DNA from: Malacoraja senta
Taxonomy: Eukaryota
Assembly (NCBI GenBank): GCA_038087875.1
Contig: JAXLNO010001567.1
Location: 1 to 64,000, forward strand
Reading direction: 5' to 3'
Length of the DNA stretch: 64,000 nucleotides
Each line of letters starts with the position of its first letter. The stretch's first letter is position 1. Of this stretch, positions 1 to 64,000 are shown one piece after another. The notes beneath the pieces are model-generated. The model was not told the DNA's origin, ran no database searches, and worked only from the letters and a program-made list of their open reading frames with translations. The position numbers were made by a program, and so were the translations under genes.

Positions 1-75
1 CAGCATCAGTAGTTCCTTCCTGTACATCGTGCCTTGTGCAGCATTGTTCTGTGTCTCCAAATAGAGTGTAAACAT

Positions 76-2280
76 TCCTCCGTCTACGCCGCATATGCTC
101 CCAGGATGAGGCGTTCCACACCAGGGCATCTGAAGTGTCCTCATTCTTCAGGGAACGGGGGTTCCCCTCCTCCACCATAGATGAGGCTCGCACCAGGGTC
201 TCTGCCATACCCCGCAACACTGCTCTCTCTCCCCATCCCCCCACTCACAACAAGGGCAAAGTCCCCCTAGTCCTCACCTTTCACCCCACCAGCCGTCACA
301 TACAACAAGTGATCCTCCGTCAGTTTCGCCACCTCCAACGTGACCCCACCACTCGCCACATCTTCCCGTGTGATTTAAGATACAAACTTAAAATCACACG
401 GTATTGGGGGTTCAGTATTGATGTGGATAGAGAACTGGCTGGCAAACAGGAAGCAAAGAGTAGGAGTAAACGGGTCCTTTTCACAATGGCAGGCAGTGAC
501 TAGTGGGGTACCGCAAGGCTCAGTGCTGGGACCCCAGCTATTTACAATTTATATTAATGATCTGGACGAGGGAATTGAAAGCAACATCTCCAAGTTTGCG
601 GATGACACTAAGCTGGGGGGCAGTGTTAGCTGTGAGGAGGATGCTAGGAGACTGCAAGGTGACTTGGATAGGCTGGGTGAGTGGGCAAATGTTTGGCAGA
701 TGCAGTATAATGTGGATAAATGTGAGGTTATCCACTTTGGTGGCAAGAACGGGAAGGCAGACTATTATCTAAATGGTGGCCGATTAGGAAATGGGGAGAT
801 GCAGCGAGACCTGGGTGTCATGGTACACCAGTCATTGAAAGTAGGCATGCAGGTGCAGCAGGCAGTGAAGAAAGCGAATGGTATGTTGGCCTTCATAGCA
901 AGAGGATTTGAGTATAGGAGCAGGGAGGTTCTACTGCAGTTGTACAGGGTCTTGGTGAGACCACACCTGGAGTATTGCGTACAGTTTTGGTCTCCAAATC
1001 TGAGGAAGGACATTATAGCCATAGAGGGAGTGCAGAGAAGGTTCACCAGACTGATTCCTGGGATGTCAGGACTTTCATATGAAGAAAGACTGGATAGACT
1101 TGGCTTATACTCGCTAGAATTTAGGAGATTGAGAGGGAATCTTATAGAAACGTACAAAATTCTTATGGGGTTGGACAGGCTAGATGCAGGAAGATTGTTC
1201 CCGATGTTGGGGAAGTCCAGGACAAGGGGTCACAGCTTAAGGATAAGGGGGAAATCCTTTAAGACCGAGATGAGGAAAAACTTTTTCACACAGAGAGTGG
1301 TGAATCTCTGGAACTCTCTGCCACAGAGGGTAGTTGAGGCCAGGTCATTGGCTATATTTAAGAGGGAGTTAGATGTGGCCCTTGTGGCTAAGGGGATCAG
1401 GGGGTATGGAGAGAAGGCCGGTACGGGATACTGAGTTGGATGATCAGCCATGATCATATTGAATGGCGGTGCAGGCTCGAAGGGCCGAATGGCCTACTCC
1501 TGCACCTATTTTCTATGTATCTATGTATCTCCCCCCATGTCTGCCTTCCGCAAAGACCGCTCCCTCCGTAACTCCCTTGTCAATTCTTCCCTTCCCCTCC
1601 CGTACCACCCCCTCCCCGGGTACTTTCCCTTGCAACCGCAAGAGATGCAACACTTGTCCCTTCACCTCCCCCCTCGACTCCATCCAAGGACCCAAGCAGT
1701 CGTTCCAGGTGCGACAGAGGTTCACCTGCATCTCCTCCAACCTCATCTATTGCATCCGCTGCTCTAGATGCCAGCTGATCTACATCGGTGAGACCAAGCA
1801 GAGGCTTGGCGATCGTTTCGACGAACACCTCCGGTAGGTCCGCAATAACCAACTTGACCTCCCGGTGGCTCAGCACTTCAACTCCCCCTCCCATTCCGTA
1901 TCTGACCTCTCTGTCCTGGGTCTCCTCCATGGCCACAGCGAGCAACACCGTAAATTGGAGGAAATGCACCTCATATTCCGCTTGGGTAGTCTACATCCTG
2001 GTAGCTTGAACATTGAATTCTCCCAACTCTGCTAGCCCTTGCTGTCCCCTCCCCTCCATCAGCCCTCTGGTTGTCTCCTCCCCTCCCCCAGCCCTCGGGC
2101 TCCTCCTCCGCCTTTTTTCCTTTTTTCCTTTCTTCTCCCCACCCCCTTTCAGTCTGAAGAAGGGTTTCGGCCCGAAACGTTGCCTATTTCCTTCGCTCCA
2201 CAGATGCTGCTGCACCCGCTGAGTTTCTCCAGCATTTTTGTGTACCTTCGATTTTCCAGCATCTGCAGTTCCTTCTTTAA
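76..2280 (+). mobile_element. Penelope-like element fragment (RT end, GIY-YIG endonuclease, pseudo-LTR), split by a CR1 insertion at 368-1526
   Basis: ORF 1463-1837 contains the GIY-YIG motif NLIYCIRCSRCQLIYIGET. The sequence on each side of the CR1 (cacatcttccc / atctccccccatgtctgcc) joins to match the uninterrupted copy near 12.3 kb. Confidence 0.9.
368..1526 (+). mobile_element. 5'-truncated CR1-type LINE with an open RT C-terminal ORF (418-1434)
   Basis: Motifs GVPQGSVLGP, FADDTK and RPHLEYCVQFW are present, and the 3' UTR ends in short tandem repeats (ttctatgtatctatgt). Confidence 0.93.
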
Positions 2281-2623
2281 CACAACAGAGTGTAAATAAA
2301 ACCTGGCATCCTCTGTGCCATTTAAATTAATTATGATTGATGTATATTTTTATTGCAATCTTACAAAGTATTCCACAATACACCACTCGGCAGCATTCAG
2401 TGGATGGTGCCTGAGGCAAGGCAGCTCTTTGAACTAGTTCATGGATCACATGTGTATTCTTTTCACATTGTCTTTTACAATTTAGTTGACCAATTAGTTT
2501 AAATATTTTTCCCCCAAGTTACTGAACTTTTTCCACAGGAAGTACTTTTTTATGGCCCATTCTAGTGAGAATATTGATGACTGAAAAACAAGAAAACTGT
2601 TCTTCTGTACTCACTCTAAACTC

Positions 2624-3515
2624 ATGACTGCGTAGCCAGACGTAGTCCGAACTCCATCATCAAGTTCGCCGACGACACCACTGTTGTGGGACGAATCACT
2701 GATGGTGATGAGTCAGAGTATATTAGTGAGATCGACCGATTGACCAAATGGTGCCAGCACAATAACCCGGCCCTCAACACCAGTAAAACCAAGGAACTGA
2801 TTGTGGACTTTGGAAGAGGTAGGATAGGAACCCACAATCCCGTTTATATCCCGGGACGATGGTGGAAAGGGTCAAGAACTTCAAATTCTGGGCGTGCGTA
2901 TTTCCGAAGATCTTTCCAGGTCCCAACACACTGATGCAATCATAAAGAAGGCACAGCAGCGCATCTACTTCCTGAGAAGTTTACGGAGAGTTTGTATGTC
3001 AAGGAGGACTCTCTCGGACATCTACAGGTGCACAGTAGAGAGCATGCTGACTGGTTGCATCGTGGCTGGGTTCGGCAACTTGAACGTCCAGGAGCGGAAA
3101 AGAATCCACAAAGTTTGTGACTACTGCCCAGTCCATCTTCGGCTCTGACCTCCCTTCCATCGAAGGGATCCATCGCAGTCGCTGCCTCAAACTGGCTGCC
3201 AACAGACCCGCACCATCCTGGCCACACACTCATCTCTCCGTTGCCATCAGGAAGAAGGTGCAGGAGCTTGAAATCTGGAACATCCAGGTTCAAGAACAGC
3301 TTCTTCCCCATAGCCATCAGGCTATTAAACACGACATCAAACAAACTCTGAACAATAACAGCCTATTGCACTTTAAATGTTTATTTATTGTGTATATATA
3401 TGGTCTATGGTATACAGACACACTGAACTTTTATCTCTGTATTATGTTTACATATTCTGTTGTGCTGCAGCAAGCAAGAATTCATTGTCCTATCTGGGAC
3501 ACATGACAAAAAAAC
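2624..3515 (+). mobile_element. Rex1/Babar-type LINE 3' fragment, decayed
   Basis: Translates to HDC...NSIIKFADDTTVVG and KKAQQRIYFLRSL, with frameshifts. Related fragments lie at about 17050-17340, 24400-25130, 30390-30885 and 56940-57540. Confidence 0.8.
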
Positions 3516-3544
3516 TCTCTTGACTTTTGGGCAGCACTATTATG

Positions 3545-3905
3545 GGTGGCACGGTGCAGTAGAGGTAGAGTGACTACCTCACAGTGCCAGAGACCCAGGT
3601 TCTGTAGACCTGGTAGAGTGACTGCCTCACAGTGCCAGAGACCCGGGTTCGATCCTAACTATAGGTGCTGTCTGTATGGAGTTTGTACGTTCTCCCTGTG
3701 ATCTGCATGGGTTTTCTCCAAGACCATCGATTTCCTCCCACACTCCAAAGACATACATGTTTATAGGTTAATGGGCTTGGTGTAAATATTAAATTGTCCC
3801 AGGTTTGTGTGTAGGGTAGCGTTAAGGTGTGGGAATCGCTGTCCGGTGCAGACTCGGTGGGCCAAAGGGCCTGTTTCTGCTCTATATCTCTAAACTAAAC
3901 TATTA
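3545..3905 (+). mobile_element. HE1-like tRNA-derived SINE
   Basis: It has an A/B-box head (ggtggcacggtg...gggttcgatcc), a conserved body and a (taaac)n tail. Other copies lie at about 5300-5592(-), 10830-11135(-), 23140-23655(-), 27404-27708(+), 28313-28622(-), 41955-42278(+), 53385-54020(+, two copies), 55205-55500(+) and 58075-58378(-). Confidence 0.85.
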
Positions 3906-4179
3906 ACGTGTGCACCAAATCACTGAGGAGAATAAAGTCATCGAACACAGAAACTTGTGTCATAGTTTAAAAATAAGGGATAGACCATTTAGGAATGAGA
4001 TAAGGAAAAACGTTTTCACCCAGAGAGTTGTATATCTGTGGTCTTCTCTGCCACAGAAGGCAGTGGAGACCAATTCACTGGATGTTTTCAAGATAGAGTT
4101 AGATTTAGCTCTTAGGGCTAATGGAATCAAGGGTATGGGTAAAAAGCAGGAACGGGGTACTGATTTTGGATGATCAGCA

Positions 4180-4660
4180 TGCGTGCTGGCGCAGTCTTCA
4201 CCTTCTGACATCTAGATTATGAAGGGTATCTTCAACTCAAAACCTCCCAGGCCTAGGGACGTGGAGATATGGGTTGTTAACATTGTGCTACATCAATTCG
4301 CCGGTGGGCTCCAGCTACATCCCTGTCCTTGGTCAAACTCACTTACTAGTGATTATGCTCATGGCGCTGAGTTCAGCGCAACGGGTCCAGTCATTGCATA
4401 AGTTAACACTGGATAGGAAGATCTGCGGGCAATAATAAGGTTTTATGTTTATGACTTAGTCAAGCAGAGTAGACCAGGGGCATAAGGTCAAACTAGATGT
4501 TTGCATATCCCATGGACCTTGGGTTGTGTGGGGTCACACATCTACACCAGAATGTTAAGGTCCCTAAGAGCCTTATAGACTCTGAACTAGCAATATTGTT
4601 AGTTACATAAAACCTCGTTAGAAGGTATCACTACAGACCATCTCCAGGGGGTTAAACGGG
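4180..4660 (+). mobile_element. Decayed DIRS-type tyrosine recombinase fragment
   Basis: Hand translation gives MKGIFNSKPPRPR..EIWVVNIVL, LLVIMLMALSSAQRVQSLHKL and SYIKPR.KVSLQTISR, which resemble the recombinase ORF of DIRS-like retroelements. Confidence 0.7.
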
Positions 4661-6514
4661 TCTGGCTTACGTGCCTACTCCTGCACCTACAGTATTTTCT
4701 ATGTTTCCATGTAAATCTCACATTCCAATTAATCTCCTCTCTCAATTTTCCCACCACCCACATTCACTTGGGGAAAATTACCTTCCAGTCAAATAACCTG
4801 ATCCTACCTCACAAATGTTTATAAACACTTTAAGTGTAACCTTGTTAAATGTCTTCTGAACAGAAGTGATTCATCTTCCCATTTTTTCTACCATCTCAAA
4901 AATGTACATACTTCAGCCGGCATAACTACACTTTTACACATCCTTACTCTTCTCTCTGATAAATTCACAGCAGGTCAAGAGCACAATTGCTCAAGCCCTG
5001 AGGAATGTATTGCTGGACTCGTCTCTCAATATTAATCAGCAAAAGACCCATGTTCTAGGCTATGATTACATTACAAATCTATCAAACAACCTTTCCATTT
5101 TCAGTGGAAAATAAGGTAAAATAATGACATGTTGCTATAAACTTGACACAGAAATATAACATGTTGGAAATGATCCAACAGCATCTGTGGAGGTAAATAG
5201 AGTTGCAACAATTTAGTTGCCAAATTAAATGATGAAGGTCTAGAACGTGAATTCAGATTTCCTCTCCTTAGGCTTGAACTTTTCCTTGCTTTCTGGGTAT
5301 TTAGTTTAATTTAGAGATACAGTGCAGAAACCGGTCCTTCAGCCCACCGAATCCTCGCCGACCAGCGATCCCTGCACACTATCACTATTCTATGCACGCT
5401 TGGGACAATTTAGAATTTTACTGAGCAAATTGGTATGTCATTGGAGTGTGGGAGGAATCCGGAGCACCCGGAGGAAACCTGCGCCTGTCATAGGAAGTAC
5501 GTACAAACTCCTTGCAGACTGAAACCGTAGTCAGGATCAAACCCGGGTCCTTGCGCTGTAAGGCAGCAGATCAGCCACTGCACCACCGTGCCAAACCATA
5601 TTTTTAGCATTTCCTGCCAAATCCTAAACTGTATCAGAAGATGACTTCTCATGCAGTCTTGGTCTTATGTCATTTCAAATATTGTTTTGAAAATATTACT
5701 ACATACTCTAGGTATGTTACAAAACTTTCCTTCAGCGGCGCTGCAGTTCTGTCACTGCCCGTGTGCGCGACTTTGGCGCCTTTGAGAGGGGGGCGGGTTT
5801 AAAATGCGATATTTCGGCAGCCTGTTCTAAACGATCTTGAACAGGTTAAATAGTTGATGAAGAAAAATCGCTTCGACTGCCGTTTTATTAAGTTTATTAA
5901 AATTAGCGCTTTATAATTTAATTGTTGGAGTAAAATTAAAATCATCTTCAAATGCCGTCAACGCCGACAACGGGACGGATTTCACGCACGGGACAAGGCA
6001 AGGTACACCGTTTATTTTTTCATATAAACTTGCTTCTTAGGATGCCTTTAATAAAAATTTCAAGTTGCGAAAATGTGATTATGTAAATATACCAACCGGC
6101 AGTATTTTTCCTGCCGATATTGGGGTTTAATTCAGTGTAACCGCAACGTTCCAAACCAGCGCGTTCCACAAAATCCACTCGCAAGATGATTTAAATGGCC
6201 ATTAATTTACAGGAATTAAACACTAAATTCCTTCCATTTGGCCTATAAATTAATGACAATGAGATTAAAAATAATGTTTTATTGTGAATTCTTGTGTGAA
6301 TGTTATTTGGACACTTAGGCTTTTTAAAAATGTTAACTTTTTCTTAAGAAATGGATAGATATTTAGATCTAGTAATTGAATTTTGTAATTAGCTACAATT
6401 GGGTAACTAACTAATTATATGCTTTAATTTCAGGTCATCTAAGTAAGATTGTTTCATATTTGTTTCAGAATGCTTCAATCTATAATAACTGAAAATTTCA
6501 TTAAGTTCTCTTTA

Positions 6515-7160
6515 AGGCTCTGTCCCACAGGTTTGCGGTCATTGGCGGTGAAGCGCGGCGTCGCCGGAAGAGGGGACCGCATGACAACCGCGAGATCGCC
6601 GCACGGATGCTGCGCGGGGGCCGAGTGATCTCCTTACGGCCGGTTCCACGAGCCTGCGGCGTCGGGTGATGACGACATCATGCAACGCGACGCGCTACGC
6701 TATGACATTATCGCGCAATGCGACGCGCTACGCGATGACGTCATTTCGTATCGCGGGGCTGTGGCGGCGGTAGTGGTGATCGCGGCGCTGTGACGGCGGC
6801 TGTGGCAGTGCCCGTGCCGCACACGTGCCTCACTGGCGGCGGCTGTGGCGGTGCCCGTGCCGCACACTTGCCTCACTGGCGGCGGCTGTGGCGGTGAAAG
6901 TTGGACTCACGGCGCTCGTGCCGCACTGGCGGCGGCAGTGGCGGTGCCCGTGCTGCACTTGTGCCTCGCTGGCGGCGGCTGTGCGGTAGGAAAAGATTTT
7001 TCAACATTGTTGGTTTTTTGTGAGCACCGTGCGGTGTTGGGACCAACGCCGCACGGCCCCGGCAGAGTGCGTTTGACCGAACCCGCGGTCTCTGGCGGTC
7101 CACGAGCGGTAGATACTTCCTGTTTCACCGCCAATGATCGCAAACTCGTGAGACAGGCCT
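6515..7160. mobile_element. PIF/Harbinger-type MITE nested in the hAT-like element
   Basis: TIRs AGGCTCTGTCCCAC and GTGAGACAGGCCT, with a TTA TSD at 6512-6514 and 7161-7163. Confidence 0.8.
6795..6987. repeat. CpG-rich minisatellite of about 43 bp, 4-5 imperfect units
   Basis: Repeated unit ggcggcggctgtggcggtgcccgtgccgcacacttgcctcact. Confidence 0.85.
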
Positions 7161-7529
7161 TTAATTTCTAAGAACGTTATGGGCTTTTGACTGTCCTCGA
7201 TCACAGCTTTTGTGTTAAGTCAATGGAAAAGCAATAGGGAACAAGATACTAATTTACGAGTATGAAAATGGCCATAACTTTTTTAATACTGAAGATATGA
7301 AAGTGAATTAGGTGTCAAATTAAACTTCTTTTATGCTTTATCTGATGGGATAAATTGCAGACTTGATTTTTAAAATCTCAAAATTTTGTAACATTGCTAC
7401 ATACTCCAGCAAATGGTTTATGAATAATAGAAGTGACTTACTGTACCAGTTAAAAATCATTGTGAAAAACTTAATTCCCTCCAAATTTCATTCCCTTCTG
7501 TTGTGCAGCAAGTAAGAATTTCATTGTCC

Positions 7530-8310
7530 TATCTGGGACATATGACAATAAAACACTATCTAACTGGAGTCAAGTTGGGAAAAGGGGAAGTACAACGGGA
7601 TCTGGGGGTCCTTGTACATCAGTCTATGAAAGTAAGCATGCAGGTACAGCAGGCAGTGAAGAGAGCGAATGGCATGTTGGCCTTCATAACAAGAGGAATC
7701 AAATATAGGAGCAAAGAGGTCGTTCTGCAGTTGTACAGAGCCCCAGTGAGACCACACCTGGAGTATTGTGTGCAGTTTTGGTCCCCTAATTTGAGGAAGG
7801 ACATTCTTGCTATCGAGGGAGTGCAGCGTAGGTTTACAAAGTTAATTCTCGGGATGGCGGGACTGTCATATGCTGAGAGAATGGAGCAGCTGGGCTTGTA
7901 CACTCTGGAGTTTAGAAGGATGAGAGGGGATCTCATTGAAACATATAAGATTGTTAAGGGCTTGGACACGCTAGAGGCAGGAAACATGTTCCCGATGTTG
8001 GGGGAGTCCAGAACCAGGTGCCACAGTTTAAGAATAAGGAGTAAGCCATTTAGAACGGAGACGAGGAAACACTTTTTATCAGAGAGAGTGGTGAGTCTGT
8101 GGAATTCTCTGCCTCAGAGGGCGGTGGAGGCAGGTTCTCTGGATGTTTTCAAGAGAGAGCTAGATAGGGCTCTTAAAAATAGCGGAGTCAGGCGATATGG
8201 GGAGAAGGCAGGAACGGGGTACTGATTGGGGACGATCAGCCATGATCACATTGAATGGTGGTGCTGGCTCGAAGGGCCGAACGGCCTACTCCTGCACCTA
8301 TTGTCTATTG
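7530..8310 (+). mobile_element. CR1-type LINE 3' fragment
   Basis: ORF 7503-8225 is homologous to ORF 418-1434 and has the same 3' UTR. Further CR1 fragments lie at about 18600-18960(-), 30940-31790, 34180-35400, 37560-38100, 41460-41950, 43430-43850, 60990-61450 and 63640-64000. Confidence 0.9.
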
Positions 8311-11300
8311 TCTATAATACTCTTGACTCTTGAAGATGTGAGGAAAGGTCTCAACCTGAAATGTCACCTATTTCTTTTTACCAGAAATGCTGCACTGAGT
8401 TACTCCAGCATTTTGTGTCTATCTTCAGTGTAAACCAGCATCTGCAGTTCCTTCTTACAAAGATGTTCCTCTACCACCTGAGTTCCTACAGTAGTTGTTT
8501 TTATGATACTAGGTTGACATGCAATTGAGACATGCTGTGAGCTTTCCTTCAAAGCAGGAGGACAATTAAGCCCATATGCTCAATCCATGCACATTTTTAC
8601 CAATGACGTATTGTAAAGCCTTAACAGTACAATTTACATTCAGCTTTCAGATAATGCATTCGACCACAAACAGATGTCTATCTCATTAAATTCTACCAGA
8701 TAAGGCTTGGAAAGTCTGAAAAGGGGTCTCGACCCGAAACGTTACCCATTCCTTCTCTCCAGAGATGCTGCCTGTCCCGCTGAGTTACTCCAGCTTTCTG
8801 TGTCTATCATTGAAAGACATTCTCCCTCCCCCACACTTCCTGCAGCTTAACATGCTTCTTTTTTTTCTCCTGGAAAAAGACACAAAGTGCTGGGACAACT
8901 CGACGGGTCAGGCAGTATCATTGGAAAACATGGATATGTGGTGTTGTGGAACAGGATCCTTCTTCAGACTAATTGTGGGAGGTTGGGGGGCGGGTTGGTA
9001 TGGGCATTGTAGAGGGGGAAGGGGGAGGGGGAGATGAAATTAACTGGATGAAAGGAGGGGCAGGTAATATGTGGACATAGGTGAGGAGGCGGTAATGGGG
9101 GGAGTTGATAGGGAGATTATTGGACAAGGGCCAGAGTTAAAAATACAGAAGGTGCGCAACAAAATAATTGAAAAGTTGCAAATGGCAAATTTAGAAGGAA
9201 GGGGATGAGGAGGAATATAGGTGCTAGTCCAGGTGGGCTACAGGGGAGGGGGGCAACAGTGGGGAGAAATATGGGTGTGGGGGAGAAAGGGGAGGAGGAG
9301 GAGAGTAGGGCTTAGGTTTCCTAAATTTGGCGAGTTCAATGTTCACACCATCAGGTTGAAAGCTACCCAAGAAGAATGTTAGGGGCTGTTTGCATGTGAC
9401 CTCACACTGGCAATGGAGGAGACCCAAAACAGAAAGGTCAATATGGCAATGGGAAAGGAAGTTCAAATGGTTAGCAACCAGGAGATCCAGTGCAGAAGTC
9501 CATGGCAGATCAAGTGCATATTTTCGGCGAAATGGTCGTGGAGTCAATGCTTGGTCTCGTCGATATACAGAAGGCCACATTGGGAACACCGGATGCAATA
9601 GATCAGTTTAGAGAAGGTGTACATGAACCTCGTCTCACCTAGAAGGGCTGCTGTGGTCCCTCGAGGCAGACCACAGAGGAGGTACAGGAATAGATGTTAC
9701 ATCCGCAGTTGCAGGGGAGATTACCTGGGATGCGATGGTTTGGGTGGGAAGTGATGAGAATTTTAGGTAACCTACCCCCCCCATTTCTTGCCCTCCCCTG
9801 TGCCCCATCTGGACTTGCATCTATTTCTGCCCTCCCCCGTCCCGTTCATCCATTCCTCTATTTTCACAATTCACCATTCTTTAATTCCTTTTGTCTTTTC
9901 ATCTCTGGCCTTTGTCCAATCATTTGCCGGTCGGAAAATCCTCTCTGCAACATTTTAGTTTAGTTTATTGTTACGTGTACAGAGGTACAGTGAAAAGCTT
10001 TTGTTGCCTGCTAACCAGTCAGCGTAAAGACAATACATGATTACAAACTAACAATTTACAATGTAGAGATACATGGTGAGGGAACAACATTTAGTGCAAG
10101 GTAAAGCCAGTAAAGTCCGATCAAAGAAAGTACGAGGGTCACCAATGATGCAGATAGTAGTTCAGGACTGCTCTCTCATTTTGGTATCTATCACCTATCA
10201 TCTGCCATACTTTGTTCTGCCCCTCCTCTCTTCTAGCTTTATTTACCCCCACAATCAGTTTGAAGAATGGTCCTGACCCAAAACCTTAGCATCCCACGCT
10301 CTCCAGTAATGCTGCCTGTCCCACTGAGTTATTCCAACACTGTATCTTTTTATGTTAACCAGCATCTTCAGTTCCTCCTTTCTTCTTTCTCCTCCTTCCC
10401 AGTCCTGAAGGGTCTCTGGCCTGAAACATTAGCTCTGCTTTCCTGCCCACAGATGCGGCCTGACCTACTGCATATTGCCAGTGTATTCGGTATTTTACTA
10501 AAGTCAATTTTAATAATACTATTCCTGCATGCATTAATGAATTACTATCCTTTTCAACTATGTTCAAGGTATGAACATTTCAGCATGCAATTCTACCGTA
10601 AAAAGATCATAAAAATACCAAACAACAGTGTTATTCAAACAAGTAGTTATATATCGAGACATGTTGGAATCTTGAGCAATGAAATACTGGAGGAACTCAG
10701 TGAGTCAGGGAGCATCCGTGGCTGGAATGGACAGGTAATGTTTTGAGTCAGGACCCGTCTTCAGTAGTTTAAATAGTTTTGAATCTAGCTACTTGCAATA
10801 AATCAGTAATTTTAGTGGGTGTTAAGGTTAGTTTAGAGTTATAGCGGAAACAAGCCCTTCGGCCCACTGAGTCCATGCTGACCATTGATCTCCCATTCAC
10901 TCTAGTTATTCCACTTTCTTGTCCACTCTTTATACACTAGGGGCAATTTACATAGGCCAATTAACCTACAAAGCTGCATGCCTTTGGGTTGTGGGAGGAA
11001 ACCGGAACACCTGGAGGAAACCCACTCGGTCACAGTGAAAATGTGCAAACTCCACATAGACAGACCTGAAGTCAGGATTGAACCTGGGTCTCTGGCGCTA
11101 TGAGGTAGCAACTCTCTACCATTGCACCACTGTGCTGTACTTCACAAAACCCATTTGCCAGATCAACACACGTAAATGGCAAAGAAAATCAAAGGAGCAT
11201 TGGCGGCCATGGGTGCCAGTGTTATATGGAAAATAAATTGGGAGGAATAGGACTGATGAATGAAAGAATGATTGAATGATACTCTATTGTCACATGTACC

Positions 11301-11604
11301 CAAGGTATCTGTGTATAGTGAAATGCTTTGTTTTCCACACAACCTCAGTCTATCCTTGACCGGACTTTGCTGGCTTCACCTTGCATTAAACATTATTCCT
11401 TTATCATGTGTCTCTACACTGTAAATGGATTGATTGTAATCATGTATTGTCTTTCTACTGACTGGTTAGTAAGCAACAAAAAGCTTTTCACTGTATCTCG
11501 GTACACGTGACAATAAATTAAACTGAACCTAGGCAGTACAAATATGTCGTCATGTGTTGGCGCAGACAAAGTTACAAAGTACCGAACAGTCCTATCCACT
11601 GGTA

Positions 11605-14260
11605 CACAAAAATGCTGGAGAAACTCAGCGGGTGCAACAGCATCTATGGAGCGAAGGAAATAGGTAACGTTTCGGGCCGAAACCCTTCTTCAGACTGATA
11701 GGGGGTGGGGAGAAGAAAGGAAAAAAGGAAAAGGAGGAGGAGGAGCCCGAGGGCTGGGGGAGAGGCGGAGACAACCAGATGGCTGATGAAGGGGAGGGGA
11801 CAGCCAGGGCTAGCAGAATTGGGAGAATTCAACGTTCAGGCCACCAGGATGTAGACTGCCCAAGCGGAATATGAGGTGCATTTCCTCCAATTTACGGTGT
11901 TGCTCGCTGTGGCCATGGAGGAGACCCAGGACAGAGAGGTCAGATACGGAATGGGAGGGGGAGTTGAAGTGCTGAGCCACCGGGAGTTCAGGTTGGTTAT
12001 TGCGGACCGACCGGAGGTGTTCTGCGAAACGATCGCCAAGCCTCCGCTTGGTCTCACCGATGTAGATCAGCTGGCATCTAGAGCAGCGAATGCAATAGAT
12101 GAGGTTGGAGGAGATGCAGGTGAACCTCTGTCGCACCTGGAACGACTGCTTGGGTCCTGGAATGGAGTGGAGGGGGGAAGTGAAGGGACAAGTGTTGCAT
12201 CTCTTGCGGTTGCAAGGGAAAGTACCAGGGGAGGGGGTGGTATGGGAGGGAAGGGAAGAATTGACAAGGGAGTTACGGAGGGAGCGGTCTTTGCGGAAGG
12301 CAGACATAGGGGGAGATGGGAAGATGTGGCGAGTGGTGGGGTCACGTTGGAGGTGGCGGAACTGACGGAGGATCACTTGTTGTATGTGACGGCTGGTGGG
12401 GTGAAAGGTGAGGACTAGGGGGACTCTGCCTTTGTTGTGAGTGGGGGGATGGGGAGAGAGAGCAGTGTTGCGGGGTATGGCAGAGACCCTGGTGCGAGCC
12501 TCATCTATGGTGGAGGAGGGGAACCCCCGTTCCCTGAAGAATGAGGACATTTCAGATGCCCTGGTGTGGAACGCCTCATCCTGGGAGCAGATGAGGCGTA
12601 GACGGAGGAATTGGGAGTGGGGGATGGAGTCCTTACAGGAAGCAGGGTGGGAAGAAGTGTAGTCCAGATAGCCATGGGAGTCGGTAGGTTTGTAGTGGAT
12701 GTCGGTAAGGAGTCTATCACCTGCGATGGAGATAGTGAGGTCAAGGAATGGTAGGGAAGTGTCGGAAATGGTCCAGGTGTATTTGAGTGCCGGATGGAAG
12801 TTGGTGGTGAAGCGGATGAAGTCAGTCAGTTGTGTGTGGGTGCAGGATGTGGCACCAAAACAATCATCGATGTAGCGGAGGTAGAGGTCGGGGATGGGGC
12901 CCTGGTACGCATTGAACAGGGATTGTTCTACGTACCCGACAAAGAGGCAGGCGTAGCTGGGGCCCATGCGTGTGCCCATAGCTACGCCTTGTATTTGGAG
13001 GAAATGGGAGGAGTCAAATGAAAAGTTATTAAGTGTAAGTACCAGCTCCGCTAGGCGGAGGAGGGTGTCAGTGGCCGGGTATAGATTGCTTCTACGGTCG
13101 AGGAAAAACGGAGGGCTTTGAGACCATCCTGGTGGGGGATGGAGGTGTACAGTGACTGGACGTCCATGGTGAAGATGAGGGGGTGAGGGCCTAGAGAGTG
13201 GAATGCGCGGAGATGACGGAGAGTGTCTGAGGTGTCTTGAACATAGGTAGGGAGGGATTTAACCAAGGGGGAGAGGATGGAGTCGAGGTAGGTGGAGATG
13301 AGTTCGGTGGGGCACGGACAGGCAGAGACAATGGGTCTACCGGGACAGTCAGGTTTGTGGATTTTGGGGAGAAGGTAAAAGCGGGCTGTGCGGGGCTGGG
13401 GAACGATGAGGTTGGAGGCTCGTTCGGGCAGGGCGTGGGAGTGGATGAAGTTGGTGATGGTGCTGGAGATGGTGGCCTGGTGCTCGTCAGTGGGGTCATG
13501 GTCCAGGGGTAAGTAGGAAGAGGTGTCCGAGAGTTGGCGCGTGGCCTCAGCTTTTTAGAGGTCGACGTGCCAGACTACCACGGCACCTCCCTTGTCGGCG
13601 GGTTTGATAACCCAATCTAGGTTGTTGCGGAGTGAGTCGATGGCAGTGCGTTCAAGGGGGGAGAGATTGGAGTGAGACAGGGGAGTGGAGAAGTTGAGGC
13701 GGCTGATGTCACGGCGGCAGTTTTTAATAAAGAGTTCTAAAGCCGGAAGGCTGCGAGGGGGGTTCCATGAGGATGGGGTGCGTTGGAGATGGGAAAAGGG
13801 GTCATCAGTGGGGAGCGAGGACTGCTTCCCATGGAAGTGAGCTGTGAGGCGGAGGCGACGGTAGAAGCGTTCCAAGTCATGGAGGGCACGGAACTCATTG
13901 AGATGGGGACGGAGGGGGACAAAGGTAAGACCTCTGCTGAGGACAGACCGTTCGATGTCGGAGAGGGGGAGGTCGGGGGGGGATGGTGAACACCCGGCAG
14001 GGATGGGGGTTGGGGCCGGAGGAAGGCAGGTGGGTGTAATGGGGACGAGGCGATGTGTGGTGGGGGGGTGGTGGGGTGGTGTGGGGGGGGGGGGTCCTAT
14101 TCACTGCCTGTTGCCGCACATGGCAGCAGACACCATCCCCACCAGTTCCCCCTTCATTCTTGGTGGCGCCCCCATCCCCACAGTACCTCATTTGTTCTCG
14201 TCCCCCTCAATGGGACAGCCTCCCTGTGCTGAATGCCCTACGTCTACAATGTTCTGAGTA
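11605..14260 (-). mobile_element. Long Penelope-like element (RT + GIY-YIG), frameshifted
   Basis: ORF 11810-12979 contains MGTRMGPSYACLF, YLRYIDD and GIY-YIG. Upstream ORF pieces contain VIKPADKGGAVVVW and IFTMDVQSLYTSIPH. A pseudo-LTR lies at the 3' end (about 11605-11700). Confidence 0.95.
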
Positions 14261-17200
14261 TAAGATTAGATTAAGCAATGCTCACTGTTGGTCTTTGTAC
14301 CTGCAAACCTTTATTACTTTGTTGGTCTGTTTGAATACAAACATTCTTGGGTGTTCTTGTCTGTACAAACTAAAATGTGTTGGTTTCTCTGTGACGTTTG
14401 AATTCGGGTATCATGCTCACCAATCTTTTTTAACAGATGCAGCATGGAAACTGGCCTTTCTGCCCACTGAGTCTTCACTGACCATCAATCACCCATACAC
14501 TACTTCTATGTTTTCCCTGTTTCACATCCTACACACTAGGGGCAATTTACAGCGGCCAATAAACCTACAAACCCACACGTCTTTGGAACGTGGGACGAAA
14601 CAATAGACAATAGAGAATAGACAATAGGTGCAGGAGTAGGCCATTTGGCCCTTCGAGCCAGCACCGCCATTCAATGTGATCATGGCTGATCATCCCCAAT
14701 CAGTACCCCGTTCCTGCCTTCTTGTCATATCCCCTGACACCGCTATCTTTAAGAGCCCTATCTAGCTCTCTCTTGAAAGTATCCAGAGAACCGGCCTCCA
14801 CTGCCCTCTGAGCACCCAGAGGAAAGCCGAGCGGTCACAGGGAGAACGTATCAACTCCATACAAACAGAACCCATTGTTGGGATCCTTCTTGTGTCTGTG
14901 TAGGAAGGCACTGCAGATGCTGGCTTACACCAAAGATAGAGACAAAATACTGGAGTAACGCAGTGGAACAGGCAGCATCTATGGATAAAAGGAATGTATC
15001 TTCTTGTACCCCACTCGTTATATATTAATTTATTGTAATTGGAGCAGTCTGCAAAACTCTCCATAGACGAGACAAGTGTTTATGTGGATTGGCTACCATT
15101 AAACACTAGTCCCCTGCAATGAAATGCAGATTTAGCATTTTACAGATCAATACTTTGAGGGCCCCGTTTACAATGATATGTGCATCCCATCATTTAGAAT
15201 GCCCCTTCGCCTACTCTTTTGAAGCCTTCTCCACACATATAGTCACAGAGACACACAAATAGAACCTTCAGCCGACAGTCCACTCTGACCATGAAGCACT
15301 CATTCCATACCATTCCATCCCACCATTGAATAGATCTACAGGAGGTGCTGCCTCAGAAAGACAGCTAATATCATCAGAGACCCACACCACCCTGGCCATA
15401 CTCTCAGGGCCGGCCACCCTGGACCAGGAATTCGCCCGGAAGATCTGGCCCATCCATCACGGACTGAGTTCTTGCTCGCTGTGGACCGTGGATGGAGGAC
15501 CCACCTGGAAGGCCCAGCTTGCCCGCCCAGAGTGGAAGGAGTCAGATGGATGGCTTATAGGCAGACAGGCTGCGGGAGGGAATGGACTGCCTCAACAGTG
15601 GAGTGGGCGCTGGAGACCCTACAGCAGCCTGGGGCTTGGCTGTTCCAGGCGCTGCTCCAAGAGGCCGGGCACATGGACCAGTTGCGCCCTGCAGCAGTAG
15701 AGGACACCACAGCTTCGATTGGACAGGTCAACCCTGCAACAACACCAGGACAATGGGCCTCATGGTCAACCCAAGAACCCTCACTTACAACAACTGGGAC
15801 GTGAAAATGGCACCATAAACTGGCGACACTGTATACTGTCTCAGCGTACTACTGCTATACACTTGTACTGTATCTGAGATGCTTATCTAAGATGTATCTA
15901 AGGGCTTATATATAGTGATACTTGTACTAAACTGTATACAATAATGAATTTCACTGTACCTCAGTACATGCCACAAATAAAATACCGTTGAACCAATCAA
16001 CTGTCTCTGAGGTTAGAGAGCCTGAGAACTGTTAGCTCCAGGTTTAAGAGCAGCTTTTTTCTCATGAGCAGCAGGCATTTAAACACTGCACAACACGAAC
16101 CACAACCTTACCTCAACAACTCTGATCTGTGATGGACTTTATTTTGGTTGCAGTAAGGACGTTTGTTTTTCCACTGTTATGGTCTGGTTACCTAGTATAA
16201 CTAATAGTAATTTATTTTACCATTGATTGTTGTATATTTAATATATGTATAAGAATTTCATTGTTCCATTGCCAGTACAGATGACAATTAAACTCTTGCT
16301 CTTGATCAACTCATTCTTATTCTCTGCAAGTTCCCATCATCTCTCTCCAGATTCTATCACTTACCTACAAATGACAGTCAATTTACATTGAAGAAACAAG
16401 GAACTACAAATGTTGGTTCACAAAGAGACGCAAAGTGCTGGAGCACCTTAGTGGGTCCGGCAGCATCCCTGGAGATCACGGATATGTGATGATGGATAGA
16501 TGTTTCGGGTCAAGACCCCTTCTTCACTCTGTGGAAGGGTGTTTACCCTAAACGTCATCAAGCCACGTTCTCCGGAGATGCTGCCTGACCAGCTGAGTTA
16601 CTCCAGCACTTAGCGATAGACACAAAATGCTGGAATAACTCAGTGGGTCAGGCAGCATCTCTGGAGAATAGGAATGGGTGATGTATCAGATTGAGGCCCC
16701 TCTTCAAACTTTGTCATCATTGTGCTAACTTGCTCCATCCCATTCACCCATCATCTTTCTGATTGAAAAATATTCAGATTTTAAACTCTGATCATTGTAT
16801 TTAAATATCTAAGACCAACAGCTCTTTCATTCAAAGCATATCTTTCAATCATTTGTTCTTATATATCTCTATATCACCGCCTGTATCTCTCGTTTCCCTT
16901 TCCCCTGACTATCAGTCTGAAGAATGGTCTCGACCTGAAACGCTACCTATTCCTTTTCTCCAGAGTCGCTGTCGGACCCGCTGAGTTACTCCAGCATTTT
17001 GTGTCTATCTTCGGTTTAAACCAGCATCTGCAGTTCCTTCCTACGCAGCTCCTCCCTCGGCATGCATACAGTCCATACAATTTCACAGTTGAGGTTAGCG
17101 TTGTGTATTGTTCAAGTGCGTGATAGTTGTTGGGAAGAAGCTATTCTTGAATCTGGTTGTCATGGTTTTCAGACACCTATACTTTCTTCCCCATGGTGGG

Positions 17201-19179
17201 AGGTAATGAAAGCGTGGCCAGGGGGATGATGTTGCCTTCCTTTTTGAGGCAGCGTCTCGTGTGGATCCCTTAGATGGTGGTGAGGTCAGAACCCACGATG
17301 AACCGGGCAGTATAACTTCCTGATTATTCACAAATTTAAGTATTTCATCTGAAGAGCAGGCCTAAGTCATAGAAGTCTAAATATCCCTTCCTTTAAGATG
17401 CACCTTAAATGTTTATTTTGCTAATTGTCATGTCATGCCATTATACTGCTCGAAGTAAAATGTTACAGAATAATATTCTTACGAATCTCATTGAAGCATT
17501 TTCCTACATTGGAACTGCTATAAATGTTATTCTTTATATCTAAGCCTGTTTCCCCTTTCACCAAATTAGATTATTACCATCAAAGGAGAATGTCATTGTT
17601 TTGTTTGGCTCTGGAGATGCGTCCTGGAATGTGATCATTAAAATCTTCCCGTATATTGAACCCTGAACGACACTAAACTCAACTATGATTAATGAACAAA
17701 ATAAAGTGTTGGAGTAACTCAGCAGATCAGGCAGCATGGATAGGTAATGTGTCGAGTCGGACCCTGTAGACCTATGGACTGTCTTTGGTTAAACTAAGCA
17801 TTCGAGGTGTTTTTGCACATGTATTGGGATTATCAATTAACTGGATTTTTAGTATGTTATCTATTTGTTTTGTCTTACAGGTCTGCTAAGCTGCTACAAG
17901 AATTTCATTGTTTTGTAGTCAGCACATATGACAATTGAACATTCTATACTCTCTTTCCTTCTGGATTCTCTTGTGGAGTGGGATCAAACCTAACCTAAGC
18001 AAAATGTTGCCATTCATCCTTTGTTCCCAATCTCTGATATTCTATAAGATCATAACCGATCCTCCAGCAGACAACCATTTTTCCGAATTCTGGATTCGTT
18101 TTGTATCCAAGCATCTTCCTATCCCTGCCTCAAGCATCTGATTGACTGAATGCCCACAGCCTTCTTGGACAGAGAATTTGAAAGACTAATTACCCTCTGG
18201 GTGAAAAGATTTCATCTCATTACTGCACTGAATTCAACGATTCAATGATATTTTATTGTCACATGCACCTAGGTACAGTGAAATACTTTGTTTCGCATAC
18301 AACGGTAAAATCATATAGCAGACCTAACCTAGGCAATACACAAGTGTCACCATGTTTTGGTGCCATAAGAATGTCTGAAGCCTTATTTTTAAACTGTGAA
18401 TTTTGGTTCCAGACACACCAGTCTGGGGAGAAATAAAAAGATCATCCCTCATGTTCTGAACTTTGACTCACTTCATAAGTCAATGGTGCAGAATTTGGTT
18501 GTTCAGCCCATCGAGTTTACTCCACAATTTAATCATGGCTGACCTATCGTTCCCTCTCAGTGCCGTTCTCCTGTCATCTCCCTGTGACCTTTGACACTCT
18601 TACAAATCGGGCGGCATTTTCTGTTTTTGTATTCCAGTCCTCTTGATATAAATCACCTTCCTGACTACCGATTCAATTTGCAAATTAACCTTTTAGGAGT
18701 CCTGCACCAACACTCCCATGTCACTGTGTGCCTCCGATTTCTGGATTCTCTCTCCATTTGTAAAATAATCTACGCCTTTATTCTTATTACCAAAATGCAT
18801 GTCTCCACACTTTGCTATACTGGATTTCATCTGCCACTTCTCTGCCCACTCTCCTAACCCGAACAAGTCCTTCTGCAAAGTCCTTGCATCCTCTACACTG
18901 CCTGCCCCTCCACCTATTTTAGCATCATCTGCAAACTTGGCCACATCACTACTAAACAACATAAACGTGACGACCGCACGTTTGGAGCTAAGAGTTGTCA
19001 CTCAGTCAATAGCAAAATCCACAGTGTGTGCTAATCTTTTAATGATTTTGCATTGTACTAGTGCCTCGCTCTCTTCCCACATTTCAGAATCAGATCAATC
19101 AGAATCAGAATCACACTTTATTCGCCAAGTATGTTTTGCAACATACGAGGAATTTGGCCATAAACTTGAACCTGTCAAA

Positions 19180-20110
19180 CAATGCACTTTGTGTAGGATA
19201 GAACTGCAGATGCTGGTTTAACTCGAAGGTAGACACAAAATGCTGGAGTAACTCAGCAGGCCAGCAGCATCTCTGGAGAGAAGGAATGGGCGACCTATCG
19301 GGTCGAGACCCTTCTTCAGACTGATGTCAGGGGAGTTGACGGGACAAAGATAGAATGTAGTTGAAGACACTAAGACTAGTGGAAGAACTGGGAAGGGGGA
19401 GGGGATAGAGAGGGAAAGCAAGGGCAATTTAAAGTTAGAGAAGTCAATGTTCATACCGCTGGGGTGTAAACTACCCAAGTGAAATATGAGGTGCTATTCC
19501 TCCAATTTGCACTGGGCCTCACCCTGACAATGGAGGAGGCCCAGGACAGAAAGGTCAGATTGTGAATGGGAGGGGAAGTTGAAGTGCTGAGCAACCAGGA
19601 GATCAGGTAGGTTAAGATGGACAGAGCGGAGTAGTTCAGTGAAATGATTGCCGAGCCTGTGCTTGGCCTCACTGATGTAGAGAAGTTGACACCTGCAACT
19701 GCGGATACAGTAGATGAGGTTGGAGGAGGTGCAAGTGAACCTCTGCCTCACCTGGAAAGACTGTTTGGGTCCTTGGATGGAGTCGAGAAGGGAGGCAAAG
19801 GGACACGTGTTGCATCTCCTGCGGTTGCAGGGGAAAGTACCTGGGGAGGGGGTGGTTTGGGTGGAAAAGGACGAGTTGACCAGGGAATTTCGGAGGGAAT
19901 GGTCTCCACGGAAAGCAGAAAGAGGTGGAGATGGGAAGATGTGGCCAGTATTGGGATCCTGTTGGAGGTGGCAAAAAATGATGGAGGATCATATGCTGTG
20001 CGACGGCTGATGGGGTGGAAGGTGAGGACAAGGGGGACTCTGTCCTTGTTACGAATGTGGGGGGAAGGGAGAGCAAGAGCGGAGCGAGGAAACCCTAGTG
20101 AATGCCTCGC
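19180..20110 (-). mobile_element. Decayed Penelope-like 3' fragment
   Basis: ORF 19494-19751 has RQRFTCTSSNLIYCIRSCRCQLLYISE. A pseudo-LTR lies at about 19200-19325. Similar fragments lie at about 9090-9960, 31800-32340 and 51605-52240. Confidence 0.85.
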
Positions 20111-20391
20111 TCCTGTTTGTTTTACACGAGTTAAAATCAGTTTAAACCAATATCTGTAGTTCCTTCTTCCACAAAGGAAACGGGGCATTGTGCAAATCAA
20201 AGCAGAAATTCCAGTCTGGATTGTACTGAAACAGTGGAGATTAAACCCTTTTAACGTCCGTCCGCATGAACCATGAATCAGACTGAATGTGTATTGCGCG
20301 CTTTTTTAAACTCAGTCGCCTCCGGTCAAGATTGAGATAAAGCCAAGACGCTTTTAGCCAGTAGCGAATAAAATGAGAATCATTAACTTGC

Positions 20392-20443
20392 CTGCTTGAG
20401 CCCCTTGTACGCGGAAGAAACTCAACAAGATGAACAGAATCAT
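20392..20443 (-). CDS. Signal-peptide (leader) exon of a second MHC class I-like paralogue, MILFILLSFFRVQGAQA
   Basis: It has the same 52-nt CDS length and phase as the leader at 61817-61868 and a similar sequence (M[IL]LF[IT]LL[SN]...V). It ends in CAG|GCAAGT, a consensus GC-type donor. An in-frame upstream ATG lies at 20464. Confidence 0.65.
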
Positions 20444-20517
20444 TTCACGCACAACGTCTCGCATCAACAGCAGCAACTGAGCCAAACTTCACCAACATCA
20501 AAGCAGGATCTCATCAT

Positions 20518-20561
20518 GCAATCAGAATCAAAATACCACGGGTCGTCACCAGTTGTCGAGC
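20518..20561 (-). promoter_or_regulatory. SXY-like module (X1-like CTCGACAACTGG, X2 TGACG, degenerate Y box ATTGC)
   Basis: TGACG is at 20544-20548 and ATTGC at 20518-20522. The 21-bp spacing is identical to that in the promoter at 62007-62037. Confidence 0.55.
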
Positions 20562-23500
20562 GATGTCATTGAACCAGCAGGAAACAATTGACTGTAATGG
20601 AGACACGAGGAGGTGCTGATGCTGATTTACAACAACAAAAGACACAAAGTGCTGGTGTAACTCAACAGGTCAGGTCGCAACTCCGGAGGGCATAGATAGG
20701 TGACGATAGACACAAAGCGCTGGAGTAACTCAACGGGTCGAGCAGCATCTTTGGAGAAAAAGGATAGGTGACTATTGTCAGTCTGAAGTAGGGTCCCAAT
20801 CTGAAACAGCGCCTGTCAATGTCCTCCAGAGATGTTGCCCGACCTGCTGAGTTACTCCAGCACTTTGGTTTTATCGCACTCTATAGCAAATGGAATGGAA
20901 AGGCAGGGCGTAGTTGCCTGGAACTGTAATTACGTTTCAGATAACTCCATTCTTATGCTGCTAACTGCTCCTTATGTTACCATTCAGGAGACCCATAAAT
21001 CCAATGCCTATCCTGACTTGAATCATTACAATGCAGAACAAAAAGGAGGAAACCAAACACTGTACACAGCAGGTAGAGCTGCTGCCTCACAGCACCAGAG
21101 ACCAGCGTTAGATCCTGACCTCTGGTATTGTCTGTGTAGATTTTCTTTAAGAAAGAACTGCAGATGCTGGAAAAATCGAAGGTAGACAAAAATGCTGGAG
21201 AAACTCAGCGGGTGAGGCAGCATCTATGGAGCAAAGGAATAGGCGACGTTTCTGGTCGAAACCCTCCAAGAAGGGTCTTGACCCAAAACTATTCCTTCGC
21301 TCCATAGATGCTGCCTCACCCCCTGAGTTTCTCCAGCATTTTTGTCTAGCTACTGTATAGATTTTGTTCCTTCTTCCTGTGACCACCTGGGTTCTTCCCG
21401 GGTGCTCTGGTTTTCTCCCACATTCCACAGGTGTGTGGGTTTGTCAGTTAATTGACATCTGTAAATTTCCCCTAGTGTGTGTGGGGATTGGACAAAAAAG
21501 TGGGATAACATTGAACTAGTATGAAGGGGTGACCGGTGGTCAGCATGGTGGGCTGAAGGGCCTGTTTCCATGTTGTATCTTTCAACTCAAAATGGAATTC
21601 TGTAAAACAGTTATATTGGAAGCTAGTTTGGACATTGAAACTGTGGAGCAAATGGTGGTGGATATAGACGGCGATGGTGTCTACAAATTTATCAAGGATC
21701 TATATCCGATATGGGGAGAACTTACACAATAGCATTGGTATTGGTTTATTATTGTCACTTGTATTGTGATATAGTGAAAAGCTTTTATTTGCATCCTAAT
21801 CAAACCAGATCAGGAATGACTGAGGGATTGTATTGAACAACAGGGCAGGCTTGTGGGCCTGTTTCAATGCAATAAACTCCATATCAATGTACCATATAAA
21901 GAATGCAGGTGCTGGTATGGTTGGTGATGAGCCCAAAATATTGCTTTTGTAATTCAAGATATCCTCAGTGTTGCAACGGTAGAGTTGCTGCCTATAGCAG
22001 CAGAGACTCAGGTCGATTCTGACTAACGGTGCTGTCTGTACGGTGTTTGTACATTCTCCCTGCATCTCCATGCGTGACTGCATTGTTTTTCTCTGGGTGC
22101 TCCAGTTTCCTCCCACATCTCAAAGAAGTACAGGTTTTTAGGTTAATTTGCTTTGGTAAAATTGTAAATTGTCACCTGTCGTGGTATAGTACTATTGTAC
22201 GGGGAGTTAGCGAGGACTCGGTGGGCCGAAGGGCCTGCTTCTGTGATGTACCTCTGAAGTCTAATGTCAAAATGTTAATTTCTATTCATTTTAATTTTCA
22301 GCTCTTTACCAAAATCATTTCAATCAACCCAAAGATGTCTGTGTTTCTCCCTCACTACACCAGATTTAAGTCTGCATTTTTAAAAATGCTTTTAATTTTG
22401 CTCGGATAGTGCTGAACTAATTTGCTTATGTTACTGGAGTTTGTAACCCACAGCAGTGACCACAGTAAGCAAGAGACATCAAATACATGAACACAAGAAA
22501 AGAGAAGCAGGAATAGGCCCACAAGCCACTGGCAGAATTAGTCCAAACCAATGTTTTAGTCCATATTACTCAAGCACTGATAGAGGCCACATTATTCTGC
22601 TCCCTTCTCCCTAAAGTTTAGTTTAGTTTATTATTGTAATGTGTACAAAAATGCAGTGAAATACCATGTTTTGCATGCTATCCAGTCATAATACACCATA
22701 CATGACTACAATCATAAACAAGTAAGAGTGCAATGATTGTAGTGGGTAATTGTAGAGATCACAAGAAAAATGAAGTATTTGTTGGCCATGAGTAAAGTCT
22801 GTTCTGCAGCTCAATTAGGTCATGACTGATCTACTCATGACCAGAAGAGTCTGTAGCCAGTAACCCACAACTTCCCAAAGAAACAAATCCATCCTTCTCA
22901 GTAACGTAATGAATCTACAATCTGCAGTTGAAAATTCCCATGATTCGTTATCATCTGGGAGAAAAATAAAACAATTTTCTCCTCAGTTTGAAACTTTGGC
23001 CTCCAAGGTCTAGTCTCCTCCATGAGGGGAACTATCAAGAACAGGAGGAAATAGAACAGTAGTAGGCTATCAGCCCCTGAGAATAGTCACCATTCAATAA
23101 AATGATCACTGTTCAGTTGGCCTCAGCTCCTTAGATTAGTTTGGTTTAGAGGTACAGCCTTGAAACAGGCCCTTAGGCCCACTGTGTCTGCCCTGACCAG
23201 TGATCCCCCCACACTAACACTATCCTACACACACCTGGGGCCAATTAACCTGCAAACCTGCATGTCTTTGGAGAGTGGGAGGAAGCTGGAACCCCCAGAG
23301 AAAACCCACACAGGTCACGGGGAGAACGTAAAAAATCCATACATACAGCACCCATGGTCAAGATCAAACCTGGGTCTCTGGCACTGTAGCAACTCTACCG
23401 CTGCCACTCCGTGCCACCCCTTTGCGTCACCGTGCTGCCTACACAGTTCTATCCTATACACATGGGACAATTTACAGATGTCAATTAACCTATAAACCTG

Positions 23501-25959
23501 CAGGTCTTTGGAACTGGGAGGAAACCAAAGCACCAGGGGAAAACCCATGCAGTCACAGAGAGAACATACAAAGTTGGTACAGACAGCACCCTTAGTCAGG
23601 ATCAAACCTGAGTCACAGGTACTGCAAGGAAGTAACTCCACTGCTGTGCCACTCTGAGGCCCCTCTGATTGAAATGTTGGTTGCAAGTTCTAACTTTATT
23701 CATGAGGGTAATCGTCAACAACACAAGTAAAAATAGCAGAAGTGGACTCCTCCTCTGTTCCATTACCCCAAAACCCTCAATTGCCTGAATCTTTCAAAGC
23801 TTTCTCTATCTGTTCATAAGCATATCTAATGCCTTAGCCACCACCACCTCTGGGCACAGAATTCCAACGATTCACACCCTTCAGAAAGAAGTAATTTTTA
23901 TGTACCTCAGTTTTAAACAACTGGTCCCTTATTCTGTAGTTGTTTCCCATTGTTTTTAGACTTTCCCACCAGTGAAACATCTCAACATCTATCATGAAAA
24001 GCCCCTTAATATATTGCATGTGTGAATAAGGTCACTCATCACTTTCTACACTCCAAGGAATGCAGACCTAAAGTGTTTACCGCTCTTGATAGGACAACCT
24101 TTTCATCTCTTGACTTAGTTTGGTGAATTTCACCTGGTCTGCATCCAATGCTCCTATACCCTTTTTAATGTTAAACTGTGTGCGGTTTTCCAGTTATTGA
24201 CTCACTATCATCCTGCATAATTCCAATATAACTTCCCTGTTCTTAAATTCCATCCCCTTTGCAGTAAAGACTGCATTTTTTCCATTGGTTACTGGGCCTG
24301 CTACTAACTTAATTTGATGCATGCACTTGAATACCAAGATCCCATCTGAACTTCACTCAGTTACAGTCTCTCTCCATTTAGACAAGAATCCACCATTTAA
24401 GGTTTAGCTTGAGGTTTGTTATTGTGATGTGTACCAAGGTACGGTGAAAAGCATTGTGTTTGCTGTTGTATACATAAATACTATCAAGCCAAACGCAAGT
24501 ACAATAGGCAGACTGAAGGATAAGATACAGAGTGAAGAATATAGCTCTCAACAATATTGTACAACAGTTCCAGAGACAAAATCCAATGGCCATATTGAGG
24601 TAAAGGAGAATTGGGAATGGGTCCTAGCACATGGAACATTCAAAAGCCTGATAACAGAGTAGAGGAAGCTGTTCCTGTGTCTGGTGCTCTACACCTTTAA
24701 GCTCTGCATCTTCTGCCTGATGGAAGTGGAGAAAAAAGGAATCACTAGTGTGAGAAAGGTCTTTGACAATGTTGGCTGTCTTCCTGAAGAGGCAGGAAGT
24801 GTAAATGGAGACAATGATGGGCAGTCTGGTCTGTGTGATGGACTGTGCTACATCTACACCTCTCTGCAATATCTTGTGGTCTTGGGCAAAGCTATTCTGA
24901 AAACAAGCTGTGATGTAACCTGATAGTATGCTTTCTATGGTGCATCTATGGAAGTTGGTAAGAGTCATTGGACACATACCAAATTTCCTCAGTCGTCTGA
25001 GGTAATGGAGGCATTGGTGTGCCTTCTTGGCTGTCCCTTCAATGTGGTTGGTCCATCAAGGTTCATTGGTAATATTTACACCAAAGAATTTGAAGCTCTC
25101 AACCATTTCTACTTTGGCACCATTGATACTCATTGGGGCAAGCTGACTTGATTCCTCATGCCAAAGAGCATGACTCGAAACATCACCAATTCTACTTAGA
25201 GATGCTGCTTGTCCTGCTAAGTTACTCCAGCATTTTGTGTCTATCTTCAGTGTGAAGCAGCATTTGTAGTTCCTTCCTACACAATTTGGCTGCTCCACTG
25301 AGAAATCTCCTCAAGGTATGCCTACTTTGAAGAAGTTCTCCTCCTCTCTCCAACGAGAGTTCTGCAGTCCGAACATGGGTCTCGACCTGAAACGTCACCC
25401 ATTCCTTCTATCTAGAGATGCTGCCTGTCCCGCTGAGTTATTCCAGCATTTTGTGTCTATCTTCAGCATGACCTCACAGTTTCCCACATTAAACACATTA
25501 GCCAGGTTTTGACTAATCACTCAAGCTATCTATATCCTGTTGTAAAATCATACTTTCCTCATTAAACCGTGCCATTTCATCTATTTTTGTATCATTTCCA
25601 AAACTGAGTCCTTACATTGGTTTCCTGCTCCAATTAGTTGAGGGGAGCCCTGATAGAAGTATGTAAAATTATGAAAGGCATGGATAGGTTTGGCTCCCGT
25701 CTGGCAGGTGCAGAAGATTGAAGGCACGTACCACCAGCCTCAGCGACAGCTTCTTCCCCTCTGTTATCTGGCTTCTGAACAGTTTTTCTGTAGGTTATGG
25801 TAAGTATGATTTACCTCTATCCACCGAGATCATTGGTCTTTCTCACTGGAAATGATGCGCTACAATGCTGAGATCATTATGCTGCATGATATTATTCCCC
25901 TTTTAATTGATTATATCTTTGTATAGTATATCTAATCTGTTTGGATAGCATGGCATGCC

Positions 25960-26990
25960 TAGGTCCTTGGATGGAGTCAAGGGGGGAGGTAAAGCGCCAA
26001 GTGTAGCATTTCCTGCGGTTGCAAGGGAAAGTACCAGGGGAGGGAGTGGTTTGGGTGGGAAGGGACGAATTGACCAGGGAGTTACAGAGGGAGCGGTCTC
26101 TGCAGAAAGCTGAAAGGGGAGAAGATGAGAAGATGTGGCCAGTGATGGGATCCCGTTGGAGGTGGCGAATATGTCGGAGGATTATCTGTTGTATGTGACG
26201 GCTGGTAGGGTGTAATGTGAGGACAAGGGGGACTTGTCACGAGTGGGGGGATGGGGAGTGAGAGCGGAGCAACGAGATATAGAAGAGACCCTGCTGAGAG
26301 CCTCATCTATAGTCGAAGAGAAGAAGCCCCGTTCCCTAACCTTCCCCTCCCCTGGCACTTTCCCTTGCAACTGCAGGAAATGCTACACTTGTCGCTTTAT
26401 CTCCCCCCTTGACTCCATCCAAGGATCTAAGCAGTCTTTCCAGGTGAGGCAGAGGTTCACCTGCCCCTCCTCCAAACTCATCTATTGCATCCGCTGCTCT
26501 AGGTGTCAACTGCTCTACATCGGTGAGACCAAGCGCAGGCTTGGCGATCGCTTCGCCCAACACCTCCGCTCAGTCCGCATTAACCAACCTGATCTCCCGG
26601 TGGCTCAGCACTTCAACTCCCCCTCCCATTCAGAATCCGACCTTTCTCTCCTGGGTCTCCTCCACGGCCAGAGTAAGACCCTCTGCAAATTGGAGGGGCA
26701 GCATATCATTTTTCGCTTGGGTAGTTTACACCCCAGCGGTATGAACATTGACCTCCATTTTCAGGTAGTCTTTGCTTTCTCCCTCCTTCCCCTCCCCTTC
26801 GAAGCTCTCCCACAGCCTACTATCTCCACCTCTTCCTTTCTTCTTCCCGCCCCACACCCCCATATCAGTCTGAAGAAGGGTCTCGACCCAAAACATCACC
26901 TATTCCTTTGCTCCATAGATGCTGCCTCACCGCTGAGTGTCTCCAGCATTTTTGTCTACCTTGGATTTTTCCAGCATCTGCAGTTCTTTC
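25960..26990. mobile_element. Penelope-like fragments joined in inverted orientation
   Basis: 25960-26335 is in minus orientation and 26340-26990 is in plus orientation (GIY-YIG in ORF 26234-27040). The arms are complementary. Confidence 0.8.
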
Positions 26991-27752
26991 TTAAACATGT
27001 ACTTGTTCTTTGTACTTTCCTGAGTGTATGGTGGGGGTAATGTGGGGTGAGCTTTACCCAAAATCAAATACGAGGTAAGAGTTGTTTAATTGTCATATGT
27101 ATCAACAATAGAACAACAAAATTCTGACTTGCTGCAGCTTCACCTGCATGTAACTGCAATAACACAGTGATAATATAAAACAACCAATAAAACAATAAAT
27201 TAATAACTGTAATACTGGACTATCATAATAGTGTAAAAAACTAAATTCATATTACATTCAAAGACATTCCGTAGATGATCATAGATGCTGAAGTTAGTTT
27301 TGTGTGGTGTTGAAGAGCCTGATGTTTGCTGAGAAGAGGCTATTCTTAAATCTGGTTGTCACGGTTTTCAGGCTGCTGTATCTTTCCCTATATCTATACT
27401 TAGGGGCGGCAGGGTGGCGCAGCGGTAGTTGCTGCCTTATAGCACCAGACACCAGGGTTCGATCCTGACTATGGGTGCGGTCTGCACGGTGTTTGTATGT
27501 TGGGTGAACGCATGGGTTTTCTCCGGGTGCTCCAGTTTCCTCCCACACTCCAAAGACGTACAGGTTTGTAGGTTAATTGGTTTGTAAATTGTAATTTGTA
27601 CCTAGTGTGTGTAGGATAGTGCCAATGTAAAGGGATCATTGGTCTTCGCAAACTTGGTAGGCCGAAAGGCCTGTTTCCATGCTGTATCTCTAAACTAAAC
27701 TAAACTAATTCTGCCCTGAGAGTGTGTGCATGGACAACGCAGACACAGCTTA

Positions 27753-28070
27753 AAGGCCCTGTCCCACTGTACGAGCTAATTCAAGAGTTCTCCCGAGTTT
27801 CCCCTGATTCGAACTCGGAGAATTACGGTAATAGCCGCTCGTAGGTACTTTGGGCTCTCGTGGACTTTTTTCAACATGTTGAAAAATCTTCACGAGTCTT
27901 CACGAGCTTACCGCGTATCCCGAGTACCTGCCGTTAGCGTTACGAGCTGCTAGGAGATGTCCCGAGCTCCGACGTACCCGCTACGTACTTTCTACGTGCT
28001 TACCACGAGTTTAATTTTTTTTTAAACTCGGGAGAGCTCTTGAATTACCTCGTACAGTGGGACAGGCTTT
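27753..28070. mobile_element. Harbinger-type MITE of about 320 bp
   Basis: TIRs AAGGCCCTGTCCCACTGTACGAG and CTCGTACAGTGGGACAGGCTT, preceded by TTA. Confidence 0.8.
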
Positions 28071-29865
28071 GAATTTTCTTATTAAAAGGCAGTACATTGA
28101 GGCAACTGGCAGAATTGGTGCCCCTCTGCTACAGCAACTTGGATTCAATCCTGATCTCGGGTACAACGTGTATCATTTTCTTGTTCTCCGTATGACACGT
28201 GGATTTCCACCAAATGCTCCATTCCTCCTATATCTCAAAGACATGCGAGTTGGTTGGTTAATTGAATTTTGTAAATTGCCCAGTGTGTGATTGGATGACA
28301 GATGTTGTCTATGTTTAGTTTAGTTTAGAGATACAGTGAGGAAACAGACCCTACAGCCCATCGGGCCTGCACCGACCAGCGATCCCCGCATTTTAACGCT
28401 ACCCTACACACACTAGGGGTAATTTTACCTTTTATACCAAGCCAATTAACGTACAAACCTGTACGTCTTTGGAGTGTGGGAGGAAACTGAAGATCTTGGA
28501 GAAAACCTACGCAGGTCACGGGGAGAACGTACAAACTCCATATAGAAAAGCACTTGTAGTCAGGATTGAACCCAGATCTCTGGCACTGTAAAGCAGTAGC
28601 CTTACGACTATGCCACCATGCCATCCTTCAGCAAGGCCCCACATGGGTGGCTGGTCCATTAGGTTGGAAAACATGGGATCCAGGGTGAGCTAGTCAATTG
28701 GACACAAAGTTGGCTTGGTGGTAGGAGTCAGAGAATGGTAGTGCAGGGTTGTTTTTTTTTACATAGGAAGTCTGTGACCAGTGGTATGCCTCAGGGACTG
28801 ATGCTCTGATGTCATTCAGTCACACACAGTGCTCTCAGACTGATTAATGGTTTCAATTTGCAGAAATGAAAGAGATGAAGGAAAGCGAGATAGAGCTGAG
28901 GGATGAGAGATGGAGAGATAAATAGATGGAGAGAGATAGGGAGAGAGAGAGATATATAGTGAGATGGAGAGAGATGATAGATAGAGAGAGGGATAATGTG
29001 ATTGATACTTGCTGAGAGCAGAGCTGAAAATAGGTGAGGTGCCCTTGGGAAAGTGTGGACACAGGATGTCTGGGGATGACCAGTTTATTAACTGGACTAC
29101 AGTATGAAGCAAAATAGGTCAATGTTAAGAGTTCTCAAGCCAGATAAGCAACACTAAGATGTGTTTTGTTATTCAGTCCCTGGATGAGTGGCAACTTGAA
29201 TTTCTTGATTTTCTTTTCAGAGTTCAGACCTTGGATTAGAGTCTATTGTGCAACAAATCAGCTGAGCCCCTGGACAGATTAATGGTTGCCTGTTCAACAT
29301 TCTGTACAACTGTAACACGACACCCCAACCCTAGTCCTCAGTACCATGGCTGAGGAAACAAGGCACAACATATACTCTGTGTAGGAATGAACAGCAGATG
29401 CTAATGTAAACCGAAGATAGACACAAAAAGCTAGAGAGACTCAGCGGCAATATTTCTGGAGAGAAGGAATGGGTGACGTTTTGGATTGAGGCGATTCTTC
29501 AGACATATATTCCCTTCACTACCCTATCAAACTATGATGCCATTTTCAGGGAACTATGTAATTGTACACCAAGGTACAGCTCCATTTACAATCCTGCAAT
29601 AGATTTGGCCAGTCATGATTTGAATTCCCAAAATGCATCAAATCACACTTGTTTGAGTTAGATTTCAACTGGCATTCCTTCCCCCCCCCCCTCACCTCCC
29701 ATCCCCTCACCTCCATACCTTTCCGGTTGATCAACATTATTTTGTAATCTTAGATAACAATTTTCATTACCTAATATACTTATCAATTTTGTTGTCAACT
29801 CTGGCAAAGAAGAATCCAAAGATACTTTATGTACATTCAAGAATCAATATTGTTTTATTGTCATA

Positions 29866-30386
29866 CCAGACCAAGTGCAGACCCGTTGGGTCTGCTCCCC
29901 CAACGCAATATTCCAGCACTCACCCGTTCCCCCAACGCAAACCGTTTGGCTTAAAAAAACACTTTAATCATGATGAGGGCAGGGGGTGTGGCACTCGGCA
30001 GCTTGAGAGCCCATCGTGATTGGTGCACTGGAGGGGGGTGGGGAGGGGGGAAGGAGGGTTGGAGCACTGGAGTGTCCGTCCCTCCTGGAGTGGCCCTGTC
30101 CTGCCTCGCGAGTGCATTGTGAAGTCACTTGGATTTTGTTTCCAAAATGGAAGAGTTTGAAGAAATCAAACTGTTTTTAAAATTTAACGATTAATAACTT
30201 CGGAAATATAGGGGGAAATGTGATGGGAAGATGTTTATTGCCACCACGGGAAAAATGTGAGTAAGATGTGTGAAAATAGGAAGGCTGTGGCCTAGCATTA
30301 GGAAGAAGACAGGAATTTACCAGATTGACACACACACAGACACATCGTGGGCACAAACAAGCCAAAGACTTTTAGTTATATAGAGA
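29866..30386 (-). mobile_element. Non-autonomous Helitron-like element
   Basis: On the minus strand it starts with TC, ends with CTGG (CTRR) and sits between host A and T. A subterminal hairpin CAGACCC-GTT-GGGTCTG lies at 29878-29894. Removing the element restores a Rex1-type tail (tttattgtcatatgtcc). Confidence 0.7.
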
Positions 30387-33300
30387 TGTCCTAGATAGAA
30401 CAATGACATTCTTACTTGCAGCAGCACAACAGAATATGTAAACATAGTACACTGTAAACAATATAAGAAACATGAAATAAAAATATCTGGGTGTGTATGT
30501 ATACACATACTCACAAATACACATATATAGAGACCATATTCGTATATATATATACACACACACACACTCATATGTACACACAAAAAACAAACAATAATGG
30601 TGCAACAATAACAATAATAGTCTATGTAGTTAAGAGCTTGTTTAAGGCTGTAGTGTTTAATAGCCTAAAGGCTGTAGGGTAGAAGTTATTGCTGAACCTG
30701 ACGTTACAATTTTCAGGCTCCTGTACCTTCTACCCTATGGCAGGGGTGAAATAAGTGTGTGGCCAGGGTGGTATGGGTCTCTGATGATCCTTGCTGCCTT
30801 TTTGAGCTTCCTTCGATGGTGGGGAGGTCAGAACCCGTGATGGACTGGGCAGTGTTCACAAGTTTTTACAGTCTTCTTCGCTCCTATATTAAATGAATGA
30901 GGGTAACTTGATAAAGAATAAATCCACTCAGAAAATAAAAGCTGTCATCTCTGTGAGGAGCTGCATGAGATGAGCAAGATTTTCAATGAGTATTTCTCCC
31001 CTGTTTTTACTGTGGAGAAAGATTTGAAGATGAGGGAGCTTGCAACAGGAAATGGAGATGTCTGGAGGACAGTCCGTGTTATGGCCGATGATGTGCTGGA
31101 CATCCTAAGACATATGAAAGTAGATAATTCACCCAGACCTGATCAGATATATCAGAGGACACTGTGGGGAGCTAGAGAAAAAATTGCAAGCGCCCTGACT
31201 GAGAGATATGAATCATTGTTAGAAGGACTACAGGGCATAGCCTAGAAACTATAAATCAGTGGGCCTACAATCTGCAGTAGGTAAGTTACTGGACAGGATT
31301 CTGAGAGATAGGGTAAATATGCATTTGTAGAGACAGGGGCTGGTCAGTGTGGTTTTGTACGTGGGAGATCATGCATCGCCAATCTGGTAGTTTTTGGAAA
31401 AAGTAACCAAGAAGGTTGATGATGATAAGGTCATAGACATTGTACATATGGTCTTTAGCAAGGCCTTTGATAAGTTTCTGCATGGTAGGCTGCTCTGGAT
31501 GATTAGAGCTCATGGAATTCAGGGAGAACTAGCTGCCTAAACAAAGAATTACGTTCATGGTAGCATAGGGTGATAGTGGAAGTGCTTTTCACACTGGAGG
31601 CCTGTGACTAGAGGTGTCCCTCAGGGATCAGTGCTGGGCCCATTGCTGATTGTGGTTTATATAAGCAACTTAGATGAAAATGTGCGGCATGATTAGAAAC
31701 TTTGCAGATGACATTGACCTAGTTGGTATCATAAACAGTGAACATAGTTATCAAAAATTACAGCTGGATCGTGATCAGTGAGACAAGTGGGCTGAAGAAT
31801 GGTTAATGGAGCTTCCAGGCCTGACCTACTGACACTGTTGATCATGCCACCATCGGCCCACAAAGATTCCAGGCCATGTTTGCCGCCAACCTTTACCTGT
31901 ACTCTAGCCACTCGTGGGCCCATTGACTCCGCCGATCCTCGCCTCTTCACCGGCCACCAGTCGGCCAAAGACATCAACACATGGTTTGCAAGCCCCTTTT
32001 CCGGCCTTGGGCCTCTACGCTGCTGGCCCCGACAATATACAGTAAAGCTCTCCGGGGTCCTTCCCCCCCGACTTCCTTCTGATACAGAACAGTCAGTCTT
32101 CAACTGAGGCCTTATCTTTGTATCCCTACGCCCCCACCTCAACAAATTCAGGGCTCACCATGATGTAGAGATCTTCTTCAGTTGCCTCCGCCTCCAAGCC
32201 TTTTTCTACGGGAAGGAGTCCTCACCTCCCGGTGAAAACACAGTCCTCCTTATCCTACAAACCCCATCCTCTTTGACCCCCTGTGCCAGCCTTCTACCCT
32301 CTCCCGACCTGTTTATTTCGAACTGCTGGCATGACATATCTCTAAACCAAACTCAATTATGAACAAATGGTGATTCATTTCTAAGTCAGGATGGATCCCA
32401 GGTCAGGTTCCCACACATCTGCTGACCTGTTGTTCTTGTGCTTGAGATGTTGAGTTTGGAATGTTCTGATGGACTAGATGACACGTATCTGCAGTGTGTT
32501 TTGTCACTGGTTGAAGCTTGTGGTGCAGTGAATAAATGAGGAAATGAAATTGAGCATTGTGCAATCAACAACAGACAATCACTTTTGACTTTATAATGGA
32601 AGGAAGGTCACTAAAGTACCAGATCTTGATTATTGAGTACTCCACATCTTCCAGGCACCTAACATTGATTTACCTTGATTGGGTTACTTGGATCTGCATA
32701 AGGAATGGGAACAGCTTCAAACAATCTACTTGATTGTTGTTAATTAATTTTATTAATAATATCATAGAGTCATAGAGTGATATAGTTTGGAAACAGGTCC
32801 TTCGGCCCAACTCGCCCACACCGGCCAACAATGTCCCAGCTACACTGGTCCCACTTGCCTGCGATTGTCTAACTGTTTCTTAAAGGATAGGATAGTCCCA
32901 GCCTCAACTACCTCCTCTGGCAGCTTGTTCCATACACCCACCAGCCTTTGTGTGAAAATGTTGACCCTCGGATTCCTATTAAATCTTTTTCCCCTTCACC
33001 TTGAACCTATGTCCTCTGGTCCTCGATTCCCCTACTCTGGGCAAAGTCTCTGTGCATCGAATAACAGTTGATTGCGTTATCATTTCAATGTGTGCTGATC
33101 TTTCAGGAAACTTTCCAAGTCAATCCATGTTCACCACACTCATAGTCACTTTGAGGTAACATTGGCAGGGCAGGTTGTCCCTTATGGTAATCTTGATAAG
33201 GAATGTCTGGCCAAGTGTACAATGGCCAATTAATTCATGAAATCAGATTCAAGTTGGGGTTGTGGACCAGTGTCTGTTCCATGCAAGAATAATCCTGATA

Positions 33301-36300
33301 TTATGAACTTTACACTAATACCAAACATTGTGGGCTAAACCCTGCAGCTCCAAACCGGTGCTGCCACCAAAGCAATAGGTTATCAGGTCAAGTTAAATCT
33401 CTACATTGTTTATAACTTTGGAGTTTTGATTTATGCAAAATGTTAGTGGAAATCAATACAAATTGTGTATTGTCTCAATGTAATCTATATTTCCTGTAGT
33501 CTTGTACTAAAGTATGATTGTCCTTGTGTATTGTAAATGTTTGACAGAACTGTAGGCAAAAAGTAATTTCACTGAACCCAGGTATATGTGACAATAAAGT
33601 ACCATTGAACCATTGAATCAATGCACCCACTGTCACTTGAATACATAAGCAGGTTATAGTCAAGAATTATTTTAAAATTCATTTGCCCAGGTTTATGCAC
33701 AGGTATGAAGTATTAATAGTCTCAGTTCAGTTTAGTTTATTGTGAAATAGTGAAAGCTGTTTACAGTGAAAAGCTTTTGTTGTGTGCTAACCAGTCAGCA
33801 GAAAGTCAATACATGATTGTAATCGATCTGAAGATAGACACAAAAAGCTGGAGTAACTCAGCAGGACAGGCAGCATCTCTGGAGAGAAGGAATGGGTGAC
33901 GTTTCAGGTTGAGACTTTCTTCAATTCTTCTCTCCAGAGATGCTGCCTGCCCCGCTGAGTTACTCCAGCTTTTTTATGACTATCTTCTGTTTAAACCAGT
34001 ATCTGCAGTTCCTTCGTACACATTACAATCGATCCATTTACAATGTATCACAGCAACTGGAGAAAGAATCTCATCCTTTAATCCCATTTTTTCCCTCAGT
34101 CCAACACACTGAACACAATGGAAATTAGCTGACTGACCGGAGATGTGTTCTCCATGACTTTGCACAACTCAAGCTGTGGAAGCTCTACAGAGCTGTAGAT
34201 GTTGTGTACATGGATTTCAGAAAGGTATTCGAAAAGGCTCCGCATGGTAGGCTGCTCTGGAAGATTTGATCACATGAGATCCAAGGAGAGATAGCTGAAT
34301 GGATAGCAAATGGCTCCATGGAAGGAAGCAGAGGGTGATGGTGGAAGGTTGCTTCACTGATTGGAGGCGTGTGACTAGTGGTGTGACTCAGGGTTCGGTG
34401 CTGGGCCCGTTACTGTTTGTCATCTACATAATTGATTTGGATGATATAATACGGGGCAAGATTAGCAAGGTTGCTGATGATACAAAAGGGAGTGGTTTTG
34501 CAGATAGTGAAGATGGTTGTGAACGGTTGCAGGTAGACAATGGTTGTGAACGATTGCAGCAGGATCTGGATCGATTGGCCAGTGGGCCGAGGAATGGTTG
34601 ATGGAATTTAATACAGAGAAGTGTGAGGTGTTGCTTTTTGGGACGTCTAACACAGTAAATGGTCGGTCTCTGGGGAGTGTTGAGAGGAGAGGGATCTAGG
34701 AGTACAAGTGCAAGGTTCCTTAAAGGTCGAGTCATAGGTAGATAAGGTGGTCAAAAAGGCTTTTGGCACATTGGCCTTCATCAGTCAGAATAATGAGTAC
34801 AGAAGTTGGGAGGTCATGTTGCAGTTGTATAAGATGTTGGTGAGACCGCATTTAGAATATTGTGTTCAGTTCTGGGCACCATGTTATAGGAAAGATATTG
34901 TCAAGCTTGAAACTGGTCAGAAAAGATTTACAAGGATGTTGCCAGGACTAGAGGGTGTGAGTTATAGGGAGAGGTTGAGTAGGCTGGGTCTCTATTCCTT
35001 GGAGCGCAGGAGGATGAGGGGTGATCTTGTAAGAGGTATACAATACCATCAGAGGAATAGTTCGGGTAGATGCACAGAGTCTTTTGCCCAGAGTAGGGGA
35101 ATCGAGGACCAGATGACATAGTTTCAAGGTCAATGGGATAAGATTTAATAGGAATCCGAAGGGTAACGTTTTCACACAAAGTGTGGTGGGTGTATGGAAC
35201 AAGCTCCCAGAGGAGGTAATTGAGGCTGGGACAATCCCCTCGTTTAAGAAACAGTTAGACATGTACATGGATATGACAGGTTTGGAGGGATATGGACCAA
35301 AGGCAGGCAGGTGGGACTAGTGTAGCTGGGACATGTTGCCCAGTGTGGACAAGTTGGGCTGAAGGGCCTGTTCCCAAACTGTATCACTCTATGACTCCAT
35401 AACTAAAAGTCATGGAAGGAAGGAGATAATTTTCATTGGAGATGGGTTGTATGATGTGAAAGTGTTCATCGAATGTAAAATTTCTGTTTGCATTCGACTA
35501 GGTCAGTTTATCTTGGCATTACATTTGGCATATACATTGTGGGCCAAAGGGTGAGTTCCTGACCTGTAATATTCTGTATCTGATAGTCTACAAATCACAC
35601 ATTCACCCTGCCTCTGTTCCTGTACCTCTTCTGACTGATCTGTTGGGCTGAGACTCCAACCCCAACCTCTTACACAATGTGAGATTTGTGGAATGACAAA
35701 TACATTTCCATCACTTAGTGACTGGAGCACCTCAGGCACTGGGCCAAGTGTTTGCTGATAAACTGTCCACTATTGCCTGGGTTCTTGAGTGAACAAGGAA
35801 CTCTTTCAATACCTTCTCAACTATCTAAAAGATCAAGTAACAGGGTGGAACGTAATTAATTCAATTTGGTTCATATTTATGTTATAAAATTAGATATGAT
35901 AAATATAGATTAATTGCATAAATGTATCTGTCATTGATAAACTTGATCTGTTCACACCATTTTGAATCACATGCCCGTTCAAAAATTCCTCCATTCACAC
36001 CATTCTGAATCACATACCCCATTCAAAAATGCCCCCACCAACACCATTCTGAAGCTTATACCCATTCAAAAAATTATCCATTCACACAATACTGATTCAC
36101 ATACCAAATGTGTAGGAAGGAACTGCAGATGCCAGTTTACACGGGAGACAGACACAAAATGCTGGAGTAACTCACAGGCAGCATCTCTGGAGAGAAGGAA
36201 TGGGTGACATTGTGGGTCGAGACCCTACTTCAGACCAAGATGTGTTCAGATCCAATAGACTACTTTTAAATTCTGTGCATTCACATTTCCATCCAAATCC

Positions 36301-39300
36301 CACTGACTCACATTTCAGTCAACATCTCCATTCTCATTGACATGCGATTTACACATAGGCCAGGATGATTTTTTCCCCAAAGGATCTCAACCCAAAACAT
36401 CACCCATTCCTTCTATCCAGAGCTGCTGCCTGTGCCTCTGAGTTACTACAACATTTTGTGTCTATCTTCAGCTTAAACCAGCATCTGCAGTTCCTTTGTT
36501 TACATTAAGAATTCCTTGGACTTGTTTAGCATGGTTTGAACTCATTGTTTGAAAGCAGAATTCATTAACATTGTCCAATAGGGAGTGTGAGTATTTCTTG
36601 AAGTAAATGCCACAATTTGTTTGCTTTTCCTTGTGAAAGGCTGTGCTTGGTATTGGGTTTCCTGAATTCAACTGTAATCAATATCAGACTGACAGACAAA
36701 AAGCCTTGATCTCACCATTAACTATAGAGTAGCATGCAGTCTAGTTCAGGCTAGGCTGTGATGTCTCCCAGTAAATGGAAATAGCTCTCAAACATACCAT
36801 GTGCAAACTGATCCTCAAAGTTCGGTCGTGTGAGAAAGGTATTGTAGAGAGTGTGTCTACTTACAGCTAAAGCAGAACAAGAGGTCAGTGCACTTGTATC
36901 AGAGAAATTGATTAAAACATTTTTAAATAACCTACGCCTTTCCAGAGAATGCCATCTTGTAACAAAAGGCCTGTTATCAATAGATTATGAGAGGTGGCTG
37001 TTGATTGAATTGAATTGAATACTTTATTGTCACATGTGACAAGTCTCAGTGACATTCTTTGCTTGCACACACAAGGTATGGAAATATTTGCTCATAAAGG
37101 GCGTTTACAAAGTTACAAATCTCCGTCCCCCACGCCGGGTCCTCCTTTGCTCCTTCCCTCAGCAGCGGCGTCCTCAATTCCACGAGTCCGTTCTCGTCCA
37201 TTGGTCGGCGCCATCATCGACCACCACACTGGCCTTTTCATTAACGCTGCCGGGTGATCTCCGGACACCTTTGTGGCACTGACCCAAGCCCCCGCTGCGG
37301 GCTCCATCCACCCAGGCAAGAAGTAACTGTGAGTTGTGTGCAAAACATTTTTTTCATGCGGTGTCAGCCACAGCATATCTCCATTCTCAGTCAGAGAGCC
37401 ACGGGTCAATATCCCACCAAAGAAACACCAGTGGAATCTAGTGCTATACGGGACGTTCTGCAGAGTTTGTGATGCAATTTTACAACCACATGTTAAAACA
37501 AAATACTACCAGGCCGGCACAATGGCACAACTGGCAGAGCTGCTCCCTCAGTGCTAGAGAATATTGTGAGCAATTTTGGGCACTATATCTGAGAAAGGAT
37601 GTCCTGGCTCTGGAGAGGGTCCAGAGGAGGTTTACAACAATGATCCCAGAAATGAGTAGATTAACCTATCATGAACATTTGTTAGCACTGGGCCTGTACT
37701 CTCTGGAGTTTAGAAGAATGAGGGGGGACCTCATTAAAACCTACAGAATAGTGAATGGTTTGGATAGAGTGGATGTGGAGAGGATGTATCCACTAGTGAG
37801 AGAGTCTAGGACTGGAGGCCATAGCCTCAGATTTAAAGGACGTTCTTTTAGGAAGATGAGGAGAAATTTCTTAAGGCAGAGGGTGGCAAATCCATGGAAT
37901 TTGTTGCCACAGAAGGCTGTGGAGGCCGTCTGGATATTTTTAAGTCGAAGATAGATAGATTCTTGATTGGTACAAGTGTCCGAGGTTATGGGGAGAAGGC
38001 AGGAGAATTGGGGTGAGGAGGGAGAGATAGATCAGTAATGATTGAATGGTGGAGTGAACTAGATGGGCCGAATGGCCTAATTCTACACCCATTCCTTATG
38101 ACCTGGCCTTGATCCTGCCCTCAAGTACTGTCCGTGTGGAGTTTGCACCTTCCCCCTGTGACTGCGCTGGCTACCTCCAGGTGGTCCAGCTTCCTCGTAC
38201 ACCACATGCTGGCTTGTTGCTTAATTGGCCTCCGTGAAGTCAAAATGTGATGCATAAATGTGATAACTCTGAACTGGTGTGAACGGATGGTCAATGACTG
38301 GTGTGGATTCGCTGGGCTGAATGGACTGATATATATTTCAGCCCTCTAAAAAATAATCCCAAAACGTTATTTAAGGAATACAGGTTAATCCCAGAATCCT
38401 TATTGATATTTATCTTGCAGTTGATACCACCGAAGAACACAGATCATCTGTCGCTCATCACATTTCCCTTTGAATGAAAATTGAAAGCAGTGTTTGAGAG
38501 TGTCAGCGGTGAGGACAGGTTGGACAAACTTAGATCATTTGCTCTTGTGGAGTTGGAATATGAGGGGGGTGGGGGACACCTGATGGAAGTATATATAATT
38601 ATGAGAGACACAGAGTAGAGAGGAGTAAATCTTAAATTATTTTTTACACAGAGAGTGGTGGGTGCTTGGAGCATGCTGTCAGAGGAAGTAGTGGAAACAG
38701 ATATGATAGCAATGTTTAAAGGCATTTAAACAGGCATGTATGTGGTACTGCTCTATGTTTTATGTTAACTAATAAATTGATTTTGACTGTCACGCCACAC
38801 AGTGGCTCTTTTATTTTTTATTTTTATTATTATCTTGTTTATCTATTTATACTCTGTTTATGGGCCTGTTAGGCTGCTGCATGTAATAATGTAATTGTTC
38901 TGTTGTTGGAACATTTAATTAGACATTTCATTAAAGAAGCTTTCTCTTGTCTCTCTTGGGTCGTGACATGTGAACAGAGAGGAAATGAAGGGGTGTGTGG
39001 AAAGGAACAGCAGATGCCGGTTTAAACCAAAGGTAGACACAAAAATCTTGAGTAACTCAGCGGGAAAGGCAGCATCTCAGGAGAGAAGGACTGGGTGATG
39101 TTTTGGATCGATGCCCTTCTTCAGTCTGGATAGACAATGTGCAGGAAGATGGGATTAGTTTGTAAAGGCAACATAGCCAGCACAGACGTTGTGATGCTAG
39201 GGCTTATCCCTGTGTGATCCTGCTCAATGTTCTCTGTTTATTCATTCAATAGTGTTTACATTTCAAGAAATACTCAGTGGTTCTAAATGTTTTTAAAATG

Positions 39301-40795
39301 TTGTGAAAGGTTTTACAAGAATGAATCTATATATTTTACTTTTTTCTCCGTTTTTCATATTCTGATTTACATTGTAAAGAATCTCATTGTGTACGCACAC
39401 AGAAACCAACCAAACAGTATCATACTTCAAGGCCAGAGTTTATGTTGCACTTGAACCTGCAAACACCCTTGTTGGTATAACTTTATCAGTGTAACCATCT
39501 GTTGGCTTGTTACTTATTTGTTTATCGAAGCAGCTTGCTGTTAAATAAAGGTGATATATTTACCACAGCTTCTCACTATGTAGCAGATCTCCCCCCTTGT
39601 CAATCTTTTCCGAGAGTCTCCCTTCTTTATCTCTTTCCTTTGCTGCTACATTTTCCTTGATCTCCATTCCCTTTGTCCTGTTTTCACATCTTACACGTCC
39701 TTATCTATACACTTCCTTATCTATCGACCTCCCATTCCCCTGACATCAGCCTGAAGAAAGGTCTCGACCCAAAATGTCACCCATTCCTTCTCTTCAGAAA
39801 TGCTGCCTGTCCCGACGAGTTACTCCAGCATGTTGTGTCTATGTTCTGATTGGATCTCTTGTTGTTTCCTTGCATTCTTATTTTGATTGTCATTAAAGTT
39901 GTTGGCGTTGCCTGTACTGGATCCCACCCCTGGCCCAAGACAAGCAACAAGACACAATGACATAAAATTTAACATAAACATCCACCACGGCAGATTCCCA
40001 CATTACTCACTGTGATGGAAGGCAAAAAAGTCCAATCTTCTTTCTTTTTATTCTCCCGCGGTCGGGGCAGTTGAAGCACCTGTGTCAGGGCGATAGAAGC
40101 TCCTGTGTTGGGGTGGTCAAAGCACCTGCGGCTTGGAGCTCCCGAGGTCGGTCTCTGACCAGAGACCGCGAGCTCCGTGATGTTAAGTCCGCAAGCACCC
40201 ACAGTTGGAGCTCCGAGGTCGATCCCTGGCAAAGAGATTGTGAGCTGCGTGATGGTAACTCCGCAGGCTCCCGTGGTGGAGCTGTCAAAAGTCGGCCTCC
40301 ACCAAAGGACGGCAACTCCTGGATGTTAGGCTGCAGTGCGGACCGAGATACGATACAGAAAAAAATCGCATCTCCATCGAGGTAAGATATTAGAAAAGGT
40401 TTCCCCCAACCCCACACCCCACCCCACGTAAAACAAGCTAAAGAACACTAAAAACATACATTTAACACATGGGTCAGCATCCTTGTTCTGCATAGGAGCC
40501 AGGACCCATGTCTGTGAGTGGATGGAGGGCCACATCTGTCACCATAGTTAATAATTAATTCATTATAGTTTTAAAAAATCGTAACAAAAAGACAATTACC
40601 CCCGGGACAAATACGACTAAAGTGCAACACTGTGGCCGGAGCGGAATTGCTCACCGACCTCGCTGATGCTTTGTTTTCCTCCAGCCCGTCCACCGCTGGG
40701 CTCCCGAAGAAACCGCTCCAGCACAGCGTTGTCGAAGTCGCTCTCATCCCGCTGCAGTTTCACACAAGCCGCAGCACCGAGGTGGGGGGGGGGGC

Positions 40796-40806
40796 GCTTT
40801 CACTTC
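40796..40806. promoter_or_regulatory. ISRE/IRF-like motif within a CpG-rich patch
   Basis: GCTTTCACTTC (GAAGTGAAAGC on the minus strand) lies next to a G-run and a CpG-rich segment that ends in a G|gtgagc donor at 40655. Confidence 0.4.
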
Positions 40807-40863
40807 GGGTGGTCGGGAGGATGGAAGAGGGGGTGGAAGGGTAGGGACGGGGAGAAAGATTTA

Positions 40864-41179
40864 AGGGCCTGTCCCACTGTACGAGGTAATTCAAGAGCTC
40901 TCCCGAGTTTAAAAAAAATCAAACTCGTGGTAAGTACGTAGAATGTACGTAGCGGGTACGTCGGAGCTCGGGACCTCTCTTAGTGGCTCGTAATGCTAAC
41001 GGCATGTACTCAGGAAACGCGGTAAGCTCGTGAAGACTCGTGAAGATTTTTAAACGTGTTGAAAAATGTCCACGAGAGCCCCGAGTACCTACGAGCGGCT
41101 ATTACTGTAATTCTCCGAGTTCGAATCATGGGAAACTCGGGAGAACTCTTGAATTAGCTCGTACAGTGGGACAGGCCCT
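40864..41179. mobile_element. Harbinger-type MITE, same family as 27753-28070, in opposite orientation
   Basis: TIRs AGGGCCTGTCCCACTGTACGAG and CTCGTACAGTGGGACAGGCCCT, with flanks TTA and TGA. Confidence 0.85.
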
Positions 41180-41210
41180 TGAGTCGACAGGTATTGTGAT
41201 ATGGAATTGG

Positions 41211-41211
<1 letters not shown>

Positions 41212-41241
<30 letters not shown>
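41212..41241. repeat. (TG)n microsatellite
   Basis: Read directly from the sequence. Confidence 0.95.
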
Positions 41242-41243
<2 letters not shown>

Positions 41244-41414
41244 AACTACTCTCGGATAAGTGTTGTGTGTGTTTTGTGTTACGCCTGCGTGCCGGATGAT
41301 TTCGAGTTACAGACCGGATCTGGGCCGTAGGTTGCCAACCCCTGATTTAACACAAACTGTTAAAACACAAAGAAGGAAGGGACAGACAGACTGTTGGCGA
41401 GACAGCCATTGCTG

Positions 41415-41428
41415 GCGCCACCCAGTGG
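41415..41428 (-). promoter_or_regulatory. Candidate CTCF site
   Basis: CCACTGGGTGGCGC on the minus strand is a near-consensus CTCF core. A second GGTGGCGCC half-match lies at about 41452-41460. Confidence 0.5.
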
Positions 41429-43954
41429 TTGGGTTGGTTAGTTAGTTTGCAGGCGCCACCAACATTGATGGAGTTGCGAACAGTGAAGAAGGCTGCCCAA
41501 GTGTACAATGGGAAATACATCAGATACAGAAATGGGCAGAAAATTGCAAATGGAGTTCATTTTGAGCAAGTATGTTACACTTTGAGTGGTCGAATGTAAA
41601 GGAAAAGTATACAGTTATTGGCAAGACCCTTAACAGCATTAATCTACAGAGAGATCTTGGGGTTGAATCTTGGGTTTCTAGAGACAGGAAGTCATAATAC
41701 AGTTTTATAGGGCTGGGTAGTCCACATTTGGAGTATTATGTGTAGTTTTTGTTGACCCATTACATAAAGGATGTAGAGGCATTGGAAAGGGTGCAGAGGT
41801 TTACAAGAATGATGCCTCAACTAGGGTGTGTTGGCTACATGAAACATATGGACAGACATGGATTGCTTCCGCTACAATGCCGGAGTTTGATGGGACACCG
41901 GATAGAAGTACATAAAACTATGAGAGGTATAGATAGGATAGATAGTCAGAACAGGGGCAGTCACTGTGGCGCAGCGGTAGAGTTGCTGCTTTACAGCGCT
42001 TGCAGCGTGGGAGACCCAGGTTCGATCCCGACCACGGGTGCTGTACGTGTGGAGTTTGTACGTTCTCTCCATGACAGCATGGGTTTTCTCCGAGATCTTC
42101 GGTTTCCTCCCACACTCCAAAGATGTACAGGTATGTAGATTAATTGGCTTGGTGTATGTGTAAATCGTCCCGAGTGTGTGTAGGATAGTGCTAATGCCCA
42201 GGGATCACTAGTCGGTGCGGACTCGGTGGGCCGAAGGGCCTGTTTCCACGCTGTATCTCTAAACTAAAATAAACTAAACTCAACATGGATGGAAACATTG
42301 AATACAAGAGGGCATAGTTTTAAGATGAATGTTTAAAGGAAATGTGCAGGGCATGTTTTTTCACAGACAGTGACGAGTGCCTGGATGGCACTGTCTGAGG
42401 TGCGGTTGAGGCTGCTTGTAAATATATTGTCTTGCCTTCAGAGGTGTTGGGTCAAAATCTTGCAAACCCCTCCAAAAAGTCTGTAACAGTCAGGTTTCTG
42501 CCTCATCTCAGTCCTTGCGATGAATCTCACACCTAAGCAATAAATTCAGGGTCATCCAGATTGCAAACACTGATGGAAACAAGCCAATTATCATTTGGTG
42601 TAACATTAAACTCACAGTTAAATATTAACAGAAAATAAATATCAGTACATCAAGAAAGTTGATGTTTCATGCTGACTAGGGTGTGGGAATTAGATGGCTC
42701 GGGAATGGAATTTAGTTTTGTCTGAATATTTAATGTACCTAGTAAATACACTTAAGATATCAGCAATCAAGTAATTATTATGTGTTTTCACAATCACCAC
42801 AATAGATCAGTACAACACAGGAACAGGCCCTTTGGCCCACAATGTCTGTGTTGAACATGATGCCAAGACCAACTCCTATCTGCCGGCACATAATATACCT
42901 CCATTCCCTGCACATCCTACAACAATAAGGGCAACATGGTGATGCAACACTGGAGTTGCTGCCTTATGTGCCACACAGCCGGGTTTGATCTTGACTATGG
43001 GTATGTAGGTTAATTGGGTTGGTATAAATGTAAACCTGTTCCAAGTGTGTGTAGGATAGTGTTAGTGTGCGGGAATTGGTGCGGACCCTGTTTCTGCCCT
43101 GTATCTCTAAAGTAAACTAAACTAAATGTGCTAACCAGTCAGTGGAAAGACAATACATGATTACAATCGAGCCATCCATAGTGTACAGATATATGATAAA
43201 GGGAATAACGTCAATAACGTTTGGTGCAAGATAAAGGCAGTAAAGTCCGATCAAAGATTGTCCAAGGATCTCCAATGCAGGAGACAGTAGTTCAAGACTG
43301 CACCCTGGTTGTTGGTAGGATGGTTTCAGTTACCTGATAACAATTGGGAAGAGACTGTCCCTGAATGTGGAGGTGTGAGTTTTGACAATTGGTTATATGA
43401 AGAGTAAAGTTGTTGTTATTCTGTTCAAATGAGCATTTGACGGCACTAGGCCTCTACTCGCTGGAGTTTAGAAGGATGAGGGAAACCTCATTGAAACTTA
43501 CCTGATAGTGAAAGGCCTGGATAGAGTGGATGTTGAGAGGATGTTTCCACTAGTGTCAGCATCTCACCAGAGGGCAAAGCCTCACAATTAAAGTACACTC
43601 CTTTAGGAAGGAGATGAGGAGGAATTTCTTTATTCAGAGGGTGGTGAATCTGTGGAATTCTGCCACAGAAGGCTGTGGAGGCCGTCAATGGATATTTTTT
43701 TATGGCAGAGATAGATAGATTCTTGAATAGAACGGGTGTCGGGGGTTATGGGGAGAAGGTAGGAAAATGTGGTTTGGAGGATAGGATAGATCAGCCATGA
43801 TTGATGGGACGAATGGCCTAATTCTGTTCCTATCACTTATGATCTTATGAACTTATGATTGAGTAAATAGCTGTCTGTAGTATTAACAATGACAAAACAA
43901 GTATATAGGTCAGTGTAGCATGCGAACGTCTTGGTAAAACTCATTCAAAAGTAT

Positions 43955-43960
43955 TTTATT
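43955..43960 (-). other. Candidate polyadenylation signal of the class I-like gene
   Basis: AATAAA on the minus strand, about 510 nt after the predicted stop codon. Confidence 0.4.
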
Positions 43961-44467
43961 AAATGCTCATAATTCAGAAATGACACTGGTGGATATACAA
44001 TGAAATTCTCAGTCTGTTGCACATAAAACACTTCCACAGCTATTACACCACAGCTTTGATAATGAGTATTGTTCCCAGTGCTCTGTCAGGTCAACAAAAC
44101 ACAGCCCCCATACGTTACCATGTTCCATAAATATTCACTGGACATGGTACTGGGATGTTGTCTATGTGGAGTTTGCATGTTCTCCCTGTGACCACGTGGG
44201 ATTTCTCCCGGTGCTCCGGTTTCCTCGCACATCTCAGTGATGTACAGGTTTGTAGGTGAGTTGGCTTTTGTAAAATTGCCCTAGTGTATGGAAAGAGGAT
44301 GTGAAAGAGGGATAACAGAACTGGTGTGTTGGATGGTTGGTATCAACTCGATGAGCTGAAGGCTCAGCATCCATGCTGTATCACTCAACTAAACTAAGCA
44401 ATATTATCTAAGCTGTGGTGTAGAGCGTGGTTCGTATTGAAAACAAAGATCCTTGTTGACTTGCCCA

Positions 44468-44483
44468 TCAAATACTTGAAGCA
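44468..44483 (-). CDS. Class I-like terminal coding exon, (S)ASSI*
   Basis: Acceptor tttaatgcttcactcag|T. Phase 2 matches the previous exon, and the exon is short and Ser-rich as in class I tails. Confidence 0.5.
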
Positions 44484-45117
44484 CTGAGTGAAGCATTAAA
44501 TGCAAAGGCAATTACTTCTCCACTACACCATCAGGTATGTGAACAAGGAATGCAGGTTACAGTATGTGACAAAGAGAAGTGGCAAAATAACTAGGAACGA
44601 ACTGCAGATGCAGGTTTAACCCGAAGATAGGCTCAAAAAGCTGGAGTGACTCAGCGGGTCAAACAGCATTTCTGGAGTCTGAACAAGGGTCTCATCCCGA
44701 AATGTCACCTATGCCTTGTATCCAGAGATGCTGACTGACCCGGTGAGTTTCTCCAACTTTTTGTGTCTATCTCTGGCAAGATATGTATATGATGTTTGAG
44801 AGGCTTTTAGATCGACAAACTGATCTGCAGGAAATAGAGGGATATGGATCATGTTGCAGTTGGATGGGATCAGTTTAGCATCTCATCATGTTCACCACAG
44901 ACATTGTGGGCCAAAGGGCCTCTTCCTGAGATGAACATTTTTATGTTTTATATAAAATAAGATTAGTAATCAGCTGTAAGCCCCCTTGAACAGACTGCAT
45001 CATTCAATAACATTATGTCCAATCTGATTTTGATCAGTTTACTGCATAATTCCTGCAATTTTTGATTCATTTCTGATCTAAAATTCTCTATATCTCAACC
45101 TAGAAAATTTCATTCAC

Positions 45118-45164
45118 CTTGTCTTCACAGCTGGAATAGAAAGTTCAGGCAAATCATACACCTC
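45118..45164 (-). CDS. Class I-like cytoplasmic exon, EVYDLPELSIPAVKT
   Basis: Acceptor tttattttccag|GAG and donor AAG|gtgaat. Phase 0 matches the TM exon donor CAG|gtacca. Confidence 0.65.
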
Positions 45165-46144
45165 CTGGAAAATAAATTTTCTTCGTAACTATTTTAAAGA
45201 GGGACCCAACATGGGAGGACTGCCGAGAACAAAGATAACAAAGAGGGTCCCGGGGTTGGGGGGGGAGGGGGCGCGGATAACACAGGTGAACCCAACATGG
45301 AGGGGCTGCCGAGAACAAAGAGGGACCATTGGGGACTGTAATGATTACTTTGTAACTGTGTCGACACCCTATACATGGTGACTTGTGTATGTATACCTTG
45401 TGTATGTTATGCAAAGCAAAGAATTTCACTGTGACATGTCACATGTGATAATAAAGTATCAATCAATCAAATAGGCGACCTTTTATTCCAAAATGTGGCG
45501 CAATGTATGACTTTGGAATCACAGGGTAACTGCAGTGAAGACAGCATTTGAAAAATTAATGGCTGAATGTAAAGTCATCAGTCAGCATTGATACAATAAA
45601 GAGCATAGAACAGTACAGCACAAGAACAGGCCCTTTGACCCACAATGTCTGTGCCGAACATGATGCCAAGACCAATTGTTATCTGCTTGCACATAATCCA
45701 TATCCATCCATTCCCTGCATATACATGTGCCTATCTAAAAGTCTCTTAAATGCCACTATCATATCTGCTTCCACCACCACCTCCAGCAGCACATTCCAGT
45801 CACTCACCACCCTTGGCGTAAAACACTTGTCCTGCACATCTTTTTTTAACTTTGCCACTCATTGTAAAGCAATACCTGCTCTTATTTGATATTTCCTTCC
45901 TGGGTAAAAAGTCTGATGGTCTACCCTATCTCTACTCCTCCCAGTTTGATATATTACTGTCAGGTCTCCCCTCAATCCCCGACATTCCAGAGAAAACAAT
46001 CCAACTGTCCAGTCTGTCCAACTTCTCCCTGTGGCTAATACCCCACTAATCCAGGCATCATTCCGGTAGACCTCCTCTGCATCCCAAAGGAAGCTGATTG
46101 TGCTTCATGGTCCTCTCCTGGTCTCTGCTGTTGTCAGCTGGTAC

Positions 46145-46278
46145 CTGTTCATTGAAAGGTTTTCTCTTTTTCCTCTTCTTCCAGCAACCAATTCCAAGGA
46201 TGATCCCCAGGAGAATGAGAGGAACAATTACAGCTCCAGTCACGATCCTAATCTTCATATCTTCTTTCACTGCCCTCT
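46145..46278 (-). CDS. Class I-like TM exon, (E)RAVKEDMKIRIVTGAVIVPLILLGIILGIGCWKKRKKRKPFNEQ
   Basis: A hydrophobic span is followed by a basic stop-transfer cluster. The phase-1 acceptor caacag|AG is compatible with alpha3. Confidence 0.85.
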
Positions 46279-46291
46279 CTGTTGGCATATA

Positions 46292-48269
46292 CAGTGGCTT
46301 GCAAAAGTATTCATACCCCTTGAACTTTTCCACATTTTGTCACGTTACAACCACAAGCGTAAATGTATTTTATTGGGATTTTATGTGATAGACCAACATA
46401 AAGTGGCACATAATTGTGAAGTGGAAGGAAAATTATACATGGTTTTCAAATTTTTTTACAAATAAAAAACTGAAAAGTGTCGCGTGCGAAAATATTCAGC
46501 CCCCTTTACTCTGATACCCCTAAATAAAATCCAGTGCAACCAATTGCCTTCAGAAGTCACCTTATTAGTAAATAGAGTCCACTTGTGTGTAATCTCGGGA
46601 CGACAGATGGCGCAATGGGCTAAGTGTTCGGCTGGCAACCGGAAGGTAGCCGGTTCGAATCCCGCTTGGAGTGCATACTGTCGTTGTGTCCTTGGGCAAG
46701 ACACTTCACCCACCTTTGCCTGCGTGTGAATGTGTGTGAATGTGTGTGAGTGATTGGTGGTGGTCGGAGGGGCGGTAGGCGCAGATTAGCAGCCACGCTT
46801 CCGTCAGTCTGCCCCAGGGCAGCTGTGGCTACAGAAGTAGCTCACCACCACCGAGTGTGACTGAGGAGTGAATGAATAATGCGATGTAAAGCGCCGAGTA
46901 TTAGAAAGGCGCTATATAAATACCATCCATTATTATTATTATTATTATTAATCTAATCTCAGTATAAATACAGCTGTTCTGTGAAGGCCTCAGAGGTTTG
47001 TTAGAGAACATTAGTGAACAAACAACATCATGAAGCCAAAGGAACACACCAGACAGGTCAGGGATAAAGTTGTGGAGAAGTTTAAAACAGGGTAAGGTTA
47101 TAAATAAATATCCCAAGCTTTGAACATCTCACGGAGCACTGTTCAATCCATCATCCGAAAATGGAAAGAGTATGGCACAACTGCAAACCTACCAAGACAT
47201 GGCCGTCCACCTAAACTGACAGGCCGGGCAAGGAGAGCATTGATCAGAGAAGCAGCCAAGAGGCCCATGGTAACTCTGGAGGAGCTGCAGAGATCCACAG
47301 CTCAGGTGGGAGAATCTGTCCACAGGAAAACTATTAGTCGTGCACTCCACAAATCGGGCCTTTATGGAAGAGTGGCAAGAAGAAAGCCATTGTTGAAAAA
47401 AGCCCATAAGAAGTCCCGTTTGCAGTTTGCCACAAGCCATGTGGGGGACACAGCAAACATGTGGAGGAAGGTGCTCTGGTCAGATGAGACCAAAATTGAA
47501 GTTTTTGGCCTAAATGCAAAACGCTATGTGTGGCGGAAACCTAACACTGCACATCACCCTGAACACACCATCCCCACTGTGAAACATGGTGGTGGCAGCA
47601 TTATGCTGTGGGGATGCTTTTCTTCAGCAGGGACAGGGAAGCTGGTCAGAGTTGATGGGGGAAGATGGATGGAGCCAAATACAGGGCAATCTTGGAAGAA
47701 AACCTGTTAGAGTCTGCAAAAGACTTGAGACCGGGGCGGAAGTTCACCTTCCAGCAGGACAACGACCCTAAACATACAGCCAGAGCTACAATGGAATGGT
47801 TTAGATCAAAGCGTATTCATGTGTTAGAATGGCCCAGTCAAAGTCCAGACCTAAATCAAATTGAGAATCTCTGGCAAGACTTGAAAATTGCTGTTCACAG
47901 ATGCTCTCCATCCAATCTGACTGAGCTTGAGCTATTTTGCAAAGAAGAATGGGCAAAAATTTCAGTCTCTAGATGTGCAAAGCTGGTAGAGATATACCCC
48001 AAAAGACTTGCAGCTGTAATTGCAGCAAAAGGTGGTTCTACAAAGTATTGACTCAGGGGGGCTGAATACTTTTGCACGCGACACTTTTCAGTTTTTTATT
48101 TGTAACAAAATTTGAAAACCATGTATCATTTTCCTTCCACTTCACAATTATGCACCACTTTGTGTTGGTCTATCACATAAAATCCCAATAAAATACATTT
48201 ACGTTTGTGGTTGTAACGTGACAAAATGTGGAAAAGTTCAAGGGGTATGAAAACTTTTGCAAGCCACTG
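46292..48269 (+). mobile_element. Tc1 (DD34E) transposon with IR/DR-type TIRs; transposase inactivated
   Basis: TIRs of about 215 bp begin CAGTGGCTTGCAAAAG, with TA TSDs at 46290-46291 and 48270-48271. The transposase runs 47030-48051 with [14 protein letters not shown] and SPDLNQIE (34-aa D-E spacing). It has two TAA stops in the first 26 codons and a frameshift in the G-run near 47655-47660. Confidence 0.97.
46595..46950 (+). mobile_element. tRNA-derived SINE (not HE1-type) inserted inside the Tc1
   Basis: A-box tggcgcaatgg, B-box ggttcgaatccc, tail gcgctatataaat...(att)n, and short duplication (t)aatct on both sides. Confidence 0.85.
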
Positions 48270-49415
48270 TATAGTGCATTTTAAACATTTAGTGATCAAT
48301 AACAACATTGTAATGATTTTATTATCTAAATTAAAGTAGCACTGTTCATATCTAATTAAAAAGTAATAACGTTTTAGATTTAAGTATTTATACAGAGGAT
48401 GGATGTGCTTAAAATGATCAATGAAAAATCATTAAGTTCATATTAGCATTGAGGTATTGAGATTTTATCTGCAGCATTTAATTAAGAATTTAAAGAATCA
48501 AGTACGTCAGAAATATATGACTATTTACAGTGTAGAGGTCAACAAGGCCATTTTCTTATGTTGATTGTTATTATAGCAAATAAAAGTGAACCCATTTATA
48601 GTTGATAAAACTTCAAAGGTTTTAATCTTTGCTGATATTTCAATGATATCTGAGTTTAATTTTCTCACATACACATGCTCTCTCTTTCTCTCTCTCTCCC
48701 CCTCACTGTCTCACACACATGAGCCCACACACACACACACACATAGGCACACACAGACATTAACACTACTGTCTATTTGTACTGACCAGCAATCTTAACC
48801 ATGTCAGCTTGGCCCTGGTGTGAAGATCTTTGCAGAGGTCTTGTCTGGAACAAATAAGTCAGCTACAGAACAGGTGCTGCTACTTCAGCCTGATAATATG
48901 GCACCACTATTGGTCTTTTGTGTAACTAGCTACTATCAGAAAATTAGCTAGATGCCCAAGGAAGAAGATAAGAGACCTTGTCCAGGATCAGCCTATCTTG
49001 CTTCCACTGTTCCTACATTTGGATGGGTGAGTTAAGGGTGACATAAGAATAATTTTGACCATAAGATATTGGAGCGGAATTATGCCTTTCAAGTCCATTG
49101 AGTCTACTCCACCATTCAGTCATAGCAGATCTATTTTTTACCGCTAAATCCCATTCTCTAGCCTTCTCCCTGTAACCTTTGTCACCCGTACTCATCAAGA
49201 ACCTATCAATCTCTGCTTGAAAAATATGCAATGACTTGACCCACACAGCTGTTTGTATCAATGAATTCCACAGATTCACCACCCTGTGACTAAAGAGATT
49301 CCTCCTCATCTCCATATTGAAGGTAGGTATTTTTATTGTGAGGCTGTGCTAGACTCTCCCATTACTGAAAACTTCCTTTCCCATCAACTAACCAGGCATT
49401 TCATTATCTGGTAGG

Positions 49416-52400
49416 CAGGGCCGGATTTACATATAAGATGGACAAGCTTCAGTTTAGGGCCTGGAGATCTAGGAGGGGCTCGCAGAGCCGGATTTACCAC
49501 TAGGCTTCATAGGCTGAAGCCTGGGGCCATGAAATATAGGGGGCCTCCGGCCAAGGCAGGACACCAGCCGTTCAACTCTGGGCGGGGCGGCCCCCCTCTC
49601 TATCTCTATCTCCGTCTGTCACTCTCCGTGTCCGGGTCTCCGTTCTCCGCTCGCTCCTCATCCGCCAGCACGGCCGGCCGCCTTGCACATGCACACTGCT
49701 ACGGCCAGCACGTCCTCCCCTGCACATGCGCACAACCACAGCCCGCACGTCATCGGCCGCCCTGCGCATGCGCACTGCCACGGCAACTGGTCGGCGCTGG
49801 GCACTTTCTCCCTCGCTTTGAATTGTGGGAGATTTGGCCGCCATTGCTGCCTCGCCGCAACCGCTGAAAACTAACACAGAATCACTCCCTGACCCTGGAT
49901 CAGGAGTATCTCCCTGGAGTAACTCTCGCTTCTGGTTTCCTGATCCTCCATAAATATTCTAAAAGGAATTTAAACTGGAGGTGGTAGAGGGCTGAACAAT
50001 AACAGCCTATTGCATTTTATCTGTTTATTTATTGTGTATATATATGGTCTATGGTATATAAACACACTGAACTTTTATCTCCTGTTCTGTATTATGTTCA
50101 CATATTCTGTTGTGCTGCAGCAAGCAAGAATTTCATTGTCCTATCTGGGACACATGACAATAAAACTCTCTTGACTCTTGACTTGGACTTAAGCAAAAAA
50201 GGGTTCTTGGGGAAAAAAGAGGTACCTTAAATTTAGTTGCGTCTGGTTGGGTAACTATGGTAGGGTGAAGACTATTCCATGCTTTAATTGTGCGGGGGAA
50301 CTCCATGGAGCAGCCAGCAACTCAGGATAGAAGAAATTGGGTGACGTTTCGGGTAGAAACACTTCTTTAGACTCCCTCTGGTTTTAGTGTCTTTAGCTTA
50401 ATTTGAAGATACAGCGTGGAAACAGGCCCTTCAGCCCTCCGAGTCCACGCCGACTATTGATCACCCGTACACTAGTTCTTTCCCACACATTAGCGAAGTA
50501 AGTCAAGAGTCAAGAGTTTATTCTCTCACGTCCCAGTTAGAACAATGAAATCCTTACTTGCAGCAGCACAACAGAATATGTAAACATAGTACTCTGTAAA
50601 CAATGTTATAAACGAGAAAACAAAACGGTGTATATTTATAGCTGTGGTGGAGACAATCGCTGCTGCTACCCGACCCCCGGAGATTCGGAGGCTACAACCG
50701 CGGGTCTGGCGGACGGCAACACCGGAAGCCCGTGGGTCCCCTGGTGGGACACCGCTTTTCGGGGCATCCGCAGCGGCGACTTCTCCCGCCCGAGTTGCGG
50801 GGTTGAAGAGCACCTGGAGGGGGGCTTTACATCACCGCCCCGCGCGGCTTGGAATGGCCGCCGGACTTTGCGAGCGCGCGCCGGGGCTCTAACTCCAAGA
50901 CGCGGTGCGCGACCCTGCATTAACCGGCGTGGCTTTAATGGCCGCGGGATAATCACCATCGCCCGCCGGGGGCTTTGACTTTGACTCTGACATCGGGGGG
51001 GTGGGGGGGGGAGTGCAGTGGAGAGATACGTTTTTTTGCCTTCCATCACAGCGCTGTGATGGATGTATGTGTAAATTGTGTTGTGTCTCGGGTCTTCTTC
51101 GTTTTGTAATGTATGGCTGCAGAAACGACATTTCGTTTGGACCTCAACGGGGTCCAAATGACAAATTTGTCCAAAAGACAAGTAAAATTGTATTGTAATT
51201 GTATTGTATATATATATATGTGTGTGTGTGTGTGTGCATAGTATATATACCCACACGCACACACACACAATTTCCCTCCTGGGATTAATAAAGTTCTATC
51301 GTATAGTATCGTGTGTGTAGGAAGGAACTGCAGATGCTGGTTTAAACTGAAGATAGACACACAAAGCTGGAGTAACTCAACAGGTCAGACAGAATCTCTG
51401 GAAAAAAGGGAAATATTACGTTTAGGGTTGGTTCTGAAATAGGTTCCTGCACACCTTTGGAATGTGGAAGGAAACAAGAGCACCCGAAGAAAACCCATGC
51501 GATCAAAGTGAAAAGGAGCAAACTCCAAACAGACAACACCCATATTCAGGATCAATTCCAGGTCTCTGGCACTTTTAGGCAGCAACCTTATGGCCAATGT
51601 ACAGCCCCATTGTCTTGAACTTAATTAAAACGCCAAGTGTAGCATTTCCTGCAGTTGCAATGGAAAGTGCCAGGAGAGGGGGTGGTTTGGGTGGGAAGGG
51701 ACGAATTGACCAGGGAGTTATGGAGGGAGCGGTCTCTATGGAAAGCCAACAGGGGAGGAGATGGGAAGATGTGGCCAGTTGTGGGATCCCATTGGTAGAC
51801 AAAAAAGCTGTAGAAAATCAGCGGGTGAGGCAGCACCTGTGGAGCGAAGGAATAGACGATGTTTCGGGTCGAGACCCTTCTTCAGATTGATGTCGGGGGG
51901 GGGGGAATGACATGAAAAATAAAGGAAGAGACGGAGACAGTAGGCTGTGGGAGAGCTGGGAATGGGAGGGGAAGGAGGGAGAAACAAGGACTACCTGAAA
52001 TTAGAGAAGCCTATGTGCATAGCGCTGGGGTGTAAACTACCCAAGCAAATATGAGGTGCTGCCCCTCCAATATGCGGTGGGCCTCACTCTGGCCATGGAG
52101 GAGGCCCAGGACAGAAAGGTCAGATTCGGAATGGGAGGGGGAGTTGAAGTGCTGAGCCACCGGGAGATCAGGTTGGTTATTGCGAACTGAGTGGAGGTGT
52201 TGTGCGAAGCAATCGCCAAGCCTGCACTTGGTCTCACCGAGGTTGATCATACGCTGAATAATCCAACCACATTTTTTTTTGGAAGTGGAAAGAAATAATA
52301 GAAATTGCATTCATTGCAACGTGTAAAAAGAGTTAAGATACAGTATTATAATTGTGCTGCATGTCATTGTGGTATATATCATGTCCTGATTGGTGAATAT

Positions 52401-52929
52401 GTTTAGTTTGTGGCTTTATTTGAAGCAGAAATAATATGTGAATGCTTCATTGAGCATAATTCTGACTGGTCGTCCGAGCACATTATCGCACGTGTCATGC
52501 AAGCCATCTTAAATAACCACCTAAACTGTCATTTGGCAACTTAAAAAGCTACCAAGGTTGCCCGGCTGACAACAGAGAAAAAAAATTAAGTGAGAGCCCT
52601 GCAAGGTGTATAATATTTTTGACACTGTCATAGGCCTTTCTTACATATGCTGTCACAACGCACTGTAGTCTCTAAACAACACTTCAGTAATTTTCCTTGC
52701 CCTCCATTTCAGAATAATAGTGTTTTAAGCCAATAACTCGACACTAGCAGTGGCAATAAATAAATAAATAAAGCCCAGCTTTCCAGCCCCTTATCTCATT
52801 GGCCACGCTCGGCTGCAAATCGGTGTCAATCTGGTGGACCATCTTCCTCTGGTCGTGGGGGTGGGGGATTGGGGGGGGGCCTCACAAGTGGAACAGCTTA
52901 GGGCCTCTCTTCATCTAAATCCGGCCCTG
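49416..52929. mobile_element. Composite non-autonomous hAT element with nested repeats
   Basis: TIRs CAGGGCCGGATTTA and TAAATCCGGCCCTG, with a perfect 8-bp TSD CTGGTAGG at 49408-49415 and 52930-52937. It interrupts a CR1 fragment. Confidence 0.9.
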
Positions 52930-54123
52930 CTGGTAGGTTTCAATGAGATTCCCACCTCATCCTTCTAAATCCCATGAGCACAGGCACAGAGACTTCAAAC
53001 ACTCCTCATACGTTAAATCAATCATCCCCAGGACATACATCCTCTCGACCCTCTCCAAAGCCAGCACATCCTTTCTAATATGGAGCCCAAAACTGCTCAC
53101 AATATTCCAAATGTGTCTTCACCAGTGCCCGATAAATCCTCAGCATTATATTATTGTTTTTATATTCTACGCCCCCCGAAATGAATGCTGGCATTGCATT
53201 TGCCTTACTTACCACTGACTCAATCTGCAAATGAACTATTTGGGAATCCTGCACTAGTACTCCCACTTTGTAGCTCAGGTTTCTCAATTCTCTCCCCATT
53301 TAGAAAATAGTCTATGTCTTTATTCCGACTGCCAAAATGTAAAACCAGACACTTGCTACACTGTATTCCATTTGGCTCTGCTTTGCCCACTCGGTGGAAC
53401 TGCTGCCTTACAGCGCCAGAGACCCGGTTCAATTCTGACTACGGGTCCCGTCTGTACAGAGTTTTGTACCTTCTCCCCGGGACTTGCGTGGGTTTTGCCT
53501 GGATCTCCGGTTTCCTCACTCAGTCCAAAGACATACAGGTTTGTAGGTTAATTGGCTTGGTATAATTGTAAATTGTCCCCTAATAAGTAAGATAATGTAA
53601 GTGTGCAGGGATCGCTGGTTGACGCAGACTCGGTGGGCTGAAGGGCCGGTTTCTGCGCTGTATCTCTTAAACTAAAACCACATTCCATTGACTATCAATA
53701 ATTATGAGCAATTAGATAACCACAAATTAATAATGGGTGGCACAGTGGCGTAGCGGTAGAGCTGCTGCCTTACTGCACCAGAGACCTGGGTTTGATCCTG
53801 ACTACAGGTGCTGTCTGCAAGGACATTGTATGTTCTCCCTGTGACTGCGTGGGTTTCCTCCCACACTACAAAGACATACAGGTTTGTAGGTTACTTGGCT
53901 TAGGTAAAATTGTAAATTGTCCGTACTGTGTAGGTTAGTGTAAATGTATGGGTTGATCACTATTCAGCGAGGACTCAGTGAGCTGAGGGGCCTGTATCTG
54001 CAGCATATCTCTAAAGCCTAAAGTCTAAATCCACAGCTTAGTTAAGAGTGTGAGTTGAGACTGTTATCTCAGTCCAGGAGGTTTATGGTCTCAAGTGATC
54101 AGCCTCATTAACTTGCCACTTAC

Positions 54124-54396
54124 CCTGTGGAACATTGACTCCCTGCAGCAGAGTTGCATGTTCGATGTAACAGGAGAATTTTGCCACATCTTCTCTATTC
54201 AGTTGAATTGTATTCTTCAGCTGGTAAGTCCCATCCCAATTGGGCAACAGATCACTGGATTCAGACTCATGGACCCCCTCACCATCTCTCAGCCACGTTA
54301 CATCGATGGCCCGTGGCTAGAAGCCTGTGACAAGGCAGGAGAGTATCAGTGATTGCGACCCATCACGTTTAATCCCAATAAACACCTCAGGGGTTT
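54124..54396 (-). CDS. Class I-like alpha3 (Ig C1) exon with an in-frame stop
   Basis: Hand translation: (E)TPEVFIGIKRDGSQSLILSCLVTGF*PRAIDVTWLRDGEGVHESESSDLLPNWDGTYQLKNTIQLNREDVAKFSCYIEHATLLQGVNVPQ. Junctions are ttgcag|AA and G|gtaagt; the exon is 273 nt, phase 1-1. Confidence 0.95.
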
Positions 54397-55600
54397 CTGC
54401 AAGTGTAAGAAGAGTCAGAATCAGTGAAGACATGAACAAAAGCCTTCAATTGTAAGATCACTGCAACTCACCACTTTCCCAATCAGAGTTTTTTCTCTGG
54501 CTGAACTAAGTTTTCAGCCTAGACCCAAAATGCTGGAATAACTCAGCAGGTCAGGCAGCATTCTGGAGAGAAGGAATGCCCAGAGATGCTATCTGACCCA
54601 CTGAGTTACACCAACATCTTCTATCTTCAGTGTAAACCATCATCTGCAGTTCTATCTTGCACAAAGTTTACAGCCTTTTCTCTTTTCATTTTGCATTTCT
54701 GGCAAAACAACAAAACATTTAGCTTTAATATCACTGACATGCTCCTTATCTTAGCTCCAGACTTTAACTGACAGCACAGATGAAAGGGGAATGCAGGCCC
54801 AATGGAGGAGTATAACTCACCATTGGGATTGATACTGTAGACATGATTGCTTCTACCTGTTCATGAATCTCTGCTGAATAATAACACTAAATATTCCAAG
54901 AGGGAATGGGAGGAAGAAGTTCTTCAAATAGAGAACTGTTGGAAATTGAATGTCACCATCCCAAGGAGTAATAGAGGCAAATAGAGAATCTGATTGGGTT
55001 TCTGATCAGTTCAGCAACAGACCCTTCAGGCCACAAGGTCGGTGCTAAACATAAGACCAAGATACATATTCCTCCATTTCCTGAATATCTATATGACTGT
55101 GGATAAAGGACACTGGTACAATATTTATCTTTCACTTGCACTTCCTACCCACTGGCTCCATCTAAGAGGCACGTTGCCAGACAATTTACTGATACCCACG
55201 TTGTAGAACAGGGTGGCGAAGCAGTGGAGCTACTGCCTTACAGCGCCAGAGACCTGGGTTTGTTACTAACTACGGGTGCTTGTCTTTACAGAGTTTGTAC
55301 GTTCTCCCTGTGACCTGCGTGGGTTTTATCCGAGATCTTCGGTTTCCCCTCACACTCGAAAGACGTACAAATTTGTAGGTTAATTGGATTGGTATAAATG
55401 CAAATTGTCCCTAGTGTGTGTAGGATAGTGTTAGTGTGCGGGCATGGCTGCTCGGTGCGGTCTCGGTGGGTTTCCGCGCTGTATCTCTAAACTAAACTAA
55501 ATAATTACTCAAGTGACAGCCTGAAGTGCATGATATTTCCCACCTGATCTATCCAGAGGATATCCTCTGGCCCATCAGTCAGAGTGCCTACGTCGTGTAC

Positions 55601-55876
55601 CTCTCCTCTGTAGTGCTTCTTGTCCACACTCCAGATATATCCGCAGCCACTTCACACAGTCCTTCTCCAGGAGATCTTTAAAATACTTGTTCATGAAGGT
55701 GTTGACGTTCCACCGATCTGCTAGCATCTGGAAATCTGGACGTAGTGCAATCCAGCGCATTCTGTCCTTGTCAAAAGCACAGGCATCCTCCCCATCATAA
55801 CCCAGTCTGAAAAACCCATCAGTGGAATTGTCACTGTCCACTTCACAGCCGCAGAAACCCTGCACAAAGCAAACAG
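55601..55876 (-). CDS. Class I-like alpha2 exon
   Basis: (T)VCFVQGFCGCEVDSD...GYDGED...W...DRWN...CVKWLRIYL. Junctions are ccccag|CT and G|gtacac; the exon is 276 nt. Confidence 0.95.
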
Positions 55877-57620
55877 CTGGGGCTGAGGTAGGGGTGGAGG
55901 ATTTGTGTTGGGGAGAGTGGATGGAAGGGAGAGGCAATTTACAAATCAGTTCTCAGCATGGTACAAACAGGCATAACAGAACACAACATGGAGCTGTACA
56001 GCACAGGAGCAGGTTTAGCTCAGAGATACAGCGCGGAAACAGGCCCTTCGGCCCACCGAGTCCGCACCGACCAGTGGTCCCCGCATATTAACACTATCCT
56101 ACACAGACTACTTTTCTTTTCCAGCTTTCTCCACTCTACCCCATCACTCTAAATGGTCCTGGTCTCATATGTTTTCTGTCCATTTGTCCACAGCATGCTG
56201 CCTGACTCGTTGAGTTCCTCCTGTTTGTTTTAAATTCAGATTGGCAGCATCTGCAGTTTGCTGTGACTCCATCTTAGCACAATGGATGATCAATGTGGAT
56301 TCAGTGAGCAGAAGGGCCGGTTTCCATGATGTGTGACTCAATAACCCATGGTCTATATACTGAGGGCATGGACTAACCTCAAGTGTTATGGGGGGGAGCT
56401 TTACTGTTGTGGATGTAACACTAAAGGAGTTCTGCTGTGTCAGAAGGGTAGAACTCAGATTCTGCACTGTCGTACATAAAGAACAGAGGAAGAAGTGCAT
56501 TGTCAGATGGGCAATGCTACAGAGCCAACAGGTCAGTCTGAAGGTTAAGGCAATGCAGATGGGAAGTACATCAAGGCTGTTGCACTGTGTGGGATTGCTA
56601 CACCCTCTGAGGATTGTTGCCAATATTGAGGGGATGCTGGATTAACACAATATTATTACTGAGGGAATACCTCATAGTCACCATCAACCAGCTTAAATCA
56701 AGATCCCATCTCTAGATGATCAGGCTATAAATAAACTAATGGTTTCTCCCTCATTCCAGCCCAACAAAACAGATGATCCAATCCATCCACTTATTACTGG
56801 TGTTGAATATCAAATGCTTAACCCATAAAGAGACTATCACCAGCCAACTGTTATGACTGTGTGTTCAGCAGTTAGGACACATTAAATATAGACGATGGGC
56901 CGTGTCTCTATCAAAATGTGATGGAGTAAATGTCTGAAACAGCATCAATGGTGCTGAAGTGAAAAAGGTTGAGAGTTTCTGGTTCCCCTACTGCCTCAGG
57001 AGACTAAGGAAATGCGGCATCTCCAATGACTCTTACAAACTTCTACAAATGTGCCATAGAAAGCATACTGACAGGTTGCATCACAACTTAGTTTGGAAAG
57101 AGTTCTGCCCAAGACCGCTGGAAATGGCAGAGAGGTGGAGATGTAGCACAGTCGATCACACAAACATGATTCCCCACCAGTGAATCCATCTGTATTTCAA
57201 CTGGTTCAGGAAAGCAGACAACATAATCAAAGATTTGTCCCGTTCTGGTCACTCCTTCTTCCTGCAGAAGGTACGTAAGCATTAAAGCGTGCACCACCAG
57301 ACTCAGTAACTGTTTCCTCCCCTATGTTATCAGGTTTCTGAACAGTCCTCCCTTATGCTAGGGTTCACCTCAACCCCATTGTAGACACTGGACTTTGTCT
57401 CTGGCACTGGTACATTACAATGCTGAGAACTACATTCTGCACTCTTTGCTCTACCTATTGTACGAGTTTGGTTTGATTGTATTTATGAATAGTTTTCTTT
57501 GATGTGATTGACTAACGCAAAAAAAGTGTATCAGAGAATCATGTGACAGCAACAAAACTATAACAAAATCCATCTGTGTCATCACTGGGTCTCTACCCCA
57601 GGTCCGCTCACGACACTTAC

Positions 57621-57881
57621 TCGAGATACCATGTTGCTGTTGGTAGACTATCTCAGCATTTCCTCTGACAATCCCATGAAAACCTGCAACTGTGATGGCC
57701 ATTGAATCCCAGTGATCCTGCGGGAAAGACTGGGCCATCCATCGCTGTCTGGGAACAGCCCGCTCTAGTGTGCTGTCAAAATATGCTATCTGGACGTCAT
57801 CCAGCATTGCTACCATACTGTACTCAGGCAGCTCATTCAATCCATGGTTCAACAGGTAGTAAGATGCAAGATGGTGTAAAT
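57621..57881 (-). CDS. Class I-like alpha1 exon
   Basis: (D)LHHLASYYLLNHGLNELPEYSMVAMLDDVQIAYFDSTLERAVPRQRWMAQSFPQDHWDS...HGIS. Junctions are cattgcag|AT and A|gtaagt; the exon is 261 nt. Confidence 0.95.
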
Positions 57882-60800
57882 CTGCAATGCATAAACAAAA
57901 ATAAGTATGATTGTATCATTCACTGAAAATAACTAAGTTATTAATGCTAAAACTGATAACAATACAATAACTTTGAATAAGGGAGTCACAAGGACCTGCA
58001 GATGCAAGTGCTGGATGAACTCAGTGGGGCAGGCAGCATCAATGATCAGGTGACAATTTGGGTCAGGAGCCTTTAGTTTAGTTTTTAGCTTAGAGATACA
58101 GCATGGAAACAGGCCCTTCGTGCGAGTCCACACTGACCAGCAACCCCCACACAATAACACTATCCTACACACACTAGGGACAATTTACATTCTAGACCAA
58201 GCCAATTAACCTACAAACCTATACGTCTTTGGAATGTGGGAAGAATCCGAACATCTCGGGAAAAACCCACACGGTAATGGGGAGAATGGACAAACTCCGT
58301 ACAGACAGCATCCATAATCAGGATCCAACCTGGGTCTATGGTGCTGTAATCGAGTAAGTCTACCGCTGCACCACTGAGCCTTCTTCAAGAGTTGGCATGA
58401 TGGGCTCTGATACCTACTCCACCAATTATGGTCGAGGTATTGAATGATCCTACTGGATTGTTTCCCATCTTCAAAGATCTATTATTGTCTATCATGTCGA
58501 TAGGTTCTACTAGTTACAATATTCCAAAATTTGAAGAATATTTTATTATATTAAGAAACTGGACAATGTCAAGGAGACTTTATAGAATCATAGAGAGGTA
58601 AAGTCAAAGAGTCATACAGCAGGGAATCAGGGCCTATGGCTCAACTTGCCACACCAACCAACATGCCTCATCTACACTGCCTGTATTTCATCAGTACATA
58701 AGTTCTAGGAGAATAATTAGGCCATTCAGCCCATCGGCCATTCAATCATGGCTGAGCTATCTCTCCCTATCAACCACATTCTCCTGCCTGCACCCCATAA
58801 CCCTTGAAACCCATACTGATCAAGAATCTGTTAATCTCCACCTGAGAAATATCCATTGATGTGGGCTCTACAGCTGACTGAGGCCCATATCCTTATAAGC
58901 CTATCCTATCCATGTACCTGATTAAATGATTCTTAAATGTCGTGATAGTACGCGCCTGAACTACCTTCTCCGGCAGTTCATTCAGTACACCCACCACCCT
59001 TTGTGTAACAATGCTATGCCTCAGGTTCCTATTAAATCATTCCCCCCTCATCTTAAACTTATGTCCACTGGGTACAGCACATAAAAGGCCCTTTAGCCCA
59101 CCAAGTTCGTGGTGACCATCAAACACCTATTTATACCTGTGGTACGCTAACCCTTTTAATATTTGCCAATCTCCCATTAACACCTCCCTCATCCCCTCCA
59201 CCAATTCTAATACATATGCATGACCAATTCACACTGGCCAATTTACCTTTCAGCCCGGCATTTTGGGGACGTGCGGGGAAACTGGAATAACCATAGCAAA
59301 CACACGTTTGCAGGGGGAAAAAAAAGCCAGGTTGTAAGAGATCAGGATTGAGTCCAGGTCCTCATAGGCAGCTGCAACACAGCTCATAGAGATGGGGGGG
59401 GGGGGTGGTGGTGGAGACTGAGATAAACAGGGCCTAAATTGAAACTCGACACAAAATACTGGAGTAACTCAGTGGGTCAGGCAGCATCTCCGGAGAAAAG
59501 GAAAAGGTGACGTTTTGTGTCGAGACCCTTCTTCAGAATGAGAGTCAGGGGACAGAGAACCGAGAGATATGACAAAGTACAATGAAATATATGCACCCCC
59601 GACTCTGTCTGATGCAGTGTCTTGACCTGAAACTCCACCTATTCCTTTTCTCCAGCGATGCTGCCTGACTTGCTGAGTTACTCCAGCCTTTTGTATCTAT
59701 CTTCGGTGTAAACCAGCATCTGCATCAGCAGTCAGAAGAAGGGTCTCGACCCGAAACGTCACCCATACCTTCTCTCTAGGGATGCTGCCTGTGCCGCTGA
59801 GTTACTCCAGCTTTATTGTCTATCTTTGGTTTAAATCAGCTTCTGCAGTTCCTTCTTACACATCTGCACTTCCTTCCTACACTTGTGTCAACTGAAACAT
59901 CACCTAACCATGTTCTCCAGACATACTGCCTGACCTGCTGAATTACTCCAGTATTTTATGTGTATTAACCAGCATGTGCAGTTTCTTGTTTCCACATGCA
60001 TAAGCAGTATTTGTTCTGTGATAAAGATTACATGCAGCACACCAGACAGTGTCAAAGTTCATGTGTTTAAGTGAAGTGAGAAGGGGCCCCGAGGGCAGAG
60101 TTAGAAGTGTCTGTTTCAGTGTTACCAGGAGAAACATAAGACGGCTAAGAGTGGAATACAGTAACGATAAAATCCATGTGGCTTCGCAAAACACTCCACA
60201 GCCAAGGATTTTTGTTTTATATGTTATTATTTCAACATGGCCATCACCATTATATGGTTTCGGCCCGAAACGTTGCCTATTTCCTTCGCTCCATAGATGC
60301 TGCTGCACCCGCTGAGTTTCTCCAGCATTTTTGTGTACCTTCGATTTTCCAGCATCTGCAGTTCCTTCTTTAACACCATTATATTTACTTTCATTTGATA
60401 ACAATGGGATGAAACTTTCAGGGCGAGTAGGTTTGTAATCTCCAAGCCTTGACGAATGTCAGAATAGTTAGAAAGGTACCATTGTGTGGGAAGAAATTGC
60501 TCATCAGATTCCCATTCAATCTTTCCCCCCTCAATTTAAACCTATGTCCTCTGGTTCTCGATTCTGTAATCTGTTGAATATGTTGCCCACTTGAAAATTT
60601 CCAGATTGAGATTGATAGATTTTTGTTCATTAAGGGTGTAATGGGCTGGAGTTCGGCCACAATGTCTGTGCCGAACATGATGTCAAGTTCAACTAAACTC
60701 TTCATGCTTGTAGATGATTCATATCCCTCAATTCCCTGCATATCCACGTGCCTATCCTCAAGCTTCTTAAATCTCATTATCGTCTTCTGGGGAAGTGGTG

Positions 60801-61483
60801 ATGGGGTAATGGATAGGGTCTGCAGGACAGGAAGCATGCAACAAACAACAAGATGGCAACAACATTAACACAACATTGATTGGTCATTTAATGCAGGCTG
60901 AATTTTACCATCATGTGGGTGTCTAACACCAGCTGAGGAAATCTTGGAGAGGTGGAACACCTACTAATGCAGAAGTCACTTCTTTATTGAAAGTGCACAT
61001 CACCTGAATTCTGTCTGAGGCATTAGTGCAAGGACAGATTGGACAAACATGGATTGTTTTCTCTTGTATACTGGAGGTTGAAGGGAGACCTGATGAAAGT
61101 GCACAACATGGTGAGAGGCACAGACAGAGTGGACAGCCAGAACCTTTTTCCCAGGGTGGAAATGTTGAAGACCAGAGAACATCACTTTAAGGTTGGAGAA
61201 GCAATGTTCAAAGGAGATGAGCGGAGCAAGTTGTTTTATGTGGAGGGTGGTGGACATCTGTAACGCGCTGCCAGTGGTGGTTGTGGTGATGGTGGCAGAT
61301 ATAACAGTTACATTTCAGAGGCTTTTAGATAGGTACATAGATAGGCAGGGAATGGCCGGATACAGATCACATACAGGTAGAGGAGATTAGTTTAGTTTGT
61401 TCGGCACAGACATTGTGGGCCGAAGGTAGACAAAATGCTGAGGTAACAGCGGGTCAGGCAGCATCTCTGGAGAAAAGGAACGG

Positions 61484-61515
61484 GTGACGTTTCGGGTCGA
61501 GACCCTTCTTCAGAC
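61484..61515 (-). ncRNA. Minimal hammerhead ribozyme motif in a Penelope pseudo-LTR/SINE-like repeat
   Basis: The minus strand reads gt-CTGAAGA-a-GGGTC-TC-GACCC-GAAA-C-GTC-ac, with the conserved core, stem II, a palindromic ACGU stem III and a GUC cleavage triplet. Confidence 0.7.
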
Positions 61516-61816
61516 TGAAGGACTGAAGGACCTGCTCCTGTGCTGTATTGTACTATGTTCTATGTTCATTATTTACATGTATTCAGTTCTTCTGTTCAAT
61601 GGATTGCCAAGGTAACCATAGTATATATAACTTCCCACAGGAGCCTTTACAACTAAGGAAAGACCGTTACCCAAAATTATTAATACATTCAATTCAATCA
61701 TTCAATTAATACATCCAAGACAATGAACCCAGGGCAAACACAGGCACTGTGCAACAGTAAATATAATCAGTTTTGTTGTTTCCTCAAAGTTCACAGGTTG
61801 AAGCAGTATTGCTTAC

Positions 61817-61868
61817 CAGAGGAGACAGTGGCTACACCGTAAGTGTTCAGTAAGGTAAAAAGAAGCAT
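61817..61868 (-). CDS. Class I-like leader exon, MLLFTLLNTYGVATVSS
   Basis: The ATG is at 61868, it encodes a hydrophobic 17-aa peptide, and the donor is G|gtaagc. Phase 1 joins alpha1 to give D. Confidence 0.85.
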
Positions 61869-61890
61869 GTTTAACAGCCGCCCACAGCAC

Positions 61891-62070
61891 TATTTAACCA
61901 GCAGAGTAAATGCAGCAACAGTAACATAATCTCTTGTACGTTTTTAACAGAACTCTGGTGTGAAGGTAATTATTGGTCCATGTATACACAAACCTGATAA
62001 CCAGATCCAATGGGAATGAGACCACTTGTTCTCGTCACTAATTACCAGTGAATACAGTTTACGGATTGGG
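61891..62070 (-). promoter_or_regulatory. MHC-type SXY-like promoter with extra CCAAT boxes and a TATA-like element
   Basis: On the minus strand: CCCAAT (62065-62070), X1-like CACTGGTAATTAG, TGACG (62033-62037), a 21-bp gap, ATTGG (62007-62011), CCAAT (61972-61976) and TTAAATA (61891-61897). Confidence 0.65.
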
Positions 62071-64000
62071 TTTTATGGTAGGGATTGTATTGGTGTTTTA
62101 AGGACAACAATTACAAAATCATATTTCACATAGCATCTTACAGCCGAATAGATGTTTCTCAAAGTATAATGATTTTACAATTCAGAATGCAGTCAATTCC
62201 ACAAACTGCAGTGTTAGATAAACCAGATAGTCTACTTTACTGTGTAGGAAGGAACTGCAGATGCTTGTTTTACTGTAGGCAGATGCAAAAAGCTGGAGTA
62301 ACTCAGCGGGTCAGGCAGCATTTCTGGGGAAAAGGAATAGGTGACATTTCGGGAAGGGTCTCAACACAAATCGTCACCTTTTCCTTTTTCCCAGAAGTGC
62401 TGCCTGACCTGCTGAGTTACTCCATCTTTTTATAAGCATAGAAAATAGGTGCATGAGGAGGCCCTTCGGCCCTTCGAGCCAGCACTGCCATTCATGGTGA
62501 TCATGGCTGATCGTCCCCAATCAATGCCTGCCTTCTCCCCGTATCCCTTGATTCCACCAGCCTCTAGAGCTCTATCTAACATTTTTGTGTCTGTCTTTAG
62601 TCCACTTTACTGTTATTGCTTAAGTAATAAAAATTGGACAATGCATGTGTAATAATTTCCCAGCCCTTATTTGAGGTAATACCATGCGTCTTTTTTTTCA
62701 GCTGGGAGGAGAGACATGAGCTCAGTTTAAAGTTGTGTCTAGGTGTAAATGTGCAGCTCAGTCTCAACATCAGTGCAGAAATCTCTCATTGAGCCTTCTG
62801 TTAATACATGGCCCTTTACACCATGTCCCACTCACCTGAAAACTATGCTCTCCATTACTTTATATTTACACCCTGTGGAAAGGATTCTGACTCTCTATCC
62901 CATCTATGCCTCTCATAGTTTTATATACTTTTATCAACCTCCAGCATTCTAGCGATTACAATCTAAGTCTGTCCAACCTCTCCTTCCAGCTAATATCTAA
63001 TCTGTGCATCATTCTGGCAAACCACCTCTGCACAAATTCCATGCTTCCAAATTCATCCTGCATTGGGGCAACCAGAAATGCCGATAATATTCTAAAAGTG
63101 GCCTATCTGAAGTTCTATTCTCCGACCAGTCTGACTGTCCCCCTGATTAAAAATTATCTATGTATGCTTCGTTCACACCTACTCCTGGCTAATAATGATC
63201 TATTCTACATTTTCCTTGAACTACATCTCATTTGATGTCATTCTTTCATACCTTACACTTCCTTATCTCCATGTCTCCCTTTCCTCTTCAGCCTGAAGGG
63301 ACTCAACCAGAAATGTCAGCCATTCCTTCTATCCAGAGATGCTGCCTGTCCCACTGAGTTACTCCAGCATTTTGTGTCTATCTTTGAAGTTCCATAAAGC
63401 AGCATATGACTTCCTGACTCTTATACTCAATGCTATGAATAGTGTCTTTACCACTCTGGCTTTCAATTGATTGAAGGCGGAAAGGAGCCAAAGAATTATA
63501 TAGCAAAAAATCTCTGTGGTGGGACTGGAACAGAATGTTTTTTTTTAAAGCAAAAAAATCAAGGATATTGTTCAATAAAAAAGTAAAATATTTCTTTTCC
63601 CGGTATGGCGGGACTAACATATGATGAAAGAATGGACTGACTGGGCTTATATTCACTGGAATTTAGGATGAGATGGGATCTTATAGACGCATATAAAATT
63701 CTTAAGGGATTGGACAGTTAGATGCAGGAAAAATGTTCCCGATATTGGGGGGAGTCCAGAACCAGGAGTCACAGTTTACGACTAAAGGGTAGGCCATTTA
63801 GGAATGAGATGAAGAAAAACGCTTTCATCCAGATAGTTGTGAATCTGTGGAATTCTCTGCCACAGAAGGCAGTGGAGGCCAATTCACTCGATGTCTTCAA
63901 GAGAGAGTTAGATCTTAGGGCTACAGAATCAAGGGATATGGGGAGAAAGCAGGAACAGGGTATTGATTCTGGATGCTCAGCCATGATCATATTGAATGAC

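Follow-up and report, generated by a model that had tools for sequence, protein, structure and literature searches.

The two class I exons examined here are best explained as the second and third of the five exons that make up a non-classical MHC class I gene from an old elasmobranch lineage, the sister of UGA, whose product would bind a hydrophobic ligand and of which the copy at hand is disabled or a null allele. We consider this reading, taken as a whole, fairly probable. What makes it interesting is the lineage rather than this broken copy. Among animals with an MHC, sharks and rays are the most ancient, and UFA and UGA have recently been brought forward to argue that lipids have been presented for as long as peptides. 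One more ancient lineage beside UGA, present in one or a few copies, would widen this picture of lipid presentation; the groove of the lineage is even more apolar and nearly frozen in sequence since the divergence of sharks and rays, and the lineage provides a well-defined subject for structural studies and for elution of ligands.

Gene structure

In the window, i.e., the whole 64-kb stretch of DNA that was analyzed, the gene comprises five exons on the minus strand (61868-46058), which together give 360 spliced codons with one defect. The leader exon (61817..61868, minus strand) consists of 17 codons and one base, starting with the ATG at 61868 and ending at the donor gtaagc in phase 1; the leader peptide is identical to that of Leucoraja erinacea, the DNA is nearly so, and the join with alpha1 is in frame. 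The alpha1 exon (57621..57881, minus strand, 261 nt) and the alpha2 exon (55601..55876, minus strand, 276 nt) are both in phase 1 with AG/GT borders, and the outer limits given in the initial annotation (55601-57881) agree exactly with the borders of these two exons. The Pfam MHC_I profile matched alpha1 with E 1.7e-5 and alpha2 with E 2.9e-16. It should be noted that an alternative in-frame acceptor of alpha2 is located at 55882, 6 nt upstream; RefSeq models use the 55882-type acceptor in rays and the shorter form in sharks. A frameshift at the alpha1/alpha2 junction was rejected, because the acceptor is ccccag at 55877 and not the later tgcag.

The alpha3 exon, a C1-set Ig domain (54124..54396, minus strand, 273 nt, phase 1), contains the single defect, and the part that follows the stop codon was recognized by the Pfam C1-set profile with E 6.9e-9. 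The last exon (46058..46278, minus strand) was located by tblastn with a protein of the lineage and its borders were read from the DNA; it encodes a connecting peptide, a transmembrane helix, a basic stop-transfer segment and a cytoplasmic tail of approximately 40 residues that ends with TGA. Both alpha2 cysteines (the disulfide pair C101-C164) and both alpha3 cysteines are present. The locus combines MHC_I domains, a C1-set domain, a transmembrane segment and phase-1 exons of one domain each, as in MHC class I heavy chains, with alpha3 interrupted here by a TAG. Besides one leader exon of a UGA gene, no further class I exons were found in the 64-kb window.

Upstream of the leader (61975-62075, minus strand), TGACG (X2-like) and ATTGG (Y-like) boxes are present approximately 22 bp apart, together with two CCAAT boxes; read by eye, this arrangement resembles the MHC S-X-Y promoter layout. 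A search of the window against Rfam produced no match. The L. erinacea RefSeq model XP_055486430 runs 14 codons beyond a weak alpha2 donor, gtacac (12984-13025 of the L. erinacea stretch). The equivalent read-through in the window (55560-55600) would meet a TGA, and a similar insertion is found in the Stegostoma model. The 14-codon extension is probably a model artefact at the weak donor.

Orthology and position among elasmobranch class I lineages

A HMMER search with alpha1 led to XP_055486430, an L. erinacea protein with 94% identity; the protein identity was 93% over alpha1-alpha2 and 91% over alpha1-alpha3. Through introns and flanks, from upstream of the leader to past the last exon, the window is colinear with JAMYXN010000384.1, a contig of L. 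erinacea, with a nucleotide identity of 87-91%; this colinearity across introns and flanks identifies the locus as the ortholog of that encoding XP_055486430. Orthologs with 54-77% identity were found in approximately 14 sharks and rays, and the next relatives are at 33-42%. RefSeq has automatically annotated the lineage in approximately 15 elasmobranchs, and most genomes carry a single model of it. In Heptranchias, numerous nearly identical models are spread over several contigs. A second copy is present in L. erinacea (JAMYXN010000412.1, 10226-14651); it is partial and degenerate, lacks alpha1 and has damaged conserved residues, and its annotated model, XP_055486496, includes read-through into introns.

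In a maximum likelihood tree of 51 sequences, the lineage formed a clade with support of 100/100 and a branching order that follows the species tree, with a batoid subclade at 96/96. Its sister, at 94/92, was a clade comprising proteins from Pristiophorus and Amblyraja with matches to PDB entry 9ch4, the title of which reads "shark nonclassical MHC class I, UGA" (entry 8gm8 is titled UFA). UGA and this lineage are separate clades, each with 100% support and each found in sharks and in rays. Membership in the UGA lineage was rejected on the basis of this sister relationship and of an identity of 37-42%. The placement of three Callorhinchus genes near the two clades was unresolved in the tree; their identity to the lineage is 32-37%, and no close Callorhinchus ortholog of the lineage was found.

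Other known lineages were considered as well. Membership in UFA was rejected, since the Cetorhinus protein that matches 8gm8 at 52% sits on a separate branch. The two lineages are alike in that UFA is an MHC-linked, low-copy, anchor-less elasmobranch class Ib lineage described as CD1-like; they differ in sequence (approximately 30% identity, 115 bits), in that UFA forms a separate long-branch clade, and at the C-terminus, which is short, hydrophobic and without a tail in the UFA relative but comprises a transmembrane segment and a cytoplasmic tail in this lineage. A large shark-only class I clade (51 rows) was likewise separate from the lineage. This clade, in which neither alpha2-disulfide cysteine is present, we take to be UEA, which is reportedly a shark-only multigene family (a 2021 J Immunol abstract). 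Under this assumed equivalence, membership in UEA was rejected because the lineage occurs in rays and has one model in most genomes. UDA is said, in a 2020 J Immunol abstract, to retain eight of nine invariant peptide-terminus residues and to occur in chimaeras; a lineage with two of eight such residues and no close Callorhinchus ortholog does not agree with this description and is probably distinct from UDA. UBA goes back to UAA, and UCA is known only from squaliform sharks. Judged by these descriptions, UBA and UCA would not fit a lineage common to sharks and rays.

The suggestion that the lineage may be undescribed was therefore upheld in part. It lies outside UAA, UFA, UGA and the shark-only clade, and no published name for it was found in the literature; on the other hand, it is present in RefSeq annotation and its sawfish ortholog has been tagged MHC-Ib in a map of the MHC that has been published.

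Residues of the groove

We mapped the HLA numbering by means of the landmarks C101, C164, W133, W147, W60 and D29-D30, in agreement with the HMMER ranges against PDB chains; the position numbers themselves we take to be those of HLA-A2. All of the residues previously reported by eye (Ser7, His59, Met63, Gln84, Ala123, Leu143, Arg146, Trp147, Leu159 and Tyr171) are present. W147 and Y171 are the only two kept out of eight peptide-terminus anchors, the others being replaced by S/F7, H59, Q84, L143, R146 and L159; the claim of a non-classical molecule with lost terminus anchors is thus borne out, and assignment to classical, UAA-type class I was rejected with two of eight residues retained. The N86 sequon is indeed absent, and an N-S-T sequon is located in the alpha2 loop instead (55829..55821); the latter is kept in nearly all orthologs, with N-T-T in Mustelus.

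The proposed hydrophobicity of the groove was measured over 44 HLA groove positions, and conservation was calculated across 13 orthologs. In this copy, 28 of the 44 positions are apolar and two are charged, as the initial annotation would lead one to expect. The number of apolar positions is 28-30 in this lineage, 22-23 in the UGA relatives and 23 in the UFA relative; the corresponding numbers of charged positions are two (Arg146 and Asp163), 4-6 and three. Nearly invariant positions account for 30 of the 44, and conservation decreases from the groove (0.87) to the rest of alpha1-alpha2 (0.81) to alpha3 (0.76). The residues invariant in the lineage include Phe7, His59, Thr66, Gly69, Asn77, Gln84, Gly97, Ala123, Leu143, Arg146, Tyr155, Phe156, Leu159 and Tyr171. 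In addition, an extra cysteine is invariant at the HLA-99 position of the groove floor (55851..55853, minus strand), where a single Gly separates it from the disulfide cysteine that follows (C-G-C motif); batoids have a cysteine also at the position equivalent to 124.

Predicted fold and comparison with UGA, MR1 and CD1

The alpha1-alpha2 domains of L. erinacea, standing in for this copy, were modeled with AlphaFold, and the model (pLDDT 93.6) is a class I platform. Its best structural match was UGA (TM 0.90, Z 25.3, 37% identity), followed by MR1 and by class I molecules of fish and birds, including chicken YF1*7.1. UGA is also the sister clade, the tandem neighbor and the best sequence match (skate members XP_032898133 and XP_055521885; PDB 9CH4 released 2026-03-18), with alpha1 matching 9ch4 at E 1.2e-21. 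The two lineages have in common the AGFHG motif of the alpha1 helix, which is present in this copy, the floor residues Gly97 and Ala123, the alpha2-helix motif Asn-Lys/Arg-Tyr-Phe-Lys ... Leu-Leu-Glu ... Asp-Cys, and approximately 19 of 44 groove positions. In contrast, besides the low overall identity and the more apolar groove reported above, positions 7, 59 and 99 are Phe, His and Cys in this lineage and Tyr, Tyr and Phe in UGA, the N-S-T sequon of the alpha2 loop belongs to this lineage, and the skate UGA tail ends with YQNI, whereas the tail of this lineage carries no such sorting signal.

The automatic RefSeq names suggest another reading, namely that the lineage is the elasmobranch ortholog of MR1. 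Several features point to MR1: alpha2 scores best against MR1 chains in PDB (E of about 1e-16), His59 and the loop lengths match those of MR1, and the conservation is of the monomorphic type. However, in the HMMER alignment with human MR1, the Schiff-base residue Lys43 aligns with Ala; over its full length the protein reaches 207 bits with UGA, compared to about 134 bits for the portion of the best chain that is MR1; and the lineage clusters with UGA in trees, which were built from sequences other than MR1. Orthology with MR1 is, in our estimate, extremely improbable, and we retain the placement as the sister of UGA.

The likeness to CD1 suggested earlier would be one of analogous function, that is, a hydrophobic ligand in an apolar groove. 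Of 55 sequence matches in PDB with E<1e-30, none was a CD1 chain, and CD1 was likewise absent from the top 50 structural matches; the Pfam MHC_I_3 profile remained below its cut-off; and the Tyr-x-x-hydrophobic motif characteristic of endosomal sorting, which most CD1 isoforms carry, was found in the cytoplasmic tail of none of 16 orthologs. Because CD1 did not appear among the top sequence and fold matches and this motif is missing, membership in CD1 was rejected. The modeled fold resembles UGA, MR1 and classical class I more closely than it does CD1.

The putative ligand

According to a review, UFA and UGA bind lipids of the CD1d type (PMC12562908). By analogy, the ligand of this lineage is likely to be conserved, hydrophobic, non-peptide and lipid-like. 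The intact protein would pair with beta2-microglobulin and, on the UGA pattern, would bind one conserved hydrophobic and probably lipid-like ligand, which may be displayed to a monomorphic, conserved receptor as proposed for UGA. Loading would probably take place in the secretory pathway, outside the endosomal route, because the tail has no endosomal sorting motif.

Two other uses of the groove were considered. The lineage might present a narrow set of hydrophobic peptides, in the manner of HLA-E/Qa-1, or acylated peptides, instead of lipids. Apart from UGA, the modeled fold is as close to peptide-binding class I of fish and birds and to MR1 as to anything else; chicken YF1*7.1 structures that contain N-acylated glycine rank among its best matches; and W147, Y171 and Arg146 are kept. 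Nevertheless, six of eight terminus-binding positions are replaced, mostly by residues that do not form hydrogen bonds (F/S7, H59, Q84, L143, L159 and A123), and the sister lineage UGA is described as lipid-binding (PMC12562908), so that we regard presentation of peptides as unlikely. Alternatively, the groove may be empty and the conserved surface may serve to bind a receptor or partner, as in relatives such as HFE and those of the ZAG-like and FcRn type. The strong conservation of both helices fits a fixed protein-protein interface as well, whereas the conserved small floor residues (Gly97, Ala123 and Gly69) together with the apolar, inward-facing residues suggest a cavity and not a collapsed groove, and the same review (PMC12562908) describes the solved UGA structure as that of a molecule that binds ligand. 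We therefore view an empty groove as quite improbable and favor a hydrophobic, lipid-like ligand.

A more speculative extension, in which we place little credence, is that the lineage, with the most apolar groove of the set, is a third, independent hydrophobic-ligand-presenting class I lineage of sharks and rays, in which the cysteine of the floor could tether or sense the ligand, and which is dispensable or null-polymorphic in skates. Lys43 of MR1 would be a loose analogue of such a chemical role of the unpaired cysteine at HLA-99.

The in-frame stop codon and the state of this copy

In the assembled copy, the Tyr codon of the GFYP motif in alpha3 is an in-frame TAG (54317..54319, minus strand); the corresponding codon is TAC in L. 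erinacea and in Pristis pectinata. The TAG is located 193 nt 5' of the last exon junction and precedes both the second Ig cysteine and the transmembrane exon. The TAC > TAG change would stop translation ahead of the end of the Ig domain and of the transmembrane segment, and a membrane protein would thereby be prevented in this copy. Stop codons placed in this way upstream of the last junction lead, by an established rule, to the expectation of nonsense-mediated decay. Judging from the sequence, such decay would be expected for the transcript of this copy. Exon 4 is symmetrical and its skipping would preserve the frame; nothing supports such skipping.

We also compared substitutions in this copy and in L. 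erinacea. The pairwise dN/dS over alpha1-alpha3 was 0.56. With Pristis as the outgroup, the window branch has nine non-synonymous (the stop codon included) and five synonymous substitutions, and the L. erinacea branch has nine and six. A signal of relaxed selection on the window branch was sought in these substitution counts and was not found; the counts of the two branches are alike, and the rates thus give no sign that the gene has been decaying for long. The types of changes on the two branches differ. F7S, F90C, L166R and F2L are radical, found in the window only, and located at sites that are fixed in 10-12 other orthologs, whereas the changes of L. erinacea are conservative or are located at variable sites. 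For example, the Ser7 codon (57864..57862, minus strand) is peculiar to this copy, and Phe is found in 11 of 11 orthologs.

Intron 4 has a length of 7.8 kb, compared to 2.7 kb in L. erinacea, and has gained a Tc1/mariner element and other insertions. The element encodes a frameshifted transposase (47120..48051, plus strand; HTH_Tnp_Tc3_2, 6e-26; DDE_3, 8e-11); it is not present in intron 4 of L. erinacea, and the colinearity with the L. erinacea contig has a gap there.

As read from the assembly, this copy is probably a recently disabled gene or pseudogene, or else a null allele. The contrary reading is that the gene is functional in Malacoraja senta and makes the full membrane protein, the TAG being an assembly error or a rare null allele of one haplotype. 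It agrees with the presence of one defect only in 360 codons, with intact splice sites, leader, transmembrane exon and stop codon, with the pairwise dN/dS and with a window branch that carries no excess of changes. However, the radical changes peculiar to the window at otherwise fixed positions, the insertions gained by intron 4, and the searched protein collection, which contained no protein from this gene, argue against it, and we consider a functional gene somewhat unlikely. If the copy is disabled or null, as we suppose, it indicates that loss of the gene, or a null allele of it, is tolerated; in at least one skate, then, the gene may serve a function that is dispensable or for which there is a backup, perhaps the adjacent UGA gene.

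Genomic neighborhood

The leader exon of a tandem UGA gene was detected at 20390..20464 (minus strand) by tblastn with skate proteins of the UGA lineage (E 1e-9 to 5e-8). It is located 25.6 kb downstream of the gene, on the same strand. Most of its 25 residues are common to skate UGA leaders (62% identity over 34 aligned residues), and it differs from the UGA leaders of L. erinacea and Amblyraja radiata, which points to a third species of skate. The UGA alpha1-alpha3 exons are outside the window, and consequently the first UGA intron is longer than 20 kb. In L. erinacea, the ortholog and a gene of the UGA lineage are on one contig of 127 kb.

In the supplement to PMC10751288, LOC127585976, the ortholog of the sawfish, carries the tag MHC-Ib and is placed between B2M/BRD2 and COL11A2/RXRB, followed by three class I genes; the MHC-Ib tag is its only designation in that supplement, which gives no lineage name. 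The gene is located in an MHC-Ib cluster, directly upstream of UGA.

The window is rich in repeats, and SINE-like copies are found in all introns of the gene. Several fragments of reverse transcriptase, and others that show a weak similarity to GIY-YIG (E 4e-4, which does not reach the Pfam cut-off), are located at 418-1431 (plus strand), 11813-12979 (minus strand), 7503-8225 (plus strand) and 26234-27040 (plus strand), and are possibly remnants of Penelope-type retroelements.
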